Shown: in pieces, positions 1 through 64,000 of the stretch
Layout: every line of letters starts with the position of its first letter
Position numbering within the stretch: position 1 is the first letter of the stretch
Assembly (NCBI GenBank): GCA_002099625.1
Contig: GCA_002099625.1_4857.1
From: Escherichia coli
GTDB taxonomy: Bacteria > Pseudomonadota > Gammaproteobacteria > Enterobacterales > Enterobacteriaceae
Length of the DNA stretch: 64,000 nt
Direction: 5' to 3' (one strand)
The notes under the pieces: generated by a model
Database searches by the model: none
What the model was told of the DNA's origin: nothing
What the model saw: the letters and a program-made list of their open reading frames with translations, nothing else
Program-made: the position numbers and the translations under genes

Positions 1-981
1 GTCATACACCCGCCCGGAGACTTCCAGGAACTCACGCTTGAGTGTTTTGGTGTTAACGCCGTATAAGTTGCCGTCCCCTGCCCGGATGTTACTGAGGTAA
101 CGTTCACGGATGTGGTATTGAGCCACAGGCAGTAATGCCTTCAGGGTTTGGTACAAACCGATACGGGTATCCGTTGGACGAATCGCATCTTCGCGACCCA
201 TGACCTTGGAACCGGTTGAGAATGAAGACAGTACGTTACGCGTACCGTTCATTAACTTACGTGACGTCACTTTACGACGTGCAAAACCACCTTTACCGTC
301 TTGGATGTTGAAGAAGTACATCCAGATATCATTAAAGGTTTGTTGGAGCTTCCAGCGAACCGGGTCAGTCAGTTCCGTTCGCGTACTGCGGTCGGGGATT
401 GCACGTGCCAGAGAAATCAGACGGCGGTAGAGTCCGCCAATCTCTTCTTCTTGGTCGCGGCCATCCTGACGAATGACCAAATCACGTAATCCCGCAGGCA
501 GAACCAGCACATAGCGGCTGAGACTGACCGGACGGAACTTATTGAAGAAATCGACTGTCTCGTCGCGACGCATCGATTCGTTGCGTCCCGGTGTCAGTTG
601 TTCGTAGTAGCGTAGGAAGAAGTTGAAGCCGGTGTCTGCACCTTTATCACTGGGCAGAGCCGGCTCGAAGTCTTTTTCTTTCTCATTCCAGATAGCGAAT
701 CGCTTCCCGGAACAGATTTCTTCGTACAGCTGTTTCAGCTGGAACAATGCCAAACAAACGGTCGGCGAAATGATATCCAGTTTGATATCAATGTACGAGA
801 ACGTTGAGTCTCGTGCTTCGCTCCCTGTGAGGCCAAAAATTTCGGTTGAATACAGTCCTTCAGGGTGAAAGTTTTTCGTCAGTCCCTGAAAGGTGTCTGT
901 TGTTGTAACTGGTTTTAAATGCGACACCAGGGACTTGTTGACGTTTAACAAGTAAAAGTCAACCCAGTTTAGCTTTCTCAC
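1..981 (-). CDS. RNA polymerase beta-prime-like subunit, N-terminal part (3-prime partial, runs off window start)
   Basis: Translation of the reverse strand gives GLYSTEIFG, LPAGLRDLVIRQDG...GGLYRRLISLARAI and DGKGGFARRKVTSRKLMNGTRNV, which align by eye to E. coli RpoC segments GLFCARIFGP, LPPDLRPLVPLDGG...NDLYRRVINRNNRL and [23 protein letters not shown]. GTG start at 981 with AGGAG 7 nt upstream. Not in the ORF track because no stop falls inside the window. Confidence 0.7.
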   Translation of the reverse strand, partial: MRKLNWVDFYLLNVNKSLVSHLKPVTTTDTFQGLTKNFHPEGLYSTEIFGLTGSEARDSTFSYIDIKLDIISPTVCLALFQLKQLYEEICSGKRFAIWNEKEKDFEPALPSDKGADTGFNFFLRYYEQLTPGRNESMRRDETVDFFNKFRPVSLSRYVLVLPAGLRDLVIRQDGRDQEEEIGGLYRRLISLARAIPDRSTRTELTDPVRWKLQQTFNDIWMYFFNIQDGKGGFARRKVTSRKLMNGTRNVLSSFSTGSKVMGREDAIRPTDTRIGLYQTLKALLPVAQYHIRERYLSNIRAGDGNLYGVNTKTLKREFLEVSGRVYD

Positions 982-1010
982 TTTTAAGCTCCTGAATTGG
1001 AAGAAACATT

Positions 1011-4000
1011 ATGGCAAAAAGAGGCAAAGACGGTTTCGATGATATCGATTTAGATAGACTCGACGACTGGGATGATTTCGGTGAACCACCCCGTCCCAAA
1101 GACGAGAAAAAACGAAGCCCGATACTCAGTACCCTGAATGTTGCCAGGAAGTCGGCGTTGTCAACTATCTGGCCAGAAGGGAAACGCGACCAAGTTATCC
1201 TCAAGGGGATGCCTAAGCCGGCAGCTGATGCATACGAGGGCTATCAGTCAGCGGCAGCTGCAGCAAAGGACATTTACGCCCATACGAAAGGGGAGCTTGA
1301 GAAGACCGAGCGCACGCTGAAGATGCAAGCGCGTCAACTCGGTCCGACAATGAAGAAATACTTGCCGGATGCAGTTACTAAACGCTTCGACAAGTGGTCA
1401 AAATCTGACCAGTTAGATTACCAGAACTACGATCCGAATCAGGCATTGATGGATCGTGAACTGGGCGACGTATTCTCAGGTGTGCCAAAGGACGCCGATG
1501 AGCAACGTCAGCTGCAGGATCGCATGGTAGAGGACAAGCTCCGTGACAGCATCAAAGAGATGCGCGCGGATGCAATGCACCAAACCATGATTGGGATGGC
1601 GAAAGATATTAACCTGTTAACCGGGTTAAGCCGTGGGGTATTCTTAAACATCGAGCGTAAGAAGCTCGAATTGCAATACCGCACCCTGTTCGCCATTCAA
1701 GACATCGTGAAGATGAAGCAGTCGGAGTTCGATCGTAACACGCCTGCTTTAGAAGCCATCGTGAAGAACACGGCACTGCCGGATTACGCGAAGGAAGATT
1801 TCTCAGAAGTCCGTTGGGCGAACGTTAAACGCCAGGCTGCGGAATGGATGAACCCGTTGCGTTATGCTGACGGGTTTATGGACATGATTCGCGAAAATAC
1901 CAAGAAGAAAATTTCTGGTATATTTGGCGAAGGTCGTGGTTTGTTAGAGTCCGTTCTCGGCATGGGTGTTGAAGACGATTTCGGCATGAGCGATAGCTCT
2001 TCGTTGACTGCCGAACGTCGCAAAACAAATGCTCGCGATAAAGCAACTGCATGGGGTAGCGGATTCCTTGCGAAGAAACTACTCGGCCCACAAATCGAGA
2101 AACTCCAGAAATGGACTCGTGAGGAGATGGAGAAAAATCCAGAGGTCATGAAACGCCTGCAGAAGGGCGCGTTCACCTTTGGTAATCTTTCCTCTATCTC
2201 GAACTCAGCTATCGCAGGCGAAACGCAAGGACCGTTGGCGGATTTGTTCCGGGTATTGAATGAACTCGGTATTGTCCAACCGTTAAACCGCGAGAAAGCT
2301 TTTCTTGATGAGCGTAATGGCGAAACGTTAAGCCGTTCGGCGAAGTTTGACCGCAAAGCGTATCTTAGCATAGTTGAAGTTATTCCTGCCTGGCTGGCAG
2401 AGATTAACAAATCTGTTCGTCGTGGCTATGGCGAACATGCCGACCTGGAATATGACATCACCAGCCGTGGTTTCGTAGACCGCAAAGTGGTCGGTAATCG
2501 TGTACGAAAAGCGGTTGCAAATGATGAGCAGCGTCTGCGTCTTCAGAATTCCATTAATAGCACTGTGGATTTTGTTGACCGCGGCAAAACACTCTCGCAG
2601 AAGGATCGTCAGCATCTTGCCGACTATATTGAGTCGCGTGCCTCGCAGGGCCGTGCATTCGACGTAGAAGCAATTTTGAAAGACCCGATGCATCTTCATC
2701 GGTATATGCCAGGAAACTCTGCAGAACGCATTAAGGAAGCGTTACAGGGGCATTCTGATAGCCTGGTCGGTGGTAGCAACGAATTAAGTAACGAACTGGC
2801 TCGCAAAATCTCCACAGTGCAGTCATCTATCACCCAACGTCAGGCAATTATCGACGAGGCGGTGAATATTTACGGCGAGCGAGCGTTGCGTGATGCGGGT
2901 ATCTTTAACTACGACGCGAAGAGTGACACCTTCGGCGTGGATAAAGACCTGTCCGATCCCTATACCTTGTTTAATGACTTGGCGATGGGTAAGACACGCA
3001 GCGGGCGTGCATTGACTCGTGACCAGGAGATTCAACGTAAGCTGCAAAATGGTTCGGCGTTAGGCGACTATCTGCGCCGAATGAACCAAGGGGCAAGTGG
3101 TGGTGCCGATGACACGTCGTTACCGCCGGCTTTACGTGGCGGTGGTAAAGGCCGCGGAATGTCGCCTCGGCAGCTAGCCGCGGTTCTCTACGGTGAAACC
3201 TCGACTAACTTTGTTGAATTGTTGAGTCAACGTAACCGTGGCGAAGAAGCGCCACGGAATAACTTTGACGGTATCATCGAAGCGATTCGGGGTAACAACA
3301 ACAGTGACACCCTCCAGAAAATTCTGGAACACGTCAGAAGCATGGACGAAGAAGGGGTTCTCCTGGCTTCGTTAGCAGGGGGTGCTGGTTCTGGCGATGA
3401 AGAAATGGGCCCGCCTCGCCCTGGCGGTGGTAGCGGTGGCGGTAAACGCCGTCGTATTATCATCGGTGAGGATGGGCTTATTCGTCGTTGGGGTGGTGTG
3501 TTGTTCGACACCGCAACAGGAATCGGCGGCTTTGCAAAACGTGGTGTTAAGGGTGCCTGGAATAAACTGAACCAGTTCGGTGGCTGGGCACGCGGTAAAG
3601 TCGCAGGAATGGGTGGCGGAGAAGGTCCTGGTTTCTTAACCCGGATGCGTGGCCTTATTAGTGGTAGTGTCCGTGGGGGCTTTGAAGCAGTAAGCTCTTT
3701 CGGTAAAGGACTACTGGGTATCCGCGACATTTACGATGACCACGGTAATGTTGTTCTGCAGGGCGCACGCCTGGAAGCTGGGGAATACTACCAGGTTATT
3801 GATGGTAAGATGGTTCAGTTGAAAACACTGGACGACATCAAGCTGGGGAGCGACATTGTTGACTCCGCAGGTAATCTGGTATTAGCGGCCGCTGACTTAG
3901 CCGCTGCGGGTAAACTCCGCTACTATAAAGGCGGGAAAATCCAAGCACTGACCCAAGGTCTGGCCAGTAAGATTGGTTTAGGCTTTAATAAGGTGGCTAA

Positions 4001-7000
4001 GCTACCGAAAAGGTTCCTGGATTTCCTGTCACCAAAAGCGGGCAGCATCGTTGGTAAGATTAAGGACTGGCTGAACGAGATTCCGGAAGGCGAAGAAAAG
4101 ACACGTCTCCAGAAAGCGTTCAACCGTGTAACGAGCTTACCGGGTAAAGTGCTCGGTTTTGCGAAACGTGGTGTCGATCGTCTGAAAGACATGATTACCG
4201 ACAACCCACTGACGCGTTGGTGGAAAGGCCGTAAAGATGGTGGGGGTGGTGGTTTCAGTCTCTTCTCATCAACCGGCAAGAAAACCAACCACATCCTTAT
4301 CCGTATCTATAAACTGTTGAACCAACGTTTACCGGGAGATCCGGAAGACGAAAGTTGGACAGAGGAAATGGAGAAGGGCGTCGGGGGTGGCGGTAGTACG
4401 ATCGGTCGTGCAGTACGCGGGGCGTATGATCGTGCGAAAGCGTCATTGTCTGAACGTTTTGGTGGACGTTGGTCAAGAACAAAAGCGTTCTTTGGTCGTG
4501 GACGTGACCGCCTGCGTGGTTGGTTCAGTGGTTTCCGAGGCCGGGCTGGGGATATGCTCGATGGATATCGTGGAGCACGACACGACATTGCTACACGTTA
4601 CGAAGTTGAACGTCGGTTGGCTGGACGCGATGACGATGTTGCTGAGTTTTATCGCAGCCATTTGAACGCGAAAGGTGGCCTTTCTGGCCGTAAAGTCTAC
4701 GGCGATGCGAAGGAAGACCTTGAGACCGCACGTGATGCAGCAGGGAGGGTTATTAACAAAGGGAAGAATGCTGCCAAGTCTGCAGGTGCAAGGTTATTCG
4801 AACGCTTGGACCGAATGATTGGCTTGCAAGAGATGTCGTGGTTTAACACCATGCGCGAATCAGTATCCCGTGCAGGTGGTGACGATGGCATTATTCGCAC
4901 CATGTTTGCGAAGTTCGGTAAACGTAACAAGCCGCCTGAAGGTGATGAAAAACGCGACTACTTTAACTTCTTCAAACGTTGGCGTGAGAAACGTAAGGAG
5001 AAGAAAGAGAAAGCGCAGGGCTCCAAAGGGAAATCTGGCGGTCTGTGGGATATGGTGAAAGGCTTACCTATCATCGGCCCCATCGTCAGTATCTTGGGAA
5101 CTGTGGGTAATATACTCGGTTCTATCACGAAATGGGGGGTGTTAAAACCCGTAGGTCTTTTAGGTAAGGCTGCGTGGAACGTTGGTAAGTTCGCAGTAAC
5201 CCGTTTGGCGGCACCCGCGGTGTCCGCTGTGGCAACTGCGGCATCTGCCGTCGTGACAGCAGTGGGCTGGCCGGCAATTCTTATCGGTGGCGCGATCGCT
5301 GCGGCAGGTTACGCCGCGTACAAGATCGCAACGACTACCTATACCCAGTACCTGGATAAGATGCGTTTAGCTCAGTACGGTTTCCGTGATTACGATAAGT
5401 GGTCGTCGGACGACGGGGCGAAGGCGCGTTACTTAGAAGACGCATTGCGTGAGTATGTGTCTTACGCGGAAGATGGCCAAGCCAGTCTCCGCGGACTAAG
5501 TGGAAAAGACGTTCAGAAGTTAGCTGAAGGGTTCGGTATCAACGTTGAGGAAAAAGGCGAGATGTTGGCCTTCCAAGCGTTTATGCTTCAGCGCTTCATT
5601 CCGATTTATCTCCGCTGGATTACGGCACTGAAATCGATGCCGAACAGTATCCAGTTGGCTGACGTCGGCGATGCGAAGAAAGTATCGAAAGAGGACATGC
5701 AGACACTCTTCAACAAAATGAAGATGACTAAGGATGCAAAAGCGTTCTCTTCGTTAACTGACCCACGCAAAGTCAACCAAGGTTTCTTCTCGAAAGCTTG
5801 GGACGTTGTAACCTTTACACCGAAGGAGTTTTTGAGCGGTGAAGAGGTTATGGAAGTGCAGAATGAAGTTGAGCGTGCAATCAAGTTCAGAATGGACGAT
5901 AAGAAAGCACGTAAGTACGGAATGGCACCGGCTGTAGAGGGGATTAAGTCCGCGGGCGTTGATGAAGCTATCAACAAACTTGGACAGTTGGATAACGAAC
6001 GTAATAAAAATCTGGCGAAGGTAGAGGGTTGGGAAGACGGAACAGAGCAGGTTCAGATTCAGGTAGACTGGAATGCGGTGCTCGACCAGAAAGACATGAA
6101 TGCGATGGAGTCGGTACGTTGGAAGACTTATGGTTTTACCACCATCGACAACGCCACACGCACGTTGATTACGGTATTCGAGAAAAACGTCATCAAAGAC
6201 ATTGACGTGAAAACCGCAAGCTACAAAGGTGATTGGAAGAAAGCAATCGCCTCAATGGTTCCAGACGCTATCGGCACACCGAAAGAAGATCGTTTGAAGC
6301 GGTGGTTCTTTGACCGTTTCTTACCGGTATTCATGACGTACTTGGTTGGGGTGAAACGCTACCTGCCAACAGCTGATCCGCTGAACTTGAAACTGACCGG
6401 CGGTTACCTGTACGAAATCAGTTTGATGATGTCAACAGCTTATAGCTTGAAGGGCGGTATAAGACAGTCGGTGTGGGAAGTGAATATCAACCCATTAGGG
6501 GGCGATGCTAACACTAATCCGTCGTCTATCAAAGCCGAGCTGGAAACGCTGAAGCTGTTATCAAAAGAAGCTGACCTTGCCGTGCGTAACATGATTAAAG
6601 CCATTAAAAATAATGGCAAGCGTGCACGCTGGAAGGATCGTAACAAGAACCGCAGTTCTCTGGAAGTCACCGGTGAAGATGAAGAAGACTCGAACATCAG
6701 TTCGGGAGATTCTTTGTCATCTGACGGTGCTCGCGCCTCAGGCTACATTCCATCGGGCACGAGTGGCGGTGTGCCGGGTAACTTAGGTCAAGTCGTCGAT
6801 GCGGTTGGTGGTGTGCGGAACTACGCTGCAATGACCACTGGTTCGTCGTCGATTAACCTGAGTGATGTGAAAGACGGTGATTATAAGTCACTGGCTGAAA
6901 AATACCCGATAGAAATGTTGGGTAGAAAGGGTGCGTTGAACGTTCCGAATATCAAAGCATTGATTACCGATGCAGCGAACATGATGGGCGTGCCACCTGC

Positions 7001-8132
7001 AGTGGCGTTAGCAATGGCTAAGGCGGAGTCCGGATTTAACTACACCGCTAAAAACCCGTATGCTTCGGCGTCTGGGTTGTTCCAGTTTGTTAACGGCACG
7101 TGGGACGGGATGATGAAGGGGTATTCGCGGAAGTTTGGTATTCCGCGTGTTAACCAAATGGACCCGTGGGCGAATGCTATACTGGGTGTACAGTTCATTC
7201 GTGACAACATCCAACAAGCACAACGTGACCTGGGTGGTAAAGCACCACCTCCAGCCGTGGCTTATCTGTACCACTTCCTAGGTGCAGGCGGCGGTAAGAA
7301 ATTCCTGGAAGCGTGGAAGCGTAATCCGAATATGGCGGCATCGAGTGCTCCTGGGATTACATCCGCAATATTGAGAGGGAATGCCAACGTCTTCTACAGC
7401 AACGGTCGTATACGTAGCGTAGATGGGGTTATTCAGGAACTGAACCGCCGCATGGGTGCAATTTCCGCCAACGAAGTCGCTGCCGATCCGAGCAAGACGA
7501 AGGATATGGTTGCAGGATTGTCGCCTAATTCACCAACCAACCCGGCAGCGGCAATGGGTGCACCGGCCGCTAATGACCCGAGTCTGTCGCCAGCAGATAA
7601 CCTGCCAGCAGATAATGCTAATCGTCGTGATGACGCATTGACGCAGAAAGGGGCCATGGCGGCACAAGATGCAATGGCTACCGCCGCAGGTAATGTAGGA
7701 CCAGCAGCACCTACACCAACCACAGGCGGTACCGGAACATCCGATGCCTCAACAACGGCCGAAACCGTAGCGTCGCAAGCTGCAGCAGAAGGATTGTCTG
7801 CGACGGATGTTGCTAAAGTGAAAGCAGGCGCGGAAGCGCAGGTTAACGCAGCAGCTCGTCCAGTTGCCGCTCCAACTTCTGATGCTACAGCATCGACGCC
7901 AACGCTGAATGGTGACCCGATAGATGTTCAGCAGCTCAAGGTACTGATTCAGTCTCGCGATTACTTGAAAGAGATTCGTGATATTTTGAAATCAAATCCA
8001 AGAGCGGCAAACGACACACGGGGTGGTAGTATCCAGCAAGCGGCAAATGTGCCTCCTCCTGGCTCAGCTGCACGTAGGCAGGAAATAACCCAACCGACAC
8101 CGTCGTTAAACGTAAGTCGGAAAGCAAGCTAA
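1011..8132 (+). CDS. Giant virion-associated protein (2373 aa) with C-terminal SLT lytic transglycosylase domain; resembles the phiKZ gp181 class
   Basis: Single uninterrupted ORF. SLT motifs ESGFNYT...ASASGLFQF...AYLYHFLG at about nt 6940..7340. Gly-rich repeats, a long hydrophobic segment (AAPAVSAVATAASAVVTAVGWPAILIGGAIAAAGYAAY) and an Ala/Pro/Thr-rich C-terminal tail. Confidence 0.8.
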   Translation: MAKRGKDGFDDIDLDRLDDWDDFGEPPRPKDEKKRSPILSTLNVARKSALSTIWPEGKRDQVILKGMPKPAADAYEGYQSAAAAAKDIYAHTKGELEKTERTLKMQARQLGPTMKKYLPDAVTKRFDKWSKSDQLDYQNYDPNQALMDRELGDVFSGVPKDADEQRQLQDRMVEDKLRDSIKEMRADAMHQTMIGMAKDINLLTGLSRGVFLNIERKKLELQYRTLFAIQDIVKMKQSEFDRNTPALEAIVKNTALPDYAKEDFSEVRWANVKRQAAEWMNPLRYADGFMDMIRENTKKKISGIFGEGRGLLESVLGMGVEDDFGMSDSSSLTAERRKTNARDKATAWGSGFLAKKLLGPQIEKLQKWTREEMEKNPEVMKRLQKGAFTFGNLSSISNSAIAGETQGPLADLFRVLNELGIVQPLNREKAFLDERNGETLSRSAKFDRKAYLSIVEVIPAWLAEINKSVRRGYGEHADLEYDITSRGFVDRKVVGNRVRKAVANDEQRLRLQNSINSTVDFVDRGKTLSQKDRQHLADYIESRASQGRAFDVEAILKDPMHLHRYMPGNSAERIKEALQGHSDSLVGGSNELSNELARKISTVQSSITQRQAIIDEAVNIYGERALRDAGIFNYDAKSDTFGVDKDLSDPYTLFNDLAMGKTRSGRALTRDQEIQRKLQNGSALGDYLRRMNQGASGGADDTSLPPALRGGGKGRGMSPRQLAAVLYGETSTNFVELLSQRNRGEEAPRNNFDGIIEAIRGNNNSDTLQKILEHVRSMDEEGVLLASLAGGAGSGDEEMGPPRPGGGSGGGKRRRIIIGEDGLIRRWGGVLFDTATGIGGFAKRGVKGAWNKLNQFGGWARGKVAGMGGGEGPGFLTRMRGLISGSVRGGFEAVSSFGKGLLGIRDIYDDHGNVVLQGARLEAGEYYQVIDGKMVQLKTLDDIKLGSDIVDSAGNLVLAAADLAAAGKLRYYKGGKIQALTQGLASKIGLGFNKVAKLPKRFLDFLSPKAGSIVGKIKDWLNEIPEGEEKTRLQKAFNRVTSLPGKVLGFAKRGVDRLKDMITDNPLTRWWKGRKDGGGGGFSLFSSTGKKTNHILIRIYKLLNQRLPGDPEDESWTEEMEKGVGGGGSTIGRAVRGAYDRAKASLSERFGGRWSRTKAFFGRGRDRLRGWFSGFRGRAGDMLDGYRGARHDIATRYEVERRLAGRDDDVAEFYRSHLNAKGGLSGRKVYGDAKEDLETARDAAGRVINKGKNAAKSAGARLFERLDRMIGLQEMSWFNTMRESVSRAGGDDGIIRTMFAKFGKRNKPPEGDEKRDYFNFFKRWREKRKEKKEKAQGSKGKSGGLWDMVKGLPIIGPIVSILGTVGNILGSITKWGVLKPVGLLGKAAWNVGKFAVTRLAAPAVSAVATAASAVVTAVGWPAILIGGAIAAAGYAAYKIATTTYTQYLDKMRLAQYGFRDYDKWSSDDGAKARYLEDALREYVSYAEDGQASLRGLSGKDVQKLAEGFGINVEEKGEMLAFQAFMLQRFIPIYLRWITALKSMPNSIQLADVGDAKKVSKEDMQTLFNKMKMTKDAKAFSSLTDPRKVNQGFFSKAWDVVTFTPKEFLSGEEVMEVQNEVERAIKFRMDDKKARKYGMAPAVEGIKSAGVDEAINKLGQLDNERNKNLAKVEGWEDGTEQVQIQVDWNAVLDQKDMNAMESVRWKTYGFTTIDNATRTLITVFEKNVIKDIDVKTASYKGDWKKAIASMVPDAIGTPKEDRLKRWFFDRFLPVFMTYLVGVKRYLPTADPLNLKLTGGYLYEISLMMSTAYSLKGGIRQSVWEVNINPLGGDANTNPSSIKAELETLKLLSKEADLAVRNMIKAIKNNGKRARWKDRNKNRSSLEVTGEDEEDSNISSGDSLSSDGARASGYIPSGTSGGVPGNLGQVVDAVGGVRNYAAMTTGSSSINLSDVKDGDYKSLAEKYPIEMLGRKGALNVPNIKALITDAANMMGVPPAVALAMAKAESGFNYTAKNPYASASGLFQFVNGTWDGMMKGYSRKFGIPRVNQMDPWANAILGVQFIRDNIQQAQRDLGGKAPPPAVAYLYHFLGAGGGKKFLEAWKRNPNMAASSAPGITSAILRGNANVFYSNGRIRSVDGVIQELNRRMGAISANEVAADPSKTKDMVAGLSPNSPTNPAAAMGAPAANDPSLSPADNLPADNANRRDDALTQKGAMAAQDAMATAAGNVGPAAPTPTTGGTGTSDASTTAETVASQAAAEGLSATDVAKVKAGAEAQVNAAARPVAAPTSDATASTPTLNGDPIDVQQLKVLIQSRDYLKEIRDILKSNPRAANDTRGGSIQQAANVPPPGSAARRQEITQPTPSLNVSRKAS

Positions 8133-8180
8133 TCGTAGGGGGTGGCAACACCCCCTAATCATCTTACAGAGAGGTTTTAC

Positions 8181-10403
8181 GTGGAAGCAAGACAACTAAA
8201 AGATTCAGGATGGGTAACCGGCCTGTTTGGCGGTACAACCGCACAGCGCGATGAGCGCTTCCTGGGTTTGCGTCGTTACTCTAACGCGATGCTCTCGTTT
8301 GAAGATACCACGATGGGTGGTTCGCAAGCGTTAAATGCGCCGCCGCAGTTTACGATGTTTGCTGATCCGAGTTCAACAGGTGCCTTTGCACAACCTGATG
8401 CGGGTCGTGGCTCGTACTCAAAGTACGTTAAAGGTCAAGACCAACGTGGTTCCTATCGTCTAGGGACTTTCTATTACGAAGCTATTAACCAAAACAGTTT
8501 TTATCTTCATTGTCGTTTCGGTAAACCCCGATATATCGGGGTCGCTGCATTCTTCGCGAATATGTACGATTCCAACCTAGCGTATCTGGCGCGCACAGGT
8601 GACTACCCAGGTATGTTACGTGCGATGGGGACGTATGTTGCCGCCGCAGCAATATGGGCTGCAGTAGGTACGGTTGCCTTTGCGGTTATTCTGATTACGC
8701 CACGTATGTTGAAGATGGTGCTGAACAAGCAGACTTCTCGCTACTACTACGTGAAACCGACAATGCATTTGTATCTGCGCGCTGTGCAGAATATGGTCAA
8801 TACCCAGTTAGTTTATCGCCGATTGGTACCAACGGGTGTGTTAGGGACTTTCCAGCTTGCTAATGCTGTAGATGGGTCTGAGAAAGGCGGTACTGCTAAT
8901 AAGTACAACGGCGACCGTAAAGAGTGGTATTCCATGCTGCCAGAAATCTGGACAGCTGATGGTGAGTTCGATATCTATCGAATGATTAACCGCTACCAAA
9001 CATTAGCCAACTACCAGGCGAAAACCATCGATAAAATTCGTAAAGAGTCGAGTAACGAAGAGGACATGGCTCGTCGTTTGCGAAACTTCTATCTGGAAGC
9101 GACGTACTCAACAACCCATTTGGAGAAAGCTGCGCAGTACGAGGTTTCTTTACGTAACCTTGAATACGTAGCCAAAGCCGGTAAAGGGTACGATGCTGGT
9201 TTTGAAAACGTCGATAACAAAGAAGACGAACTGGTAGCAGGGATGAACGGAAGCATTCAGGATGCTCAGTCACAAGGAGGTAAAGCTGAAAACTTCGAAA
9301 ACGAAGGTGATGCGCAACGTAAAGAGCTTGCCGAGCGTATGGCACAGGTTGAAAAGAACCAGGCTCAGGTTGCTAAAAGTCAGACCGAAGCAAACTCAAT
9401 GGATGAGAATAATCTCGACATTGGGAAGATTGAAAACTGGATGGACCAAGGCCAGAAAGAATCTGTCGGTAGCGTCTTCAAAGACTATATCGATATTTTA
9501 GAAGGCGCTATGGATGGGTTAACTTCGAACATCGCTTCGGAGATACGCAATGGTTCGCAGTGGATTACTTGGCGTGTTGATGGACGTGATACCGTAGGGC
9601 GTTCGTTCTCCAACACCACCAAAGAACCTGAAATCTCTGGCACGGTTAACTCCGCCACACAGAAAGCACGTTCTTTGGAAGTAAACCTCTCTGGTGGTAA
9701 GACTGGTTTCGACGCAGTCGATGGTCTCATTACTGGGTTGAAGTCCGCCTTTACAGGCGCACTCGATTTCTTGCATTTATCAGGGATTATGTCGCTGTAC
9801 AACTCGTCAGTGATTGACTTCCCGGAAGTGTGGGACTCCTCAGACACCTCAGGTGACGATATCTCGCTAAGCATTCCCCTTCGCTGTTGGTCGGGTAACG
9901 ACTTAGATGTGTTCCAGGATCTGATTGTCCCGTTGTCGTTCTGGTTAGCGGCAGTTTGCCCGTTAGCAACCGGTAAACAATCGTTTACGCACCCGTTCTA
10001 TCTGGAGTGTTATTCTCGTGGTCGTTATTCCATGCGTAATGCCATGGTAACTAACTTGAGTCTCCAGTTTGGTACAGGTGGGTTAGGGTGGCGTGCTGAC
10101 GGTCTGCCGTTGTCGTGTGATATACAGGTAACTATTCGTGACCTGTCACGCGTTATGTACATGCCGATTGTAACCGATATTGGTGTGTTTGATGATGATA
10201 ACAAGTTCAGTGAATTTATGTCTGTGTTGGGTGCTGCCACGCTTTACGAGCGTACCAACGGTATCGCGCAGGCTAAAATCAACGCGTCTATCTGGGCGCA
10301 GAACTGGGCAAGTGCCTGGTCACAGGGCAGCATCGTCAACGCCGCGTTAGATATCATACCGGCACGACAAATCGCGAACATTTTCCTACCACAAGCGCGA
10401 TAG
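8181..10403 (+). CDS. Hypothetical protein (about 741 aa), probably virion-associated
   Basis: Long ORF immediately after the giant gene. Start chosen at GTG 8181 (GAGAGG 6 nt upstream); the track start at 8142 lies inside a hairpin. Contains one hydrophobic segment. Confidence 0.6.
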   Translation: MEARQLKDSGWVTGLFGGTTAQRDERFLGLRRYSNAMLSFEDTTMGGSQALNAPPQFTMFADPSSTGAFAQPDAGRGSYSKYVKGQDQRGSYRLGTFYYEAINQNSFYLHCRFGKPRYIGVAAFFANMYDSNLAYLARTGDYPGMLRAMGTYVAAAAIWAAVGTVAFAVILITPRMLKMVLNKQTSRYYYVKPTMHLYLRAVQNMVNTQLVYRRLVPTGVLGTFQLANAVDGSEKGGTANKYNGDRKEWYSMLPEIWTADGEFDIYRMINRYQTLANYQAKTIDKIRKESSNEEDMARRLRNFYLEATYSTTHLEKAAQYEVSLRNLEYVAKAGKGYDAGFENVDNKEDELVAGMNGSIQDAQSQGGKAENFENEGDAQRKELAERMAQVEKNQAQVAKSQTEANSMDENNLDIGKIENWMDQGQKESVGSVFKDYIDILEGAMDGLTSNIASEIRNGSQWITWRVDGRDTVGRSFSNTTKEPEISGTVNSATQKARSLEVNLSGGKTGFDAVDGLITGLKSAFTGALDFLHLSGIMSLYNSSVIDFPEVWDSSDTSGDDISLSIPLRCWSGNDLDVFQDLIVPLSFWLAAVCPLATGKQSFTHPFYLECYSRGRYSMRNAMVTNLSLQFGTGGLGWRADGLPLSCDIQVTIRDLSRVMYMPIVTDIGVFDDDNKFSEFMSVLGAATLYERTNGIAQAKINASIWAQNWASAWSQGSIVNAALDIIPARQIANIFLPQAR

Positions 10404-10425
10404 TACACCACAGAGGTAGCGCATT

Positions 10426-10977
10426 ATGAGTTTATTTGGAAAGACCGCAAAAGAGTTGGTTTACGATCTTATCGTGTCCCAGAATCCCGGACTGACTGGC
10501 AAGGGCGTGACCATCGATAAATTGTCGTTCGGTAACCCGTCGCACATCACCGCATCCGATCCTGACCCAGAACAGTACACCAGACTGAACACCAGTCTCG
10601 ATGTTTCTGGTATCGTTGAGAAAGGTACGTTTGGTAAGATGGGTCTTACTTACCGTCGACTGGACGTAGCTCACCTGTTTGAAAACGTGGTGCTGTCTGT
10701 GGACGGTAGTAGCGCCAATACAGCCGCCGACCTCGTTCCGTTGTTACAGGCCAAGTACAATTGGTTGATTGATGCGAGCGAGATTTATGCGACGGAGTCA
10801 ATGACGTCTTCCACGAAACACAATTTGCGTTTCAATGGAAAGTCACTGGCGTGGACGGGTACGGTTGAAGTTTATTTGACCGAAGTTCCGAGCGATGGTG
10901 TCGATATCAGTAAACTGATCACCGTTACCGAGTTGAACGGTCTGGTTTATGACATCTCTGACATGACTCAAGCGTAA
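10426..10977 (+). CDS. Hypothetical protein (183 aa)
   Basis: ATG with GAGGT RBS; followed by a bidirectional hairpin terminator. Confidence 0.6.
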   Translation: MSLFGKTAKELVYDLIVSQNPGLTGKGVTIDKLSFGNPSHITASDPDPEQYTRLNTSLDVSGIVEKGTFGKMGLTYRRLDVAHLFENVVLSVDGSSANTAADLVPLLQAKYNWLIDASEIYATESMTSSTKHNLRFNGKSLAWTGTVEVYLTEVPSDGVDISKLITVTELNGLVYDISDMTQA

Positions 10978-11035
10978 CAAAAAAATAAGTAATGCGAGTA
11001 CCCCTAACGGGGTACTCGTTTGCTTTATTTTTTAG
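10977..11035. terminator. Bidirectional intrinsic terminator between convergent genes
   Basis: A-run, stem CGAGTACCCC / GGGGTACTCG (10995..11018) with TAAC loop, then T-run. Confidence 0.6.
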
Positions 11036-11454
11036 CGTTCAATAATCACTTTTACGATATCTTCTACCGGAGGGTAATACCACAGAACCACGCTGTTTCG
11101 TCCCAAGTCTTTTGGAAACGTTTGACAGTACGCAATGTCGGTGCCGAAGCGTTCAGAGAGCTTTAAAACGTTCTCTGGGAATTGACAGCCTCCTCGCCAA
11201 TCATGCGTATAGAGTACCTGCTGTAGTAACTTCACATTAGCATCGAAGAAGTACAGATTTTCTACCGGTGCAATGTGAGGTACCGGAATCGGTGTGTCGG
11301 TAAGTACGAACTCCAAACCACCGCATTGTTCTGAACGCTCCGCTAGGAATTTCAGATGCCATGGCATTAGACCGTGGTCTTCCCAGACGATGTTGTTGAC
11401 CAGTAAACGATCAACGTATTCATCGTAATCAACCGTGAACAGTTTCTTCGCCAT
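11032..11454 (-). CDS. Hypothetical protein (140 aa)
   Basis: ORF on minus strand, tightly packed with the upstream gene. Confidence 0.5.
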   Translation of the reverse strand: MAKKLFTVDYDEYVDRLLVNNIVWEDHGLMPWHLKFLAERSEQCGGLEFVLTDTPIPVPHIAPVENLYFFDANVKLLQQVLYTHDWRGGCQFPENVLKLSERFGTDIAYCQTFPKDLGRNSVVLWYYPPVEDIVKVIIER

Positions 11455-12343
11455 CTTTCACCTTCTGCTCAAGTTCAGCGGCAGTCATGTCTGCTTCTTT
11501 AACGAAGATACCGTCCGCGTTCAGGAAACCCTTACGGTCTTTGATTTCGTCCCACGCCAGAGAGAAGCACTGTTCCAGAGTCATATCGTACGCATTAGCC
11601 AGCGCATTGGCGTATTCGACCATCTGAGCGAAGTGACATTCGATCATTACCGCGTCGCTGTTCTCGAAGTGTTTATATTCGAGTTGCTTAGCTGAGTCGA
11701 TGCCGGCTTGATCCCAGATGTAATCAACAGCTGCTGTGAGATGGAAACGCATTTTGTGGAACAGGTAATGACTGTTCCCGGCAAGTGGGTTCTTTGAACG
11801 CGCTTCGTTGACATATGTGCTGATATCGGTCGAGTCAAACTTAATGAGTTCCATCAAGTTAACCAACACGACCAGAGCATCACCGATACCGTCCATGATG
11901 TAACGGCGTTTGTTTTTACTGATACCGGTTGCCGCTTCACCGTCTTCTTCGTAGAGTTTGGTGGCTTGGCTATACCAGACGCCGTTATCCAGAATACCAC
12001 GCGCTTTAGACCAACCCATAACGTTAGTAATACATTGTGGGATGGTGTACAAAGGTACGTAACGCGGACGATCAACCGTACCACGATACTCGACACCTTC
12101 CAACGTCCACGGCATTTCGAAATCATTTATTTCCAAACTCTGGTCGCCTGTGAATACTTTACCTTCGACGTAAGTGTGACCGGTTTCACTGTTCACGCAC
12201 AGGGTGTACAGTTTCTCAAAGGACCACGGTTCAACAAACTGACGTTGGCAGAATCCAGCCAGAAGCTCATTAATCTGTGCCAGGTACTGGTTAGGTTCAA
12301 CAATAACGTTATACGGAATCTGGATAATGAAACGGTCGCCCAT
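11429..12343 (-). CDS. Hypothetical protein with possible MazG-like all-alpha nucleotide pyrophosphohydrolase motifs
   Basis: AAGGAG RBS before ATG at 12343. Segments GDALVVLVNLMEL and EYANALANAYDMTLEQCFSLAWDEIKDRKG resemble MazG/dCTPase helices (weak, by eye). Confidence 0.5.
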   Translation of the reverse strand: MGDRFIIQIPYNVIVEPNQYLAQINELLAGFCQRQFVEPWSFEKLYTLCVNSETGHTYVEGKVFTGDQSLEINDFEMPWTLEGVEYRGTVDRPRYVPLYTIPQCITNVMGWSKARGILDNGVWYSQATKLYEEDGEAATGISKNKRRYIMDGIGDALVVLVNLMELIKFDSTDISTYVNEARSKNPLAGNSHYLFHKMRFHLTAAVDYIWDQAGIDSAKQLEYKHFENSDAVMIECHFAQMVEYANALANAYDMTLEQCFSLAWDEIKDRKGFLNADGIFVKEADMTAAELEQKVKDGEETVHG

Positions 12344-12354
12344 TTTGATAGCTC

Positions 12355-12397
12355 CTTAAACAAAAAAAAATAAGTAGGGTGTCCATATGGACACCCT
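12355..12397 (-). terminator. Intrinsic terminator (minus strand)
   Basis: Stem TAGGGTGTCC / GGACACCCTA (12374..12397) followed on the minus strand by a 9-T run; the next gene's RBS follows directly. Confidence 0.55.
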
Positions 12398-12407
12398 AAT
12401 ACGTATT

Positions 12408-12596
12408 TTAAATCTTGCACGCACCACCAGTGCAGTTGTCGTCGTCTTTCGACGGGTCAACGCCACCTTCCACACCTGCGTCAGGGTCAAGTCCAGGGAT
12501 AACCATCTCGTCATCCGGAGACATGTTTACATCCGCACCTAACCCATCACGATACATGAACGTTGTGGCTTGCCCACGACCGAGTTCTCCAGCCAT
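12408..12596 (-). CDS. Small hypothetical protein (62 aa)
   Basis: Short ORF between a terminator and the downstream gene; Gly/Asp-rich. Confidence 0.3.
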   Translation of the reverse strand: MAGELGRGQATTFMYRDGLGADVNMSPDDEMVIPGLDPDAGVEGGVDPSKDDDNCTGGACKI

Positions 12597-12608
12597 ATTT
12601 TCCTCTAC

Positions 12609-13088
12609 TTAATTAATCAGGTGTATCACAACGTCTGGCGTTACTACGTCGACCAGACTGCGATAGATTTTATCGTAACTGAACTTGTTGAAGAAGAAAC
12701 CCGCTTCATCGACAATAACCAAGCCGAATTTCTCGTAGCCGGATATACCAGCACCCGTCGCGCGTTTCCAACCCTCGGGCAAGTAGTTACAGTGCACGGT
12801 CAGCCAACCGTTCCCAGCGGCTTTTTCATGGAATTTCTCCACCACTTCGCTCCGTAACGCTTCGTTGTGAACCAGATACAGAACGCTGCCGTGGAACTTT
12901 GCTGACATATCAACAGCGTGTGTTGTAACGCCTTTCTGACGACCAGCGCCATAGCGGATAGTGCGGAACTCGCTCAGTGCAATATGTGGTAAAAAGCCAC
13001 AGCTGCGGGCTTCATTGGAGTCCAGTTCGATAAGACCTTTGGACAGTTCTTTTACTACGGCGCGATAATCGATCCGAGTTATAGACAT
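12609..13088 (-). CDS. Hypothetical protein (159 aa)
   Basis: ORF in the minus-strand gene array; contains LVIVDEAG (Walker-B-like) but no clear P-loop. Confidence 0.5.
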   Translation of the reverse strand: MSITRIDYRAVVKELSKGLIELDSNEARSCGFLPHIALSEFRTIRYGAGRQKGVTTHAVDMSAKFHGSVLYLVHNEALRSEVVEKFHEKAAGNGWLTVHCNYLPEGWKRATGAGISGYEKFGLVIVDEAGFFFNKFSYDKIYRSLVDVVTPDVVIHLIN

Positions 13089-13099
13089 CTGTTTTCACC

Positions 13100-13867
13100 T
13101 TATTTGTAGTTAACCGTATACGGCGCGCCCTGCTTAGTAAAGCCAACCGTCAGCTTGCTCGCCTCTTTCTTTACCCATGCGGGTAATTCTTCACGGAATG
13201 CCGGGTTCAAGAACCAAATCTGCTCATAGCGCCCGTCAATCTTTTCAACAACACGTTCCCAACCTTCGACGTACGTCAACGAGAACCATTTAAAACGCGC
13301 ATGGCGTGCCCAGTAGTGGTATTCGATGGTTCGACCGACGTGAGTCAAGACATCAATCAGAACTTGGTAGAAGCTCGGCTTTCCGATGACATGGGTATAC
13401 TCGAAGATAACAGATTCTTCGCCAGGGACGAAGTTATCTTCAAAATTCTTCTCCCCTGCTAAAGGTACCATTATCGTGTCGTTGTTGATACACAGCAACC
13501 AGTGCTTATTCGAAAATATCGGCGTGTCGCCCGAGAAACGAGCCCAGCGATAATTTTCAATCGCGACGCCAATCTGTGGCCGTAGTGTATCGACCACCTT
13601 CGCTATCGCTGCAGGATCTATCGGCTCATAGACCAGACAAATCGCTTGCACTTGCTCTCTTTCCTGCTCAGGTTCCGCAGGTCGTGGTCGCCGCCCCAGC
13701 ATCAAAATCCCACTAAGATTAGTTTCCCCAATCTCAATGATTTCTATTTCGCTAGTAGGAAGCTGCCGTTTAGCGTCCTCCATGTCGACGGCCCCTAATA
13801 ACCCGTATTCGTAGTCGTCGAATTCCACTGTGTAGAATTCATCGGAGAACGCAAAGAGTTTCATCAT
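13100..13867 (-). CDS. Hypothetical protein (255 aa)
   Basis: ORF in array. Confidence 0.5.
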   Translation of the reverse strand: MMKLFAFSDEFYTVEFDDYEYGLLGAVDMEDAKRQLPTSEIEIIEIGETNLSGILMLGRRPRPAEPEQEREQVQAICLVYEPIDPAAIAKVVDTLRPQIGVAIENYRWARFSGDTPIFSNKHWLLCINNDTIMVPLAGEKNFEDNFVPGEESVIFEYTHVIGKPSFYQVLIDVLTHVGRTIEYHYWARHARFKWFSLTYVEGWERVVEKIDGRYEQIWFLNPAFREELPAWVKKEASKLTVGFTKQGAPYTVNYK

Positions 13868-13868
13868 C

Positions 13869-14132
13869 TTATTTCTCCATTGTTTTAAAGAGAACGTCTA
13901 CGCTGTTACGGAGCATATTCAATTCTTCTTCTTTCTTACGCAGCAGCATTTCAGGAGCGTTCTTTGCAAACTCTTTCAATGCCATTTGGACGACATGCGA
14001 ATCGGTTTCGTCCGGGAACAGGGCCTTTAATGCAACCCATTCTTCCGCCGTGAAAACATCGCCTTTGCGAACATTACGCTGTTGTGGTAGTCGAATTGTT
14101 TTACTGAGTCGGTCAGTCATAGCTCCACCCAA
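13869..14132 (-). CDS. Hypothetical protein (about 87 aa)
   Basis: ORF in array; start uncertain. Confidence 0.4.
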   Translation of the reverse strand: MGGAMTDRLSKTIRLPQQRNVRKGDVFTAEEWVALKALFPDETDSHVVQMALKEFAKNAPEMLLRKKEEELNMLRNSVDVLFKTMEK

Positions 14133-14653
14133 ATCAGTTTAAAGGTATTACCTTCTAAGCCGGTCGGATGGATAATCATCGCTTCGGTATAGATAGGCTC
14201 TTCTTCTGCAATACGGTGCTCAGCTGCTAAGCCTGAAAGGTGCATGTAGAGGTCTTCATCCATATCCCCGTTAAAAGATGAGGTCAGGATGAAAGGTGTG
14301 GATTCTGCGATTTGCAAAAGCGTTTCTTTGCTAATCTGCATCTCCATTGTCCGACGTCGTTCCATCCAACTGCCTTGTTCGTGGATATACGGGTCGGTAT
14401 TAATGCGAACGACAGGTTCCGTAGACATACCCAGACCACGCGACATCATCTGGATAGCCAGAAGCGTCCACCATTCTTGTTCAGCTATCGGGAAACCGAT
14501 GGCTTTCATTGTACCGTCTGGTTGTGGAACGTGCAATTGTCCACGATGTTCGTCTGGAAACTCGATGATCTTCTGTCCGTTGATAGGAATAAACGGCGGT
14601 TCGTCCGTAGCAACCACCGCTTTAGGCTTGAAGGGAACGACGTTGTCAGCCAT
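14117..14653 (-). CDS. Hypothetical protein (178 aa)
   Basis: ORF in array. Confidence 0.5.
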   Translation of the reverse strand: MADNVVPFKPKAVVATDEPPFIPINGQKIIEFPDEHRGQLHVPQPDGTMKAIGFPIAEQEWWTLLAIQMMSRGLGMSTEPVVRINTDPYIHEQGSWMERRRTMEMQISKETLLQIAESTPFILTSSFNGDMDEDLYMHLSGLAAEHRIAEEEPIYTEAMIIHPTGLEGNTFKLIWVEL

Positions 14654-14665
14654 AAACGCTCCTAA

Positions 14666-15703
14666 TTAGATAGCGACAGGTGCTTTAATTGGGTCGTGTG
14701 ATACGTAATCCTGGATCTCAAAATCATCGAACTTATAATCGAAGATAGATTCCGGTTTACGTTTGATGACCAGTTTCGCCAAAGGTAAAGGTTCGCGCGT
14801 CAGCTGCAGCTTGGCCTGCTCCAGATGGTTGGAGTACAGATGCACGTCACCGCCGCTCCAAACGAAATCGCCTGGCACCATGTTAACTTGCTGAGCTACC
14901 ATGTGTACGAGTAATGCGTAAGACGCGATATTGAACGGTACGCCAAGGAAAAAATCTGCACTACGTTGATAGAGCTGGCATGAAAGAATGCGGCGAGGTA
15001 TTTCAAGTGCGTCCATCTCAACGTGGAACACTGCGTCATCTGCTACAGCTTCATTACTAAAGCGGGAATCGTTAAATTGATCTGGAAGGTTCTTTTCAAA
15101 CCAATCAAGGCGCTCGTCGATAGACAGCTCACGAGTGTAGAACTGAAAGAACGCATGACACGGAGCTAACGCCATTTGATCCAACTCGCCCACGTTCCAT
15201 GCGCTGACAATAATACGACGACTGTCCGGGTCGTTACGCAGCTGGCCCATAACCGTCTGGATTTGGTCGTGCTCTTTCAGAAGTACACGCGCATCGAACA
15301 TTTGTGAACCATCGTCCGCGTCGCCATAATCTGCGTATCCAGCATCCTGCAGTTTCTCGAGTAAAGCTGCATTTTTCTTAGGCACCAGTTTCACATCTTT
15401 CCAACGTCTCCATTGTGCACCATAGATTTCACCTAGGTCACCGTTCTCATCTTGCCACTCACGCCAGATTGTGACCCCGTTGTCTTCCAGATATTTGGTG
15501 TTGGTGTCACCGTTAAGGAACCAGAGAAGTTCGTGAATAATAGAACGCAGGTGGAGTTTTTTAGTCGTGACTAACGGGAAGCCTTTGCGCAAATCAAAAC
15601 GCATTTGGCGACCAAAGACGGAGAGCGTCCCTGTCCCAGTACGATCGCCCTTAACATGCCCTTCATCCAGAATATTCTGCATCATTTCAAGATACTGTTT
15701 CAC
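14666..15703 (-). CDS. thyA: Thymidylate synthase (ThyA family) with two internal insertions
   Basis: Near-identical blocks to E. coli ThyA: [51 protein letters not shown] (catalytic Cys), [45 protein letters not shown] and C-terminal PIKAPVAI. Start re-picked at GTG 15703 with AAGGA RBS so the N-terminus matches MKQYLE. Confidence 0.85.
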
Positions 15704-15705
15704 AA

Positions 15706-16575
15706 TTATTTTCCTTTCAATAAATTCAAAATGTCTCTTAAATCGTCGTTCGCACAAATGTTTACGGCGTTACCGTCGAACTTAACATCAACGCGAGGGT
15801 TACGATTGAACAACATTTGTTTTCTTACTATCCACGGTTCAAAGTGCGCCTTGAGAAGCTCTTGCAGCTTTTCGTTCATAATGTCCTCCATCCGCAGCAA
15901 TAGCTGCGGCATGGCGACTTCACCGTTATGTTCGGTTTGTAAATCATTCGATGTGGCCAAAAGGCAATTTACAATAATGTCGTGAACTGACTCGTTGGTT
16001 TTGTACACCGTCTGATAGGTTTGTTTCGCCAAATCGTCGTCGGATAACGGCAACGATGCTTTGAGCAGTTCGCCGAGCGTGCTTGTCGTTTCAGGCGTCT
16101 TAACGAGCTTACGATGGCCATTAAAAACAACACGGTCAAACTCCAGCCCGCAACGACACGCCAACAATTGATACTGTCTCATCAACTTACGAAGCAGCGC
16201 GCTATAACTCTTAGCGTCAGGTTCTGGTTCACGCAAAACAACACTAACGGTCTCGACTGCAATTAACATGAGCTGCTGCAGTTGTCCTTCTTTCGTGCCA
16301 GTTGTAGTACGAACAGACACCGCATCACTCAACGGAACGACAATATCACCGAGGTTAGAATGTGGACCGAGGTGTAGCAGCGCGGCAAATGTCCAAATCG
16401 ATTCACCGATACCGGCAGCCACCTTTAAGTTATCCAGTTCATCGACACCTGCTGAGATCCTGCCGAGTGTGACGTAATACTTCACCAACTGACGTTCAGT
16501 CGCTTTCTGTTGGTAAATATCTGTCTTGCGAAACCACTCTTCGACTGCCTGAACTTGCTGAATGATGCTAGGCAC
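15706..16575 (-). CDS. Hypothetical protein (about 289 aa)
   Basis: ORF directly upstream of thyA; start re-picked at GTG 16575 with GGGAGGAAG RBS to limit overlap with the preceding gene. Confidence 0.5.
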
Positions 16576-16990
16576 AGACTTCTTCCTCCCGATACGCGTA
16601 GCAGATTGCAAAGTTAAGCTGGCCGGTTGCGCGAGAAACGACAACGGCGATAGTCTGGTCTTCCACACCCGACATCGGTGTGCCCTGGTTAACCATTTGA
16701 CCTGCGGCCTTGCTTACCGGACCCAGCAAACGCCAGCTGTACAGACGGCTACGTAACGCTGCGTTTTGTAAGAAAGCGGAGCCGCAATCATAGTCGACAT
16801 TAAACGCTGCAAACATTGGACCACAGTCTGCCATCGTGCCGTTTAACGGCAGCTCGCTCGTTACCACAATCTTCACAGGCTTGTCTTTGAGACGCTGTGC
16901 TAACGCTTCCCAGTTAGCGTTATTAGTGCCAGCGATGATGGTGTTGTTCAGAAGTAAGCCAACGCCTTTTTCAAACGCGATATTGTTCAT
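16568..16990 (-). CDS. Hypothetical protein (140 aa)
   Basis: ORF in array; no motif recognised. Confidence 0.45.
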   Translation of the reverse strand: MNNIAFEKGVGLLLNNTIIAGTNNANWEALAQRLKDKPVKIVVTSELPLNGTMADCGPMFAAFNVDYDCGSAFLQNAALRSRLYSWRLLGPVSKAAGQMVNQGTPMSGVEDQTIAVVVSRATGQLNFAICYAYREEEVCA

Positions 16991-17038
16991 TATAGTTCTC
17001 CTTGAGGTCTTTTACATACGTACAGCCGTGGCCGTAAA

Positions 17039-17401
17039 TTATCGAAGAATAAGAATTTGACTACAGTCGTGCACATTGTACGTATTCATCCTGGGCTTGC
17101 TAGGCGGGTTGAATCCCATCAATAATTCGCACAATACACGACCAGGCTGCCCACTGAAGATAACCAGATGCGTGGTGTCTTCGCCGTCTCCAAGTCGGGA
17201 GAAAGCAACGCGTGGCGACGCAGCTTGCGTGTAGAGTTGCAATAGTTGAAACTTACCTTCTGCGAAGGGAGCAAGTTTCTCTTTCCACTCGACCATAGAT
17301 GTTTCGTCGAGTTCTAACGTGCGTACACGTCTCCCGTCACTATCCGGAACACCACAAACAAACACGATTCCGTGACGATTAAAGAAGAAGCCGATTTGCA
17401 T
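17039..17401 (-). CDS. Hypothetical protein (120 aa)
   Basis: ORF following a terminator. Confidence 0.5.
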   Translation of the reverse strand: MQIGFFFNRHGIVFVCGVPDSDGRRVRTLELDETSMVEWKEKLAPFAEGKFQLLQLYTQAASPRVAFSRLGDGEDTTHLVIFSGQPGRVLCELLMGFNPPSKPRMNTYNVHDCSQILILR

Positions 17402-17414
17402 TTACATACTCCTT

Positions 17415-17453
17415 AAGATAAAAAATAAAGATACCCTCTCCCGAAGGAGAGGG
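17415..17453 (-). terminator. Intrinsic terminator (minus strand)
   Basis: Stem CCCTCTCC / GGAGAGGG with CGAA loop (17434..17453), T-run on the minus strand. Confidence 0.55.
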
Positions 17454-17459
17454 CACGAC

Positions 17460-18122
17460 TTAGATGCGGGTTTCATTATCCCAGTAGTTCCGAATGACTT
17501 CCTGGGCTTCAGCATCCGACGGGTTGCCTGGAATAGCGTCTTCTACTGCAAACGGCAATACGTCCTTGATAGACGTCAGCTCAAATCGCTCAACTTCCAG
17601 TTCGACTTTTACCCACTCGCCGAATGTAGTGGAGTCGCGCAGTTCGTTGACAAGGTCTTCGAAACCTGCCTGCGATTCGATAACTGGGTGACCTGCCAGT
17701 TTAAAGAACAAGTCGATATCCCAATGCTTCGCACCTTGCTCTGCCAGTTCACCTGGTTCGAGTTTGATACGACGCACGAGATGTGCAAGATTGCCATCTT
17801 CGTAGAAGGTCAGACCCGAGGCAAACCCGATATCCGAGTTCTCTTCGATACGACCATCAGATGCTTGTCGTTTTAACGTTAAGACTGCGGTTTTATCGGT
17901 GGACAACCGCACACGACGTTTGCCGTTAACGACCGGCATGATGACATCCAGGAACGTTTCACCTGTCTGACCAAACAGCCATTGCCAACCTTCTTCAGTG
18001 GGTTTAACCCACATGCAATACTCACGTTCCTTCTCCGTAGAGATGGACTCACGCGCAACAGTAATGACTTCTTTTTCCTGCTGCTCGTCTAAGTTTTTGA
18101 GAATATCAAATAGTCCCATCAT
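17460..18122 (-). CDS. Hypothetical protein (220 aa)
   Basis: ORF in array, ends before the hairpin at 17434..17453. Confidence 0.55.
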   Translation of the reverse strand: MMGLFDILKNLDEQQEKEVITVARESISTEKEREYCMWVKPTEEGWQWLFGQTGETFLDVIMPVVNGKRRVRLSTDKTAVLTLKRQASDGRIEENSDIGFASGLTFYEDGNLAHLVRRIKLEPGELAEQGAKHWDIDLFFKLAGHPVIESQAGFEDLVNELRDSTTFGEWVKVELEVERFELTSIKDVLPFAVEDAIPGNPSDAEAQEVIRNYWDNETRI

Positions 18123-18957
18123 CGATTCCTAGTTTCTTCAAAAGTTCGGTTCGATCAAACGTACTGTCCTCAGGATCGATATGTTCAGCTATCATCTCAA
18201 TCAGATTTGGTAGCCAGTCCCAGTGTGCTGGGAATATCTTACGCCCTTGCATCATGTAATAATGCTTAAGCGGGATACGTGCTCGCAGAATCTCTGCAAA
18301 TACATTACCTAACGATGTCCCGTCGACCGACAGTATAAAGAGTTTATTTACCAGCGCATGGATAAAGCGGCTTTCTGTAACCGGGGTAAATGAACCGGGC
18401 TTATAACTGGTTCCTCCGTAGATTTCCGCTTTCAGATTACGACCTAGCCGGATACAGTCGCTGCCATCTAGTGCACGCAACTTCTCAATATCAGGCCAGG
18501 TGTTCACTGCCTGTCGCATGATATCAAATTCCATCACCGAAGTGCGGTTATCAATTTCACGCATTAAGTAATCCAGAATACGCAGGTAATGATAATAACC
18601 TTCGAGCGTCCGGAAAGGTCCGTGGGGGGTAACAAAATACTCACCAGGGCGAGCATAGAAGTTACTCGCCATCCGACCTATCTCAGTTCGCCCCTGCGAA
18701 TAGATGTTGAAGTGATTCAGACCGTCTGTAGACGGCGTGATATCCACCAAGGTACTCTGGTAACCCATACGCAGTAAATAGCGTACAAAGGCTTCCTTTT
18801 CTTCTGGTGGTAGGATGGGACGTAAAACAGGATATGTGGCTTCTACCGAGGCGGGCAACGTAAACCCAAAAGCAGCCGCCAAAGCATCCACCGATGCACC
18901 ATCGACACGTAGACGTTCCAACGCACTACGCAAAAACTTACCTTCATCTTTCGACAT
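18106..18957 (-). CDS. Hypothetical protein (283 aa)
   Basis: ORF in array. Confidence 0.55.
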   Translation of the reverse strand: MSKDEGKFLRSALERLRVDGASVDALAAAFGFTLPASVEATYPVLRPILPPEEKEAFVRYLLRMGYQSTLVDITPSTDGLNHFNIYSQGRTEIGRMASNFYARPGEYFVTPHGPFRTLEGYYHYLRILDYLMREIDNRTSVMEFDIMRQAVNTWPDIEKLRALDGSDCIRLGRNLKAEIYGGTSYKPGSFTPVTESRFIHALVNKLFILSVDGTSLGNVFAEILRARIPLKHYYMMQGRKIFPAHWDWLPNLIEMIAEHIDPEDSTFDRTELLKKLGIDDGTI

Positions 18958-18966
18958 AGAGGTACC

Positions 18967-20241
18967 TTACAAGGCGAAATAGCTCTGCACCAGCGTACTG
19001 GCAGACTGATATTGGACACTACCACCGGCGATAACGTACGGACGTTTCTCGGTGGTCAGGAGTGCTTGAATCGCATTACTGTTGGCGTACGTGTAAAGCT
19101 TAAGCTCAACCATTCCAGGATTCGTTTTAGAGATATCCCAGTTTGGATTAAGCGCATTAAACAACGTCAACAGTCGCTGACCGTAGGTGCTGTAACCCAC
19201 CCCCGGCTCAACGTTAAGGTTCATCAGAAGATTCTGAATAACAGTATCTGCAATCTCAGCACCTTGACCTGGCTGTAGTTTAGGCAAGTAATACTCAACA
19301 GAATTGAGATTGCCAGCAGCCGCAGCCTGTATCATCAGTTCGCCGTACAACGCTTGTTGTGCAATAGGATCGGTGATAGCCTGAATCATCGGATCGATGC
19401 GATTCGGCAGACCGTATTGATTGAGCTTTGTGGACATACCGTATATCAACGCAGACGAGGTGTTGATATCCAGCGAGGAGAAATTCCCACTCCCGCCCGT
19501 AAAGCTATCAATGATCCCGTCGATAGACAAGAAGTCGTCCAGGTCCTTAAAGCTATCAAACGTGTGCGTAACATCGTCAATCAGTGCGGTGACTTGCCAC
19601 TTGGCGCTATTGGCCATATCGACGTAGTTACCGATTTCACGCTGTACCTCACCAGGCAGTTTGGCAAGCTGTCCCGCGATGTTCATCGTGGACTCCAGGC
19701 GAGCTTTCACTGACGCATAATCTGTCCCGACCGCGCTTAAAGCGCTATCGCGAAGATCAGTCAGTGTATCCCATCCCTTACTTAACAGACTACCTGCACC
19801 GCCCGGTGAGAGATAGCTCAGTGCAGTTTTCCCTTCCTGGTTTACCTTCTGAAAGGGTTCGGACACATCGCGCTTCTGTGGATCGATAACTGGCAGCGCT
19901 TCTTTCGTGTTGGAAGCAAAAGTAGGCACACGTTGAGGCGGCGATACTCCGGAAGCCGCTGAACCTGCTGCCTTTTTACCACCTACCGTGACTTGGTCGC
20001 CACCCCCGAACACGTTACCAAATTTTTCACTTATCGTGTTGCCAATGTTGGAGATCTTGTCGAAAGTTTCCCCTGCTTTGGCGGTTACGTTATTGTACAA
20101 ATTTTGAGCACTTTCAATACCGCGCTCGGCATTACCAATTGTTGACTGGACACGGTTTTGAACATCGTTAACTTTGTTCTCTATTGCGCCCGTTGTGCTG
20201 CTTATCTGGTTGGTAATCCCATCAAGGTTGTTCAGTTTCAT
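18967..20241 (-). CDS. Hypothetical protein (424 aa)
   Basis: ORF in array. Confidence 0.55.
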   Translation of the reverse strand: MKLNNLDGITNQISSTTGAIENKVNDVQNRVQSTIGNAERGIESAQNLYNNVTAKAGETFDKISNIGNTISEKFGNVFGGGDQVTVGGKKAAGSAASGVSPPQRVPTFASNTKEALPVIDPQKRDVSEPFQKVNQEGKTALSYLSPGGAGSLLSKGWDTLTDLRDSALSAVGTDYASVKARLESTMNIAGQLAKLPGEVQREIGNYVDMANSAKWQVTALIDDVTHTFDSFKDLDDFLSIDGIIDSFTGGSGNFSSLDINTSSALIYGMSTKLNQYGLPNRIDPMIQAITDPIAQQALYGELMIQAAAAGNLNSVEYYLPKLQPGQGAEIADTVIQNLLMNLNVEPGVGYSTYGQRLLTLFNALNPNWDISKTNPGMVELKLYTYANSNAIQALLTTEKRPYVIAGGSVQYQSASTLVQSYFAL

Positions 20242-21100
20242 TGGAACTCCAGAATCTATACGTCGCTAACGGAACGTCGTCGCTGACCTCATATTCTCTA
20301 CCGCTACGATGACGAACTTTGAAAGTGATTTCGAACTCACGTACGTCCAGCGCTTGTAAGATTATTAGAAACCAACGCCAGGTGATTGCCTCGGTGTGAC
20401 GCATCGCCTGTTTCATGTTGTTTCGTCTGTCCCCACGTTTGGATGATGTGCCTGGGCACAACTTAGGGTTGTTGACGTAGTTCGTCGTCCACCGTTCCAG
20501 TTTATCACCATCGATTTTATACCCACGAATAACTTTGTAGATTAAACGCAGGAGAATGTGCTTCATCACATGTTCGATAGTGTGGTCGATGTTCGCGACA
20601 TACTCGTTAACGTCGTAAGATGCGGGATGCTCGAAACGCTCTTTACGTTTCTTCCTGTTCTCATTACGTAAGTTCTTAATGAAGTCCTCACGCACAAACG
20701 TACTGTCGAATACAAAACACTTCGTGTCAAAGCTTCCCCGCTTAGTCAGCAGGGTGACTGTTAGCGTTTGCATCTCCAGGATAACTAATCCCTCGATGAA
20801 ACGTTTCCACGTAAAATCGACTGTCAGGTTACGTACCGAACCACCCGTAAGTGAGGTGTTCAGCCGGTTAACGCGGTCGGTCATCGTGGTCAGTTTGCTG
20901 TCACGAAACTGTTTCAGATACTCCGGGTCGTTGACATGTTGACGGATAAGGTCTTTCCATATCCCGTCGCTAATACCCATCAACTTAACCAGATTCCAAT
21001 AAGCTTTCCTTAACGGGTAGCTGGAATCTGACGCCGGTGGCGTACCGTGCCAAATTTGCTCGCGTGTGCTATTCAGCGGCGGCTTTTTCTCATCATCCAT
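20222..21100 (-). CDS. Hypothetical protein (292 aa)
   Basis: ORF in array; basic patches. Confidence 0.55.
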   Translation of the reverse strand: MDDEKKPPLNSTREQIWHGTPPASDSSYPLRKAYWNLVKLMGISDGIWKDLIRQHVNDPEYLKQFRDSKLTTMTDRVNRLNTSLTGGSVRNLTVDFTWKRFIEGLVILEMQTLTVTLLTKRGSFDTKCFVFDSTFVREDFIKNLRNENRKKRKERFEHPASYDVNEYVANIDHTIEHVMKHILLRLIYKVIRGYKIDGDKLERWTTNYVNNPKLCPGTSSKRGDRRNNMKQAMRHTEAITWRWFLIILQALDVREFEITFKVRHRSGREYEVSDDVPLATYRFWSSNETEQP

Positions 21101-21133
21101 ACATCACCTTGTTACAAGGGAATAGATTAAAAG

Positions 21134-21664
21134 TTAGAGATAGTGTTCCACTATCACTTCTAACTCGCGGAAGATATGTGCGGTTTGATTAAACAGCGTA
21201 TCCTGTTCGGGTGTTTGTTTATCAAATGCACGCTGATACAGTTCTAACATAGCGAAGACTGTGCGCAGTTTATCGCGCGCGACTTCAGGATCGGATGCAC
21301 CGAAATAATGATCAAGCCATCGTGGTTCTGAACTCTCTCCTTTTCTATCGATTGCCTCAGGCAACTCTAACCAACGTTGATTGGGAATGTTGCTACTGGA
21401 TACACGGTTATACTCAGAAATGAAGAATTCCAATCGCTCCACCAACGTGTCAAAATCTCGAATACGTAATTCGAGTTGTCCACGCAATGAAAAAGGAAGG
21501 TATTCTTTCCCATTATATTCCAGAGGCTCTGTAATGAGTTCTAAGCCCACCATCACTCTGTGCAGGGTGTTATGGGTATTCTTATGAAACTCAGCCTCCA
21601 AAGAGCGTCTGCGAGCTTCTATAGCCTTACGACGCAGGAGTGTTGAAAGCCATTTAAAAAGCAT
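21134..21664 (-). CDS. Hypothetical protein (176 aa)
   Basis: ORF whose upstream region carries the TAGATAATATCT near-palindrome. Confidence 0.5.
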   Translation of the reverse strand: MLFKWLSTLLRRKAIEARRRSLEAEFHKNTHNTLHRVMVGLELITEPLEYNGKEYLPFSLRGQLELRIRDFDTLVERLEFFISEYNRVSSSNIPNQRWLELPEAIDRKGESSEPRWLDHYFGASDPEVARDKLRTVFAMLELYQRAFDKQTPEQDTLFNQTAHIFRELEVIVEHYL

Positions 21665-21697
21665 AGGTGTTATCCTATTATGAGATGTTGTCTCGGA

Positions 21698-21710
21698 TAG
21701 ATAATATCTG
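21698..21710. promoter_or_regulatory. Near-palindromic motif TAGATAATATCTG (site 1 of 3-4)
   Basis: In the divergent region between 21134..21664 (minus) and 21741..22211 (plus). Confidence 0.4.
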
Positions 21711-21740
21711 TCTGAGTTCTTTTTGAGATGAGGTTATCCC

Positions 21741-22211
21741 ATGAGCGAAGAAGTGAAATACCAAGCGTTCGACGGAGATGTGGACAACGAAGATTCGCTT
21801 CTCCGCCAAACACAACAGCTACGCGTTAAGCTCGTCACGGATATGGTGAACGACGGTGAAGTACACAAAGACTTAAAAGCCGTCGACCGAATCGAACGCC
21901 TAATCAACGGCATCGACAAACAGGTCATGACGAAGCGGAAAATTAAAGCTGCTGAGAAAGGCGCTGAGGCGACTCAAGATTTGGCCAACAGTTTAAACGG
22001 CTTCTTAATGACCCGTGCAGGCGTTGGTATCAAACGTCACGACGATGAAGAAGATTTAAATAACGGATACCAACCCACCGTCCCACAGATTGCCGCAGTA
22101 CGGCCTCCGAAAGAAGGTGAGTTGGCACCAGTAGGCGAAAAGATTGACGTTGACCAGATCATGGCGTCTGCGTTTGCGAGTCGTCGTCCTGCTGATGACG
22201 ACGAAGACTAA
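21741..22211 (+). CDS. Hypothetical acidic protein (156 aa, C-terminal DDDED)
   Basis: Isolated plus-strand ORF inside the minus-strand block; its 3-prime end overlaps the convergent gene 22159..22887 by 53 nt. Confidence 0.5.
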   Translation: MSEEVKYQAFDGDVDNEDSLLRQTQQLRVKLVTDMVNDGEVHKDLKAVDRIERLINGIDKQVMTKRKIKAAEKGAEATQDLANSLNGFLMTRAGVGIKRHDDEEDLNNGYQPTVPQIAAVRPPKEGELAPVGEKIDVDQIMASAFASRRPADDDED

Positions 22212-22887
22212 ACAGAGCAGTGTCCTTTACGTCAGTACCGACGTATTGAGCAAGAAAACGGGTGGACTCCTTAAAGGGGTTCACCTTATCTCTTTTTATT
22301 TGCGCGATTGCTTCTTCCGTCAATTCGCTGGTCAGCATACTCGGTCGGGTAATGGTGAAATCCGGAATCGGTTTCTGGAAATGGCCCGCGTGTTGTTCTA
22401 TCCACGGGTACCAGTCGTACATTATCCAACCGTCCCACGCCGAAGCAAGTCGTCCTGGTGTAAGATCGCTGTGAGGAATAACAACGACGTCTACTTGCAC
22501 TTCGTTGTAGTAGTAGCGAAGTTCTTCCAAAAACGCATGACGTTCTTCATCATCGAGATCGGCGTATGGCCACAGGTTAAACGTTAAGACAGGTCGCTCG
22601 ATAGGAGCGTGCATCTGTATCGTCATTAACATTGCCTGTACTTCGTTCTTTAGCGTAAGCAACATTTCTGTTGGCTGCGCGTTCTGCAACGCGCGTTTAT
22701 CACGCTCCGCGAACTTTTTATTCCAGTCCTGAATTCCTACCACTTCGGCCCACGCATCCGTGAACCGCATCCGATACACTTCTAAATCAAGCTTCTCTAA
22801 TACATCAGGCTGCAGCACTTTCGCCCAACCAATTCGTGTATCGAAGATTGTGTCGATATCGACTAAGAAACGGCGTCCTAATCTCAT
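22159..22887 (-). CDS. Hypothetical protein (242 aa)
   Basis: ORF; ATGA-type overlap with the upstream gene. Confidence 0.5.
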   Translation of the reverse strand: MRLGRRFLVDIDTIFDTRIGWAKVLQPDVLEKLDLEVYRMRFTDAWAEVVGIQDWNKKFAERDKRALQNAQPTEMLLTLKNEVQAMLMTIQMHAPIERPVLTFNLWPYADLDDEERHAFLEELRYYYNEVQVDVVVIPHSDLTPGRLASAWDGWIMYDWYPWIEQHAGHFQKPIPDFTITRPSMLTSELTEEAIAQIKRDKVNPFKESTRFLAQYVGTDVKDTALFSLRRHQQDDDSQTQTP

Positions 22888-23552
22888 TCCGGGCGTCCTA
22901 AGTTGTTACCGATGTGCATTGCTTTAAAGTACGAAGACCATGTACGCGGCGCTTTTGAACTGGTACGCTCAGCCCCTTCCAGGTTGATGCGACCTTTACC
23001 GGTTTGCCGTAGCGATTGATAGAACGCACGTTGTAACGTATCGTTACCACCACGCGCCCACAGGAACTCCTGGAGCGTTGAGTCGTGTCCATCCGAGTAC
23101 ATGATGTACGCTTCTGGAAACGAAACACCCGAGGCTTTGGAAGGCCCTACTACCTGACCTGAGAGTTTATCGCGGACTTTATCGTTCTTCGCCACCGCCA
23201 TTTTCTTCTCTTGCATCTGCGTCTGGCGACGTGCAGGTAGCCGGAAGACTAAATGGGGGTAACGGGTACGCTGTAGGATACCGGTTTTCGGTTCCGTGAG
23301 CCACAGGCGCTGACACAAGTTCAGTCCCATCGCTTCGCAAATTTTAATATTGCGCATATGGTCAATTTTGACCTTGCCGCCAGTTGGGTTGTAAACAGGC
23401 AACCCTTCGCGCAGACGATTGAACTCTTCGTCAGACATTCGTGAGAAAGCGCGCTTGGCAGCTTCCGCGTTAATCCCGGTCGGGTCAACTAAGTTCAGTA
23501 ACTGTAAAGCATAAGCTTCTGCTTTTTTTCGCCGTGCCGGGTCTAATCTCAT
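22884..23552 (-). CDS. Hypothetical protein (222 aa)
   Basis: ORF, 4-nt start/stop overlaps with neighbours. Confidence 0.5.
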   Translation of the reverse strand: MRLDPARRKKAEAYALQLLNLVDPTGINAEAAKRAFSRMSDEEFNRLREGLPVYNPTGGKVKIDHMRNIKICEAMGLNLCQRLWLTEPKTGILQRTRYPHLVFRLPARRQTQMQEKKMAVAKNDKVRDKLSGQVVGPSKASGVSFPEAYIMYSDGHDSTLQEFLWARGGNDTLQRAFYQSLRQTGKGRINLEGAERTSSKAPRTWSSYFKAMHIGNNLGRPE

Positions 23553-23824
23553 TTTTTCATCCTCTCGCGGAGCACTGGAAGAACCACACGTTCCAGGTCT
23601 TCAATCCAGTACGGGATATCTTCATTGTGTTCAGGCACACCGACCGCATCAACCTTCGGTTTATCATTAATCAGGTTGCCGTAATGGGCATTTACCTGAT
23701 GACTAAATTCAGACAGTGCATGTCGCGGTGCTGAGAACTCGTTATGGAACGCGGTGCTAAGTTCCTGGCTAATACCAGCGAGACCCAGACACAGACGCTC
23801 TACAATATCTTTCTGATAACGCAT
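23549..23824 (-). CDS. Hypothetical protein (91 aa)
   Basis: ORF in array. Confidence 0.45.
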   Translation of the reverse strand: MRYQKDIVERLCLGLAGISQELSTAFHNEFSAPRHALSEFSHQVNAHYGNLINDKPKVDAVGVPEHNEDIPYWIEDLERVVLPVLRERMKK

Positions 23825-23837
23825 CGCTAATCCTCAG

Positions 23838-23864
23838 GGGAAAAAACAGGCGGGTTGCCCCGCC
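23838..23864 (-). terminator. Intrinsic terminator (minus strand), weaker
   Basis: Stem GGCGGG / CCCGCC with TTGC loop, followed on the minus strand by TGTTTTTT. Confidence 0.4.
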
Positions 23865-23869
23865 CATGC

Positions 23870-25363
23870 TTATTTCTTCTTAGTCAAGAACTTAGGTTCC
23901 AGACCATCCACGGCCATCGCCAGTAATGACATTGCTGTTAAGCAACGCTTACCACCTTTGACTTCCTGATCCTTGAACATCCAGTATTCCACTGTATTGT
24001 CCAGAATTTCATTCCAGTCCCACTTTTCGTCGATAACTTTATAAAGCTCCGCCGGTGAGAGATGGTACTTCATTTCCAGTCGGTGGTAGTTATTCTGCAT
24101 GTACGCTAGTGCGGCGGTGATTTCCAACGCACGGCGCAAACGCGGGTTGCTGTCACACATGTCGCGAATCGTGGTACGCATGAAAGATGTACCAGGTAGC
24201 AAATCGAGGGTATAGTTAGCACCACTACGTTTGTAGCCCCATTCATCTTTCAGTGTGTCGCTCAGGTAATGCCACAGAGAGAGGTGATAAAGCAGACCCA
24301 TCTCCTGCGAGAAGACCATTTTGAACTTAACGCCTGTGTGACCACCCTTCGCACGGTACTGCGTGAAAACAATTTCTTTCAGGTCGTTCACCGAAGCATT
24401 CATTGCTTTCGAACGCGCAGTCGGGTATTTCTCTTCGTTTACACCGGTCTTCGCGTTGTAAGTCTGATCCTGCTTCAACTCACCAGACTTGGTTGCAACC
24501 AGCAGGGAGTTAGTTAAGAACGACAACTGACGGCGCGGGATACCCGCAAACTTCAGATCATCGCCTGCATCGTCCAACAGTTTACCGTTCGCCTTCGGTC
24601 CACCACGGCCACCTGCCGCCATTGCTTTACCCGCATCGTCGGCCAACTGAGCAACGAAGCCCATATAGAAACCACCACGCGCAAACGCAGACGGCCAACG
24701 GCTCATCATGTTCGATTTCTGCAGCGCATCGTGGGCGTTCAGGATGTTCTGTTCAGAATCACCGACCTCTGATTTGGCGTGTTTCTCTTCCAGGGAAGAG
24801 GTGTGCCATTCGGACAGGGAGTCAATCGAGTACAACCACGGGTCGAGAATCTTTTTCGCAGAGCGACGGATTGGGTCCGGGAACGGTGTTTCACGTGCCT
24901 TACCAGCCATATACTCTTTGAAACGTTTTTCGACTTCGTCACGGATATAAGCAGAGTAATACTCCTCACCCGCCATGATATCCGAGCCAACCATGTTGTA
25001 ACGACCTTCGTGGATCAGGTCCAGCACGCCGCCTGTTGGCGATACTTCTAATCCGTTTGCTTTCGCTGCGGAAATGTACCCCGTTTCCAGACGACTTAAT
25101 GCTGCCGTAACTTCGGTATCGTATTTCGATCCCCAGGCTGCATTATAACGTTGCAGAATCATGAAAATACAGAAGTCCAATAAGGTAGACTTAAAGGTAT
25201 TACCACGACCTGCGAAGCCCATGATGTGGGCAAAACCACCGTTGAGGTAGTACAAACCATCTTCCCCGCGCTCGTAGTTACCGAGAGCGTGGTCCATGAT
25301 GGTATATACGTTAAAACGAGGGCGAATCACTTCACCCATGACTTGTTTAGCTGGACCTGCCAT
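23870..25363 (-). CDS. Possible RecA/UvsX-like recombinase (497 aa)
   Basis: N-terminal GGFAHIMGFAGRGNTFKST resembles the T4 UvsX P-loop region (GG..G.L.LAGPSKSFKSN, recalled from memory); the rest was not alignable by eye. Confidence 0.4.
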   Translation of the reverse strand: MAGPAKQVMGEVIRPRFNVYTIMDHALGNYERGEDGLYYLNGGFAHIMGFAGRGNTFKSTLLDFCIFMILQRYNAAWGSKYDTEVTAALSRLETGYISAAKANGLEVSPTGGVLDLIHEGRYNMVGSDIMAGEEYYSAYIRDEVEKRFKEYMAGKARETPFPDPIRRSAKKILDPWLYSIDSLSEWHTSSLEEKHAKSEVGDSEQNILNAHDALQKSNMMSRWPSAFARGGFYMGFVAQLADDAGKAMAAGGRGGPKANGKLLDDAGDDLKFAGIPRRQLSFLTNSLLVATKSGELKQDQTYNAKTGVNEEKYPTARSKAMNASVNDLKEIVFTQYRAKGGHTGVKFKMVFSQEMGLLYHLSLWHYLSDTLKDEWGYKRSGANYTLDLLPGTSFMRTTIRDMCDSNPRLRRALEITAALAYMQNNYHRLEMKYHLSPAELYKVIDEKWDWNEILDNTVEYWMFKDQEVKGGKRCLTAMSLLAMAVDGLEPKFLTKKK

Positions 25364-25378
25364 TTAGCGCTCCGTCAA

Positions 25379-25678
25379 TTAGCGTTTTTTCAGTGGGAGT
25401 AACAGACGACGTTTATGCCAAACTTCGAAATGCACTTCTGCCCACTCGGTGACTTGGTTGTCATCCTTAGGATTGATGTTAGAAATGCTTTTGAAGCGGT
25501 TACGGTTACGTTCGTCGATTTCGATTTCCAGAACGCGTTGACCATCAGCACGTGTGGTCACGTTCAGGATTTTACCAACCACGATCGGACTACCATCGGT
25601 ATTCTTCTTCGTCGGGGTGGTGTAAATCTCAGGTTCGATACGAGAGGTTAAAGCGCGAGTCAGTAATTTGATTCTCAT
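25379..25678 (-). CDS. Hypothetical protein (99 aa)
   Basis: ORF in array. Confidence 0.45.
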   Translation of the reverse strand: MRIKLLTRALTSRIEPEIYTTPTKKNTDGSPIVVGKILNVTTRADGQRVLEIEIDERNRNRFKSISNINPKDDNQVTEWAEVHFEVWHKRRLLLPLKKR

Positions 25679-25776
25679 CAGATGTTACCTTTTTGCAGTT
25701 CTCGTACATAAGGTTTGGGTGATACGTAAAAGACTTACTATGTAGCCCAATCCCTTATATATTCGAGGTTGATAGA

Positions 25777-26532
25777 ATGAATGTTAATCCACTTGCAGCG
25801 TTGTCGGGCTTTGTTGCCAAAGCATCCACGATTCTGCCTAAAGCCTTTAGCGGCTCTCAACAGGAACTCGCGCTGACCACCTATGACGACATGTCTGATG
25901 TGTCCAAGTGGATGCAGCAAGAGAAGTTTTTAAACTTTACCGGAATGCTTGTACCCGTACCACCGGGCTTCAACACGTATGTGATGGACCACATAGAACG
26001 GTTGGAATCTGTATGGGCTGTGCTCCAGAAGATTCAGGAAGGGGTTTTAAGTCCCATCGACAAACGTTTCGGCGCGATGACACACGACCTGGGCATGTTA
26101 ACTCTGCCGATTGGGTTTAAGTTCAAAGACCTGAACTATCCACTGAAAAACATCAATCCGAAAGACCTGGTTGAAAAACTGGCGAAGTCGTACACCAACA
26201 ATGTGATCGACCAGCGTGCGATTGAAAAGACCTACCACAGTGCAGGTGAGATTGACGTTGCGTTTAATCGTGCCAAAGCGCTGAACCTGGAAGTGACTAA
26301 GAAACTCCAGAAAGGTATTGACCGTACAGTTGAAAGCATCAACGTCTCTGTAGACATTATCTCTAATTCACAAGTCCATCCTAATGTGGCGGCAGAGTTA
26401 GTGAAAATGGCTGACATGGGTGCTGACTGGGTTGAGCTGTTCGGACTGTTTATGAAACAGATTAATGAACTGACAGAATGCCTGAACGTAACCGGTGATC
26501 GCCTCAAGACCCTGAAAGCAAACAAAAAATAA
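25777..26532 (+). CDS. Hypothetical protein (251 aa)
   Basis: Plus-strand island bounded by an AT-rich divergent region and a bidirectional terminator. Confidence 0.55.
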   Translation: MNVNPLAALSGFVAKASTILPKAFSGSQQELALTTYDDMSDVSKWMQQEKFLNFTGMLVPVPPGFNTYVMDHIERLESVWAVLQKIQEGVLSPIDKRFGAMTHDLGMLTLPIGFKFKDLNYPLKNINPKDLVEKLAKSYTNNVIDQRAIEKTYHSAGEIDVAFNRAKALNLEVTKKLQKGIDRTVESINVSVDIISNSQVHPNVAAELVKMADMGADWVELFGLFMKQINELTECLNVTGDRLKTLKANKK

Positions 26533-26588
26533 AAAGTAAGCAGTACCCACTCCCCTTACGGGAGTGGGTAGGCTTTATTTTATTTCGG
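26527..26588. terminator. Bidirectional intrinsic terminator
   Basis: A-run, stem TACCCACTCCC / GGGAGTGGGTA (26544..26570), T-run; lies between convergent genes. Confidence 0.6.
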
Positions 26589-26594
26589 ACCGAT

Positions 26595-27137
26595 TTAGAA
26601 TTTACTGATAGCAAGAGGCTGCATTGGCTCGACCACAATCAGTATTTCTTTCAGACGTGAAACGATATGCTCCCAGACCTGTGCTTCGAGGTGACGTAGC
26701 ATGGTGGTGAACTCACCCATGTACATCTCTTTATACTCGTCGCGGTTGAGATGTTCCCACGCTTCTTTCAATGGGCCTGCTTCCGGTCCAGACATCTTAA
26801 TCATCATTTCGATGTCCTTCATTTCATCAAACGCTTTACCGACCTTATCAATAACCTCATCGGTCTTGAGTTCGAGTGAGAAGCGACCCATCTTAGACTG
26901 CAGGAAGCCGTCTTCAATGTCTTCGTCGTTGTATTCGAAACACGCAATACGTTGCGCGAGTTGATGAACTTCATTTACCGCGATATTGACGTACGCCGCA
27001 GAGATAAGTCCAGCGAGGTGTTGACGATCGATATTCTTCGGTATCAGATAGTCTTCACACTTACGCTTAAACTCGAACAACGCCGCTGGAAATATTTCAC
27101 GAAATTCGTCATCGAGTAAATCAATGAATATTTTCAT
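26595..27137 (-). CDS. Hypothetical protein (180 aa)
   Basis: ORF in array. Confidence 0.5.
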   Translation of the reverse strand: MKIFIDLLDDEFREIFPAALFEFKRKCEDYLIPKNIDRQHLAGLISAAYVNIAVNEVHQLAQRIACFEYNDEDIEDGFLQSKMGRFSLELKTDEVIDKVGKAFDEMKDIEMMIKMSGPEAGPLKEAWEHLNRDEYKEMYMGEFTTMLRHLEAQVWEHIVSRLKEILIVVEPMQPLAISKF

Positions 27138-27673
27138 TCAACAGGTTTCCCATATTTCTCGCCGAGATACAGCAGTTCGCGACGACAGATAGCCAGCACC
27201 TTCATCTCCGCCTCACGATACAGCTTGGTGATTTTGTCAATGATTGGCTGGTCAACGATATCGGACCATGTTACCGTATCCGTAACGTTCGACGTTTGCC
27301 CGTTAATGACCACAGCAACATATGTCTCGCCCAGGTTCTCTTGATGTAACCCCGCCAGAGATTCACCAACCTTATCAAAGGCTTCACTCAATAAGTCGGT
27401 GATTTGGTCCGTCCCTTCTACCAGTTCAAAACGATGGGGATAGTTCAGAATGTTACGCAGCCGCGTGAACATACGTTCAATAAGCTGATTTACCATATCC
27501 CCAGTGTCACAGATAGCCACATCTACACCCGAACCTATTTCGTCAGACAAACGATTTTCGTGGACGGCCAACGCATCGTGAAGTTCAAATTCCACGTCTC
27601 GTTTTAATCCTAACAGAATTTCATCTAGCTGACGTCTCGACTCCGACAGAGCGAAGTCAATTACGATTTGCAT
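27134..27673 (-). CDS. Hypothetical protein (179 aa)
   Basis: ORF in array; 4-nt overlap with the downstream gene. Confidence 0.5.
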   Translation of the reverse strand: MQIVIDFALSESRRQLDEILLGLKRDVEFELHDALAVHENRLSDEIGSGVDVAICDTGDMVNQLIERMFTRLRNILNYPHRFELVEGTDQITDLLSEAFDKVGESLAGLHQENLGETYVAVVINGQTSNVTDTVTWSDIVDQPIIDKITKLYREAEMKVLAICRRELLYLGEKYGKPVE

Positions 27674-27683
27674 CTAATGCTCC

Positions 27684-28091
27684 TTAAAAGTTACTTACCT
27701 CGGGCTGCGTATACCAGTATCTGCACGCTACGAGATCCACAACGTTATATTTCAGTTGTCCACCGTGCTGTGACGTGTCTGCCAATTCATGCGCAAGCTT
27801 GTACGCCAAGTCTTCACGGTTGTCGAGGATAAGCAACACAACACGCTGCACCTCATTAAAGATATCCGGTTCACGTAAACAACTGTAGCGCTCGCTAAGA
27901 TGCTTAATAACGCCTTTATAAACATCTCCTGGTACAGCAGTGCCATTTTCTGCTACGTGGAATGAAACAAGCACGATTTTAATTAAAATCTCGACAACCA
28001 TGGAGTATATCATTCCACGGTTGCCGTTAATTTCCACATGCTTTAGATACTCTTGCAAGTCCATCAATGACTCGCTATACACCTTTAACAT
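27684..28091 (-). CDS. Hypothetical protein (about 135 aa)
   Basis: ORF; start re-picked at the first ATG (MLKVYSESL). Confidence 0.45.
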   Translation of the reverse strand: MLKVYSESLMDLQEYLKHVEINGNRGMIYSMVVEILIKIVLVSFHVAENGTAVPGDVYKGVIKHLSERYSCLREPDIFNEVQRVVLLILDNREDLAYKLAHELADTSQHGGQLKYNVVDLVACRYWYTQPEVSNF

Positions 28092-28102
28092 AGCGACCAC
28101 CT

Positions 28103-28480
28103 CTAGTTGGTTGCCGGCCACACCCCTGGCGATGGGATTGCATCGTATCCACGCCATTTCTTAATCACGACAAGGTTCGAGCCTGGAAGACCATCTAAAT
28201 CAAAACCAACAGTAGCAACGACATCAACTTCAGCATCCAGCGATACCTGATCGCGACCCTGTGTTCTGAAATGTGCAAGAGACACCAGTTTACCGCCAGT
28301 AATCGCAGTATCGCGAATAAGACGTGCCATATTGCGCATCTCTACTGTCACTTCTCCACGAATAGCGACACTCAGCGTTGCTTTATTTAACCAGGCTTCT
28401 TGTCCCGGTTCGACAATATAGAGAATCACACCTTCTTTGTAATACTGTTTTACCATCGTTTCAAATTCGTCTTGCGTCAT
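28103..28480 (-). CDS. Hypothetical protein (125 aa)
   Basis: ORF in array. Confidence 0.5.
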   Translation of the reverse strand: MTQDEFETMVKQYYKEGVILYIVEPGQEAWLNKATLSVAIRGEVTVEMRNMARLIRDTAITGGKLVSLAHFRTQGRDQVSLDAEVDVVATVGFDLDGLPGSNLVVIKKWRGYDAIPSPGVWPATN

Positions 28481-28493
28481 TTTAAATACTCCT

Positions 28494-29228
28494 TCAGTAG
28501 TTTAGTTTCTCAGCGACTTCTTTACGGATGCGACACATCACCACCATCGCACCATTCGGAATTTGGCTCACGCAGTTATCCGTGTAAAACTTACCTCCAC
28601 ACAGATAAAAGTCCAGACACATGGCATCGGTCAGCTCGTGCCACAGGGTGCCGAAACCATACTGCCAAGGACCGGAATGAATGACATCGTAATCGCCTTC
28701 AGTTATGCCAAATGCGGCAGTAGCGGAAGACCACAATGTTGAGGAGGTGGTATAAGTGTCATACCAGTAACCGAGCAGACGATGGTTACGACGTATCTCA
28801 GCTAACCGCTCGTACATTGGGATGAATACATCTTCCACCTGCGTGACAAAATCAGCCAGCATCAACTTTTCCGTGAACCACTCGATCCACGCAAAGATTT
28901 GTTCTTCAACGTCTTGTTGGCTTAACCCCGTGGCAGTAATGCCTTCTTCGTAGGTGTAACCTTCGTAGACGTCAACAACATTAATCTCTACATGTTCTAG
29001 CGTGAACAACCGTTCGGTGTTGATGCAGTCGTACATCTCTTGTAACCACGCAGTGAAGACTTCTATACAGACGTTGATGGCTGTGTACTTGAATTCATCG
29101 CGCAGTGGATACCACTGTGGGTTATCCTTTAGTTCGTTCTTCGCGAACGCGGGCCAATGCTTTTCGAACAACGCTTCAAAGAACTGGGGCGTGAGGTTTA
29201 AAAGCACTGGCACTTCGACTTTAAGCAT
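28494..29228 (-). CDS. Hypothetical protein (244 aa)
   Basis: ORF; the TAGATAATATCTA near-palindrome lies about 35 nt upstream of its start. Confidence 0.55.
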   Translation of the reverse strand: MLKVEVPVLLNLTPQFFEALFEKHWPAFAKNELKDNPQWYPLRDEFKYTAINVCIEVFTAWLQEMYDCINTERLFTLEHVEINVVDVYEGYTYEEGITATGLSQQDVEEQIFAWIEWFTEKLMLADFVTQVEDVFIPMYERLAEIRRNHRLLGYWYDTYTTSSTLWSSATAAFGITEGDYDVIHSGPWQYGFGTLWHELTDAMCLDFYLCGGKFYTDNCVSQIPNGAMVVMCRIRKEVAEKLNY

Positions 29229-29261
29229 CGTGAATAAATTCTCCTTAAGGTTACGTCCCTG

Positions 29262-29274
29262 TAGATAATATCTA
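29262..29274. promoter_or_regulatory. Near-palindromic motif TAGATAATATCTA (site 2)
   Basis: About 35 nt upstream of the start of gene 28494..29228. Confidence 0.4.
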
Positions 29275-29281
29275 TCTCAGA

Positions 29282-30022
29282 TTACTTTAAGAGATGCAAG
29301 AAGCGTGCTGCCTGTTCTGTAAAGTGAAAATACTCGATGGTATCAGGTTCGTCCGAGTGAATGTCATCCGGGTCCAGCAGGTAGCCCGAGATATCATCCG
29401 TTAAAACCCAAGCGTCTCCCTGCAGGAAAATACCCATCGGTTTTTCTACCACGGACATCACCAAGTCGGAATAAGAGTTACCTTCTGCTACCTTTACAAT
29501 GTCTTCACACGGGTCAACAATATACAGGTTGCAGAGACTACGATCTTTAAGACTGCGATGAAACATCGCTCGATCGTACCAAATAACCTGAGAACAATTA
29601 TCTTCGTCACCCGCCACATCGACCAACTCTGTCCAGAAACGATGTAAGAACCAGTTCAACGCACCGGTTATTAGCTCGTTCGGTTTCAGCATTCTAACGT
29701 GTTCGTCGTACAACTCTTCCATTGTCCAGATTCGACAATGCTCACGATCGATTGTCGGTAGCGGAGGTATTTGCGGCGGGACTTGTTTAGGCATCGGTTC
29801 ATCACATCTTGCGTTGTAACGCGCAATTGTTTCGGTAACCAGCTCTGCCACAACATCACAAGCCGCTTCAAATCCCCACTTGTACAACACGTCGTAATCT
29901 TCCATGGGCGCAGCACCAAACTCACGGTTCGTTGCCATCCACGACATCCATCCGTATTGCTCCACACAGTTAATCAGACTTTGTGTGTGGAGCGTGAGCG
30001 ATTCACTCACGACTCGCAACAT
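29282..30022 (-). CDS. Hypothetical protein (about 246 aa)
   Basis: ORF; start re-picked at ATG 30022 immediately after the upstream stop. Confidence 0.5.
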   Translation of the reverse strand: MLRVVSESLTLHTQSLINCVEQYGWMSWMATNREFGAAPMEDYDVLYKWGFEAACDVVAELVTETIARYNARCDEPMPKQVPPQIPPLPTIDREHCRIWTMEELYDEHVRMLKPNELITGALNWFLHRFWTELVDVAGDEDNCSQVIWYDRAMFHRSLKDRSLCNLYIVDPCEDIVKVAEGNSYSDLVMSVVEKPMGIFLQGDAWVLTDDISGYLLDPDDIHSDEPDTIEYFHFTEQAARFLHLLK

Positions 30023-30023
30023 G

Positions 30024-31538
30024 TTACACCTCTTCTTCTCGCAGTATGCGACGGTTTGCGTAATACGCACACCACAACCCATGATACTCTTTACCGATAT
30101 AGATTAAGAAGTAACGGATGTAGTATTTTTCAGGACGACACACCGCGATGTAATAACGGCCTTCGGGTTCTTTAATACGGTTGATTTCCGTACGCGATGG
30201 AATATCGATACCGCGAGTCAAAATAACCGAGACAGGTCGTTTACCCATCGGAAAGTCAATCTTTAACGTTATTGACTTATCGACGCTACGGTAGTATTCC
30301 TTAACAGGCTTACCTTTGTCATCGAACAACAAGTCAGTAATATCATTTAAGACATAACCCTTTTCCTGATGCAGAACATCTCTCAACGTTGTAGCGAGTT
30401 CGTCACGAATATCCAGCGCACGGTACGACAATAAGGGCGGGCGAAGCATTCTGGAGATGGCCAGGTCTTCAAAGAACCAGACATTGGAATCTTCTCCACT
30501 GAAATGCATCTTGTCTGCCGGTAATCCATCACCTGCCACGTCAACGAACTTCTTACGTTTAACGAACTCATTGTTAACAACACCGATTGGATCATACTGC
30601 CGCATCTTCGGTGTATCTTTCCATGCCAGGGCGGCGTGGTTGTTTACAATCGTGTAGATGTTATCCCACGGTTGTTTAGTGAACATTACGGAAAAGTGTG
30701 CATCAGGAATCATTTTCCCAATAAACACCAAGTCGTCCTTGTTCTTTGCATGGTTGCCACCAAACATGTAATAGAAAGTTTCATCTTTCACTTTTACAGT
30801 AGGATGGTCCTCGTTCACCAACGGATAGCAATATTTAACCGTACAAATCGGCGGATATGCCGCAAGGTTCATCCCAGCGGCGATGGGCTCGGGTTCCGCG
30901 GATGCAGGCAACTCATCCTTCGACCAGTACGGCTGATATGGAACGCCGTCGTTGGTCGCTGTGATGGCTGAACCTTTTCTAGCCAATTCGTCCGCCCGGT
31001 CGTTACCGTAGTGGCCGGAGTGTCCTTTGATTTTGATAACCTTAACACCCCGTCCTTCTTTTTTCATCTGCTGTTTGATTTCCCAGATACGAACAATAAG
31101 TTCTTTGTTCGCCAGCGGAGTACCGTCAGCACGAACCCAACCACGTTTATGCCAGCCGTCTATCCACTCGTTAAAAGTGTTTACAACGTAACTGGCATCC
31201 ACGTAGATGATATAGTTCTTCGCGCGGAAGGGCGCGTTCTCAAACAACGTGATGAAGGCGATTAACTCGCCCACATCTGAGTAGAACTCTTTCGGAACGG
31301 GAATAACGGCGTCGACAAATTGAACGGTGTCCGGCAACTCCGGACACTTCACATCCTGCGGCACTTTTTTGTATCCAACAGTGGTAATCCGTTCTGAAAC
31401 ACCCGGATGGCTATAAGCCTGACTGTCTTCCAAATCTCCGTTGTTGAATAAATAACCATGAATACCAGCCCCCGAACCTTTCGGGGACTCAGTATGACTA
31501 CCATCGGTATAAATAACCGCTACGTCGACGTCTTTCAT
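30024..31538 (-). CDS. RNase HI-domain protein with about 310-aa C-terminal extension of unknown function
   Basis: N-terminal YTDGS, IIYVDAS, WHKRGWVRADGTPLANKEL and KGHSGHYGNDRADELARKG match the RNase HI catalytic DEDD pattern (compare E. coli RnhA FTDGS / KGHAGHPENERCDELAR). Confidence 0.75.
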   Translation of the reverse strand: MKDVDVAVIYTDGSHTESPKGSGAGIHGYLFNNGDLEDSQAYSHPGVSERITTVGYKKVPQDVKCPELPDTVQFVDAVIPVPKEFYSDVGELIAFITLFENAPFRAKNYIIYVDASYVVNTFNEWIDGWHKRGWVRADGTPLANKELIVRIWEIKQQMKKEGRGVKVIKIKGHSGHYGNDRADELARKGSAITATNDGVPYQPYWSKDELPASAEPEPIAAGMNLAAYPPICTVKYCYPLVNEDHPTVKVKDETFYYMFGGNHAKNKDDLVFIGKMIPDAHFSVMFTKQPWDNIYTIVNNHAALAWKDTPKMRQYDPIGVVNNEFVKRKKFVDVAGDGLPADKMHFSGEDSNVWFFEDLAISRMLRPPLLSYRALDIRDELATTLRDVLHQEKGYVLNDITDLLFDDKGKPVKEYYRSVDKSITLKIDFPMGKRPVSVILTRGIDIPSRTEINRIKEPEGRYYIAVCRPEKYYIRYFLIYIGKEYHGLWCAYYANRRILREEEV

Positions 31539-32257
31539 TATTCTCCTCGCAACTGCGGTGGAACGTATTCACCTGTGCACATTTCGCGGTGGGCTTCTAA
31601 CATGCGTTCGAAGCCGTACGTACGCGCGACCAGGGCCAAATGATAGATGCGTGCCGTAGAATACGCTTCCTTCGCAGCATCAAAGCTAGCGTTATGCTCG
31701 TACGCTTCTTTGCCACGGGTCCAATGGTGCGCTTCTGCGTGCCAGTTCGGTTCCAGGCCAAACGCATATGCAATACGTTCTGCAGTCCGGTCAGAGTCCA
31801 ATATAGAAAACTTGCGGTACTTGCCCGGCGGGATATCGCACTGCGCGAATGCGTTCATCAGAATTGGAGCATCGAAATCGGGACCGCGCATGGTGATAAC
31901 CATTTTCACGTTGCCCAGATCATCCAACCATTTTTTGGCCGCCCACAGTGCTTCTGGCAGTGGAGTGGTCCCAGAAAACGCTTCAATACGTGCTTTCTCG
32001 CTCGGTGCGTATTCGGGGTCGCCTTTACCTTCCCAATAACCGACCGTTTGTGGATCGATGTAGAAGATTTCTTTTGCTTTTGCATCATTGGGGTCGATTT
32101 TGTGGTAACATGAACCGATCATTTTCATTGTCGGAACATCGAATGCCACGTTTGCCAACGTTAAGATGTAGGCATCTGGACGTAAAGCCAGGGTCTCTAA
32201 GTCCGTCCCAACAACAACGGTGGGCGTTAAAACAGGCAGAATTTTAGGATATGTCAT
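31538..32257 (-). CDS. DEDDh-family 3-prime to 5-prime exonuclease (DnaQ-like)
   Basis: VVGTDLETLAL (Exo I DxE) and YEHNASFDAAKEAY (HxAxxD motif). Confidence 0.6.
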   Translation of the reverse strand: MTYPKILPVLTPTVVVGTDLETLALRPDAYILTLANVAFDVPTMKMIGSCYHKIDPNDAKAKEIFYIDPQTVGYWEGKGDPEYAPSEKARIEAFSGTTPLPEALWAAKKWLDDLGNVKMVITMRGPDFDAPILMNAFAQCDIPPGKYRKFSILDSDRTAERIAYAFGLEPNWHAEAHHWTRGKEAYEHNASFDAAKEAYSTARIYHLALVARTYGFERMLEAHREMCTGEYVPPQLRGE

Positions 32258-32300
32258 TTCAACTCTCCACGAGATTATATATCACACTATTGACTATTAA

Positions 32301-32341
32301 CGTAAAAAAGGAAATCCCCTCTTACCCGAAGGTAAGAGGGA
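32301..32341 (-). terminator. Intrinsic terminator (minus strand)
   Basis: Stem CCCCTCTTACC / GGTAAGAGGG with CGAA loop; T-run on the minus strand. Confidence 0.55.
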
Positions 32342-32345
32342 GTTT

Positions 32346-32825
32346 TCATTGCACAAGGCAACTACTTTTGTGCCGTTCGTAGGCATGATTAAAAGACTCT
32401 CTGTCTTCGCGATAGCTGCGAATGAGAGACTTAATCTGTCGTGACAAATCACGACTAATGTCCTGAGGGCTACGAGAACCAGGGTCGAGATATATCCCGG
32501 AGGGTATATCATGAAGAGTGGGGCGAATAAACTCTTCACAAAGCGGTGCGGCCATCGGGGTGCGCCACCCCTTAGCTTCTGCGTAATTGTTCAACGACTT
32601 AGCGTACAGATAAACGTAATAAGCATAAGCGTTCACATCCGCAACAAACATTTTCCCTGCCAGCTTTTTCGCCTCAGGACTGTTCCCACCAGCATAAACT
32701 GGTGGGTGTTCTAAAGGACGAAAAGGCCAATCTCCGGTTGAGGAGTAATCTGGGTCTACGTGACGGATGGCTCCAGGGCATCCTGTCAACAATAGCACCA
32801 GTATCGCCACCAAAAATAACTTCAT
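32346..32825 (-). CDS. Lipoprotein (159 aa); outer-membrane spanin candidate
   Basis: Signal peptide with lipobox LLTG-C (MKLFLVAILVLLLTGC); directly downstream of a membrane protein with coiled-coil character. Confidence 0.5.
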   Translation of the reverse strand: MKLFLVAILVLLLTGCPGAIRHVDPDYSSTGDWPFRPLEHPPVYAGGNSPEAKKLAGKMFVADVNAYAYYVYLYAKSLNNYAEAKGWRTPMAAPLCEEFIRPTLHDIPSGIYLDPGSRSPQDISRDLSRQIKSLIRSYREDRESFNHAYERHKSSCLVQ

Positions 32826-32834
32826 GTATGCTCC

Positions 32835-33344
32835 TCATGGATTATTAAGCGTACTGATAATCTCCTGTCGGAAATCATTTGCCTCCTGCGACCCTACCGG
32901 GCGAGAAGCGGCCTGGTATTTCTTGGCAGGTGGGCTAGACGGATTTAACGGTGCCGGCGGTGTTACCGGCTTGAGTTCTACAGGCGGAACCGCGGCCTCA
33001 GTGCCTGTTCCTGTTGGAGATTTGGTACCATCATATGGCGGTCGAGAACCCAGGCACGTGAAGAGACGATCGTACAACTTATTGTTCTCCACTTCGCCAT
33101 GATCGGACTTCTCTTTTAGCTCCTTATAGGATATCTCCAGATACTGAGTACGCGATTGAACGCTAACCAGTGTGTGGTATTGAACAATGTAGGCGTATGA
33201 GACAAATGCAGAGAACGCGATCAGTGCCACTATCACTAGTGTCACTATTTTCCCGGCTCGTGTTACTTTCTCCCCCTCGCCCGGTTTAAATGCTTCCCAC
33301 AGCATTTGTAAGAATGGAAGCAGTTTGAAAACTGATGCTATCAT
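32835..33344 (-). CDS. Membrane protein with predicted coiled-coil and Pro-rich C-terminus; inner-membrane spanin candidate
   Basis: One TM helix (IVTLVIVALIAFSAFVSYAYIV), then a heptad-like segment and a proline-rich tail; 9-nt gap to the lipoprotein gene. Confidence 0.4.
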   Translation of the reverse strand: MIASVFKLLPFLQMLWEAFKPGEGEKVTRAGKIVTLVIVALIAFSAFVSYAYIVQYHTLVSVQSRTQYLEISYKELKEKSDHGEVENNKLYDRLFTCLGSRPPYDGTKSPTGTGTEAAVPPVELKPVTPPAPLNPSSPPAKKYQAASRPVGSQEANDFRQEIISTLNNP

Positions 33345-33368
33345 GCTCACCTCGGAGAGTTTTTAATT

Positions 33369-34748
33369 ATGTATGATTTACAAGGCTTTATTCAAATAGC
33401 GGCTCTGATTGATAATGGCCCTGGCAACACCGCTCCGGTAGGTGAGTTGTCTGAGCTGTCATATTCGTTCGCTAAAAGCAAGCAGTATTTTACTAAAGAA
33501 AATCTGCAGGTGGAACTGGTTGCTTTTACTTCTAAACGTGACGAGTTGCCTATTAAGACCCCGGCCGTCTTTAGCGACCACGTTCTTACTGTTTCCCAAT
33601 GGATCTACCAACAGTCTATCCTGGGCAACTTAAGAAACGACGAAGTTGAATTCCAGCGTTTGCTGTTGGGGCAATTTAATAGTGTCATCAGCGGTGTTCA
33701 GTCTGGCGCGATGATTCAGACTAACAGTAACTGGTTCCCACGTTGGGTCAGTTGGAAACTTGAAACCACAGCAGATAAAGTCGAAGACCCATCTGATGTG
33801 AATAACCAGATTATTCTCTGGTTTGCTGATGAAGATTTCAATCAGGACTATACCGGATTTGAAATTGAAGTCCAAATGCCGATATTACCGGTTGATACTT
33901 TCTTGGCTGTGAAATCTGTAGTCGAAAAGGCAATGGAAGGGTTCAACCTTCCGGATCACCATAATAAGATTAACGAATTAGCTGACGGTTATCCGTACAC
34001 TAGCCTGATTACTAACATCTATACTTGGCACGACCAGGAAGACTTTGATTCCACCTTACCGATACCGATGTCGGCTATCATCTACGGACGCGCGGGTCGT
34101 AACCCGAGCAGGATTAAACAAGCGTTGCGTGATTACATTTTGGCAAACTCCAGTTTTACTGTGGCGTTGGGTGTCAAGGTGTTCCCAGAAATCTTTACGA
34201 CCACCAAGTTCACAATTGTTCCGGGTTGGTCAATTCGTGGGATTCCAAATGAGGAAGACGTTGCGGCATTATACTCGCCGATTCTCCCATATGATTTCTG
34301 GGTCAAAGCAATCTCCCGATTTGGGGAGTGGACTGTTCAAACCATTACGGAAAAAAATAGTGGAGCAATCTCAACTCCAACTACCGATGTAACGGATTTA
34401 CCGTCCATCTATAAATCACTAAACGCTGTAGTTATCGCAGGCCCTGAAAACGATTCACGCAAAACGACCCTGCACGATACGATTCCCGACTACGCATTAA
34501 TCGGCACTAACAATGCAGATATTGCGAGAATGTCGAAGAAAACCACCGAGTGGCTGGACCTGTTCTTCCAGGCGTTAATCGCAGCGGAAGAGTATCACCC
34601 ACATTCCACCCCGCTGGATATCGTGAAGCTCGTAGACGACGTTGATCCTAATGTTTACTTCTACGTCTTCGAATTCGATAACGTGGAGTATCGTGTCTTG
34701 GCCCGCAAAGCTGTTTGGGATGTCCCTGCGGCAGAGCCAGAAGCCTAA
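33369..34748 (+). CDS. Hypothetical protein (459 aa), possibly structural
   Basis: Plus-strand island ORF; divergent from the spanin-like gene with an 18-24 bp gap. Confidence 0.6.
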   Translation: MYDLQGFIQIAALIDNGPGNTAPVGELSELSYSFAKSKQYFTKENLQVELVAFTSKRDELPIKTPAVFSDHVLTVSQWIYQQSILGNLRNDEVEFQRLLLGQFNSVISGVQSGAMIQTNSNWFPRWVSWKLETTADKVEDPSDVNNQIILWFADEDFNQDYTGFEIEVQMPILPVDTFLAVKSVVEKAMEGFNLPDHHNKINELADGYPYTSLITNIYTWHDQEDFDSTLPIPMSAIIYGRAGRNPSRIKQALRDYILANSSFTVALGVKVFPEIFTTTKFTIVPGWSIRGIPNEEDVAALYSPILPYDFWVKAISRFGEWTVQTITEKNSGAISTPTTDVTDLPSIYKSLNAVVIAGPENDSRKTTLHDTIPDYALIGTNNADIARMSKKTTEWLDLFFQALIAAEEYHPHSTPLDIVKLVDDVDPNVYFYVFEFDNVEYRVLARKAVWDVPAAEPEA

Positions 34749-34758
34749 GGAGGGTTAA

Positions 34759-35382
34759 ATGGCACAACTGTTGCCTAACACGCCTCAGGTTAACCTTGAG
34801 GGGTTGTTCAAGGTTAAGGCACCTTATACGTTGCCGGATAAAGTGATTTATCGTGTTGACGCGGTACAGAACTTTCCGAAACTCCAACGTAACAACATTG
34901 ACGTTTATAACAAGTATTATAAACCTGTCGGCCTAACTCGTGACGACTATATCAGCGACGCTAATGTCGAAGCCTCGATTGTAACATTAAAGTCGAGGGA
35001 CGGTCAAGTCTACGAGTTGCCTGATACGTACATTGAGACGTATCCTGGACTGAACGGGTTAAATTATAGACGCAATGTGGTGGTTATTGACCTGGCATTA
35101 ATACCCGAATACGTCGATGTCACACTGCTAACGAACGACCTGAAAAGCATCTTAGAACGCGGTTTAGGAATCGATGCACGTGTGGACATCACATCGATGG
35201 ATTACGAAGGGACGGTGACGGAAGAAGAACACTTGCAAATGGAAGCGGTGCGTAAAGCCAAAATCCGTGAGCAGATTCCTCTGACAGAACAAGTTGCAAC
35301 ACTCACTAAGCAGAATCAAGAACTGCAGGCGTTGAATGATGCGATGTTGAAAATCCTGAAAGATAATGGGTTAACAAATTAA
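34759..35382 (+). CDS. Hypothetical protein (207 aa)
   Basis: ORF with AGGAGGG RBS; C-terminal coiled-coil-like segment; followed by a bidirectional terminator. Confidence 0.55.
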   Translation: MAQLLPNTPQVNLEGLFKVKAPYTLPDKVIYRVDAVQNFPKLQRNNIDVYNKYYKPVGLTRDDYISDANVEASIVTLKSRDGQVYELPDTYIETYPGLNGLNYRRNVVVIDLALIPEYVDVTLLTNDLKSILERGLGIDARVDITSMDYEGTVTEEEHLQMEAVRKAKIREQIPLTEQVATLTKQNQELQALNDAMLKILKDNGLTN

Positions 35383-35436
35383 AGAAAAAAAGAACTACCT
35401 ACTCCCAAGGGAGTAGGTAGGCTTTTATTTTTTTAT
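35381..35436. terminator. Bidirectional intrinsic terminator
   Basis: A-run, stem CTACCTACTCCC / GGGAGTAGGTAG (35395..35420), long T-run. Confidence 0.6.
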
Positions 35437-35440
35437 CGCA

Positions 35441-36598
35441 TTACTTGCCGATGATATCGCGGACCATTGCTTTGATTGTGGCAGCGGTACGTTTCTTTTT
35501 CGGCAGCTTGCGGATTTCTGCGTACAGTTTATCCAGGTTCAGCGTTTTCTGTACCTGCGCAACAATCTGCATTTGCTCTTCGTCGATCTTCACTTCGACG
35601 GTTTGTTCCTGCATTTTGCCCAGTTCCTGAATCACACTGGAAACCGATACCGGATAAGCTGTTGATTTTGGACGTTCGATACCGAGGGTGACAAAGATTT
35701 CGTCGTCAATAAACACATTTTCGATATCAACCAAGTTTTCCAGAATGATTTCATCGTGGCCTTCATCTTCCGACGCATTCGGGTATGGACGTTTGTAGGT
35801 GTAATCCCACACGTCATAACCGAGTTTATCTGCGAGTTGTACGAAACCTTCCCAGGTTACTTCGCCGGGGTTGATAGTCTGACCACGGAAACCGGGGTTG
35901 GCCGTAAAGACTTTCACCCAGTCGATGTTCGCGATGTTACGGCACTCTTCCAGCGGCGCGTAACGATCTCCCACTTCGTCATTGTCAGTCTCTTCAACAT
36001 GCTCTGCTTCACAACGCTCGAAAGTAACTGAGTGTGGTTTACCGTCACCGAAGATAACGGAGGCAGCACGCCAGTCTTCGATAGTCCACTGGACATGAGT
36101 CAATTCAATGTAACAATGCCCAACCTTAGCACGGCCCTGTGGGGCACTTACTGGTTTAATCAACTCACCTGGTTCGAAGAAGAATCCGTCAGAATGTGCA
36201 ATGGCATACCAGACACCATCAACACCTTCAACGAGAATAGACCAGTTATAAGGCGCGTGGCAATTTTGGAAAGCTACGCCCAGCATACTTCCCCAACGGT
36301 CATCTGGCGAATATTTCAGTGGCGGCAGGTTATCAAACTGAAGAGTTTGAGAAGAAAGGCACAACTTATTACGCAGGTGCGGCAGCGGCAGATAAGCCTC
36401 CACATTGTTATCGACCAGCGCATTGTAAAGATCCGGGTTGATAACACCGGTGCCAGTGACGTGTTGTGCAATCAGAGCTTCTGAATATGCACGAATACCC
36501 TCGTAGCTAAGCACATACGCACGGTCACGTACTACACGAGCCATATCTTCGATTACGGAAATTGGAAATTGCATGTTAATAGTCCTTATAAAAGTCAA
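35441..36598 (-). CDS. Hypothetical protein (385 aa)
   Basis: ORF after the bidirectional terminator. Confidence 0.55.
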   Translation of the reverse strand: MTFIRTINMQFPISVIEDMARVVRDRAYVLSYEGIRAYSEALIAQHVTGTGVINPDLYNALVDNNVEAYLPLPHLRNKLCLSSQTLQFDNLPPLKYSPDDRWGSMLGVAFQNCHAPYNWSILVEGVDGVWYAIAHSDGFFFEPGELIKPVSAPQGRAKVGHCYIELTHVQWTIEDWRAASVIFGDGKPHSVTFERCEAEHVEETDNDEVGDRYAPLEECRNIANIDWVKVFTANPGFRGQTINPGEVTWEGFVQLADKLGYDVWDYTYKRPYPNASEDEGHDEIILENLVDIENVFIDDEIFVTLGIERPKSTAYPVSVSSVIQELGKMQEQTVEVKIDEEQMQIVAQVQKTLNLDKLYAEIRKLPKKKRTAATIKAMVRDIIGK

Positions 36599-36634
36599 TG
36601 GTATTTTCAGATGATTAGTTACTGCTGTAAAAAA

Positions 36635-36901
36635 CTAGTTACGGTCGGAATTAAAGACGTGCCAGGTACTACGCCAGCGAAAGAATCGGGTTATGAAACC
36701 ACGTATGTGGTAGCCTGAGAACAACATCCAGATGGTAAGAAAGAGTTGCGCCCATGGAGACGTGAGTTCCATCAGATGCGCGACGATCGCACCGATCACC
36801 AACATTACCGTAGAGAATAACAAACTATACATCATCGGAATGTTGTGGCTATAGCGTTTCTCCATCCAGTAGAGAAAATTTATTAAACGTTTCACGAACA
36901 C
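36635..36901 (-). CDS. Small membrane protein (88 aa, two predicted TM helices); holin-like candidate
   Basis: Hydrophobic segments SLLFSTVMLVIGAIVAHL and LFLTIWMLFSGYHI. Confidence 0.4.
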   Translation of the reverse strand: MFVKRLINFLYWMEKRYSHNIPMMYSLLFSTVMLVIGAIVAHLMELTSPWAQLFLTIWMLFSGYHIRGFITRFFRWRSTWHVFNSDRN

Positions 36902-36910
36902 ACACCCAAG

Positions 36911-36947
36911 AATTAAATAAAAGGTGGTCAGACCCGAAGGTCTGACC
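36911..36947 (-). terminator. Intrinsic terminator (minus strand)
   Basis: Stem GGTCAGACC / GGTCTGACC with CGAA loop; T-rich run on the minus strand. Confidence 0.5.
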
Positions 36948-36952
36948 GTTAA

Positions 36953-37546
36953 TTACGCTTCGGCCTCAAAGAACGGCTGGTTCGGTACCACTGCATATTC
37001 GAGCACGAAAAGATGTTCTGGGGCATCTTCTGCTCGCCACAGTTTGTGGCACGTTGCCAGTTTTTCCAGGATGGTCAACCAGCTGAGCTGGCAGAAAGCA
37101 CGATCGCCGAAGAACAGTTTCTGCAGTGCAATCGACACATCCATATACGCCTGTTTGAAGTCGAGTTCTTTATCGTAACCCGCCGACTGTCGCCACGTCA
37201 GCACGAAGCCTGCTTCGGTTTCGTTAATTGCTGGACGTAAACCACAAATCCACATCAGCGCCAGATTAACGTTCCAGTCGAATTCGATACCTTCGTCTTC
37301 GTCATCACCAAACGCCGCGTTTAACGCGTCGTAGAAACCGTGGTTCTCTGCGAACCATTCGCCGTACTCAACGTAGACAGGTGCTTCGACAGCTTCCCCA
37401 TCGGCTTCACCGATAGGACGCTCAACGTAGTTCGGATTGGTTTGAACGTGTTCCGCACCCGCGCGAATCAGTTCGTAAACGTCTTTGGCGGTGATTTGTG
37501 CGGCTGTTTTAAGACCTGGATACCAGGGGCGTGTTACGAGTGTCAA
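36953..37546 (-). CDS. Hypothetical protein (197 aa)
   Basis: ORF; 4-nt overlap with the upstream SLT gene. Confidence 0.5.
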   Translation of the reverse strand: MTLVTRPWYPGLKTAAQITAKDVYELIRAGAEHVQTNPNYVERPIGEADGEAVEAPVYVEYGEWFAENHGFYDALNAAFGDDEDEGIEFDWNVNLALMWICGLRPAINETEAGFVLTWRQSAGYDKELDFKQAYMDVSIALQKLFFGDRAFCQLSWLTILEKLATCHKLWRAEDAPEHLFVLEYAVVPNQPFFEAEA

Positions 37547-38265
37547 AGCAATGCTCCTTTCATGATAGTGTTATTTGCCAGTAATGTACCGGCCGCAGGT
37601 GATATTTTGGTGTACAGCGTATCCCAGATTTTCTGAAGTTCGGCGACGCGTTGGTCGTGGTCTTCCTTCGCAAAAGCAAGCTGACGTGTTTCAGCTTTCG
37701 GTGGTGTCATTTTCGCACCGTAGAATGCTGCGTCTTTTCGGTAGCTGGCCATCCAGCGTTTCCCGACCGGTGATTTCTTTTTAATCATCGCAACAGCAGC
37801 ACCCTCACCGAAGCGGTAGCCTAAAGCGATTTCGGCTGTGCTCGGCTTGCGTTTGAGTTGTTTTGTCAGATGATCCTCGATGTGTTTCATGTAAACGGCA
37901 GCAAGCTGTACAGCATACTTCGGTTTATTAAGGTCCGCATTCTTTGGGATGTTAAGTTGTTTCCCATACAGACGTATCATGGAGCGTTTAGTGCCTGTCG
38001 TCATTTGGACAACACTACTAGCACTGCTCGATTTATTCTTACCCACGTTTTTATTAAAACGGGATTCACGATAAATGGTGGTCGCGAGCATCCCGGCATG
38101 TACGCCTTGTTTTCGAGATGCGGTGACGATGAGAGGTTTAATCTCATTGAACTGGTCCTGGATAAGGACGAATTCTTTTTGGTGTTTGTTACTGGTGGTC
38201 TGGTAAGAAGCGTTGCTGTTGAACGTAGTCATTGCTACCAGAAGAAATAAAATGGTGCGAAACAT
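37543..38265 (-). CDS. Secreted SLT-domain lytic transglycosylase (240 aa); endolysin candidate
   Basis: N-terminal signal peptide (MFRTILFLLVAMTTFNSNA) and SLT motifs TIYRESRFN ... VVQMTTGT. Confidence 0.6.
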   Translation of the reverse strand: MFRTILFLLVAMTTFNSNASYQTTSNKHQKEFVLIQDQFNEIKPLIVTASRKQGVHAGMLATTIYRESRFNKNVGKNKSSSASSVVQMTTGTKRSMIRLYGKQLNIPKNADLNKPKYAVQLAAVYMKHIEDHLTKQLKRKPSTAEIALGYRFGEGAAVAMIKKKSPVGKRWMASYRKDAAFYGAKMTPPKAETRQLAFAKEDHDQRVAELQKIWDTLYTKISPAAGTLLANNTIMKGALL

Positions 38266-38355
38266 GGATGTATCTCCAAACGGATTTATACTTTTCCGTT
38301 CCCAATCCGGGAAGACGGCGCGGACGGCATTGTGCTCCTTTGTAATGTGCCCTGA

Positions 38356-38367
38356 TGATAATATCTA
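38356..38367. promoter_or_regulatory. Near-palindromic motif TGATAATATCTA (site 3)
   Basis: Between the macro-domain gene and the secreted SLT gene, about 90 nt upstream of the latter. Confidence 0.35.
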
Positions 38368-38865
38368 TTTGAAACTATTTGGGATGATTTTCTCTGCTTC
38401 CTTTAGCAGTGTGTCCGGTAAATAGAATCGATAAGTCTGCTCCGTGTGTTGTAGTCGTTTCTGTAAGTGTATAAAGATTTCCAATCGCTCATGGTAACGT
38501 AACCAACCGTTAGCCATCCCTAGGGGCGGTATCGCAATCCCTCCTTCTAAGTCTTCCCCTAGTCGCGCCAGCGCATCAATGCCGGACGTGACATAGTAAA
38601 TCTGCGATTTATAGCGAAAATGGGTTTTAGTAGGAAGGAGTATTACCCCTTCCTCAGGATAACAATAGACCTCACCGATAACGATTTGCTCTTTACGACA
38701 TTTCTGGCGATAGTCATTATAAAGCGATGGGAAGCGTTCTCGGCACGCCAAAGCAATGCCCCTTCCCATTGCACCAACACAGTTAACTGTAACGACCTTG
38801 AAGCGCTCAGGCGCGTTAAACAAGTCGTGGGAGATAACGGCCTCGTCGATCAGTTCGAGTGACAT
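38365..38865 (-). CDS. Macro-domain protein, TARG1/DarG-like subclass (166 aa)
   Basis: VTVNCVGAMGRGIALACRERFP matches the TARG1-type C..MGAGIA..F...F motif (recalled from memory); downstream IAIPPLGMANGWLRY fits the second conserved block. Confidence 0.6.
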   Translation of the reverse strand: MSLELIDEAVISHDLFNAPERFKVVTVNCVGAMGRGIALACRERFPSLYNDYRQKCRKEQIVIGEVYCYPEEGVILLPTKTHFRYKSQIYYVTSGIDALARLGEDLEGGIAIPPLGMANGWLRYHERLEIFIHLQKRLQHTEQTYRFYLPDTLLKEAEKIIPNSFK

Positions 38866-39064
38866 CTATTGCCATACCCCATTGTGAAATAACCGGAGAC
38901 TGAAGCAACGATTCCAGCTCAGTAAGAACTCTGGCTTTTGCTTCTTCGCGCAACTTACGGACTTCCGGGTCAGGTTTTCCTGCGCCCAAATATTGGGGTT
39001 CTGTTTGTGGGGTAGGGAAGCCACAGAAAGAACCAACCGTTATTCCGATGATTGTTTTTTGCAT
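38816..39064 (-). CDS. Small hypothetical protein (82 aa)
   Basis: ORF whose 3-prime end overlaps the macro gene start by 50 nt; may be shorter or spurious. Confidence 0.3.
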   Translation of the reverse strand: MQKTIIGITVGSFCGFPTPQTEPQYLGAGKPDPEVRKLREEAKARVLTELESLLQSPVISQWGMAIDVTRTDRRGRYLPRLV

Positions 39065-39487
39065 TTAGCTATTCCTTTTCACCCAGGCTTGTACCGCTGA
39101 CTCGAAACCTTCGTGTTCGATACCGAGTCGTTTCATTGCCAACATAGTGTTGAGGCTATTCGTAATTTCTTCACGGTAGCGATGGTCGTCCATCTTACGC
39201 CAACACTTCTCCGGGTCAACACCTAGGCGTTGGAGTAGATACGCCTCACGCACCATACCAGGCCGCCAGAACTTAGGACGGGTAATCGCAATTTCAATCA
39301 TCGGCGTCATGTCCAATGTGTGCGCGAGAATACTAACCGGCGTTTCCCCAACTTTATCACGTAGCGCTAAACGTAACCACCACTGAACATTTGCTTTGGT
39401 TTCAGGTAACAGGTCGTAGAATAAGGCTGTTTCTTCTTCTGATAAATGATCGTATAGTGATTTTGTTTCGCGAATAGCGGTAACCAT
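39065..39487 (-). CDS. Hypothetical protein (140 aa)
   Basis: ORF in array. Confidence 0.5.
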   Translation of the reverse strand: MVTAIRETKSLYDHLSEEETALFYDLLPETKANVQWWLRLALRDKVGETPVSILAHTLDMTPMIEIAITRPKFWRPGMVREAYLLQRLGVDPEKCWRKMDDHRYREEITNSLNTMLAMKRLGIEHEGFESAVQAWVKRNS

Positions 39488-39498
39488 TTTAATGCTCC

Positions 39499-39762
39499 TT
39501 AGGGTAAAGTTGCCTCCCAGTCGTGGTGGTGAGGCTCAGGCAGCGTACCAAGCGCTGCTTTAATACACGTACTCAGCGGAGTATCATCGAACGCAACACG
39601 CCCGATAGTACCCACGTTGATGTGTTTAGGATTTACGGGTAAGAACTCCTTCACCCGCTCGTACTCAGCCCAACAGACATCGGTGTTTAAAGCTGAAAAC
39701 CCAGGACGGTGAAACATAAATAGCACTCCTCGCGTAAAAATACCCCACTCATAGTGAGGCAT
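39499..39762 (-). CDS. Hypothetical protein (87 aa)
   Basis: ORF in array. Confidence 0.4.
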   Translation of the reverse strand: MPHYEWGIFTRGVLFMFHRPGFSALNTDVCWAEYERVKEFLPVNPKHINVGTIGRVAFDDTPLSTCIKAALGTLPEPHHHDWEATLP

Positions 39763-39787
39763 AATCGTAAGGAGTGCTAAAACAGGA

Positions 39788-40303
39788 CTATGCTACCGCA
39801 GTCCTTAAAGGTTCATCTGCTTCCGCAGGAACCTGCTTCTTAAATTCAAGCCATTGTCCGTCTGTAGAGACGGTCTTGTCAAAACCGCGAGCGGTAAAGA
39901 ACGCAATACCAGCTTCCTGGCAAGCGTATATTCCCCCATGCGCACTGGTGAACTGTTCATTCACATCAAGCGCATCAAAAATCTGCGTCATCGTTTTACG
40001 ACGGCGTGCCATTTCAGACACGAACATCGTACGAATCTTCAGAACCCCAGCGATTACGCGATACAAACAGTAACCAACAGGGGTGCCCCCTTCCAGAGCA
40101 ACGCAAGCACGGTTCCCCGCCAACAGTTTCTCCAGAGTGAGGTTCGGAATCTCACCTTTTTCGATATGGAGTATGGTACGTTGGTGGTTCAGAAATTTAT
40201 AATGCAGCCCCAACAGCTGTTTATTTTGTGCTTCCGTTAAATCTGAAGATGAGGAAAGAATGACAATTTCGGCCATGAGCTGAATTCCTAAGTGAGCTTT
40301 CAC
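39788..40303 (-). CDS. Hypothetical protein, possible GNAT-like acetyltransferase fold
   Basis: Weak resemblance only (ALEGGTPVGYCLYRV ... GIAFFTARGF). Confidence 0.4.
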   Translation of the reverse strand: MKAHLGIQLMAEIVILSSSSDLTEAQNKQLLGLHYKFLNHQRTILHIEKGEIPNLTLEKLLAGNRACVALEGGTPVGYCLYRVIAGVLKIRTMFVSEMARRRKTMTQIFDALDVNEQFTSAHGGIYACQEAGIAFFTARGFDKTVSTDGQWLEFKKQVPAEADEPLRTAVA

Positions 40304-40422
40304 CTGCGATGAAAGCGAGTAACGAAGAATTGCGTTTGTGTTTTCTTAAGTTTACCGGTAAAGCTTAGCGGTGTATACCGCTGCAGGTAAAGACCAGTTC
40401 TCTATCGGAACCGTGTCTTTAA

Positions 40423-40701
40423 TCAGCAACGTCGTTGAAAACGTCGCGATGCTGAGGTAACCTTCCGTCGCCACATTCGCTCATGGCGCTTCTGATTACC
40501 ACGCCAGTCTTCCCCGACTGTGCGTGAAACTGCAAAATCGTCCGGCCCGCAGACTTCCGCGATGTCTGCTAGAAGGTTCTTTGAAGACCCTATAGCCATC
40601 CCCACGCTCGAAAGAACGATACGCCGGGTTGGCTCGGCCGCCCCTGAACCCACGACCACGGGATCAGAGACTGTTTCACTGTCACATGATACTTCTCCCA
40701 C
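40423..40701 (-). CDS. Hypothetical protein (92 aa)
   Basis: ORF with GTG start and GGAGGG RBS, downstream of the micro-gene string. Confidence 0.35.
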   Translation of the reverse strand: MGEVSCDSETVSDPVVVGSGAAEPTRRIVLSSVGMAIGSSKNLLADIAEVCGPDDFAVSRTVGEDWRGNQKRHERMWRRKVTSASRRFQRRC

Positions 40702-40719
40702 TTCGTAATTACCCTCCTG

Positions 40720-40827
40720 TTAAAACCAACCTTGCGTCAATGCAAGGATTGCGCCTAGGGCGTATGCGCCTGCTCCTAGTACCAGGCTACAGATGATACA
40801 CCCAACCCACTTCACTAAAATAACCAT
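40720..40827 (-). CDS. Micro-protein P5 (35 aa), single TM helix
   Basis: MVILVKWVGCIICSLVLGAGAYALGAILALTQGWF; its ATG overlaps the 3-prime end of P4. Confidence 0.4.
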   Translation of the reverse strand: MVILVKWVGCIICSLVLGAGAYALGAILALTQGWF

Positions 40828-40946
40828 GATGCCAGAAATGCTCCGATTGCACAGATGATAATCGTAATGCCAAGGTCTGTCCAGGTGGTACCATCATACG
40901 CACCTGTTGCAATCATGGCTGCGTTGACACTATTCACGACTGTCAT
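40815..40946 (-). CDS. Micro-protein P4 (43 aa), single TM helix
   Basis: MTVVNSVNAAMIATGAYDGTTWTDLGITIIICAIGAFLASWLF; its start overlaps the P3 stop region. Confidence 0.4.
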   Translation of the reverse strand: MTVVNSVNAAMIATGAYDGTTWTDLGITIIICAIGAFLASWLF

Positions 40947-41133
40947 AAGCCGGGTCCCTTAAACGCGGGGGCTTGCTCCACAGATTACCGAAGTAAACCC
41001 CTTCTAAGAACACCAAAACAACTAAGCCCCAGAAGGCAGGCGTGGCACGAGACAAGAAAATGCCCATCAGCACTACAGTGTGCATTACCACAACTGCCCA
41101 AAACTTTAAACGACCCGGTTTACGTGTTGCCAT
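40930..41133 (-). CDS. Small membrane protein P3 (about 67 aa), two hydrophobic segments
   Basis: MATRKPGRLKFWAVVVMHTVVLMGIFL...GLVVLVFLEGVYFG; start re-picked at the first ATG, overlapping the P2 3-prime end. Confidence 0.4.
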   Translation of the reverse strand: MATRKPGRLKFWAVVVMHTVVLMGIFLSRATPAFWGLVVLVFLEGVYFGNLWSKPPRLRDPAYDSRE

Positions 41134-41224
41134 GGAATGCCCATCCTTTCGTGCGGATAATCCAACCCCAGGCACCACGAATCAACCACAGTGCGATACC
41201 GGTTAGTACGATACCTTCAATCAT
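41120..41224 (-). CDS. Micro-protein P2 (34 aa), single TM helix
   Basis: MIEGIVLTGIALWLIRGAWGWIIRTKGWAFHGNT; its ATG overlaps the P1 stop as ATGA. Confidence 0.4.
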   Translation of the reverse strand: MIEGIVLTGIALWLIRGAWGWIIRTKGWAFHGNT

Positions 41225-41412
41225 GTCCGTTCCCCTATATCTCGCCACTCACAACGCGTGTCAAAAAGACGTTCTTTAAGAGCAGAGGCTAAATACACAA
41301 CCGCAGCGATAACCACCACGGTTGCACAAAAGGAGAGGTACAGCACCATCACAACAAACTGAAGGAACTGAAAACCCCACCAAGCCCATAAGCGCCAACC
41401 TTTATGATGCAT
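41221..41412 (-). CDS. Small membrane protein P1 (63 aa)
   Basis: Hydrophobic core FVVMVLYLSFCATVVVIAAVVYLASAL; start overlaps the stop region of the SbcC-like gene. Confidence 0.45.
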   Translation of the reverse strand: MHHKGWRLWAWWGFQFLQFVVMVLYLSFCATVVVIAAVVYLASALKERLFDTRCEWRDIGERT

Positions 41413-43912
41413 ATTTGATTATTACCCCTTCGTTATACACCGGTGGAAGCGTCACACCTTCTGGTTCTACGACACAGTAGGTGGCTTCGTTAAGTTTAGA
41501 ATGAACTTCCGCTTCATGCGAAACGACCAGCAATTGAGAAAACTCTCCCGACAACGCCAACGATTTAATGAAGTTAACTAATCGGTTTTTGTGTTCTTCA
41601 TCCATGCCTTCAGATGGTTCATCCAATAACAAAGGATAGTTTTGTAAACCAAGTGCTTTATACGCCGTTAAACGAAACATCATGTTGAAAATAATGCGCT
41701 GTGCTTTTGAACCTTTCTTCACATCCGGCACCAGTTCTTCATGGTCTTTTAATCGCACTGGGAATGTATAATCCAAATCCCCGTCGGTTAAATCGCATGG
41801 AATAACCTGCATCGGATATGCCCACACCATCTCAATATACCGATTCATTAAATCCATGATGCGTGTAATCGCAGAATAGAAGTAACGTCTCAGTAAACCT
41901 TTTTCAGGAGAGACCGCGTTAATAATCAATCTGGCGTGGTGATGCTCTTTAAGCAATTCAGCTTGCTCTTTCTCCAGTTCCGCTAAGCGGGCAATAGCGC
42001 CTTCCATTTGTCGAAAACGTTCGCGCGCCGAGGTGTATGCATCTAACTTCGCTTCACGCCGGTTTAATAACTCGCGGACCACGACATTATTAACGGAAAT
42101 GTTCATTTCCGATATTAGATGCTCGTAACCTTTTTGGAAGCGTTCAATTGCATCCTTGGTTTGTTGCAACTGAGCAGTCTCACGTTCCAACTCACTGGCT
42201 TGTTTACGGTATTCTATTAACCGCCGATTAGCCCCATCCAGCTGTGACCGTACGTGTTCGATTTTCTGACTTAATGCGCCGTCGACGTTACCGACCGCAG
42301 CAACCGCTTCCTGCCACTCTCTTTCTGCTGTTGCAAGTTTTGCCGACTGACGTAGGTACATCATAGCCGATTCCATTTCTTCGGTAAAGGCACGTGCAAT
42401 AGCACCATAACGATCACGTGACGTAGTGAAGATATCCAACTCTTGCAGTTTGCGGAAGAACAAACCCACAACAGGATGATTGGAGTAAGACATGACGATT
42501 TCTCGAATCGTTCGTAAACTGCGAACGTCTTCTTCAATCTCTTTGCGGTCACGCAGAAGACTTTCCATTCCGACTTTCAGCTGTTTCTTCCAACCCTCGT
42601 TATCGTTGATCGCATTCTCAATTTCAGGTAGCGACTTGCGAATACCTGGACGGAATCGGTGGTTACATTGGGGGCAATCGACTTCTGCGGTTTCTAAGAA
42701 GTGCTGACGGTCGTGGTACAAACCGTGTAACACATTCTCGCAGCGCTGCAGTTTTTCAGATAGGTCTGCGGAGGTTAAATCCATACCCTGTAAACGTTTC
42801 TCTAACGCGCCCAGACGCTCTGTTGTCTTTAATTGGTCCAGATGCATAGACAACGGCAAGTTCCAGTTACAGGCGTCGTTTAGTGTGCTCTGAATGCTAT
42901 CCACGTCGATGCGGGTACCTTCAAACAGTTCAGGGAACAACCAATTTTGCTGGAATGTCGAAAGTTCCTGTTTTAAGCTGTCGATGGTTTGCTTTAGGCC
43001 GGCGTGATTACGCATCAGGTACGATTGTCGCGATTCCTCGTCCAGTAGCTGGGACAACTCTTTGTTGTACATACTGCATTCGGTCTCGGCTGAAGCTGCT
43101 TGTTCGCGCCATGCCACTACACGACTTTGAAACTCGTTAATCAGCTCGTCGGAAGGCAGTACACCGTACCGTTCCATGATAAGCTTTACAGCTGGCTGTA
43201 ATGACACAATACGTTTTCGGATACTATCAACCGAAACGGCGTTGTCTAGGCCAGGTCTCGCTTCAATTGTGCGGTTTAATTCCTGAAGCTCAGCATCGAG
43301 TTCTTTCAAACGAACTTCTAAACGTGCACGATCTTCTTCATCATCAACGACGCGCATTTTTGCTTCGCCGATTTTTCGTCCGGTGTGTTCGATGGCCCCG
43401 CTTAAACTGGAAGCGAGTTTACGCAAACGTCGATAGCAGCCAACGACATACGTTAAATCCGATTCTGACATTAACGTAAACCATTTGCGACGAACTTCGG
43501 TAGTGGCGTCAGTTAATAAGGTCTCGCCATTAATTAACTCTTTGATTTCTTTGGTGATTCCGGTTAACTGTTCCACCATGGAGTTGTAAACTTTGGCGTT
43601 TACCGAGTCCACAATAGGGACGCCTTTGGTGATATTGAAAATACTACAAGACAAAGAAGACCCACGTCGCAGGACTTCAAACTTAAGACGGTCGTCCCCG
43701 ACTAACGCGTAGTTAGTGTAAGAACCACCTTCACGGAATTCAGATTTTGCTGGAGCTAAGGGGAGAAAAACAGACAGGAGGCTTGTTTTACCGCAACCAT
43801 TGCCACCGAGGATGATGGTAACGGTTGACTTAAGGGTGAAATCAAACGTTTCGATTTCGTGTAACCCCATACCGGTAAATCCTTTCAAAATGATACGTTC
43901 GACCTTGAGCAT
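41402..43912 (-). CDS. SbcC/Rad50-like SMC-family ATPase (836 aa)
   Basis: N-terminal Walker A GGNGCGKTS, long predicted coiled coils, central CPQC zinc-hook-like motif, C-terminal Walker B / D-loop LLLDEPSEGMDEE and H-loop VVSHEAE. Confidence 0.8.
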   Translation of the reverse strand: MLKVERIILKGFTGMGLHEIETFDFTLKSTVTIILGGNGCGKTSLLSVFLPLAPAKSEFREGGSYTNYALVGDDRLKFEVLRRGSSLSCSIFNITKGVPIVDSVNAKVYNSMVEQLTGITKEIKELINGETLLTDATTEVRRKWFTLMSESDLTYVVGCYRRLRKLASSLSGAIEHTGRKIGEAKMRVVDDEEDRARLEVRLKELDAELQELNRTIEARPGLDNAVSVDSIRKRIVSLQPAVKLIMERYGVLPSDELINEFQSRVVAWREQAASAETECSMYNKELSQLLDEESRQSYLMRNHAGLKQTIDSLKQELSTFQQNWLFPELFEGTRIDVDSIQSTLNDACNWNLPLSMHLDQLKTTERLGALEKRLQGMDLTSADLSEKLQRCENVLHGLYHDRQHFLETAEVDCPQCNHRFRPGIRKSLPEIENAINDNEGWKKQLKVGMESLLRDRKEIEEDVRSLRTIREIVMSYSNHPVVGLFFRKLQELDIFTTSRDRYGAIARAFTEEMESAMMYLRQSAKLATAEREWQEAVAAVGNVDGALSQKIEHVRSQLDGANRRLIEYRKQASELERETAQLQQTKDAIERFQKGYEHLISEMNISVNNVVVRELLNRREAKLDAYTSARERFRQMEGAIARLAELEKEQAELLKEHHHARLIINAVSPEKGLLRRYFYSAITRIMDLMNRYIEMVWAYPMQVIPCDLTDGDLDYTFPVRLKDHEELVPDVKKGSKAQRIIFNMMFRLTAYKALGLQNYPLLLDEPSEGMDEEHKNRLVNFIKSLALSGEFSQLLVVSHEAEVHSKLNEATYCVVEPEGVTLPPVYNEGVIIKYAS

Positions 43913-43963
43913 GTTTGCCTTCTAATGAGAAAGTATTAGTCGTTCATATCCAAAAGGCCATGC

Positions 43964-43997
43964 GTAAAAAAGAAGAAATGGAACCCCGAAGGGTTCC
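43964..43997 (-). terminator. Intrinsic terminator (minus strand)
   Basis: Stem GGAACCC / GGGTTCC with CGAA loop; T-run on the minus strand. Confidence 0.5.
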
Positions 43998-44008
43998 AGA
44001 GAGGAGAG

Positions 44009-44635
44009 TTACTGCGGAATAAACTTACGGTGTCCGAGCGATTCCCAAAAACTGTCGGTGCGCTCTTTGGTTAATTCATACCACGCACGCCCGGCATCAG
44101 AATCGACAACCTTTAACGTTTCAGTAAGCAGGAATTTGAACAGTTCAGCGCTACGACCAGGTGCTACACCGTCGAGATATATCGGAATTAAATAACCGGT
44201 TTTGATTTCTTCGTACGGTTGCGATTGGTGCTGACCAACAACCCAGGCATCAGCAGCGCTACCGACCAAAGTGGTGTTTACAGTTAACTCATCAGAAATC
44301 CAGTTAACTGTATCAGCCATTATTGAATCGCCATTGACGTAGAAGAAAACTAAACGTTTAGGTTGTTCCACCGAACCAGCCAAATCTAATGCAGTAGTTC
44401 CGGTGAAGATCGTATTATTGGGATTACGTTCTGCAATAGGTAGAGCAAACCATGCTTCGAGCTGTTCCCAGCTACGTGGTAATGCTTCTTTAAACCACTT
44501 TACTAGCCGCGGGTATTCCAGAAACCCTTCGACTTCTTCTTCCATCAGATTGATACGCAGTTTGGTATCCTGACGATTCGCTTTCTGACACGTCACCATG
44601 TCGTCAATGAAACGAATCAGGGTAATCTCGTTCAT
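44009..44635 (-). CDS. Hypothetical protein (208 aa)
   Basis: ORF between two hairpin terminators; no phosphoesterase motifs. Confidence 0.5.
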   Translation of the reverse strand: MNEITLIRFIDDMVTCQKANRQDTKLRINLMEEEVEGFLEYPRLVKWFKEALPRSWEQLEAWFALPIAERNPNNTIFTGTTALDLAGSVEQPKRLVFFYVNGDSIMADTVNWISDELTVNTTLVGSAADAWVVGQHQSQPYEEIKTGYLIPIYLDGVAPGRSAELFKFLLTETLKVVDSDAGRAWYELTKERTDSFWESLGHRKFIPQ

Positions 44636-44650
44636 GTTTAATCCTTCTTC

Positions 44651-44681
44651 AACAAAAAAAGAAGGTAGCCTACGGGCTACC
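44651..44681 (-). terminator. Intrinsic terminator (minus strand)
   Basis: Stem GGTAGCC / GGCTACC with TACG loop; 7-T run on the minus strand. Confidence 0.5.
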
Positions 44682-44689
44682 TCTCGTAT

Positions 44690-45190
44690 TTACAGCCCCA
44701 TATGCATAAGGGAAATGATTGGGACCTTACGGCCACGAATCATTGCATACGGTTCGTACATTTGTGCGTTAGTTTCGAATAACTCACAGGCCGGAATGCG
44801 GTCACCGGTAGAGAGTTGTAAGACTTCAATTTGGTCGCCCCAGAAGTTATTCACTAATACATGGTCGACCGTGTTGTCTTCACGACCTTCTGGGGTGTTG
44901 CAATAAGTGGCTGCAGCGTACCAGCCCTTACGGTATGCTTCATAACCCGCATGAAGCATCCGGTAGTACGGGCGAAGTTGTGGGGCATTCAGAGTAGCAT
45001 CTAGCCACTCGCTGTGAATGGTGTTAATTAATACGGTTGCTTCTGCTGGCCAGTCGGTGCGGTTTAGGGTTAACTCGCCTAACAGCTTTAATTTCCAGCC
45101 AGTGGAAAGAATAGCACGGGTACGTTCGGGATTGACGTTCATCTGAGTAAAGAAAGAAGAACGGGTATCGTCGAGAATGTTCATGTTCAT
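44690..45190 (-). CDS. Hypothetical protein (about 166 aa)
   Basis: Start re-picked at ATG 45190 (MNMNILDD) with AAGGA RBS; AATCGACTATT motif 21-30 nt upstream. Confidence 0.5.
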   Translation of the reverse strand: MNMNILDDTRSSFFTQMNVNPERTRAILSTGWKLKLLGELTLNRTDWPAEATVLINTIHSEWLDATLNAPQLRPYYRMLHAGYEAYRKGWYAAATYCNTPEGREDNTVDHVLVNNFWGDQIEVLQLSTGDRIPACELFETNAQMYEPYAMIRGRKVPIISLMHMGL

Positions 45191-45210
45191 TTGCTTAATC
45201 CTTACGAGTA

Positions 45211-45220
45211 ATAGTCGATT
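45211..45220 (-). promoter_or_regulatory. Promoter-like motif AATCGACTAT (minus-strand sense)
   Basis: Between a terminator and the RBS of gene 44690..45190; 21-30 nt upstream of its ATG. Confidence 0.4.
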
Positions 45221-45290
45221 AAAAAGGACCCTGCGGCTAAGTGTTGGGGATATCACCGCAGGGCCAAAGTGAGATGGGTCGTCATCTCAC
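45221..45290 (-). terminator. Tandem hairpins with T-run (minus strand)
   Basis: CCCTGCGG / CCGCAGGG (45229..45263) and GTGAGATG / CATCTCAC (45269..45290); T-run after the first hairpin on the minus strand. Confidence 0.45.
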
Positions 45291-45319
45291 GTTATAACAT
45301 CAGTCTGAAAACTTTTCGG

Positions 45320-45703
45320 TTACTGGTCGAGCGCTACTGAACCACGCACCACCCCTTGCTGTTCAATAACCAGGAGGCGTTGTTTGGTTTTCGTATTGTA
45401 AGCGAGCGACGCGCGAAGCGTCGGGTCGCACGTTATTGTCTCTACTGGCACAATCTCTTGTGCCTTTGAGTTCAACAGAAAGTAGTAACCTGCCGGACAA
45501 GTTTCCTCGCCCTTTGCGTGGACTAGGATGTACTCGTCGTGCCGGCTGACTTCTTCACATCTACCATCGTCACCAGTACAGACTTCGAACGAAGGCGGAT
45601 TGTACTGATACGGTGTGCCTGGTAGTAAATCTTCTACGCTGGTTGTAGCTGAAGCAGAAGCGGTAAAGAACACCGCCACGATAATACCCATAAATCCACG
45701 CAT
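45320..45703 (-). CDS. Secreted Cys-containing small protein (127 aa)
   Basis: N-terminal signal peptide MRGFMGIIVAVFFTASASA; several Cys residues. Confidence 0.5.
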   Translation of the reverse strand: MRGFMGIIVAVFFTASASATTSVEDLLPGTPYQYNPPSFEVCTGDDGRCEEVSRHDEYILVHAKGEETCPAGYYFLLNSKAQEIVPVETITCDPTLRASLAYNTKTKQRLLVIEQQGVVRGSVALDQ

Positions 45704-45716
45704 GTTGTTTCCTTAC

Positions 45717-46127
45717 TTAAAAGTCGAGTTTATTGATACCTACGTTTTTCTTAATCGTAGGGTCGTACATGATAACCGTCAGGGCATTATCACCTGGGTC
45801 GCGAGTAAACTCAGCAACGGCTTCACCACTGCAGGCTTGGTTATCATTGTAGTTCATGGATTCGGCTTGCCCGGTTGCCATGTTAATAACCCCGTATTCA
45901 GGGTCGCCACATGCGACACCGCCCATCGTTTTCACTAACAGGTAACGGTTGTTATCGGACATCGCAACGATCTGGCAGCTACCGCCTTGTACGTCAGAGT
46001 TCTGGCACCAGAACGGCCCGCCGTATTCGTGATCGTTAACAACTTTTGGTAACTCGATACTTCCAGCGCGAGCGAAGAAACTAATGGCCAGAGTAGCAAG
46101 TAAAACTGGTAATAAAAAATGTTTCAT
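45717..46127 (-). CDS. Secreted Cys-containing small protein (136 aa), paralog of 46150..46641
   Basis: Signal peptide MKHFLLPVLLATLAISFFARA; shares PFWC...C...V...CG with the next gene. Confidence 0.55.
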   Translation of the reverse strand: MKHFLLPVLLATLAISFFARAGSIELPKVVNDHEYGGPFWCQNSDVQGGSCQIVAMSDNNRYLLVKTMGGVACGDPEYGVINMATGQAESMNYNDNQACSGEAVAEFTRDPGDNALTVIMYDPTIKKNVGINKLDF

Positions 46128-46149
46128 AATAGCACCTCAATTTTTTGAG

Positions 46150-46641
46150 TTATTCTGAATAGTCGATTGTTTTGATGGTTTCCATACCGTAGTACATAGC
46201 GATGGAGGCCAGAGTTTTGGTATCCGGTCGCTGTACAAAACCGGCCCTGAAATCTTTGCTGCAAATTTTCTCCACTGATAGTTCATCACGATTAGGGATA
46301 AGCCATAACGCGTCACCATTGTGACGGTCGACTGCACCCCACCAACCACCTGGGCAATCTTTATCGCCAGGACGGTGTACGATAGCGACACGACCGTTGA
46401 AGGATATGTCAACTACACGACACTGTTTCTTAAGCAGCTTACGCGCATTGCACCAGAACGGCTTATCATTAAGATTGATGGTGCGGGTATATGCTGGAAT
46501 GCTGCCGTTAATACTGCCCTGGAACCCGCTGAATTCGTCAGCGTGTGCCTTAGAAATCCGTAGCCCAACAACAACTGCCATCAACAGCACAGTAAAAAGC
46601 ACCACTTTGGCCAAGTGGCGATTAACGTTATTGCATTTCAT
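46150..46641 (-). CDS. Secreted Cys-containing small protein (about 163 aa)
   Basis: Start re-picked at MKCNN; signal/anchor segment VVLFTVLLMAVVVGL; PFWCNA...C...CPGGWWG. Confidence 0.5.
   Translation of the reverse strand: MKCNNVNRHLAKVVLFTVLLMAVVVGLRISKAHADEFSGFQGSINGSIPAYTRTINLNDKPFWCNARKLLKKQCRVVDISFNGRVAIVHRPGDKDCPGGWWGAVDRHNGDALWLIPNRDELSVEKICSKDFRAGFVQRPDTKTLASIAMYYGMETIKTIDYSE
46159..46168 (-). promoter_or_regulatory. Promoter-like motif AATCGACTAT (minus-strand sense)
   Basis: 32-41 nt upstream of the ATG of secreted-protein gene 45717..46127. Confidence 0.4.
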
Positions 46642-47029
46642 TTTTAATATCTCCACGATTAAGGGTGATGCGACCGACGAGCACATCGTTGTGATAAAAG
46701 CTCACAGCAACCATATTCGGTAATTCCAGTGGTGACACACTGACCGAGGTGACTTTTGGTTGATTGCACGATATGTCAATCAACCGCTGATACATTTTCA
46801 ATTTCTTATCAGCGATAACCAGCCCTGTGCAGTTCTTACCGTCCGTCAGTCTGTAGATTTGTAACTGTTCGACCTCACGCATCAGTTCTGGTTTTTCATT
46901 CGGCGCAATGCCATAATCCGAATCAGCTGATGTGTATTCAGTCACGTCTGGCTTATCGAAAGCATAAGTTGCTGCAATACCACATGCGGCCAGAACTACT
47001 ACTGCTTGTAAGAACTTCTTGATAGTCAT
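46628..47029 (-). CDS. Secreted small protein (133 aa)
   Basis: Signal peptide MTIKKFLQAVVVLAACGIAATYA; AATCGACTATA motif 11-20 nt upstream of the ATG. Confidence 0.5.
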   Translation of the reverse strand: MTIKKFLQAVVVLAACGIAATYAFDKPDVTEYTSADSDYGIAPNEKPELMREVEQLQIYRLTDGKNCTGLVIADKKLKMYQRLIDISCNQPKVTSVSVSPLELPNMVAVSFYHNDVLVGRITLNRGDIKNEMQ

Positions 47030-47039
47030 GTTTTACTCT

Positions 47040-47049
47040 ATAGTCGATT
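47040..47049 (-). promoter_or_regulatory. Promoter-like motif AATCGACTAT (minus-strand sense)
   Basis: Between terminator 47054..47083 and the ATG of secreted-protein gene 46628..47029. Confidence 0.4.
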
Positions 47050-47053
47050 GGTT

Positions 47054-47083
47054 TAAAAAAGAATAGGCTACCCGAGGGTAGCC
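47054..47083 (-). terminator. Intrinsic terminator (minus strand)
   Basis: Stem GGCTACCC / GGTAGCC with GAG loop; TATTCTTTTTT on the minus strand. Confidence 0.55.
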
Positions 47084-47112
47084 AGTTGAGTTAATCTCTT
47101 AACTCTCACCTA

Positions 47113-47132
47113 GGTAATATATATCTGAGATA
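47113..47132. promoter_or_regulatory. Degenerate variant GGTAATATATATCTGAGATA (possible site 4)
   Basis: Shares TAATAT..ATCTGAGAT with site 1; sits between the stop of 47135..47731 and its terminator. Confidence 0.2.
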
Positions 47133-47134
47133 TT

Positions 47135-47731
47135 TTACAATGTGAAGGTTGTGTTAAGAATACGAAAACCCAATGCTCGCTTAGCGATTTGCATATTTGC
47201 AGGCGTGAAGTCCACCAGTTTGATTTGAACGATCGATAAATCGTAAAGCTTGTGAAGCACTTCGATTTTGTGTCGCCAATCTGTTTTTTGGTGCAGCTCT
47301 ATCGTCGTCGGTAACTCACCCAGTCTCGGCAACTGCGCCCCAAGTAAACGATGATGGACTTTACCGTTTATAGTTGGGGTGCCTTCCGTGACCATCAGTC
47401 GCGCATCGATGTAGTTATTTCGCTTAGCGTACTCCATAAAAGTTTTGACATTTATCTTTTCCTCGTATAGAATGCTGCGAAAGTATTCGTAAATGATGTG
47501 TCCTGCCTCCCTACCGCTTTCCGAGTCTGGAATAACCTTATCGATGAAAATCGCAGAGACCACTTCGCTCCCACGCGAATGCATTGTAATGACCCTATCC
47601 CCGTGCTCTGCGGCAGTTAATAATCCACTCACATCAAGCCCCACCGGAAACAAGCCACGACTACGCATTACGTGCAGGTCTTCTAACTTGTTCTCTTGCA
47701 GTCGTAAAATACGTTCTGTCATATACCACAC
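47135..47731 (-). CDS. Hypothetical protein (198 aa)
   Basis: ORF between two hairpin terminators. Confidence 0.5.
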   Translation of the reverse strand: MWYMTERILRLQENKLEDLHVMRSRGLFPVGLDVSGLLTAAEHGDRVITMHSRGSEVVSAIFIDKVIPDSESGREAGHIIYEYFRSILYEEKINVKTFMEYAKRNNYIDARLMVTEGTPTINGKVHHRLLGAQLPRLGELPTTIELHQKTDWRHKIEVLHKLYDLSIVQIKLVDFTPANMQIAKRALGFRILNTTFTL

Positions 47732-47754
47732 CTCAAATTAATTTGAGTTAAGTG

Positions 47755-47796
47755 TAAAAAATAAGAGGACTCCAGTAACCGCGAGGGTTACTGGAG
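47755..47796 (-). terminator. Intrinsic terminator (minus strand)
   Basis: Stem CTCCAGTAACC / GGGTTACTGGAG with GCGA loop; T-run on the minus strand. Confidence 0.55.
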
Positions 47797-47801
47797 ATAA
47801 A

Positions 47802-48329
47802 CTACACACTCAACGTTTCAATGAATTTGATGCGCGCTGGGTGAAATGTGTGATAAACAGTTACTGGCGCGTGCGGGCCTTCGGCTGCGTGTATTGCGCC
47901 ATCGTATCCGCTCAGCAACAGATGGTCATATATCGCACTACAGTTATACGCCACCGATGCCCATAGTGGTAACTTGTCAAACTCTTTAGGGTGTTGGTGG
48001 TAAACCTCCATCAAACCCTTTTCAGGATGACGCTCTTGGATACGCTCCCACTCATTTGTTTCAATGAGCAAGTTCCCTTTCTTCTGTGCAACTGTCTGGT
48101 ATTGATGCGGGGAAAGAATCTCGCGGAAATTACCGATATCGACGAACGGGTCAGTAGGATCGTTGATAAACGGATTGGTGATTTCCAAAGAAACGTGGTT
48201 GATTAGCCAGCTGGGATTCGCTTTAACAATTTCAGCAGGGACATCGATGTCTTTATAGACAACTTGAGAACGTGAAAGGTTAGCCTCAACAAACGGCTTA
48301 TCAGTAACAATATAACCTTCGAGTTTCAT
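47802..48329 (-). CDS. Hypothetical protein (175 aa)
   Basis: ORF in array. Confidence 0.5.
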   Translation of the reverse strand: MKLEGYIVTDKPFVEANLSRSQVVYKDIDVPAEIVKANPSWLINHVSLEITNPFINDPTDPFVDIGNFREILSPHQYQTVAQKKGNLLIETNEWERIQERHPEKGLMEVYHQHPKEFDKLPLWASVAYNCSAIYDHLLLSGYDGAIHAAEGPHAPVTVYHTFHPARIKFIETLSV

Positions 48330-48892
48330 TATAAGGCTCCTTTAAAGTGATATGTTAAGCTTTCTACGAGATGGCAGGTTTGGCTTTCAAAGAAGTGTAA
48401 AATGGGCTCAATGGGCACACCGCCGAGATTATAGACTATTACGTCCTGCTTTAATCCGGCCTCGACTTCGCTAAGAAACGATTCGGTTGCGAGTTCACTC
48501 TCTGACGAGGAAAGGGTAATCGTTGTTTCCCCGTCGCCGCTGCTACCAGAGACATCCTGTAAACGCAAAACGGTCGGTACAGTTTTACTGATACGAATAT
48601 CTGGCGGGAGTGTAACCTCCAGTAGCGGTGTACGGACTTTACGCGCAAGATAGTTGGTGAATAGATTGGGATCAAGCTCACTGACGCCACAGCAAATGCA
48701 GTTCAGTAAGGTCGACAAGCTTGTCGTTTTGCGTTCAAATATCCCCTTGATCTGTTTGGCTTTATCGCTATAAAGGAACACCAACAGCTGGTCGGGGTTA
48801 TCCGGTAAATCACTTTCAACCCCTTCCCACTCCGGATCGTTGCGGATGTGCTCTTGCCAGATATCGTTTCGAATTTCTAGTAAACGGAACAT
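48329..48892 (-). CDS. Hypothetical protein (187 aa)
   Basis: ORF in array. Confidence 0.5.
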   Translation of the reverse strand: MFRLLEIRNDIWQEHIRNDPEWEGVESDLPDNPDQLLVFLYSDKAKQIKGIFERKTTSLSTLLNCICCGVSELDPNLFTNYLARKVRTPLLEVTLPPDIRISKTVPTVLRLQDVSGSSGDGETTITLSSSESELATESFLSEVEAGLKQDVIVYNLGGVPIEPILHFFESQTCHLVESLTYHFKGAL

Positions 48893-48901
48893 ACGCTCAC
48901 C

Positions 48902-49483
48902 TTACGCAATGTAAATACCACGGTGGTTACGGAAACCGTGTTCTTCGGTAAGGTAACGCGCATAGGTGTGCTCAACGGATGGGGTGTAGCAAACCAGATG
49001 CAGTTCCTGACCTTCAGCTAGGCCCGGTAACATGACGTTTAGCCAATCCATCCCGCCGTTCTGCTGTAACGTATCTTGCGACAGCGTTAGTGGCTGAACA
49101 ATATGCGCTGGGTTACTGTCGTCTTCGCTTTTCGTAAAACGAAGAATAGCCGGACGGGAACCATCTACTAGTACCGTGCGTGGTAAGTCAAAAGCAACCA
49201 CCTTCGCTTTCTGTTCGTAGGATGATTTATAACGACGTAACAGTCCAATATCGGTATCTAGTACGGTAGCCATCACGTTATACAGCATCACTAGACGGTC
49301 GTCGTTATCGGTGGTGACGTGTTTTACGAACACCAACATCGGAACACCTTCGCGTTGGAATACCACGAAGTCTGCTTCTTTGTATTTCTCGCAACCTTCT
49401 ACTACCCGTGGGGCTTTCACGCGATAGCGGCGGGTCAGTTCTTCGTAGTTCATTTCATGTTGTTCAATAATTGGTTGTGGCAT
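48902..49483 (-). CDS. Hypothetical protein (193 aa)
   Basis: ORF in array. Confidence 0.5.
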   Translation of the reverse strand: MPQPIIEQHEMNYEELTRRYRVKAPRVVEGCEKYKEADFVVFQREGVPMLVFVKHVTTDNDDRLVMLYNVMATVLDTDIGLLRRYKSSYEQKAKVVAFDLPRTVLVDGSRPAILRFTKSEDDSNPAHIVQPLTLSQDTLQQNGGMDWLNVMLPGLAEGQELHLVCYTPSVEHTYARYLTEEHGFRNHRGIYIA

Positions 49484-49504
49484 GGTTAAATACTCTTTAC
49501 GGTT

Positions 49505-49533
49505 AAAAAATAAGAAGGGGGTACAAGACCCCC
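49505..49533 (-). terminator. Intrinsic terminator (minus strand)
   Basis: Stem GGGGGT / ACCCCC; T-run on the minus strand. Confidence 0.45.
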
Positions 49534-49543
49534 GATGACGAGA

Positions 49544-50782
49544 TTACAGTAAACGCAAATCAGCGACAAACAATAGTTGACGGCCGTACTTAGTCACTTC
49601 TTTCCAGCCATTGTTAACACCCCATTTGATGATGGCATCGTAATGCCACTGTTTCAGTTCGTTGGTACCCCACGCATCCCGTACCGCCTTCGCCGACATC
49701 AAATAAGCAGGTTCGGCAACGGAGCGCATTTCAGAATCTGGCAGGCGAGAAACAACGGAACTGTTCACACGTTGCAGTGTACCGGACACTTGCACCCAGA
49801 ATGCGGGCGATACCATATTTGTCGGTCGACAGTCAAATACCCAGGCCGTGTCATTTTCACTGGCCGGGGTCTTACGCTTATAGATGCTTAACAGTATTTC
49901 CGATTGGATAACTTCGCGGAAAACGTTAAGAAGGGTGACGACCTTCTCATTAACCACCTCACCCTTTTCGACCTTATAGTAATCTTTAAGGTTTCCGGGC
50001 TCTGTTATCGGCATTACTGACCAAACATCGGCGTCTAACATCTCACCGAAATAATGGTTAGCGTTTTCATCAGATGTCCAGAACATCGTATTGCCATCAT
50101 TGGCTATGGTGACTAGATCACGCAGTGCTTCCTTGGTGTCTTCGTCAATTTCCACAGGTTTGGCTGCTTCTCGCGGTGCGTTTTTCGTGTAGAATCTGCG
50201 CTTGCTTACCGCTCTATTCCATACGGTAGTAATTTGGTACGCAGTGAATTCGGGGAACTGCTGCACTAACACTTCCGCATCAACATCGAGTCGCTCTGAA
50301 TTAAAGTTTTGTAATTTCTCATTAAACCCTGTATTCAGCTCTCCGCCAGTCCACCAGTTGCTATCGCTTAGTGCAGGCATGTCAGGTGTTAACTCGAACA
50401 CCGGTTTACCGGTCAGCAGAGTAAGAATGTAGTGCACCCACATTGTGTTACCCTCAGCAATGGCGCGTCCGATGTTTTGATTACCCGATAGGTAAGCTAC
50501 CCGCGAATCCCCTTCGAATGTCATGGTTAACTCAACCCACGGCGCTAAGTCAGAGACGTGGTGGCCTAAACGGCACTTTACTTCCCCTTTGTCAAGCAGC
50601 CTCTTTTCGACAACGGTTGAGAGCTTTTGTGGCAGGTACGCACAATCCTGCCACGTTACGTCGCTGTAAGCCATACTCCGAACACTGAACTGCATTCCCA
50701 ACAGTACAATTGAGTTAGTAATTACTGCATTAAAGAATGCTTCTTTCGGTGTCTGGTAAACTAATTCGTATTCGTTATACAT
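49544..50782 (-). CDS. Hypothetical protein (412 aa)
   Basis: ORF after a hairpin terminator. Confidence 0.55.
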   Translation of the reverse strand: MYNEYELVYQTPKEAFFNAVITNSIVLLGMQFSVRSMAYSDVTWQDCAYLPQKLSTVVEKRLLDKGEVKCRLGHHVSDLAPWVELTMTFEGDSRVAYLSGNQNIGRAIAEGNTMWVHYILTLLTGKPVFELTPDMPALSDSNWWTGGELNTGFNEKLQNFNSERLDVDAEVLVQQFPEFTAYQITTVWNRAVSKRRFYTKNAPREAAKPVEIDEDTKEALRDLVTIANDGNTMFWTSDENANHYFGEMLDADVWSVMPITEPGNLKDYYKVEKGEVVNEKVVTLLNVFREVIQSEILLSIYKRKTPASENDTAWVFDCRPTNMVSPAFWVQVSGTLQRVNSSVVSRLPDSEMRSVAEPAYLMSAKAVRDAWGTNELKQWHYDAIIKWGVNNGWKEVTKYGRQLLFVADLRLL

Positions 50783-50902
50783 TTGGTATTTCCTTTAAAG
50801 TACACTAAAGTGACCAAAAACTGTTACTAAAGAACAGTTGGTGTTTAAGCGACTGTGGGTTTATACACAATGCTCACTAAGATGACATCTATCTGTAAAA
50901 AC

Positions 50903-51220
50903 TTAGTATACAACCAGTACGATGCAGTCATCGATAGCCAGATTCAGTAATGCGTAGTCGTTACTTAACCGCTGGTAACGCATCCCTTTTTCAAACTGAC
51001 TTAGTTGTTCAGTCGGCATGACGTATACCGCGCTTTGCACTACTCCCGTAAACAGTTCGTTGTAGAACTGGTCTACTTCCCCGACTTTGTAAAAGCGCAT
51101 TCTTTGATTGTTAGCAAAGACGCTGTCTAGCTTCCCGTTACTGGCTTTCTGTACCGCAGTAAAGGCACTGTCTGCATCATTACGCTCTAATGCACTTTTA
51201 ATGGTTTGAAATAAAGACAT
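50903..51220 (-). CDS. Hypothetical protein (105 aa)
   Basis: ORF diverging from the plus-strand gene at 51401. Confidence 0.45.
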   Translation of the reverse strand: MSLFQTIKSALERNDADSAFTAVQKASNGKLDSVFANNQRMRFYKVGEVDQFYNELFTGVVQSAVYVMPTEQLSQFEKGMRYQRLSNDYALLNLAIDDCIVLVVY

Positions 51221-51380
51221 GGTACTGCACTCCTCGTTAGGTTAAAAGTCAAGGTCAACTACAAAAAGGATGTCGGTATCCTACGGATACCTCCGTTTAT
51301 GTTCGCATCCAATACATAAACCCCCTTACCCCCGTACTCTCCTCGATTGTCAAACGATGAGATCGAAACGTAAAAAAGTG

Positions 51381-51390
51381 TAGTATGAGA
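51381..51390 (+). promoter_or_regulatory. TAGTATGA element upstream of a plus-strand gene (candidate promoter core)
   Basis: TAGTATGAGA 11-20 nt upstream of ATG 51401; similar element at 54101..54110 and a TATTATGAG variant at 21675..21684. Confidence 0.3.
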
Positions 51391-51400
51391 GGAGGGTGGT

Positions 51401-52333
51401 ATGAATAAATCTAAGTCAGGGTTGCACATCTTCTCGATAGGTATCGTCGCGGAAGATAAACCTCGTGGTGCCACTCGAGTTAAAGTCATCCCTATCGAAG
51501 TTAACTTTATTAATCCTACAGCTGTCGATGCAACAGAGACACCTGTAGAGAAGCAACACAACAGTTTAAGTGGTACTGACAACCTTACTGTAAAGCAAGG
51601 TAATGCCATCACTGCAAAATGGATGAAGTCCAACAGCAACCGGGTTAACCCTCCGGATGTGAAAAAAGAAGACTACGTAAGAATCTGGCGTATCGGTGAA
51701 ACCGATATGTACTTCTGGGAAGATTTAAACAACAGTAACGTTAAGCGACTGGAAGATGGGGTATACGCCTGGTCTGCTGACCCAGTAAACCAGATGGCCG
51801 ATGACCTCTCTAACGCCTACGTACTGAATATCTCCCCGATGGATGGTCACGTTACTTTACGTACCAGTATGACTAACGGTGAGAAAAATGCGTATTTGCT
51901 CCAGCTGAATACCCGTGATGGGTTTTGCCAGTTAGTGGATGACGAAGGGCGTAAGTTCTACCTCAATTCTCCGGAGGATGACTTAGGGTTTGAAAACGCC
52001 TGCCGGTCGAAGATTAATATCAATAAAGAGGACGCTTTCATTTATGCTAAACGTTCTATTAATCTCGAGACAAAGACGATTAACGAGAAGTGCGAAACTC
52101 GCAACTCTACAGCGTCGAAAAACATGGCATGGACGACTGAAGACTGGAAGACCACATGCCCAACGAATCTATTTACCGGTAACCTGGAAGTAGGTAAGAA
52201 TTTCCTCTATAACGGCAAGGGTGAGGGTAAGGGCACATTCACAGTTACCGAATCGGTTATCGGCGGCATCACCTTTACTCTTCACGTACATACTGGCCAT
52301 GGTCCGGGCAACGACACCAGTACACCGCACTAA
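51401..52333 (+). CDS. Hypothetical protein (310 aa)
   Basis: ORF with GAGGAGGG RBS; TAGTATGA motif 11-20 nt upstream. Confidence 0.55.
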   Translation: MNKSKSGLHIFSIGIVAEDKPRGATRVKVIPIEVNFINPTAVDATETPVEKQHNSLSGTDNLTVKQGNAITAKWMKSNSNRVNPPDVKKEDYVRIWRIGETDMYFWEDLNNSNVKRLEDGVYAWSADPVNQMADDLSNAYVLNISPMDGHVTLRTSMTNGEKNAYLLQLNTRDGFCQLVDDEGRKFYLNSPEDDLGFENACRSKININKEDAFIYAKRSINLETKTINEKCETRNSTASKNMAWTTEDWKTTCPTNLFTGNLEVGKNFLYNGKGEGKGTFTVTESVIGGITFTLHVHTGHGPGNDTSTPH

Positions 52334-52372
52334 GTTATTTACGTGTGTGGGGTATAATGTGACAATAAACCC

Positions 52373-52424
52373 CTAACTGTAACGATAACCCGAATCGCTT
52401 GTGCACAGTTAGCCACTTTTTTCG
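52373..52424 (+). terminator. Possible long-loop hairpin terminator after 51401..52333
   Basis: Inverted repeat CTAACTGT / ACAGTTAG (52373..52380 and 52405..52412) followed by TTTTTT. Confidence 0.3.
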
Positions 52425-52540
52425 CACAAAAGCCGGTTTATTGTCAACTAATTTACGAGTCGGGGCAGTTAATATGCCTCGAAGTACAAGTAGTTGAACA
52501 TAGGGTTCTTCTGCTATCATTTGTTAATGGAGATAAGTAA

Positions 52541-52750
52541 ATGAGCATTCGTGAAATCACCGCAGGCAGCGACGTTTCTGGTCTGGTAGAAGCAGGCACC
52601 GTTCAGGTTTCTGGACTGAGCACCGTTACCGAAGTTACCGAAGCGCTGGCTAAGAAAGCCGAAGCTGAAGGCGGCGTAGCATTTAAAGTTACCGCTTGCG
52701 GCGGCAACAACAAAATGTTCGGCAACGCCATCTATTACATAAACGCGTAA
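52541..52750 (+). CDS. DUF1471 (YhcN/BhsA/McbA-family)-like small protein without signal peptide (69 aa)
   Basis: GTVQVSGLSTVTEVTEALAKKAEAEGGVAFKVTACGGNNKMFGNAIYY matches the enterobacterial BhsA/YdgH pattern GTIS..G....LEE.LA.KA.E.GA..F.IT...G.N..HGTA.IYK (recalled from memory). GGAGA RBS; an in-frame stop immediately upstream excludes a signal peptide. Confidence 0.55.
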   Translation: MSIREITAGSDVSGLVEAGTVQVSGLSTVTEVTEALAKKAEAEGGVAFKVTACGGNNKMFGNAIYYINA

Positions 52751-52761
52751 TCGGCCTGCGG

Positions 52762-52820
52762 GCAAAAAAGATATAGGTACCCTACTCCCGTTGGGAGTAG
52801 GGTTTACCTTTTATTTTTTT
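52762..52820. terminator. Bidirectional intrinsic terminator
   Basis: A-run, stem TACCCTACTCCC / GGGAGTAGGGT (52778..52804), 9-T run. Confidence 0.6.
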
Positions 52821-54073
52821 CGTGCTTTGTAGCGATGCATTTCAACAAATGGCTTACCCCAAGCCCCGAAAGGCCCGACGATTGCCTGCGCGTCGTTTAC
52901 CAAATTCTGGTTATACCAACGCGCGTTCCCCAACAAAAAGTTTTCCCGGTCGAAGAATGTGGTATTAAAGACCCACTCCCCTTCTTCCCAGGTCGGCCAG
53001 TACCCTACACATTTACCAATACGGTTAAAGATAGGACCTAGCGTCTTCTTCCCATCTGGGTCAGTCGGGTCTTTTAAATAGAACCGGCCCCAGATAGCGT
53101 TGTGGCTTATTCCGTGAATCTCTTTTTCGAGATACGGGTTGTCTATCGTAAAGATAAACGAGGATTCGTGCGTCAGCAACGCTTTTAACGTTTCTGAGTT
53201 ACGAATACGTTGAACGGACGTAGGCGTACTTAAATCACCTACACCGATGGCGTCCCAATCGTAATAGCGACGGGTTTCCAATACAATCTTCGCCACGCTA
53301 AGGTTTGGCAGACTCAGCATAATCGCACGGTCGCTGAAATAGCCCTGCGGTGGCAACCAATGCAGAATACCCCCGATGACGAACCCAACGGTTTTCCCTG
53401 TAATGGAATCGGGTAAGGTCAGCATTAACGAAGAATAGTAATCTCGCGTAGTATCGAGTTTGTTCATCGTTAAACTGGATATGGGGTAGGTCTTTACTTT
53501 ACCGATATTTGCCATCACCAGACAGCCAATGTCTGGCGTATTGGCACGCCGCACGATATTACCAGCGCCGGTTAAGCGAACGCCCACTGGGTCAGATTGG
53601 TGAGGTACCCACTGGCCATTGATGTTGTACAGCACCCCAGTACGGTATTTCTCTTTCCACTCATCGTCGCAGACTACAACAACGTCGTGTGCATCATCGG
53701 GATTGAAGTCCTGAGTGTAATGGTACCCAGGAGGGCACAGGTGCGTTTCTACGGGCACATCTGCATTAATAGACTGGTAGTGTGCCTCAACGAATTCGAG
53801 CTTCGGTAGGCCCTTCCCAAGCGTTGGAATCGCGATTCCTGACTTGGTGTTTAACCAATCTTGCAACGTGTCCGTACGGTTTTGTAAATCAGCCAGGTGA
53901 TACTGGCTATAGAAGGTATATTCAGCACCTAGTGCTTCTAGTCCTACTTCGAAAAAGTGGTAGTTAGCACAAAGGGTATTTAAGGGCTGCGTGACATCGA
54001 TGGTTCCCCAAGTTCGGGTGTCTCGAGAGAAGCCAAAAGCGCTGTCGGCCCGCACTTGATAAGCAGTAGTCAC
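52811..54073 (-). CDS. Hypothetical protein (420 aa)
   Basis: ORF between a bidirectional terminator and the plus-strand structural block. Confidence 0.55.
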   Translation of the reverse strand: MTTAYQVRADSAFGFSRDTRTWGTIDVTQPLNTLCANYHFFEVGLEALGAEYTFYSQYHLADLQNRTDTLQDWLNTKSGIAIPTLGKGLPKLEFVEAHYQSINADVPVETHLCPPGYHYTQDFNPDDAHDVVVVCDDEWKEKYRTGVLYNINGQWVPHQSDPVGVRLTGAGNIVRRANTPDIGCLVMANIGKVKTYPISSLTMNKLDTTRDYYSSLMLTLPDSITGKTVGFVIGGILHWLPPQGYFSDRAIMLSLPNLSVAKIVLETRRYYDWDAIGVGDLSTPTSVQRIRNSETLKALLTHESSFIFTIDNPYLEKEIHGISHNAIWGRFYLKDPTDPDGKKTLGPIFNRIGKCVGYWPTWEEGEWVFNTTFFDRENFLLGNARWYNQNLVNDAQAIVGPFGAWGKPFVEMHRYKARKK

Positions 54074-54100
54074 TGGCTGTTTCCTCTAAGGATTCGGGTC

Positions 54101-54110
54101 ATAGTATGAA
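54101..54110 (+). promoter_or_regulatory. TAGTATGA element upstream of the 1237-aa gene
   Basis: ATAGTATGAA about 30 nt upstream of ATG 54141. Confidence 0.3.
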
Positions 54111-54140
54111 CTCGACGCCCTCAGAGAAAAGGAGTGTAAA

Positions 54141-57100
54141 ATGGCTGTCGTCCCTGACCCGCACTATCAAGAACCGGGGAATATGCAGACCGGTGAAGCG
54201 GTAACGCCGATCGGTACTAAGTACCGGATGTTGTTCCCCGCACACGCCCCCTTTTATACCACATCCCTGGTGGTCAAGAGTGGCGGCAAGAAATTAACAT
54301 TAGGTGATGATTACGTCATCACCCATGCGTACGTTACGGGCATGGCACGCACTGGCCATGTTTGTCATGGTGGTGTGTGGATTACCAACCCGAAATATCA
54401 GAGTGGCTTTACACTCGATTACCACGCAATTGGCATCGGTGAAGCCACTGCAGAAATGATCGCCGCAGAACGAGAAGCGAATAAAGATCGCTATCCCGTG
54501 GACTGCCAATGGGATAACGTCATTGGGGATTTATATTTCCCACCGGTCGATATTAAGTTCGACTGGGAAAACTGGCGTGGCGAATCCGAGTTGATGGAAG
54601 CCATTGTTGCGGTTGGCGCTAAGCTCGGTGAAGCGATCAGTCGCGTTGACCCGATTGCTCGTAACACGTTAGACCTTCAATATCGCGCCGGTGTCACGCT
54701 TATCACATCCGAGCAGTATGCGACGTACGACGGTACTGGCGGCTACACGTATAACGCGAAACGTCGTCGTTATTCGTTATCTTACCAGAACACGACGTTC
54801 AATGCGTATTCGTTAGCGGTAAAACACCGTTTACCGAGCATTCCACCGGAAACAACGTTAAACCCAGGCGAGTTGATCGATTGGATGCTCTGTTACGCAA
54901 ACGGTGGGACAAGTATCCTGCGTCTTCAGTTGAAGCAACGCGCGATTTATCTTACCTTAACGACGGCGATTGGTTCTGGTTCGTCTAATTACAGCTATAC
55001 GTTGACGACTGGCCTGACCGATACCGAGTTGGCGGGTGATATTGAGCTTAGCGTGGTCAGACGCGAAGGTAACGGCGTTTACGACATTACCGTTAAAACA
55101 AGCAAGCAAACCGTTAACTACAGCTTTAACGTTGACAACCCACCGAGCGAATTTGCACCAGGGTATCAGAAAACTGATGTCGCAAAATGGTTGAAGTTTA
55201 AATCGGGCGTCAACCTAAACTGGTGGGCAGGTGAGAACGATTACGTCCAGATTCGTTCATTACCAGGCGCACCGGCACCTGACGTTAACAACGACGTGTA
55301 CCAGCTGCTGGTAAAATATCACCAGATTGTCGATAAGCTGTACCGTGATGCACCGGCACATACGCACGTGCCGCGCAAGGATAACCCACATCGCGATTCG
55401 TGGGGCGCAATCCGTGCTTTGGAGAATAACGGTATTGCTTCGGACGCGACACTGGTATACGGAAAAACGCAACCGCAGCTGACAGATTACGTTAACAATC
55501 TGTTGCCGAAACTGTCAACGCTGGCGAATAAGCTTTTACGTTTACCGGCGGCTGCACAGTCTATCAACGGCACTTTCGGTATGAGGCCTGGCCTGACTTC
55601 GATAACGTCAGCAGTGGGTACCGATGAGTCTGAAGGAGTGGGTGCACAATTCACGGTTGACCCGAAGGTTATCCGTTTTATTGGACGCGATTCGCAAACC
55701 GTTAACGCCGGGAACAATCCGATTACATGGCAAGGTGGGGCTAACCAACTCATCCTTTATCCGGATTCCCGTGGATTGGAGTTCAACGGTAAGAAACTAT
55801 TGGACCCTACTACGGTCGGGCCGTACCTGCCGGGTAACGAGTCAGGTGGTGATGGACTGTTTTACGGAACATCCACAGCTACTGTAACCATTAACGGCAA
55901 CGGTATTCAGTCTGTTCCGTTCATTTGTACTTTTGTTCCACCGGAGTCCGACGACCTTGGCCTGATGGCTGTCCGTTTGTTGGCTACTGAATTCGGTGAT
56001 CGTGAGGACTTGGCCGCAACGCCGGCACTCATCAAGAAATTGGATCAGCAGTTTACGGGCAAGTTGGTTGCTGTTAAATCGTACATCAACGACATGCCAC
56101 TGACGAGTTCTATTTACATCGATAAAACTAACTTCGGCTTATCGAACGTACAGAACATCCCAGATGTGCAATTGCCGATTTCCCCGCTCCAACGAGCTGA
56201 GCTGGACAAGTACGCAGTCGTCGGTCACACACACACTCCTGCTGCGCTCGGGATTAAGCGTGCAACAACGACGGAGTTCGGTTTAGTACAGTTCGGCACC
56301 GCGGTTGACGATGCCACGCTGGCATTAGACGGCGGTGAGGTCATCCGACAGGCGGACGCCATCACAGAGATAGAGAAGGTTGCGAAGACAGTCGACTCTG
56401 GTGCTTCAATCAACATTATTCGTTACGGTTTACCCGGCACGGACATCATTGAAAACGGCATCACTTACACCGACTGGATGGTTACTATTAAAGCGAACGA
56501 TTATTTCGTTGGTCGCGAGTACAAAGTACCTCTCTCCACATTTAACTTGGCGGAGCTATTCCCAGCGACGCACGAAGATGCTGAGTTTGGCGTGTATGTT
56601 GACGCGGCGGGCGATGACGGCAAGTACATTATCTACGAAAATCCAAACACGGCAGAAACTGAGACGATGACCAAAATAGGTTCCATCATCACCAGTGAAA
56701 CCGGTGTGGTTTTTGTAGAAATCCGCAACGTGACGCGTTTAGGTGAGTTCCGTGAATTAGGCGAGCATATCGAGGATGATAACGCCCATATTCGTCGGGG
56801 CATGACGCAAGCTGAATTCGGATTTACTTACGGTACTGGCGGGCCTGTGTGGTCCACGGGCGCACCGGGTACAAAACGTATAGATGCCGATTGGCGTTAC
56901 GCGCAGGCTAGCAGCTATACACCTATGTTGAAAGCGGACTACGATCCGGCTGCTGATAAATGGACGTTTAAAACAACCAGTTTATCTGTAACCGATTATC
57001 GTTTTGTCCACAACACATTCCCGATGTTCCAGAATAACGGCATTACCGCAACGTGGACACCTTTAACCGCAACAGCGGACAGTGTGCTAGAAACGGTAAT

Positions 57101-57854
57101 TGGGTGTTGCCATCACTCGGCCACGTTCATGCACCGTATTTCTGTACTCGTCGCACGCACCGCAGGACGTATTACCACTCCAGGCGGCGTGAGCACGTAT
57201 GCGGGAATCGCGGTTAACTACGGACGTGCTGCACAGGTTGTTATTGGTCTGAATGGCGTTACTGGTGCCGGCCATGACTGGACGGCACTTAATCCATCGG
57301 TGCGTTTCAGCCACGCGCGAACAGCGGACGGTATTTCGTTCGTGGGAACGATTAACATCGATTCCAAAACGATTAACTTTGAGCTGACGCTAACCGCGAC
57401 AACAAAGACGCTGAAATACACCTTGCAGTCGACCGGCGAGTCGTGGACTGAGGATTTGTCTACCCGTCTCCGTCCTGACTATATCGACTTGACGAAACTG
57501 ATTACCGATCCGAGTACGCCGATTTATCACGGCGTGGGTGGTTTGTTTAGTTCCGACACAGAAGCGCGTTTGACTTACGCTAACCTGAACACGATGCCGA
57601 CAAAGAATCGTTATTACGCCACGTTCCTTGACTATGCGATTAACTATTCCGGCTTAAACCGCGCAAGATTCTTTACTGGCGTGGTGGATGCAGGTTCAAC
57701 GATCAATGAGATGAACAGCGCGATGTGCAACTATTCATACAGTTCGTTCCGACCAGTGGATACAGGTAAAATTCCACTGGTGGCACACCCGTCCAAGATG
57801 ATGACGTTCAATCCGAAAAACACGTCAGGTCGAACACTTATTATTCGTGATTAA
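54141..57854 (+). CDS. Large hypothetical virion protein (1237 aa), tail-fibre-like
   Basis: Long ORF with AAGGAG RBS, Thr/Gly/Asn-rich composition typical of fibre or receptor-binding proteins. Confidence 0.65.
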   Translation: MAVVPDPHYQEPGNMQTGEAVTPIGTKYRMLFPAHAPFYTTSLVVKSGGKKLTLGDDYVITHAYVTGMARTGHVCHGGVWITNPKYQSGFTLDYHAIGIGEATAEMIAAEREANKDRYPVDCQWDNVIGDLYFPPVDIKFDWENWRGESELMEAIVAVGAKLGEAISRVDPIARNTLDLQYRAGVTLITSEQYATYDGTGGYTYNAKRRRYSLSYQNTTFNAYSLAVKHRLPSIPPETTLNPGELIDWMLCYANGGTSILRLQLKQRAIYLTLTTAIGSGSSNYSYTLTTGLTDTELAGDIELSVVRREGNGVYDITVKTSKQTVNYSFNVDNPPSEFAPGYQKTDVAKWLKFKSGVNLNWWAGENDYVQIRSLPGAPAPDVNNDVYQLLVKYHQIVDKLYRDAPAHTHVPRKDNPHRDSWGAIRALENNGIASDATLVYGKTQPQLTDYVNNLLPKLSTLANKLLRLPAAAQSINGTFGMRPGLTSITSAVGTDESEGVGAQFTVDPKVIRFIGRDSQTVNAGNNPITWQGGANQLILYPDSRGLEFNGKKLLDPTTVGPYLPGNESGGDGLFYGTSTATVTINGNGIQSVPFICTFVPPESDDLGLMAVRLLATEFGDREDLAATPALIKKLDQQFTGKLVAVKSYINDMPLTSSIYIDKTNFGLSNVQNIPDVQLPISPLQRAELDKYAVVGHTHTPAALGIKRATTTEFGLVQFGTAVDDATLALDGGEVIRQADAITEIEKVAKTVDSGASINIIRYGLPGTDIIENGITYTDWMVTIKANDYFVGREYKVPLSTFNLAELFPATHEDAEFGVYVDAAGDDGKYIIYENPNTAETETMTKIGSIITSETGVVFVEIRNVTRLGEFRELGEHIEDDNAHIRRGMTQAEFGFTYGTGGPVWSTGAPGTKRIDADWRYAQASSYTPMLKADYDPAADKWTFKTTSLSVTDYRFVHNTFPMFQNNGITATWTPLTATADSVLETVIGCCHHSATFMHRISVLVARTAGRITTPGGVSTYAGIAVNYGRAAQVVIGLNGVTGAGHDWTALNPSVRFSHARTADGISFVGTINIDSKTINFELTLTATTKTLKYTLQSTGESWTEDLSTRLRPDYIDLTKLITDPSTPIYHGVGGLFSSDTEARLTYANLNTMPTKNRYYATFLDYAINYSGLNRARFFTGVVDAGSTINEMNSAMCNYSYSSFRPVDTGKIPLVAHPSKMMTFNPKNTSGRTLIIRD

Positions 57855-57866
57855 GGAGATTTTTGA

Positions 57867-60800
57867 ATGAAAACGTATCCTTACGATCCTCGGGGTGTAA
57901 ATCCTGAGTGTCACTTCATCGAGGAACGTATCATCGACTCCGACAATCCTAACGATCGGGTGGTGATGCTAGATCATCGCCCGTTTTTCGAAGGATTGGT
58001 GGTAAGGCTCGCCGGCTCGTCCATACCGCTTACCCGCGGGACGGACTATGAGCTGGAGTATGCTTTAACACCGTTGGACGACTCGGTGACGACCCCGGTG
58101 TTTTGCGGGGTGCATCTTATTAACCCTAAACTGCGTGGTGCGGTGGTCTTTGAAGGCCAGATGCTCGGGGGTACGTTTTACAGTGGTTTGATTGAGATGT
58201 TGGATGAGCTAGTTAAGGCACTCAACAATCCAACGGCTGCAGATTGGCTGCTTTTAGGTAATCGTCCTTCCCTGTACCCAGCCACTCCTGCAGCGGTAGC
58301 TTGGTCAGACATGCTGAATAAAAAGTATGTTGCCTCTGCAGTGCATGATGTGGAGTTAGATGCCGGGGCGGCCAACGAGCAGATCCGTGAAAAGCTTACT
58401 GAGCTGAAAGATGCGGTTTTGGGCTTAGGAACTGAAATCGCCACATTTAACTACCCCGGACACATTGCGTCCACTAACCCTCATGGGACTACCGCGGCGC
58501 AGGCCGGTGCGCATCCTGTCAACCTGAAAACGCCAGATACTTTCCTGGCGTATGGAAAGACGTTGCGTCAGTTAACCAACGAGGTCCGTGCACTGGGTCT
58601 GCAACAATCGGATATCGACAAGTACATTTCTAAATGGGTGTCGAAAGAATCCAAAGGGGTGTTTAATGCGACGATATCCGGTACTCGTGCCCTGTTCCGT
58701 TCTCCTGCTGGTGAATCCGAAATTGTGTTCTCTGCTGAGGCATTCACTCTTAAATCTAATGGCTCTGTTGTGTTGGCGTGTGGGTATGCCGACACTACTG
58801 GAACCGTCCGGTTTATGGAGTGGAAAGCAGGCATCAATACATTACGTATTGAGTCGACTGGCAGTGCCTTGGGGATGGATAAGCTGACGCTTAATGGTAC
58901 GACGTTACTGACCACAACTGCTCTCATGGGCTATCAACAAGACCCTGGTACCAGCGGTGGTACCGTTGACCCGGATGACAACAAACTGTACATTAGCGGG
59001 GTGAACGGCATTACTTTCACGGGTAAAGGGTCAAAAGCCGATCCCGTCACCGGGAAGGTCACAGCCAAACCCGCGACGACCTCTGAACCTGGCGTTGTGA
59101 CGTTGACCGATAAGCCGAGCGATGTAGTCAAAGGACAAGCAGCCACCCCGGCTTCGCTCTTACCATACGAGGGTGATCTGTCTTCGTACGTCAGGAAGAC
59201 AACGCTGCTGAATAACCAGCCGATGGACACCGGTAGCCGAACGCTAACGAAAAAGGATTTGGGTCTGGACTTGGCTGATAACACAGCTGACGTCGATAAA
59301 CCACTTTCTGATGCGTTGGCAGAAGCAGTTACCGATCTTAGTGATAAAGGTCACCATCACAACTTCGCCGATTTACAGATCCCAACGGCTTCTCAAACAG
59401 TTCCCGGTATCGCTCGATATTCTACCAACCTAAATAGCTTGTCGGATAATCGCGGCGTTACCCCGAACGTACTGAACGATTTGTCAAAACGTTTAGACGT
59501 AGTTGCAGCTGCGCTAGCAAACGCGAAAGAGGACACCGTGACCGATTTTGCCGCTGTGCGCGGTAAGACTTGGACTGTGGGATCTACACGTACCACAGTC
59601 GCCGTAACGGATTTGAATTATTTCTATCTGTTAAATGGTGCACGTAAAGAGGGGACGGTATCTGGTTCGATAGACCTGCAAACCACACCGATGTTCCAGT
59701 GGTTCTCTCCAGATAACCGTATGGAAAGAACGTGGCAGAACGCGGTAATTAATACCGGTGCCGGTATTGATTTTAGTGGGTTTGAGGTTGCCGTCCCGGA
59801 AACGAACTACGGTGCGCAGATTGGTTTAACGACAACCGGAATGGGTGATTTGTCAGTCGTTAACCTCTTGGCGAAAACGTGGGTTCGTTGCGACTCTGGT
59901 AAGCTGCGGATTTGGGTTCGTGGCGGTGGTGCTGTTTCTGTTTATCTGGACGGTGAAATTATCGGTGCGGGTATTACAGAAGCGGGGTATCTGGAGGCGA
60001 CTGTCAAGGAGGGATGGAAGCAACACTGCTTAGCGTTCCGTGCAGAGTGTAACGATAGCGCTAAAGCGGCTGCAATCCGTTTCACAATCTACGACGGTGA
60101 CTTTGCGGTTGGGGCCTCTGATAAAAACACCAAGGTTGCTCGCCTTCAGGAGTTTGTTAAGACTCCGAACGGTTTAAGGCATTACCTTTACGTGAACATG
60201 ATAACCGATGCGTTATATTCACGCGCCGAACCTATTGTGGACACGGAAGGTATTAACCTGGAACGTGGGTATATCGGCCACATTGATGTCCCTGACGCGG
60301 GATTGGTTGCAGGCACGACTTACGAGTTTGAAACGACATTTGATTTTGGCATGGCGTCCGAACTTAAACGGCACTTCGAAACACGTCTAGCACACGGGGT
60401 GAGTAACACCGACTGGTCGTTGACGGATAACCCGAAAATGCTGCCGTTGAATAAGGTTGATCCATTACCTAAACAATGGCTGTATGCGTATCCAACTAAC
60501 CCGTCTGTATCTGGGGATAACCTCGTTCGTTTAGATCGTGGGTTATTTGATTATAAATTCGTAAGTGCCACCTCGCTCAGGATTCTTCTTGCGGCGGTTG
60601 TTTCCACTGAAAACGCGTCCCCGTATTGCTGGTTTACACCAAGCAACCCGAAAGAAAATGGAATGGCGACATTCGAGGGTTCGGTGGTAATCGACACTGA
60701 TTATCCTGAAGTCCCAAAAACCTCGGACGTCGAAGTTTCATTAAACTTCATGGCCCCTTCTGCTGATGGGAAAGGTAAAACCAGAGTCCTGCGGTGGAGT

Positions 60801-61997
60801 AACTCCCACACCAGTTTAAACTGCGGCTTTATTGCTGCGCCGTACGATAAACCAACCGGAAGAATTGCCACCACACAATCCAGCGTTACTAATACGCTGG
60901 TTGATGCTCCTCGTGTAATCAAGAGCGTGGATGTTCAGTCGCCTGACTGTTTAGACTATCTCCCGGTTTCAATCGCTAGCGAGTTCGCAGCCATTGGTTC
61001 GCGCTGGCTTATTCGTTATCGCTATATTGTTGATACGCAGATACTGCGAATATCGTCGATTAGTAAGATAGGTGGGCAGGCTTCGGCGACTGTTCGTGAG
61101 ATAGAATACGACATTCCGTTTGACGCGATTGATTATTTTAAAGGTGGCGCTTTATCGATTGGTGTTACTGGCCTCGAAACTGGTGAAGGCGTCACAATCA
61201 ACCACGGTTTGATGGACCCTTCCACAACAGAAGTGGATTTAAATCGTTTCCATTATCTACGCTCGCTATTTGAGTCGTATATTGAGCGTTCTCCGGACAG
61301 CCAGTCTTCTGGGCATGAGGAGATGTCGATATCAACCGTCGCGTTCGCGAACTTTGGAGATAACGTCGATAACCCGGTTACGGAATACATCACGATGTCT
61401 GCTGCAAGTGAGGGTTATCCGGAACTTGCACCGAACGGTAAACTCCCCGCACCGTTTTACAAAGGGCTGCAGAAACGTGGTGCTCCGCTACTTGAGTCGG
61501 CTCCTGCAGACTATACGTCTAACGGTGGTGAATGGAAGTACGGCTTTATGCGGGCTTATCGCCCAACTCAAAATGAGCGTTTTGTGTCGGTAAATGGGAC
61601 AATGCTCTCTAACTACCCTGGATATATCATCGTGGGTAGTGAGAAAATTCCGGGTAATGTTATACCTTTCAGTGCATCGACAACAGCTGTTCAGATATCT
61701 GGGACTCTTGCCCGCACGAAACCGATGCAGCCAATTCACATCGTGTTCGTGCCTCCGGAAGGTTCTGTGCCGCCGCTGCAAGCGAAGTTCACTATTAACG
61801 GTGTGGGTAGTAGTGGTAATCCGATGTTCGTGATTACTGAAACGACACCGGTGGAACTTCGCACGGGTGGCGAGACGATTCTCATTGAGAAGCGTAATCC
61901 ATTCCACATCCCCACCAGGACATGGGATTGGATTTTACAAACGTTGGATACTGAACGTAGAAACGAAGGCAACAACTCGGGTGAGTGGGCCTCTTAG
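57867..61997 (+). CDS. Large hypothetical virion protein (1376 aa), tail-fibre-like
   Basis: Long ORF 12 nt after the previous one, AAGGAG RBS; followed by tandem hairpins. Confidence 0.65.
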   Translation: MKTYPYDPRGVNPECHFIEERIIDSDNPNDRVVMLDHRPFFEGLVVRLAGSSIPLTRGTDYELEYALTPLDDSVTTPVFCGVHLINPKLRGAVVFEGQMLGGTFYSGLIEMLDELVKALNNPTAADWLLLGNRPSLYPATPAAVAWSDMLNKKYVASAVHDVELDAGAANEQIREKLTELKDAVLGLGTEIATFNYPGHIASTNPHGTTAAQAGAHPVNLKTPDTFLAYGKTLRQLTNEVRALGLQQSDIDKYISKWVSKESKGVFNATISGTRALFRSPAGESEIVFSAEAFTLKSNGSVVLACGYADTTGTVRFMEWKAGINTLRIESTGSALGMDKLTLNGTTLLTTTALMGYQQDPGTSGGTVDPDDNKLYISGVNGITFTGKGSKADPVTGKVTAKPATTSEPGVVTLTDKPSDVVKGQAATPASLLPYEGDLSSYVRKTTLLNNQPMDTGSRTLTKKDLGLDLADNTADVDKPLSDALAEAVTDLSDKGHHHNFADLQIPTASQTVPGIARYSTNLNSLSDNRGVTPNVLNDLSKRLDVVAAALANAKEDTVTDFAAVRGKTWTVGSTRTTVAVTDLNYFYLLNGARKEGTVSGSIDLQTTPMFQWFSPDNRMERTWQNAVINTGAGIDFSGFEVAVPETNYGAQIGLTTTGMGDLSVVNLLAKTWVRCDSGKLRIWVRGGGAVSVYLDGEIIGAGITEAGYLEATVKEGWKQHCLAFRAECNDSAKAAAIRFTIYDGDFAVGASDKNTKVARLQEFVKTPNGLRHYLYVNMITDALYSRAEPIVDTEGINLERGYIGHIDVPDAGLVAGTTYEFETTFDFGMASELKRHFETRLAHGVSNTDWSLTDNPKMLPLNKVDPLPKQWLYAYPTNPSVSGDNLVRLDRGLFDYKFVSATSLRILLAAVVSTENASPYCWFTPSNPKENGMATFEGSVVIDTDYPEVPKTSDVEVSLNFMAPSADGKGKTRVLRWSNSHTSLNCGFIAAPYDKPTGRIATTQSSVTNTLVDAPRVIKSVDVQSPDCLDYLPVSIASEFAAIGSRWLIRYRYIVDTQILRISSISKIGGQASATVREIEYDIPFDAIDYFKGGALSIGVTGLETGEGVTINHGLMDPSTTEVDLNRFHYLRSLFESYIERSPDSQSSGHEEMSISTVAFANFGDNVDNPVTEYITMSAASEGYPELAPNGKLPAPFYKGLQKRGAPLLESAPADYTSNGGEWKYGFMRAYRPTQNERFVSVNGTMLSNYPGYIIVGSEKIPGNVIPFSASTTAVQISGTLARTKPMQPIHIVFVPPEGSVPPLQAKFTINGVGSSGNPMFVITETTPVELRTGGETILIEKRNPFHIPTRTWDWILQTLDTERRNEGNNSGEWAS

Positions 61998-62075
61998 GAC
62001 GGACTGCCTACGGGCGGGTAGTCCGTAGGTAAACCGCCCTTCCGTTATTGGGAGGGCGGTCTCCGTTTTATTACA
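61998..62075 (+). terminator. Tandem hairpins with T-run after the 1376-aa gene
   Basis: ACGGACT / AGTCCGT and ACCGCCCT / AGGGCGGT stems, then CTCCGTTTTATT. Confidence 0.5.
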
Positions 62076-62092
62076 GATTAGGAGTGTTTGCA

Positions 62093-64000
62093 ATGCCGAG
62101 AGAAGATGCGGCGCAGTTTAACGGTACCCTCAGTACCGCTACTTACCCGAACCGTTATTCGACGGTCATTCCCGTCGAAGCACCGTTCTATCGCATCGGG
62201 TTAACGTTAACCGTTACCGATAAAACAACCGGAACCAAACGCAAGTTAATAGAAGGTCTTGATTATTTCTTAGGACATTACTTCCAGGAATTAGCCGAGG
62301 CTGAGAACGATGCAATATACGGCAGCATAATGCTGCTGAACGCCACAGAGGTAGAATACGAGTTGTTGTCGGTTGGTCGACAGTATCGCATCCCTGCTTC
62401 TGAAATCGGCAAGTATCTGGTTAAGACGGATATGAAAGACCCACGCAACTGCGATTGGTCTGAGCTGATGAAATATCCGCCGATTATCTCGCCAATCGAC
62501 CCGCCAAAAGATCTCGAAGAAGCCATCCTTCGCGATGAGATTGTAAAGGCGCTGGAAGATATCCGACTGGGCATTTTAGAACGTGCCCACGAACTGGATG
62601 AGGCTTTTGCCGAAGTTACCGATTTGATTTATCAGAACGGTAAAAAGGTGTTTGATGACGAAATGTATCAACACCATCTGATTAAAAATGCACATGGTTA
62701 CACCTGTGGCGATATCGGTGCACTCCCTGTGCTCGGTAAGGCCGTGGATGCGACTAAGGCGTTTGGACGTACACTGGCAGAGTTAGTGACGCTAATGTCT
62801 ACCAGCGGTATCCAACAGAAACATGTTGACATGCTTCTGGATAATACCCTGGGTGATTTACTGGGCCGTATGCGTGTTCTGAATAACGACGCGATTACGT
62901 TCCAAACAACGTCTGGCCACGTTATCAGCATGAAGGGTGAGAAGTTCATCATCACCTCGACAAAACCGCTGGTATTAAAAGCTGACCAGGATAACAACGA
63001 ACCGGGTATCGCTACGGAGTTCAGTGCTGGTCTGAACACGCTTTGGGTTCACTCGGGTAAAGCAGGTGACAAGTGGGGCGCTTATGATGCAGGTGTGCTT
63101 GCTCCTGTGTATAACAGCGTCTATCTCGTTACACCGGATATGGTTAAGATGTACTTGACCTCGGTGAAGATACTTCCAGCAAACGCCTACTTCAAGTCCA
63201 GCGACACGTTGAAGATTTACGGCTCTGGTAAAGAAACAAACAAAGTTTACATGAATGCGGAACTGCCTGCAGCAACCACAACTGTGCAGGGCTTGTTTGC
63301 GATTACTAACCTTTCGGCGTCCGCTGCAGCGTCCACAGCGATTTCCCAAAAAGCTGTTACTGACTTGAAGAACAAACTAGACGGATATGTGGACGACACG
63401 TATACGGTCAATGGTAAAGGGTTTGTGTTAGACGAAAACGGTCAAATGCATTTAACATTAACCGCGTCGGATTTCGGTATTGAGAAGATGAACAATACCG
63501 GACCGCTGGAGAAACCGGTTACTAATGCGTTGCGCACCGTGCTATCAGGCAAGGCACTCTCAACACACACCCACACCATTGCTGATCTCGATAACGTGCC
63601 GTACGCATCCACGTCTGTTACAGGTTTGGCTAAACTGTGGGATGCTATTGACACCACAACAGATAAGATGGTTACTGCCCGCCAGGGTTTCTTGCTCGAA
63701 CAGAAAATCGGTACACTGAATGACAAGATTGCTACGTTGTTGCCGGCATGGACCGTTGGCGGATCATCGTACGGCAACAATAACTTCTTGCCTATACCTG
63801 TCCAGGGGAACTACGAAGGGTACACCAAAAACCAAACTTGGCAAAAAGGACTGGCGCGTTACGAGGCTGGTAAGGTTTACTCGTTGCGTAATGGTTCCAA
63901 CGGGAACCCGCCAGGTGACTGGGCTATCTATTACGCCTATGCTGATGTGTCGCCAAGCAATACGCTGGAAAATATGCAGCAGACGTCCGTACGTTATCAC
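62093..64000 (+). CDS. Large hypothetical virion protein (5-prime partial view, continues past window end)
   Basis: ATG at 62093 with AGGAG RBS; open by eye over 636 codons to the window end; absent from the ORF track because no stop falls in the window. Confidence 0.6.
   Translation, partial: MPREDAAQFNGTLSTATYPNRYSTVIPVEAPFYRIGLTLTVTDKTTGTKRKLIEGLDYFLGHYFQELAEAENDAIYGSIMLLNATEVEYELLSVGRQYRIPASEIGKYLVKTDMKDPRNCDWSELMKYPPIISPIDPPKDLEEAILRDEIVKALEDIRLGILERAHELDEAFAEVTDLIYQNGKKVFDDEMYQHHLIKNAHGYTCGDIGALPVLGKAVDATKAFGRTLAELVTLMSTSGIQQKHVDMLLDNTLGDLLGRMRVLNNDAITFQTTSGHVISMKGEKFIITSTKPLVLKADQDNNEPGIATEFSAGLNTLWVHSGKAGDKWGAYDAGVLAPVYNSVYLVTPDMVKMYLTSVKILPANAYFKSSDTLKIYGSGKETNKVYMNAELPAATTTVQGLFAITNLSASAAASTAISQKAVTDLKNKLDGYVDDTYTVNGKGFVLDENGQMHLTLTASDFGIEKMNNTGPLEKPVTNALRTVLSGKALSTHTHTIADLDNVPYASTSVTGLAKLWDAIDTTTDKMVTARQGFLLEQKIGTLNDKIATLLPAWTVGGSSYGNNNFLPIPVQGNYEGYTKNQTWQKGLARYEAGKVYSLRNGSNGNPPGDWAIYYAYADVSPSNTLENMQQTSVRYH

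Follow-up and report, generated by a model that had tools for sequence, protein, structure and literature searches.

Within the window, the 64,000-nt stretch of DNA analyzed here, one region can be read with roughly even confidence as the conserved, interrupted lysis neighborhood of an SPN3US-like chimallivirus, organized in three minus-strand units. The phage is an SPN3US-like Seoulvirus (giant Salmonella phage), with 99.2% identity to the SPFM phages and 97.4% to SPN3US. Most of this is known biology; the exception is that phiKZ has the same inner-membrane protein/lipoprotein pair beside a different, experimentally proven spanin. The features of the region are as follows.

32316..32341, both strands: bidirectional terminator-like hairpin directly 3' of gp205 (11-bp stem, 6 GC pairs)
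32346..32825, minus strand: gp205, outer-membrane lipoprotein of 159 aa, o-spanin-like
32835..33344, minus strand: gp204, type-II inner-membrane protein, 169 aa from the previously chosen ATG, i-spanin-like
33369..35382, plus strand: gp203 and gp202, virion (tail) genes that divide the neighborhood
35395..35420, both strands: bidirectional terminator-like hairpin in the convergent gp201/gp202 gap (11-bp stem, 6 GC pairs, T-tails on both strands)
35441..36598, minus strand: gp201, soluble protein of 385 aa, downstream of gp200
36635..36901, minus strand: gp200, small membrane protein of 88 aa with class-II-holin-like topology
36926..36947, minus strand: terminator-like hairpin directly 3' of gp199 (9-bp stem, 6 GC pairs, T-rich tail)
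36953..37546, minus strand: gp199, conserved acidic cytoplasmic protein; a TTGA overlap couples its translation to gp198
37543..38265, minus strand: gp198, SLT lytic transglycosylase of 240 aa with a Sec signal peptide, candidate lysis endolysin

The four open reading frames singled out in the earlier note (gp198, gp200, gp204, and gp205) were all found on the minus strand where it had placed them. It had described the lysis functions as dispersed. The genes are not contiguous, with gp199, gp201, and the plus-strand gp202 and gp203 intervening, but "dispersed" is an overstatement: the whole set fits into 6 kb as three terminator-bounded units with two tail genes in between, an arrangement conserved across genera (Seoulvirus, Machinavirus, and Derbicusvirus, plus a Vibrio phage). 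The hairpin at 36926..36947 parts the SLT-gp199 unit from gp200, and that at 32316..32341 closes the two-gene gp204-gp205 unit. Terminator-like sites were enriched, at 19 vs 7.7 ± 3.1 in shuffles. The order macro-SLT-...-[gp202/203]-TM-lipoprotein-nuclease is kept in Machina, CR5, Phobos, and the Vibrio phage; in the last of these, the SLT gene and the TM/lipoprotein pair are separated by the two tail genes alone. gp203 is the orthologue of phiKZ gp157 (blastp 3e-57), with orthologues in 288 phage records, and gp202 matches Pfam DUF7194; both proteins were detected in virions and were missing from am27 sup- particles. gp201 matches PHROG 11818 and no Pfam family; it is partially conserved in Machina (gp212), and CR5 and Phobos lack it.

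In the phiKZ lysis cassette, gp141/141.1/142/143/144, five genes lie side by side in one orientation, and the spanin genes overlap (Manohar et al. 2026, PMC12894885). A transglycosylase endolysin with a cytoplasmic protein beside it, a small membrane protein, and an inner-membrane protein/outer-membrane lipoprotein pair are common to that cassette and the window. In the window, however, they form three units split by tail genes, and the spanin-like genes are separated.

Assigning gp200 as the holin, from topology and position, is doubtful, and we regard it as a weak candidate. The earlier description of a two-helix small membrane protein was partly upheld: the first hydrophobic segment (~21-47) is clear and a two-helix topology is plausible, but the second, weaker segment (~50-66) falls below the hydropathy threshold. 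Both termini are basic (N +3, C +4), and there are two in-frame GTG starts, two codons apart. The sole Pfam match, DUF4231, was sub-threshold (E=3.6e-4, 21.4 bits vs a 24.7 cut-off), and no PHROG or NCBIfam family was matched. No counterpart was found in CR5, Phobos, or the Vibrio phage. The earlier holin call is weakened by this lack of conservation beyond Seoulvirus and by at least three other small membrane proteins ~3 kb away.

It is quite possible, if somewhat short of an even chance, that the holin is one of these other small membrane proteins, encoded at 40815..40946, 40930..41178, or 41221..41412 of the window, or lies elsewhere in the genome. The three ORFs (43, 82, and 63 aa) follow one another on the same strand as gp200, upstream of the macro-SLT gene and ~3 kb from the SLT gene on its upstream side. 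CR5 and Phobos likewise have small TM ORFs ahead of macro-SLT, but none at the gp200 position. Another holin is also favored by the lack of a family for gp200 and by its place behind a terminator-like hairpin relative to the SLT gene. The three upstream ORFs, though, are likewise unconserved between clades and match no holin family, while gp200 is the membrane protein nearest the SLT gene and, being small, with a hairpin topology and a basic C-terminus, looks like a classic class II holin. With its two TMDs and 88 aa, gp200 is unlike the class IIIb holin of phiKZ, gp142. There is a likeness to the secreted or SAR endolysins that work with pinholins (phage 21, P1; fOg44 Lys44), where the endolysin has an N-terminal export signal, as gp198 does, and a small 2-TMD protein is close by, as gp200 is. 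With such an export signal, membrane depolarization would suffice and large holes would not be needed. gp200 may act as a hairpin holin that depolarizes the membrane.

We consider gp204/gp205 a plausible but unproven functional spanin, at about even odds. gp204 has one strong hydrophobic segment (~30-56); ahead of it come basic residues and an amphipathic N-terminal helix that is conserved, and the topology is N-in, C-out. The periplasmic part consists of a short helical stretch, a tail rich in proline, with 13 Pro between residues 100 and 150, and a C-terminal helix that is also conserved. It had been described as a membrane coiled-coil protein; "membrane" was right, but "coiled-coil" is only partly apt for a short helical stretch followed by a proline-rich tail. 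A Cys-x(3-5)-PPYDG motif and the C-terminal helix are conserved across Machina, CR5, Phobos, and the Vibrio phage, and the conserved periplasmic Cys is C99 (171-aa numbering). A TM protein occupies the gp204 slot in every chimallivirus lineage sampled, and gp204 is the positional orthologue of phiKZ gp156.1 and CR5_183.

The adjacent lipoprotein with an LTGC lipobox was confirmed as gp205, whose N-terminus reads MKLFLVAILVLLLTGC. The lipobox cysteine is Cys16, and the residue at +2 is Pro; there is therefore no Lol-avoidance Asp. A GAGGAG Shine-Dalgarno sequence lies 5 nt upstream of the start, and the gp204 stop, 9 nt from the gp205 start, overlaps it. The gp205 family comprises 39 cluster representatives in 1.84e9 proteins, with C96 and C156 invariant. 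In the AF2 model (pLDDT 90.4), a 35-aa linker leads into a hairpin of two 35-residue helices. The size and high helix content of the mature protein are unusual among o-spanins and count against the spanin reading. In the proposed mechanism, gp204 (N-in/C-out, with a periplasmic helix, proline-rich spacer, and C-terminal helix) and the outer-membrane lipoprotein gp205 (with a 35-residue tether and two-helix hairpin) would bridge the periplasm. They would act as a separated two-component spanin and disrupt the outer membrane after the transglycosylase had cleared the peptidoglycan; we infer both the gp204-gp205 complex and its lytic role.

The Young-lab spanin census of Kongari et al. 2018 (PMC6139136) lists CR5_183/CR5_184 as a separated two-component spanin, a bioinformatic call only, with CR5_183 the separated i-spanin (coiled coil at 66-99). 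These are direct homologues of gp204/gp205: CR5_184 was matched by tblastn, CR5_183 shares the N-terminal, Cys-PPYDG, and C-terminal motifs with gp204, and gene order, gap (~10 nt), genomic slot, and sizes (171 and 148 aa in CR5) are the same. Periplasmic cysteines are a near-universal spanin feature in the census, and gp204/gp205 shows every architectural criterion that it uses for a separated two-component spanin. The earlier note had considered gp205, at 159 aa, unusually large for an outer spanin; this worry is moot because the census o-spanins of jumbo phages span 120-167 aa (CR5 148, EL 149, Ea35-70 167). In two whole-genome scans of the 240-kb SPN3US genome, gp204/gp205 was the sole adjacent TM and lipoprotein pair, gp204 was the only i-spanin-like protein, and no other spanin candidate was found.

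The identity of the pair is insecure because the orthologous phiKZ gp156.1/gp156 coexists with a different verified spanin, gp141/141.1. The earlier label of "spanin-like pair" therefore holds for the architecture and the census-listed CR5 homologues, but the orthology is to gp156.1/gp156 and not to the verified pair. The gp205 family HMM matched phiKZ gp156 with E=1.8e-8 (2.5e-10 with a 41-sequence profile), against only 0.28 and 3.8e-3 for the phiKZ o-spanin gp141.1. The homology covers the C-terminal domain with its two conserved Cys, and gp156.1 and gp204 have a similar C-terminal helix. Both pairs have an RNase H gene on one side and, on the other, the gp157/gp203 orthologue, from which they diverge; the TM protein comes first and the lipoprotein second. 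Thomas 2016 independently paired gp205 with phiKZ ORF156. The lipoproteins gp205, gp156, and CR5_184 are orthologues. The phiKZ pair is shorter, with proteins of 96 and 133 aa, gp156.1 is without the proline-rich spacer, and the phiKZ pair continues to the RNase H operon without a terminator, whereas a terminator-like hairpin follows gp205. The census gives gp141/141.1 as the phiKZ spanin and does not note the orthology of the CR5 family to gp156.1/gp156.

Another explanation, possible although well short of even, is that gp204/gp205 belongs to an ancient chimallivirus inner-membrane/outer-membrane-lipoprotein module, the gp156.1/gp156 family, with a non-spanin envelope function, and that SPN3US-like phages breach the outer membrane in some other, unrecognized way. 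Superinfection exclusion, the sensing of lysis timing, or another essential envelope step are possible functions. phiKZ gp141/141.1, to which gp204/gp205 is non-homologous, complements lambda Rz/Rz1 and tolerates almost no Tn insertions; evidently, gp156.1/156 does not substitute for it. The slot pair also occurs in PhiPA3, Ralstonia RsoM3USA, and Xanthomonas LucasX, and phiKZ, PhiPA3, and others have it along with a separate overlapped spanin. EL, PCH45, PhiEaH1, Miami, pAEv1810, and Deimos-Minion have the slot TM protein only, with no adjacent lipoprotein, and in EL, PCH45, and Ea35-70 (a Deimos-Minion relative) the census or annotated spanin is located elsewhere. In phiKZ, gp156.1/gp156 shares a transcript with the replication-associated gp155/gp154 and not with lysis genes, and orf156 and orf156.1 have zero insertions in the trimmed Tn-seq table despite the presence of gp141/141.1. 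That signal is confounded by polarity on the essential orf155, however, and the neighboring orf157 is likewise without insertions yet deletable. No sequence, profile, or fold similarity was detected between gp204/gp205 and any verified spanin, nor fold or profile similarity to annotated o-spanins, but spanin families are so diverse that absent homology is uninformative.

The location among nucleic-acid-enzyme genes has a parallel in T4, whose spanin genes lie among such genes, distant from its other lysis genes. T4 (e, t, rI, pseT.3/pseT.2) is, as here, a large myovirus whose lysis genes are scattered and whose separated spanin genes lie beside nucleic-acid-processing genes, and its o-spanin has two conserved cysteines that are needed for function. 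There is no sequence relationship to the window, and the T4 endolysin is cytoplasmic and holin-dependent.

gp198 is probably the lysis endolysin. Its Pfam SLT match (E=2.2e-6, 27.7 bits) exceeds the gathering cut-off of 21.3, and blastp against phiKZ gp144, the proven endolysin of the verified cassette, gave 1.7e-12. Judged by this alignment, in which the catalytic ES Glu (E67) and SSAxG motif are conserved, its catalytic domain is the orthologue of that of gp144, and Thomas 2016 paired gp198 with the phiKZ endolysin. In place of the N-terminal PG-binding domain of gp144, all five enterobacterial/Vibrio homologues have a ~20-aa signal peptide. By eye, the gp198 N-terminus has a hydrophobic core of ~12 residues followed by an S-N-A|S cleavage-like site, in contrast to the 18-20 residue, Gly/Ala-rich SAR anchor. 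We read it as a cleavable signal peptide rather than a SAR anchor because of the short core and the AXA-like site. The earlier claim of a secreted SLT enzyme was thus substantiated, by the export signal and by the orthology to a proven jumbo-phage endolysin. With its predicted Sec export, gp198 would not wait in the cytoplasm for holin holes. An endolysin with a cleaved signal would require an unexplained restraint of its activity before lysis.

We consider it unlikely that the true holin-dependent endolysin is instead a soluble GH108 + PG_binding_3 protein (SPN3US 135425..136042, outside the window, hence beyond the view of the earlier note, and ~40 kb away), with secreted gp198 in an auxiliary periplasmic role. 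This protein matches Pfam GH108 (2e-18) and PG_binding_3 (3.8e-19), has no signal peptide, and is absent from the virion proteome table, and a freely secreted muralytic enzyme would be hard to restrain before lysis. Homologues of the GH108 protein occur in 672 phage records, and several smaller phages have them annotated as the endolysin; one listing, that of Escherichia phage SaltyDalty, has a holin under the same match. The GH108 gene, though, lies amid tail-fiber and chaperone genes with no adjoining membrane protein and is not in the SPN3US/PhiEaH2/CR5 shared-gene table. All of the relatives examined have kept the signal-peptide SLT. gp198 is orthologous to the enzyme proven as the phiKZ endolysin, and the PCH45 SLT is essential by Tn-seq.

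That the candidate lysis proteins are virion components (for example a tail-associated lysin and structural membrane-interacting proteins) is very improbable: two tail genes lie between their genes, and the PHROG matches of gp198 include SLT domains embedded in large virion proteins, but the virion mass-spectrometry table contains gp202 and gp203 and none of gp198-201, gp204, and gp205, the virion-borne SLT domain resides in the 259-kDa gp239, and the signal peptide, lipobox, and TM anchors point to the host envelope. The virion origin that the earlier note had raised as an objection was therefore not borne out for any candidate lysis protein.

gp199 is the translationally coupled cytoplasmic partner of gp198. 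It also lies next to the SLT gene in Machina, CR5, and Phobos, and it is the positional analogue of the phiKZ lysis regulator gp143, with no detectable homology: neither sequence nor fold similarity was seen, and Foldseek of the AF2 model (pLDDT 78.7) against viral models gave no phiKZ match. Only 24 homologues were found, all clade-restricted. The one significant Foldseek match was R4II41, a 157-aa viral protein that, going by its length, is probably the CR5 member of the gp199 family.

The 6.5-kb region was found to have 99.2% identity to the Salmonella SPFM jumbo phages and 97.4% identity to the reference phage SPN3US, a Seoulvirus and phiKZ-like nucleus-forming chimallivirus. It equals gp198 to gp205 in SPN3US numbering. 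In public records, gp198 is labeled "putative endolysin" or "transglycosylase", gp203 is labeled a virion protein, and the remaining genes are hypothetical. The four open reading frames that the earlier note had read as dispersed lysis genes were all confirmed:

32346..32825, minus strand, gp205, lipoprotein
32835..33344, minus strand, gp204, membrane protein
36635..36901, minus strand, gp200, small membrane protein
37543..38265, minus strand, gp198, SLT transglycosylase

Three strong hairpins each sit precisely between genes: one behind gp199, one in the convergent gap between gp201 and gp202, and one behind gp205. They would mark off three units (gp198-gp199, gp200-gp201 and gp204-gp205), with the tail genes gp202 and gp203 splitting the set. 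Machinavirus and Derbicusvirus keep the same order (macro domain, SLT, small genes, gp202/gp203, TM protein, lipoprotein, exonuclease, RNase H), and in Vibrio phage pVp-JHP1101 nothing but the two tail genes lies between the SLT gene and the gp204/gp205 pair. The candidate genes are not contiguous, as the earlier note had said, but they form a loose, interrupted cluster of conserved order and not a true scatter. The neighborhood is less compact than the five-gene cassette of phiKZ, while the lysis genes of T4 are far more scattered. Directly upstream of the SLT gene is a macro-domain (Appr-1-p processing) gene (window 38365..38865, minus strand). This adjacency is also seen in Machina, CR5 and Phobos; the Vibrio phage has one small gene (135) in between.

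The possibility that the candidates are virion components, which the earlier note had set against its own reading, was rejected on the mass-spectrometry table of SPN3US particles. The table contains gp202 and gp203, both of which are missing from am27 sup- particles, and does not list gp198-201, gp204, gp205 or a GH108 protein encoded elsewhere in the genome.

The gp204/gp205 pair has the architecture of a separated spanin. gp205 (159 aa) begins with MKLFLVAILVLLLTGC and has a canonical lipobox and a strong Shine-Dalgarno sequence. Its LLTGC box places the lipobox cysteine at Cys16, with Pro and not Asp at +2, as looked for in an o-spanin. Across 41 gp205-family sequences, the lipobox cysteine is near-invariant, and C96 and C156 are invariant. 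gp204 (169 aa) has a conserved amphipathic leader of ~30 residues, with basic residues, followed by one strong TMD at about 30-56 and a further 115 residues; by hydropathy, this is the single N-terminal TMD and N-in/C-out topology of an i-spanin. In the GenBank and RefSeq records of SPN3US, gp204 begins at an internal Met (156 aa; window 33305..33350), so that the conserved N-terminal amphipathic helix is cut off. The longer form (ATG at 33344, 169 aa) is backed by a GAGG Shine-Dalgarno sequence, by a profile from PHROGs and by the homologues in CR5, Machina and the Vibrio phage. The two genes are on the same strand with a 9-nt gap, the gp204 stop lies within the gp205 Shine-Dalgarno region, and a strong terminator-like hairpin immediately after gp205 closes the two-gene unit. 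One conserved cysteine in gp204, together with C96 and C156 in gp205, agrees with the rationale that spanins carry at least one periplasmic cysteine for intermolecular disulfides (Kongari et al. 2018; PMC6139136).

In its periplasmic part, gp204 runs from a short helix through a Cys-x(3-5)-PPYDG motif, which is conserved, into a spacer containing 13 prolines, and ends in a helix that is also conserved. The spanin census uses a periplasmic domain dominated by helix or coiled coil as an i-spanin criterion, and gp204, as read from its sequence, offers a short helical stretch, prolines and a C-terminal helix. For CR5_183, the homologue of gp204 in Cronobacter phage CR5, the census reports one predicted coiled coil (66-99) and only ~30% helix (PMC6139136). 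The AF2 model of gp205 (pLDDT 90.4) has a signal-peptide helix, an extended tether of ~35 residues and two 35-residue helices, with C96 in the loop between the helices and C156 at the end. Such a tethered hairpin, facing the terminal helix of gp204, would be compatible with a periplasm-spanning complex. Foldseek with this model returned only family members and, with weak scores, other chimallivirus lipoproteins; annotated o-spanins had E>1 and the PDB gave no match. The gp205 family is small: among 1.84 billion proteins it has 39 cluster representatives.

Expert classification already exists for the CR5 homologues, since the census enters them as a separated pair, with CR5_183 (171 aa) as the i-spanin and CR5_184 (148 aa) as the o-spanin (PMC6139136). 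Other jumbo-phage o-spanins in the census are 120-167 aa (PMC6139136), and the worry that the lipoprotein is too large for an o-spanin therefore falls away. Curated spanin and holin models (Pfam, PHROGs, NCBIfam) did not match any of the candidates, and gp204/gp205 had no blastp or HMM similarity to gp141/141.1, the verified spanin of phiKZ. Homology to a verified spanin is not strictly required because most spanin families are singletons. Lipobox scans and a survey of the membrane proteins of the whole SPN3US genome did not find a second adjacent TM/lipoprotein pair, another i-spanin-like protein or a unimolecular-spanin candidate. A hidden o-spanin of the overlapped or embedded phiKZ type was rejected after two lipobox scans of the 240-kb SPN3US genome in all frames and from all starts, the second relaxed to accept the LNGC box of phiKZ. 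These gave only gp205 and the following:

SPN3US 137623..138114, outside the window, lone 163-aa lipoprotein (LLAGC)
window 45320..47026 (SPN3US 165783..167492), minus strand in the window, small exported-protein cluster: a 133-aa possible lipoprotein (VLAAC), then Cys-rich signal-peptide proteins

The exported-protein cluster has four ORFs in SPN3US, three of which were located in the window, and no adjacent type-II membrane partner. Its products are possibly periplasmic host-interaction or exclusion factors.

The position of the pair leads to a different comparison with phiKZ. gp203 is a clear orthologue of phiKZ gp157 (3e-57) and was found in 288 phage records. The corresponding phiKZ slot, flanked by gp157 and by gp155 (RNase H), contains two genes, gp156.1 (96 aa, single TMD) and gp156 (133 aa, lipobox LISGC). 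Profiles of gp205 matched phiKZ gp156 with E=1.8e-8 (5 sequences) and 2.5e-10 (41 sequences), calculated on local databases of about 410-420 ORFs, while the verified phiKZ o-spanin gp141.1 scored at noise level with both profiles. The alignment covers residues 68-131 and lies in the C-terminal domain, which the two invariant cysteines bracket. The correspondence of gp205 to phiKZ ORF156 was listed independently by Thomas et al. (2016). The gp205-family HMM also weakly matched residues 417-482 of phiKZ gp165 (phiKZ stretch L006, 19094..21586; E=2.3e-4, 410-ORF database) through a Y..D.N.Y..Y motif. gp165 is an SMC-like homologue of SPN3US gp186, and the match is probably spurious.

A TM gene followed by a lipoprotein gene, between the divergent gp157/gp203 orthologue and RNase H, is present in the window, CR5, Machina, Phobos and pVp-JHP1101, as well as in phiKZ, PhiPA3, Ralstonia phage RsoM3USA and Xanthomonas phage LucasX. 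EL, Miami, pAEv1810, PhiEaH1, PCH45 and Deimos-Minion have a slot TM protein without the lipoprotein. The gp204-family HMM gave nothing significant against the slot TM proteins of phiKZ, EL, PhiEaH1 and Deimos or against phiKZ gp141; for the TM partners, synteny, architecture and a common C-terminal helix are what suggest orthology.

For phiKZ, 201phi2-1, EL, OBP, Ea35-70 and PCH45, the spanins given in the census or in annotation are other pairs, mostly overlapped, that lie elsewhere in the genome. Two apparent coincidences with the slot were rejected: the Tn-seq-essential "Rz spanin" of PCH45 is gp54 and its slot gene is gp68 (accession numbering), and the census spanin of EL is gp111 and its slot gene is ORF170. 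In phiKZ, it is gp141/141.1 that complements lambda Rz/Rz1 (Manohar et al. 2026; PMC12894885). The phiKZ Tn-seq tables show one 3-read insertion each in orf141 and orf141.1 and zero in orf156 and orf156.1. These last two share one transcript with the essential orf155, and polarity demonstrably gives false essentials nearby in this dataset, e.g., orf157. The zero insertions are confounded by polarity on orf155 and were not accepted as a test of essentiality for gp156/156.1.

Given the profile matches and the synteny, we assigned the window pair to the gp156.1/gp156 envelope module. By these comparisons, gp204/gp205 belong to an ancient chimallivirus module which, in at least phiKZ, does not replace the canonical spanin. 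The spanin-like pair of the earlier note was upheld by its architecture and by the census call for CR5, and was weakened by this orthology. We consider the evidence evenly balanced as to whether gp204/gp205 act as a functional spanin, which would agree with the existing classification. A more speculative reading, to which we give a minority chance, is that gp204/gp205 and gp156.1/gp156 form a previously unrecognized envelope-spanning module distinct from the canonical spanin. If so, it could be a second outer-membrane fusion system, acting alone in SPN3US-like phages and in addition to gp141/141.1 in phiKZ-like phages. Under the same reading, the two proteins could instead form a complex that serves some other envelope role, possibly an essential one; SPN3US-like phages would then be left without a recognizable spanin, and the census would have misclassified the CR5 pair.

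The assignment of gp198 is firmer. Its Pfam SLT match scored 27.7 bits against a gathering cut-off of 21.3, and its catalytic domain aligned with that of phiKZ gp144 (blastp 1.7e-12), placing E67 on the catalytic Glu of the gp144 ES motif and conserving the SSAxG motif. The first ~80 residues of gp144, its peptidoglycan-binding domain, have no counterpart in gp198. In gp198 and its homologues in Machina, CR5, Phobos and the Vibrio phage, this domain is replaced by a Leu-rich signal peptide of ~20 residues with an AXA-like site. In this respect gp198 and the four homologues depart from the gp144-type endolysin, which has an N-terminal peptidoglycan-binding domain and accumulates in the cytoplasm for holin-dependent release. 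The gp198 N-terminus has a hydrophobic core of ~12 residues (TILFLLVAMTTF) followed by SNA|S, and the homologues have Leu-rich cores of 12-15 residues. These sequences were inspected by eye, and a SAR endolysin was rejected: the core is too short compared with the uncleaved, weakly hydrophobic, Gly/Ala/Ser-rich TMD of ~18-20 residues. The conserved signal peptide leads us to predict that gp198 is Sec-exported and cleaved. phiKZ gp144 is a biochemically characterized endolysin and part of the lysis cassette verified in 2026 (PMC12894885). It carries no transposon insertions in phiKZ Tn-seq, and in Serratia phage PCH45 the SLT homologue is essential by Tn-seq. Thomas et al. (2016) independently listed gp198 as the counterpart of the phiKZ endolysin. 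We consider the case good that gp198 is the lysis endolysin.

The rival to this reading is a soluble protein encoded outside the window, which could be the main endolysin of SPN3US-like phages. Its gene lies in a stretch that also takes in the lone lipoprotein listed above:

SPN3US NC_027402 135425..136042, outside the window, soluble protein with GH108 and PG_binding_3 domains (Pfam ~1e-18)
SPN3US NC_027402 135425..138114 stretch, outside the window, DUF1353 protein and weak Peptidase_M15_3-like protein

The GH108 family has 672 matching records, among which it is labeled endolysin in smaller phages. The genes of the 135425..138114 stretch sit among tail-fiber and chaperone genes. Real dispersion of lysis functions may come from beyond the window, through the GH108 gene. 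gp198 remains our preferred endolysin.

gp199 is an acidic cytoplasmic protein that is translationally coupled to gp198 by a TTGA overlap and lies beside the SLT gene in all enterobacterial relatives. Homology of gp199 to gp143, the lysis regulator of phiKZ, was rejected, since there was no blastp match and the AF2 model of gp199 (pLDDT 78.7) did not match phiKZ; a positional analogy stays. The sole match of the model among BFVD viral models was the 157-aa protein R4II41; judging by its length, this is probably the gp199-family protein of CR5. RefSeq labels the phiKZ holin gp142 and gp143 (phiKZ stretch L007, 7216..8227) "virion structural protein", which is outdated compared with experiment.

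For the holin, the proposed small membrane protein was confirmed, and its identity as a holin is weak. gp200 (88 aa) has one clear TMD, a second under the hydropathy threshold, and termini with charges of +3 and +4; its size and termini are holin-like, and its predicted topology would fit the class II or pinholin-like pattern of two TMDs with both ends inside (N-in/C-in). It matched no PHROG or NCBIfam family and only sub-threshold Pfam DUF4231. gp200 is missing from CR5, Phobos and the Vibrio phage, and Machina carries two unrelated 2-TMD proteins instead. A terminator-like hairpin lies between gp200 and the SLT-gp199 unit, and blastp did not bring up any homologue of gp142, the phiKZ holin. 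We therefore regard gp200 as a doubtful holin. At its start (window 36890..36901), two in-frame GTGs stand two codons apart (GTG-TTC-GTG-AAA), which recalls holin/antiholin dual starts; both are weak. Other candidates for a holin or antiholin are three consecutive small membrane ORFs ~3 kb upstream of the macro-SLT genes; CR5 and Phobos also have small TM ORFs in this place, but with no homology to these three:

40815..40946, minus strand, membrane ORF of 43 aa
40930..41178, minus strand, membrane ORF of 82 aa
41221..41412, minus strand, membrane ORF of 63 aa

To our knowledge, next to nothing was known of how nucleus-forming jumbo phages lyse their hosts before the 2026 dissection of the phiKZ cassette. 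Holins and spanins are nowhere mentioned in a 2026 review of jumbo-phage biology. Most of our findings are already known or are a straightforward extension of known families, and while the observations of the earlier note held, its interpretation held in part: good for the endolysin, weakened for the spanin and weak for the holin. The enterobacterial branch differs from phiKZ in its predicted Sec-exported endolysin and in having no detectable homologue of the phiKZ-type spanin or holin. The one new, testable point is that SPN3US-like phages have a single spanin candidate, a conserved module, and that phiKZ carries this module besides its proven spanin. This raises the questions of whether the gp156.1/gp156-type module is a spanin and, if so, why phiKZ would have two.

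Since the gp205 homologues are "hypothetical" or unannotated in all 73 records in which they were found, these results can improve annotation, including that of therapeutic Salmonella and Erwinia jumbo phages. In some SPFM records (e.g., LR535906, LR535911 and LR535901), the gp205 and gp199 homologues appear in 2-5 tblastn pieces or as aberrant protein fragments, which suggests frameshift sequencing errors.

Follow-up and report, generated by a model that had tools for sequence, protein, structure and literature searches.

Does the short open reading frame at positions 38365..38865 of the 64,000-nt stretch of DNA analysed here (hereafter the window) code for an enzyme that removes ADP-ribose from DNA, and, if so, is it the enzymatic part of a bacterial antitoxin carried by a phage? 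The question arose from the initial annotation of the sequence, which had described a 166-aa product with two motif blocks, assigned it to the TARG1/DarG subclass of macrodomains rather than to MacroD, and regarded a counter-defence role against DarT as plausible. The reading frame and both motif blocks were recovered as described, and the features needed for the argument are the following:

38365..38865, minus strand: free-standing macrodomain gene of the DarG2 type, an open reading frame with an ATG start encoding 166 aa
38728-38793, minus strand: VTVNCVGAMGRGIALACRERFP, residues 25-46, the first motif quoted in the initial annotation
38749..38790, minus strand: loop 1, ADP-ribose-binding, TVNCVGAMGRGIAL, residues 26-39, delimited by conservation in 47 homologues and alignment with DarG
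38782-38784, minus strand: codon of Asn28, the equivalent of T. aquaticus DarG Asn22
38626..38631, minus strand: Thr79-Lys80 of the PTK motif, invariant in 47 homologues and aligned with DarG and TARG1
38500..38532, minus strand: loop 2, diphosphate-binding, IPPLGMANGWL, residues 112-122, delimited by conservation in the homologues
38503-38505, minus strand: codon of Trp121, the clade-specific replacement of DarG Gly122
38368..38415, minus strand: C-terminal helix and tail, residues 151-166, DTLLKEAEKIIPNSFK, located beyond the match to the DarG macro model
37543..38265, minus strand: gene of an SLT-domain transglycosylase, the downstream neighbour (Pfam SLT, E=2.2e-6; PHROG transglycosylase, 1e-57)

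Phage origin of the window and taxonomic distribution of the protein

The region shares 99.3% identity with SPLA3 and SPFM4, two phages of Salmonella, and 97% with SPN3US (~240 kb; genus Seoulvirus), a phage that the literature places among the nucleus-forming Chimalliviridae. Judged by these sequence identities, the window comes from an SPN3US-like jumbo phage, i.e. a chimallivirus. The orthologue in SPN3US itself (ACQ60_gp070; YP_009153490.1) is 98% identical and is named "macro domain-containing protein" in RefSeq. Full-length orthologues sharing 45-99% identity are found in 62 phage records, covering jumbo phages of Salmonella, Escherichia, Proteus, Erwinia and Cronobacter, and 274 records contain more distant homologues, including those from PhiKZ-like phages, 201phi2-1 and Goslar; the protein also matches PHROG_335 (E=1e-29). 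The orthologue from the Erwinia phage Asesino, gp217 (YP_009290835.1), has the same length and is 70% identical over the whole of it (E=2e-90), and the gene order around it—a GNAT gene, small genes, the macrodomain gene and an SLT transglycosylase gene—is the same as in the window.

Sequence and structural relationships

The sequence matches the antitoxin_DarG model of NCBIfam (NF048014; E=7.3e-31, 107.7 bits) and the DarG model of PADLOC (E=3.5e-32), in both cases over the N-terminal macro half only, and its best relatives of solved structure are the DarG macrodomains 5M3I, 5M31 and 5M3E (E=1.9e-20 and 8.7e-19), which originate from the DarG proteins of M. tuberculosis and T. aquaticus (PMC5179494). 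The generic Pfam Macro model, on the other hand, gives 21.7 bits (E=2e-4), i.e. 0.3 bits short of the gathering cut-off of 22. The profile searches proposed in the initial annotation were thus successful with the DarG models and narrowly unsuccessful with Pfam Macro, the sub-threshold score indicating that the protein is not a macrodomain of the MacroD type.

The same picture, with greater contrast, was obtained with a family profile built from 47 homologues and searched against the PDB, in which the DarG macrodomains 5M3I and 5M31 were found at E=4.4e-57 and 3.7e-54, the T. africanus DarTG fusion (7OMU) at E=1.7e-35, TARG1 at E=1.8e-10, and alphavirus nsP3, Poa1p, MacroD-like and other macrodomains at E=1e-7 or weaker. 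As far as Poa1p is concerned, the match is confined to residues 21-59, with E=0.05 by sequence and 1.7e-4 with the profile; being both partial and marginal, it does not place the protein, any more than the Pfam Macro score does, among macrodomains of the MacroD or Poa1p type.

The AlphaFold2 model, built on the alignment of the 47 homologues, is of high confidence (pLDDT 93.7, pTM 0.90) and consists of mixed β-strands between flanking helices, that is, the three-layer α/β/α fold with the ADP-ribose cleft that is typical of the macrodomain superfamily. When compared with the PDB by Foldseek, it yielded 163 macrodomain matches at E<=1e-3, the first four positions being occupied exclusively by DarG, and TARG1 and the viral macrodomains coming only after it. 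The top match is T. aquaticus DarG (5M31; TM 0.84, RMSD 2.0 Å, 32% identity), the three DarG structures 5M31, 5M3E and 5M3I together cover a TM range of 0.81-0.84 and an RMSD range of 2.0-2.7 Å, and those of TARG1 reach TM values of 0.76-0.80. Sequence and predicted structure arrange the families in the same order. On both grounds, the assignment to macrodomains is far beyond chance, and the proposed subclass, correct in setting the protein apart from MacroD, can be narrowed to the DarG type.

It should be pointed out that TARG1 is the next-closest characterised family and has the catalytic lysine in common with the protein studied here. Since ARTs have been reported in over 40% of jumbo phages (PMC9503650), a TARG1-like de-ADP-ribosylase of proteins might be considered as well, one that would take ADP-ribose off Glu/Asp or other residues of phage or host proteins, e.g. 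in response to a host ART defence or to balance an ART of the phage itself. DarG, however, outscores TARG1 by about 45 orders of magnitude, and there is no ART in the neighbourhood of the macrodomain gene; the residues of the active site that bear on the same issue are dealt with below.

Relationship to the AdfM proteins and other anti-DarT factors

Free-standing DarG2-like macrodomains of chimalliviruses have been described as AdfM, the anti-DarT factor macro, with PhiKZ gp104, PhiPA3 gp108, Goslar gp83 and Asesino gp217 as the named members and with homologues in approximately one half of the chimalliviruses (Morgan et al., Cell Rep 2026, PMC13309987). According to that study, PhiKZ AdfM strips the ADP-ribose that DarT2 sets on the second T of TNTC in DNA and completely relieves E. 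coli of the toxicity of DarT2, and AdfM is needed by both PhiKZ and PhiPA3 for plating on DarTG2 hosts, 3-6 logs being lost without it; de-ADP-ribosylation and protection have been shown for PhiKZ and, genetically, for PhiPA3. Entry into the phage nucleus was demonstrated with the AdfM proteins of PhiKZ, PhiPA3 and Asesino, and this import is reportedly specific for cognate pairs of phage and protein (PMC13309987).

The protein encoded in the window belongs to this group, being a free-standing DarG2-like macrodomain from a chimallivirus, homologous to PhiKZ gp104 (35% identity, E=3e-25) and sharing with the chimallivirus AdfMs the size of ~160-186 aa, the catalytic Asn and Lys and the lack of a DarT-binding domain. 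With the family described and named in 2025-2026, and with the close orthologue Asesino gp217 included in a published study, the feature as such is not new. In terms of the DarG model, the window protein (107.7 bits) stands close to Asesino gp217 (117.4 bits) and below PhiKZ gp104 (137.8 bits). Within the macro core, the identity is ~37% to both bacterial DarG and PhiKZ AdfM and 35% to Goslar gp83; PhiKZ AdfM, only 35-37% identical, is therefore no closer than bacterial DarG, a point that counts against the function proposed below. The window protein also differs from PhiKZ AdfM in loop 2, where its clade has GM[AV]NGW in place of the GCANGG of PhiKZ.

In a simple neighbour-joining tree, calculated without bootstrap and hence lacking support values, the SPN3US/Erwinia clade, the PhiKZ/201phi2-1 clade and Goslar occupy separate branches, the PhiKZ/201phi2-1 clade being grouped with the kuravirus SU10 near bacterial DarG. 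This arrangement hints at either more than one acquisition or fast divergence.

The name AdfM has been given also to Tk.4 of phage T4, the deletion of which sensitises T4 to DarTG2 (HIDEN-SEQ preprint, 10.1101/2025.11.20.689424). Although Tk.4 is likewise a free-standing phage macrodomain, it shares only ~19% identity with the window protein (pairwise E=0.009), scores 30.3 bits against the DarG model and has no PTK lysine in the alignment. Equivalence of the two was therefore rejected, their similarity being near noise and Tk.4 representing a different macrodomain lineage with a shared name. A DarT-neutralising role is further common to AdfA (T4/RB69), AdfB (ICP1 Gp145), which binds DarT directly, and AdfN, a phage NADAR that is specific for the guanine adducts of DarT1, ineffective against DarTG2, and based on the same logic of an orphan antitoxin enzyme; none of those three, however, is a macrodomain.

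Active site and ligand contacts

Residues T26, N28, G31, M33, G34, G36, A38, Y52, T79, K80, G116 and G120 are invariant in the 47 homologues. In the alignment to T. aquaticus DarG, N28 corresponds to N22 and K80 to K80, i.e. to the residues whose mutation impairs DarG most, the K80A mutant being inactive (PMC5179494). The DarG ligand contacts T20, T79, G117, N120 and G121 have their counterparts in T26, T79, G116, N119 and G120; of these, T79, G117 and G121 of DarG either bind ADP-ribose or are needed for activity (PMC5179494). Lys29 in loop 1, whose role along with that of N22 has been described for T. aquaticus DarG (PMC5179494), gives way to R35, a conservative exchange. The catalytic Lys and Asn as well as the ADP-ribose-binding Thr and Gly residues of the DarG type are thus present, with substitutions at the positions of DarG G119, G122 and W83.

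The region of K80 is aligned with PTKKHW of DarG and ITKKRA of TARG1, so that K80 also corresponds to TARG1 Lys84, whereas Asp125 of TARG1 falls on the invariant G120, a position at which DarG has Gly, too. From the catalytic Lys/Asp pair anticipated in the initial annotation, it is therefore the Lys that is conserved, while the Asp is replaced by Gly and the second catalytic residue is the Asn (N28); with K80 kept and Asp125 exchanged for Gly120, the outcome is DarG-like and not TARG1-like. Human TARG1 (OARD1/C6orf130; 4J5Q/R/S), although the closest structural relative of DarG (PMC5179494) and a member of the same macrodomain subclass, shares ~16% identity with the window protein in the structural alignment and is without the loop-1 Asn. 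With this DarG-specific Asn present, and with the characterised phage homologue, PhiKZ AdfM, acting on DNA, the protein de-ADP-ribosylase mentioned above can be considered very unlikely.

With regard to the remaining ligand contacts, the substitutions against T. aquaticus DarG are N8→D14, Q34→A40, W83→F83, G119→A118 and G122→W121. Several ADP-ribose contacts thus differ, including the position of G119, at which the replacement G119E impairs DarG (PMC5179494). Such changes—an Ala at the G119-equivalent and a bulky Trp in the binding loop—might, along with the Pfam Macro score under the gathering threshold, be taken as signs of an ADP-ribose "reader" or a decaying, non-catalytic macrodomain, having no enzymatic role in counter-defence. 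PhiKZ AdfM, however, is active despite carrying Ala at the same position (GCANGGL); moreover, the catalytic Lys and Asn and all the loop glycines are invariant in homologues down to ~30% identity, and full-length open reading frames have been kept in the 62 phage records, all of which makes the loss of catalysis extremely improbable.

Trp121, which adjoins the glycine of the mobile loop, is found throughout the SPN3US/Erwinia clade of jumbo phages, where it defines the loop-2 signature GM[AV]NGW[LIV], and the Asesino orthologue has the same Trp loop in the form GMAHGWL. Neither the DarG-like proteins of bacteria nor those of PhiKZ, 201phi2-1 and SU10 contain this Trp, and the clade-specific loop poses a small structure-function question of its own. 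Because of the invariant Trp and the several substituted ligand contacts, the substrate range of the SPN3US/Erwinia clade may differ from that of DarG and PhiKZ AdfM, in the sense, for instance, of a broader eraser that would also take off other base- or RNA-linked ADP-ribose marks, or of an eraser adapted to the DarT variants of enterobacteria, and the chimallivirus AdfMs may go back to several independent captures of bacterial DarG macrodomains instead of a single lineage; this extended scenario is regarded as unlikely.

It should be noted that macrodomains can use other substrates, such as protein, RNA and free ADP-ribose derivatives, and that sequence by itself leaves the substrate unfixed. 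A clade with Trp121 shifted to RNA (CmdT-like toxins), to another base adduct of the DarT family, or to Appr-1''-p or O-acetyl-ADP-ribose signals and metabolites would be compatible with the clade-specific signature and the substituted contacts, and its small-molecule variant also with the public labels "phosphatase" and "Appr-1-p processing protein" and the weak N-terminal similarity to Poa1p. These labels, however, are legacy names for macrodomains rather than results of tests, the Poa1p match covers only the short segment given above, and no member of the DarG catalytic set has been lost. Furthermore, the Asesino orthologue, which possesses the Trp loop, enters the phage nucleus, i.e. the place where the DNA is, and this argues for a DNA substrate; a shift to some other nucleic acid or to a small molecule appears unlikely.

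Parts of the antitoxin that are missing

Apart from the macrodomain, little of a bacterial antitoxin is left. The model of DarG is matched at positions 7-154 of 338 only, the 166-aa protein ends soon after the macro fold, with a helix at residues 151-160 and a short tail of low confidence in the AlphaFold2 model, and the DarT-binding C-terminal domain is absent. The score of 107.7 bits is consequently well below the 250-bit cut-off of the NF048014 equivalog, which describes the full-length DarG of ~340 aa. There is no adjoining darT gene either, and no partner gene for DarT, ART or NADAR was found by Pfam and PHROGs among the ten neighbours, which comprise, besides the SLT transglycosylase, a GNAT acetyltransferase, an ATPase resembling SbcC and proteins to which no function has been assigned. 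Without the C-terminal domain and without a toxin partner, the gene represents an orphan copy of just the enzyme domain of the antitoxin. In comparison with bacterial DarG (DarG2; 5M31, 5M3E, 5M3I and 7OMU), it has retained the same fold, ~31-37% identity, the equivalents of Lys80 and Asn22 and the glycine-rich loops, but it is a gene of a lytic phage and not a part of a bacterial toxin-antitoxin operon. The macrodomain of DarG alone is known to suffice for the neutralisation of DarT (Jankevicius et al. 2016, PMC5179494).

Proposed function

Taking the above together, the 166-aa protein is proposed to be an eraser of ADP-ribose from DNA with an anti-DarTG2 function, a reading to which a probability of roughly 80% is given and which is directly supported by the fold, the DarG-type membership, the conserved catalytic residues, the lack of both a DarT-binding domain and a toxin partner, and the orthology to AdfM. 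The alternatives are disfavoured because of the margin between DarG and the other families, the invariant DarG catalytic set and the nuclear localisation of the Trp-loop orthologue from Asesino.

The gene would accordingly be an "orphan antitoxin", i.e. the enzymatic macro half of DarG2 in an SPN3US-like nucleus-forming jumbo phage. Upon infection of a host possessing DarTG2, freed DarT2 would ADP-ribosylate thymidines in single-stranded phage DNA; the cleft of the macrodomain, formed by the loops TVNCVGAMGRGIAL and PPLGMANGWL, would bind the ADP-ribose, and Lys80, with the assistance of Asn28, would cleave the thymidine-ribose bond, so that the unmodified DNA would be restored and replication and packaging could proceed. 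By analogy with the orthologues, the protein probably enters the phage nucleus, the site of the phage DNA; the specificity of import for cognate pairs means, however, that this localisation is not transferable by homology with certainty. Enzymatic activity on DNA and protection from DarTG2 in Salmonella and E. coli hosts would likewise be expected from the homologues, and the counter-defence role that the initial annotation had held to be plausible gains support from them, given that PhiKZ gp104/AdfM acts on DarT2-modified DNA.

If so, resistance to DarTG2 is probable for SPN3US, a jumbo phage of Salmonella that is amenable to genetics. The gene would provide an example of a phage that has appropriated the catalytic portion of an antitoxin from bacteria in order to remove a defence mark damaging to DNA, and it would illustrate that the shell of protein around the phage nucleus does not by itself give sufficient shielding, a story told already with AdfM of PhiKZ, PhiPA3 and Asesino in 2026 and with Tk.4 of T4 in 2025.

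The SLT neighbour and the intergenic spacer

The initial annotation had also drawn attention to the position of the macrodomain gene beside that of a secreted SLT protein and to a near-palindromic motif between them. The former holds, the neighbour having an SLT domain and a hydrophobic, signal-like N-terminus (MFRTILFLLVAMTTFNSNA). The latter does not, since nothing more than a stem of 5 bp (TTCCC-GGATT-GGGAA, 38299-38313) is present in the 99-nt spacer: a repeat search with seed 6 detected no inverted repeats in the spacer, its RNA folds no better than shuffled sequences (z=+1.07), and the window has a single copy of the 15-nt hairpin motif, where 1.6 copies would be expected by chance. The motif is absent from the orthologous spacer of Asesino, and the blocks that the two spacers do share have no further copies in the window. 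Neither a sigma-70 promoter nor a terminator on the minus strand could be convincingly recognised in the spacer. The palindrome was therefore rejected as a regulatory part of the feature, and neither it nor the adjacency of the SLT gene has a demonstrable connection with the function of the macrodomain gene.

Database annotation

The annotation of the orthologues from the SPN3US group is inconsistent in databases, the labels found in other records being "phosphatase", "protein-ADP-ribosylation protein", "putative Appr-1-p processing protein" and "hypothetical protein". The apparent truncated or variant alleles in SPFM phages were rejected as natural variants; they are database artefacts with blocks of ~20 aa in reversed order. 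As an annotation, "phosphatase" or "Appr-1-p processing" was rejected, too, in view of the legacy character of these names and the marginal and partial match to Poa1p. Based on the sequence relationships, the existing labels "phosphatase" and "hypothetical protein" can be corrected to that of a putative DarG2-like DNA ADP-ribosylglycohydrolase (AdfM).

The diphosphate-binding loop and the name AdfM

The macro protein, a free-standing DarG-type macrodomain orthologous to the anti-DarT factor AdfM of chimalliviruses, carries in its diphosphate-binding loop (codons within 38500-38520) an invariant tryptophan, W121 (38503-38505), at the position of Gly122 of DarG. The loop signature GM[AV]NGW is found throughout the clade of SPN3US and Erwinia jumbo phages, whereas both the bacterial DarG proteins and the AdfM of PhiKZ have glycine at the equivalent position.

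The T4 macrodomain Tk.4, named AdfM in the 2025 HIDEN-SEQ preprint (10.1101/2025.11.20.689424), is very different from the chimallivirus AdfM:

L003 (T4 sequence record) 4923-5390, T4 tk.4

It scores 30 bits against the DarG model, and in the alignment made in this analysis the catalytic lysine of the PTK motif has no counterpart in Tk.4. Judged from these sequence comparisons, the name AdfM now covers two unrelated lineages, i.e. T4 Tk.4 and the chimallivirus AdfM.

Genes surrounding the macro gene

The following features lie around the macro gene (38365-38865, minus strand):

36635-36901, minus, 88-aa ORF with two hydrophobic stretches and a sub-threshold DUF4231 match
38816-39064, minus, candidate 82-aa ORF (gp071 in the SPN3US annotation), on the upstream side of the macro gene
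38866-39036, minus, alternative candidate 56-aa ORF with a TTG start, sharing its reading frame with the macro gene
39499-39762, minus, 87-aa ORF at an indel site
39788-40303, minus, GNAT acetyltransferase gene (PHROG 4e-42)

The candidate 82-aa ORF overlaps the start of the macro gene by 50 nt and its product has no match in Pfam or PHROG; the equivalent 246-nt stretch of the Erwinia phage Asesino is left without annotation. The alternative 56-aa ORF ends with a TAG stop codon directly before the macro ATG.

The GNAT gene is located upstream, four small genes away from the macro gene. Asesino keeps the same order (gp212 and gp217, respectively). An acyl-CoA N-acyltransferase is also annotated adjoining the macro gene in the Serratia phage Moabite. 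This proximity may be a coincidence.

The SPN3US group is polymorphic for an indel (39499-39762 in the window versus 6505-7229 in the SPN3US record L001). While a single 87-aa ORF occupies this site in the window and in the SPLA/SPFM phages, SPN3US, SEGD1, EC001 and others contain approximately 510 bp extra, corresponding to two genes, gp073 and gp074, and their BLAST matches are therefore split into two pieces.

With regard to the 88-aa ORF, its match to DUF4231 (E=3.6e-4, 21.4 bits) is below the 24.7-bit threshold, and in relatives the ORF carries no functional annotation.

The macro region in deposited SPFM genomes

In several public SPFM phage records (SPFM1, 5, 6, 7, 8, 12, 14, 15 and 20; LR535904, LR535912 and others), the region corresponding to 38365-38865 is scrambled in blocks of about 60 nt, matching the window by megablast in at least 40 pieces at 99% identity. 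The annotated "proteins" P0037, P0043 and P0050 are the macro protein with blocks of about 20 residues in reversed order. A line-wise reverse-complement error of the records, rather than biology, seems to be the cause.

Follow-up and report, generated by a model that had tools for sequence, protein, structure and literature searches.

Results

An SbcC/Rad50-type ATPase heads a probable transcription unit of an SPN3US-like phage

The window, by which we mean the whole 64-kb stretch of DNA that was analysed, derives from a Seoulvirus of the SPN3US type, one of the nucleus-forming jumbo phages. It shares 93% nucleotide identity with SPN3US and its relatives, and the locus of SPN3US is collinear with it. 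The locus comprises a gene for an 836-residue SbcC/Rad50-type ABC ATPase, followed by five micro-genes (m1 to m5) and by a gene for a 92-residue protein (Table 1). Between an upstream gene for a 208-aa protein and the start of the ATPase gene we found a terminator-like hairpin, which is likely the 5′ boundary of the SbcC/micro-gene transcription unit. At the other end, the gene for the 92-residue protein is the next gene of this unit; it begins 18 nt after m5 and AGGAGGG precedes its start. The encoded protein is not hydrophobic, carries an EDWRGNQ..RHER motif and a basic C-tail, and is kept in SPAsTU (dN/dS of 0.42), Asesino, Parshik (gp202), Wellington and the related loci L013, L014, L018, L020, L021 and L022.

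Upstream of SbcC lie genes for four signal-peptide proteins. Downstream of the micro-genes we observed a gene for an SLT transglycosylase that bears a signal or SAR segment and, farther on, a spanin-like pair. The gene neighbourhood is envelope-directed.

Table 1. Coordinates of the genes, motifs and signals of the locus within the window
Feature	Position	Strand	Evidence or remark
SLT transglycosylase gene	37543..38265		~2.5 kb and six genes downstream of the cassette
92-aa protein gene, GTG start	40423..40701	-	PHROG 15402, E 3e-12
m5, 35 aa	40720..40827	-	ORF listing
m4, 43 aa	40815..40946	-	PHROG 29196, E 5e-32
m3, 67 aa	40930..41133	-	PHROG 18173, E 1e-38
m2, 34 aa, ATG start	41120..41224	-	PHROG 13448, E 1e-8
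m1, 63 aa (SPN3US gp187)	41221..41412	-	PHROG 16515, E 6e-30
SbcC/Rad50-type ABC ATPase, 836 aa	41402..43912	-	ORF listing and translation; PHROG 77
H-loop LVVSHEAE (residues 795-802)	41507..41530	-	Motif alignment, translation
Walker B and D-loop LLLDEPSEGMD (residues 761-771)	41600..41632	-	Motif alignment, translation
CPQC zinc-hook motif (residues 413-416 of 836, midpoint)	42665..42676	-	Motif alignment
Walker A/P-loop GGNGCGKTS (residues 36-44)	43781..43807	-	Motif alignment, translation
Terminator-like GC-rich hairpin with T-run	43979..43998	-	8-bp stem, 5 GC pairs, TTTCTTCTTT tail

The ATPase had been described as SbcC/Rad50-like, and its motifs, its PHROG assignment and its Rad50 matches in the PDB all agree with that description. 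The 'SbcC-like subunit' family PHROG 77 matches residues 1-835 (E 3.9e-95), the best PDB sequence matches are Rad50 and its heads, and amino acid identity to Seoulvirus 'SMC domain' proteins is 97%. Matches to Pfam SMC_N (28.1 bits vs a cut-off of 40) and to the NCBIfam Rad50 models fell below the curated cut-offs. All elements of a split ABC ATPase head were found, with Walker A in the N-terminal half and the signature (a signature-like GSKAQRI), Walker B, D-loop and H-loop in the C-terminal half, and these motifs could be aligned with those of T4 gp46 and ten jumbo-phage homologs. The ~600 residues that separate the two halves are poor in G and P, have an E/L/K/R/Q/A fraction of 0.51-0.53 (vs 0.36-0.40 in the heads) and gave weak matches to coiled-coil families and to the arm regions of SMC/Rad50 proteins. 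Compared with SPN3US, nucleotide identity over this putative coiled-coil part is 81-92%, and 97-99% in the flanks. The midpoint CPxC is invariant in the aligned jumbo-phage SbcC homologs (10/10), and T4 gp46 has CPTC at its own midpoint (288 of 560). The ATPase studied here is ~280 residues longer than gp46.

The ATPase has gp186 as its ortholog in SPN3US and is homologous to gp165 of phiKZ. The latter and other SbcC-like proteins of Chimalliviridae are full-length homologs of equal length, with ~22% identity and the same motifs and hook. The SbcC subunit gp186 is essential, as shown by amber mutation (PMC5105663), and in phiKZ a screen for essential phage proteins by antisense knock-down picked up gp165 (PMC12571901). 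The ATPase is an already known repair protein, the conventional and essential SbcC of SPN3US-like giant phages.

The SbcD partner is encoded far from SbcC

The earlier note had reported that no Mre11 gene adjoins the ATPase and had raised the idea of an unconventional Rad50 that lacks its partner. The first observation was borne out. The upstream 208-aa and 188-aa genes matched no Pfam family at all, phosphoesterases included, and a tblastn search of the 64-kb window with SPN3US gp27 returned chance-level matches only. The second idea was not, since SPN3US encodes its SbcD, gp27, far away; an Mre11 gene elsewhere was what the note itself had named as evidence for a conventional Rad50. SPN3US gp27 has been named as the SbcD partner of gp186 (PMC5105663); it matches PHROG 100 (E 8.5e-64), has weak matches to the SbcD/Mre11 NCBIfam models, and its gene lies ~147 kb from that of SbcC in the genome. 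Across phage genomes, SbcD homologs of the gp27 family were found in 290 records, 23 of which match gp27 at 99% identity or more. SbcC homologs were found in 300 records, and the two sets have nearly equal genus distribution. The genomes of relatives encode an Mre11/SbcD partner alongside SbcC.

That the ATPase is an orphan with a new function is scarcely credible: a phosphoesterase gene is missing next to it and anywhere in the window, but every close relative encodes SbcD elsewhere, membership of the gp27 family is clear, and published annotation and genetics concur (PMC5105663). For the close relatives, where gp27/SbcD is present, this reading is refuted. The supposed Rad50 without Mre11 dissolves into the split SbcC/SbcD, a known arrangement of phiKZ-like phages, and phiKZ and other Chimalliviridae likewise have the two genes apart in the genome. 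SPN3US gp186-gp189 and gp27 follow the same plan, with an essential SbcC, a separately encoded SbcD, and m1 as gp187.

Five overlapping micro-ORFs are conserved genes

The five overlapping hydrophobic micro-ORFs previously described downstream of the ATPase were confirmed by ORF listing, translation and measurement of their overlaps, and each peptide contains at least one 19-residue window with a Kyte-Doolittle value of 1.7-2.6, in line with the hydrophobic helices ascribed to them. The start of m1 overlaps the 3′ end of SbcC by 11 nt, m2 overlaps m1 by 4 nt (ATGA), m3 overlaps m2 by 14 nt, m4 overlaps m3 by 17 nt, and m5 overlaps m4 by 13 nt. Overlaps like these recur in relatives, and Shine-Dalgarno-like motifs are found upstream of the starts. 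Conservation, which had been suggested as a check, was evident: SPAsTU keeps all five frames at 73% nucleotide identity, with dN/dS values of 0.30 (m1), 0.10 (m2), 0.17 (m3), 0.08 (m4) and 0.43 (m5) at synonymous sites that are near saturation, and subsets of them are kept in more distant relatives whose ATPase is ~50% identical. Most of the differences from SPN3US affect the third base of a codon. From these sequence comparisons we conclude that the five micro-ORFs are real, conserved genes.

Because the ORFs are very short and gene callers are at odds over them, and given that m5 has no PHROG family and that its 3′ end can fold into a weak hairpin with a T-run behind it, one might suspect that the frames are open by chance or that the region is a conserved RNA that is not translated. 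This is practically untenable at dN/dS values below 0.5, reached at ~27% nucleotide divergence, and with frames kept at ~50% ATPase identity; moreover, conservation does not extend to the m5 hairpin, whereas the C-terminal peptide motif of m5 is kept through codons that vary synonymously between homologs, and the absence of any Rfam match or tRNA also counts against an RNA.

The five peptides show no similarity to one another, and no functional family was matched in Pfam, NCBIfam or the named PHROGs. In m1, a hydrophobic stretch of ~38 residues lies between conserved tails, with DW.R at the N end and ECEWR at the C end, and AF2 modelled it as a single long helix (residues 3-61, pLDDT 81). Its family has 35 clusters, and the named members as well as long contigs (~220-246 kb) come from the SPN3US-like jumbo-phage clade; this 63-aa transmembrane protein downstream of SbcC had already been noted as gp187 (PMC5105663). 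An alignment of 12 members was available for m2, which was present in nearly all related loci examined (not seen in L015 or CR5) and has an N-terminal hydrophobic helix followed by the basic motif IRTKGWAF. As its hydrophobic stretch is short and interrupted by Arg/Lys, m2 may sit at the membrane surface instead of spanning the membrane.

The two hydrophobic helices of m3 lie between a basic N-terminus and a charged C-tail (PPRLRDPAYD), and AF2 modelled the peptide as a helical hairpin (helices 8-27 and 32-52, pLDDT 71) with the tail PPRLRDPAYDSRE. Its family amounts to 26 clusters in a set of 5.8 billion proteins and to 6 representatives in one of 1.84 billion, the named members being phages of the SPN3US-like clade. 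The N-terminal half of m4 is polar and its C-terminal hydrophobic helix reaches the last residue (...ASWLF); homologs occur in L015, L016, L017 and L023. Finally, m5, which gave no match to PHROGs, is nearly all hydrophobic with a conserved C-terminus (ALTQGWF), and has homologs in SPAsTU, Asesino, Wellington, Parshik and four further loci (L013, L014, L021 and L022).

The micro-genes form a clade-specific modular cassette

The overlapping array is real, as the earlier note had stated, but a fixed chain of five genes it is not, as its composition differs between related genera. All five genes are found in Seoulvirus, m1, m2, m3 and m5 in the Asesino-like group and in Machinavirus-like phages, m1, m2 and m4 in a group of ~225-kb phages, and m1 and m2 in L018. 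We found no array of small membrane genes beside SbcC in KTN4/phiKZ, RAY, Aphrodite1 or Goslar, and no micro-protein homologs outside the SPN3US-like clade; profile searches of 1.84 billion representative proteins likewise revealed no remote homologs beyond it. The set is thus a clade-specific modular cassette in which m3, m4 and m5 are gained or lost from one relative to another. Throughout the clade m1 directly follows SbcC, and all SPN3US-like loci, CR5 included, encode a small hydrophobic protein behind SbcC. The constant position of m1 could point to a functional tie beyond simple co-expression.

Proposed function of the cassette

We consider it reasonably probable that the locus joins, in one unit, a conventional SbcC that works with a distant SbcD and a coupled cassette of accessory membrane proteins. 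The whole region would be a single transcription unit of the phage, starting after the terminator hairpin and with SbcC as its first gene. SbcC and the distant SbcD/Mre11 nuclease would process DNA ends for recombination-dependent replication, as in all phiKZ-like phages; homology and published genetics establish this role of SbcC. As the start codons overlap the preceding genes and Shine-Dalgarno-like motifs are present, we infer translational coupling, in which ribosomes ending one gene would re-initiate on the next and the peptides would be made whenever SbcC is made. Their predicted single-helix or hairpin architecture indicates that the inner membrane of the host is the most likely site of insertion.

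There, the peptides would act independently of each other as accessory proteins that alter the host envelope. We favour independent action because members are gained and lost between genera, are mutually dissimilar and are absent beside distant SbcC proteins; the same observations speak against a fixed complex and against a cofactor that SbcC cannot do without. Candidate roles would be a block to superinfection, modulation of host membrane proteins or tuning of lysis, the envelope-modifying role being our guess. The Imm and Sp proteins of T-even phages are small inner-membrane proteins that block superinfection, are dispensable, vary among relatives and are expressed before lysis. By analogy, the micro-proteins most likely behave in a similar manner, although they are much smaller (34-67 aa) and are likened to Imm and Sp by behaviour, not by sequence. 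The cassette provides a defined and testable set of candidates for the membrane-acting proteins of nucleus-forming phages, holins included, and for this set SPN3US offers a genetic system.

Alternatively, at least one of the peptides may be a holin, pinholin or antiholin, the candidates being the two-helix m3 and the long-helix m1. In this scenario the inner membrane would be depolarised, the SLT transglycosylase released, and lysis completed by the spanin-like pair. Class II holins and pinholins, such as S21 68 of phage 21, are small proteins in which a hydrophobic core stands between a basic N-terminus and a charged C-tail. In outline m3 resembles them (67 aa, basic N-terminus, two ~20-residue helices, charged C-tail), both m3 and m1 are 60-70 aa long with the same three traits, and the models predict for both a holin-type architecture (small, at least one TM helix, charged C-tail). 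Also consistent with a lysis function are the N-terminal weakly hydrophobic signal or SAR-like segment of the SLT protein, the spanin-like pair, a TM protein and a lipobox protein encoded at 32346..33350, and the fact that a literature search turned up no reported holin for Seoulvirus phages. Nevertheless, we regard this as unlikely. The cassette does not adjoin the SLT gene, as six genes lie between them, and class II holins belong to late lysis cassettes, whereas the micro-genes are tied to SbcC, whose part in replication/recombination leads one to expect expression before the late lysis genes. In addition, neither the ~225-kb phage group nor L018 has m3, and searches of Pfam and PHROGs relaxed to E 5-10 matched none of the peptides to a holin family.

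A different possibility, which we find doubtful, is that m1, perhaps with others, anchors SbcCD to the inner membrane, as proposed for T4 gp47.1. The parallel between gp187 and gp47.1 was drawn by Thomas et al. 2016 (PMC5105663). Like the locus studied here, the T4 gp46/gp47 cluster encodes an ATPase of the Rad50 type whose midpoint carries CPxC, and it has a gene for a tiny hydrophobic protein overlapping a gene of the nuclease cluster, in that case gene 47.1 (46 aa), which overlaps the start of gene 47. With 63 aa and an 11-nt overlap, m1 has a gp47.1-type layout (at most 70 aa, a predicted membrane helix, overlap with a gene of the SbcC/SbcD cluster); it runs over the SbcC stop codon, a small hydrophobic protein stands behind SbcC throughout the SPN3US-like loci, and the conserved charged tails of m1 could provide a binding surface. 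However, blastp-short gave no meaningful alignment to gp47.1, and SbcC occurs without a flanking small membrane gene in phiKZ/KTN4, RAY, Goslar and Aphrodite1. The layouts also differ, since in T4 the subunit genes are clustered, with one micro-membrane gene upstream of gene 47, whereas here ~147 kb separates them and the five micro-genes lie behind SbcC. Nucleus-forming phages replicate their DNA inside a protein shell without a membrane, so that a membrane-bound SbcCD is hard to place, and the T4 tether itself is a proposal rather than a demonstrated mechanism.

An extension of this idea would make the micro-proteins a phage-made inner-membrane platform, with m1 touching the SbcC head. The platform would dock the end-processing SbcCD at a membrane, for example that of the lipid vesicle in which nucleus-forming phages keep their injected genome early in infection. 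All that speaks for it is gene order and the precedent of T4 gp47.1, itself unproven, and we judge it very improbable; if true, it would connect the handling of DNA ends with a phase of the life cycle that takes place at a membrane.

Annotation of the cassette in public genomes

The earlier note had counted two of the five micro-genes in its track. Annotation pipelines often miss them, and public gene calls and reference genomes disagree. Among contigs with an identical ATPase, three of the five micro-genes were called in one (L026) and a single one in each of two others (L027 and L028), and the annotated number is five in SPAsTU, four in SEGD1 and three in SPN3US. The five micro-genes and the sixth gene, for the 92-residue protein, are thus inconsistently annotated, and missing or mis-annotated in references such as SPN3US; pipelines therefore under-count small membrane proteins in jumbo phages. 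The SPN3US annotation has m1, m3 and m4, omits m2, m5 and the gene for the 92-residue protein, and carries instead a 40-aa ORF that is probably spurious.

The micro-ORFs behind SbcC are conserved genes

Directly downstream of the gene for the 836-aa SbcC-type ATPase lie five micro-ORFs (m1–m5; see the table). The chain of overlapping tiny ORFs for hydrophobic peptides described in the earlier note was confirmed in coordinates, lengths, overlaps and hydropathy: a strongly hydrophobic 19-residue window is present in all five peptides, and most starts have a GGAG/AAGG-type motif 6–13 nt upstream, within the preceding coding sequence. AlphaFold2 models built with family alignments gave a helical hairpin for m3 (helices 8–27 and 32–52, pLDDT 71) and a single long helix for m1 (residues 3–61, pLDDT 81). 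We infer that the five genes are translationally coupled and that their products would insert into a membrane.

Features discussed, with window coordinates
Feature	Coordinates	Strand	Remarks
SbcC ATPase, 836 aa	41402..43912	-	ORF list, sequence, re-translation
m1, 63 aa	41221..41412	-	11 nt overlap with SbcC
m2, 34 aa	41120..41224	-	4 nt (ATGA) overlap with m1
m3, 67 aa	40930..41133	-	14 nt overlap with m2
m4, 43 aa	40815..40946	-	17 nt overlap with m3
m5, 35 aa	40720..40827	-	13 nt overlap with m4
92-aa GTG-start gene, PHROG 15402	40423..40701	-	EDWRGNQ..RHER motif, basic C-tail
Four tandem genes, 127, 136, 178, 133 aa	45320..47029	-	signal-peptide-like hydrophobic start in each
SLT-domain transglycosylase, 240 aa	37543..38265	-	weakly hydrophobic N-terminal signal or SAR-like segment (MFRTILFLLVAMTTFNSNA)
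171-aa and 159-aa proteins	32346..32825 and 32835..33350	-	one N-terminal TM helix, then lipobox (LLLTGC)

Over the 4.4 kb around these genes, DNA identity is 91–93% with Salmonella phage SPN3US and some 20 further Seoulvirus genomes, and 73% with SPAsTU/STsAS. These relatives are phiKZ-like, nucleus-forming jumbo phages, and an identical ATPase is encoded on 242–244 kb contigs in public assemblies. Between the 87-aa and 140-aa genes, SPN3US and Parshik have one more gene, encoding about 170 aa (MTDIRVDIYGEIHT...; L001 2694..3212), which is absent from SPAsTU and from the window (~39487..39500).

Conservation of the array in relatives, on which the earlier note had made its reading depend, is present: SPAsTU has m1–m5 in the same order, again with overlapping starts, and its annotation includes every one of them. 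Nei–Gojobori dN/dS against SPAsTU, a comparison in which synonymous sites are near saturation, was 0.30 for m1, 0.10 for m2, 0.17 for m3, 0.08 for m4 and 0.43 for m5, as compared with 0.06 for SbcC. Differences from SPN3US are few, and most of them sit at third positions of codons. The C-terminal ALTQGWF motif of m5 recurs in Asesino, Wellington and two further loci (L013/L014), with variants in two others (L021/L022). In the window, the DNA coding for this motif can fold into a weak hairpin with a T-run behind it. We rejected the reading of the conserved m5 C-terminus as an RNA hairpin or terminator: relatives lack the hairpin and T-run, and their codons for the motif differ by synonymous changes, so it is the peptide that is constrained. 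Neither an Rfam nor a tRNA scan found anything relevant in this region.

With a strong AGGAGGG motif before its start, the 92-aa gene begins 18 nt after m5, extends the unit formed by SbcC and the micro-genes, and is conserved across the clade. It is unannotated in SPN3US, where a 40-aa ORF in another frame is annotated instead (ACQ60_gp076; window 40352..40474, minus strand), which is probably spurious. On the sequence evidence, all five micro-ORFs and the 92-aa gene are genuine genes under selection. The micro-ORFs are annotated inconsistently, with one to five of the five called.

At the upstream boundary, a strong terminator-like hairpin (43979..43998, minus strand) separates the SbcC start from the gene before it, and the SbcC ATG is preceded by an AGAAGG ribosome-binding motif. 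No comparable terminator was found downstream until well past the cassette, and the number of sites in a scan for sigma-70 promoters did not exceed chance expectation. A second strong terminator-like hairpin with a T-run (44662..44683, minus strand) brackets, together with the first, an upstream 208-aa gene, suggesting that this gene forms a transcription unit of its own.

The array is a modular cassette restricted to one clade

The region downstream of SbcC was compared in four annotated phages and ten IMG/VR loci, whose ATPases are 43–63% identical. Seoulvirus has m1–m5 followed by the 92-aa protein, and Asesino-like phages have m1, m2, m3 and m5. The same four genes, with a divergent m1, are found in Machinavirus-like phages and in L021/L022. 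A group of ~225-kb phages (L015–L017, L023) carries m1, m2 and m4, directly followed by an acetyltransferase gene, L018 has only m1 and m2, and CR5 has an unrelated 113-aa two-helix protein. Erwinia phage Wellington has extra insertions: a 128-aa soluble protein with an HExxH-like motif (HEAVH; L006 5679..6065) between its m1-like and m2-like genes, and a 46-aa hydrophobic ORF after m2. Overlapping or abutting starts recur across the compared loci. A search of the SbcC surroundings in phiKZ/KTN4, RAY, Aphrodite1 and Goslar found no comparable small membrane genes.

Profile searches of 5.8 billion proteins recovered 26 clusters for m3 and 35 for m1, and a search of 1.84 billion representatives with m3 gave six matches. 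These searches revealed no relatives of m1 or m3 outside the clade, to which the named matches and long contigs belong. PHROG families of unknown function were matched by m1–m4, m5 having no PHROG, and even at permissive thresholds none of the peptides matched a named family in Pfam, NCBIfam or PHROGs. No meaningful similarity was detected among m1–m5. The variable composition, the absence in distant relatives and the clade-only matches indicate that the array is a clade-specific modular cassette and not a universal companion of SbcC.

The ATPase is a conventional SbcC with a distant partner gene

The assignment of the ATPase as SbcC/Rad50-like, with Walker A, a CPQC-type hook and Walker B/H-loop, was borne out. 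It matched PHROG 77 ("SbcC-like subunit") over its full length (E 3.9e-95), Rad50 ATPase heads were its top solved-structure matches, and its top NCBIfam matches were Rad50 and archaeal SMC-related models, all below cut-offs. Walker A, the signature region, Walker B/D-loop and H-loop align across the ATPase, ten jumbo-phage homologs and T4 gp46. In this alignment a CPxC is invariant at the midpoint (residue 413 of 836; CPTC at 288 of 560 in T4 gp46). The two head-to-hook arms of the ATPase have a coiled-coil-like composition. The SPN3US ortholog, gp186, is essential by amber mutation and was named as the SbcC subunit, homolog of phiKZ ORF165 (Thomas et al, 2016; PMC5105663); phiKZ gp165 was in addition among the hits of a screen that used antisense knock-down to look for essential phage proteins (PMC12571901).

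As the earlier note had stated, no phosphoesterase gene is adjacent: neither the 208-aa nor the 188-aa upstream gene gave a Pfam hit, and both fall in PHROGs of unknown function. The unconventional Rad50 without Mre11 that it implied does not stand. In SPN3US, gp27 is the SbcD subunit, and SPN3US, phiKZ and their relatives have SbcC and SbcD genes described as "drastically separated" (PMC5105663). On the SPN3US genome, SbcC lies at 168.9–171.4 kb and gp27 (SPN3US_0027) at 21.0–22.2 kb. Gp27 matches PHROG 100 ("SbcD-like subunit", E 8.5e-64) and, weakly, the SbcD and Mre11 NCBIfam models; it was unrecognised by Pfam, and phosphoesterase-like motifs (DIH, GDLFD, SHD, GHDH) were identified by eye. 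By tblastn, gp27 homologs occur in 290 phage records and SbcC homologs in 300, with an almost identical genus distribution. Within the 64-kb window, tblastn with SPN3US gp27 gave chance-level matches only and no SbcD homolog, as expected from the large distance between the two genes. With its partner encoded elsewhere in relatives, the ATPase is a conventional SbcC; an Mre11 gene elsewhere is what the earlier note had itself named as showing this.

SbcC, its separated SbcD and the transmembrane gp187 (m1 in SPN3US) are already published. What is new here is modest: the micro-ORFs and 92-aa gene as selected genes, their inconsistent annotation, and the modular, clade-restricted cassette.

The putative coiled-coil part of SbcC (41640..43440) is only 81–92% identical in nucleotides to SPN3US, whereas identity is 97–99% in the ATPase heads and in every flanking gene. 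Most of the changes are synonymous, with 210 of 248 falling at third positions, and the segment resembles a mosaic produced by recombination. In the records of Proteus phage 7 and Salmonella phage MET_P1_082_240, one feature under the match bears the name "nuclease SbcCD subunit D", whereas SbcC and SMC do not occur as feature names, so the ATPase gene may bear the wrong subunit's name.

Possible roles of the peptides

We favour a reading in which m1–m5 would be independently acting accessory inner-membrane proteins, simply co-expressed with SbcC, because the peptides are modular, mutually unrelated and absent in distant relatives, and the surrounding genes include many for envelope-directed proteins; any specific action is a guess. 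A serious rival, which we nevertheless consider unlikely, is that m3 or m1 is a holin or pinholin. Their architecture fits, and the literature searched reports no holin for these phages, but the array is not beside a lysin gene, some relatives lack m3 and no holin family was matched. By analogy with gp47.1, a small hydrophobic protein of the T4 gp46/gp47 cluster and proposed membrane tether, m1 could possibly tether SbcCD to the membrane. It always directly follows SbcC, but m1–m5 have no meaningful similarity to gp47.1 and distant relatives give no support. Nucleus-forming phages replicate their DNA inside a protein-walled nucleus, with which a membrane tether fits poorly. As the families are uncharacterised, accessory peptides of this kind may hold a functional surprise, although nothing in their sequence yet points to one.

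Among the envelope-directed neighbours, the second and third of the four tandem genes cross-match each other's PHROG families and are probably paralogs, and the 240-aa SLT transglycosylase is a candidate secreted endolysin. The 171-aa and 159-aa proteins both belong to PHROGs of unknown function, and their TM-plus-lipobox layout looks like that of an i-spanin/o-spanin pair.
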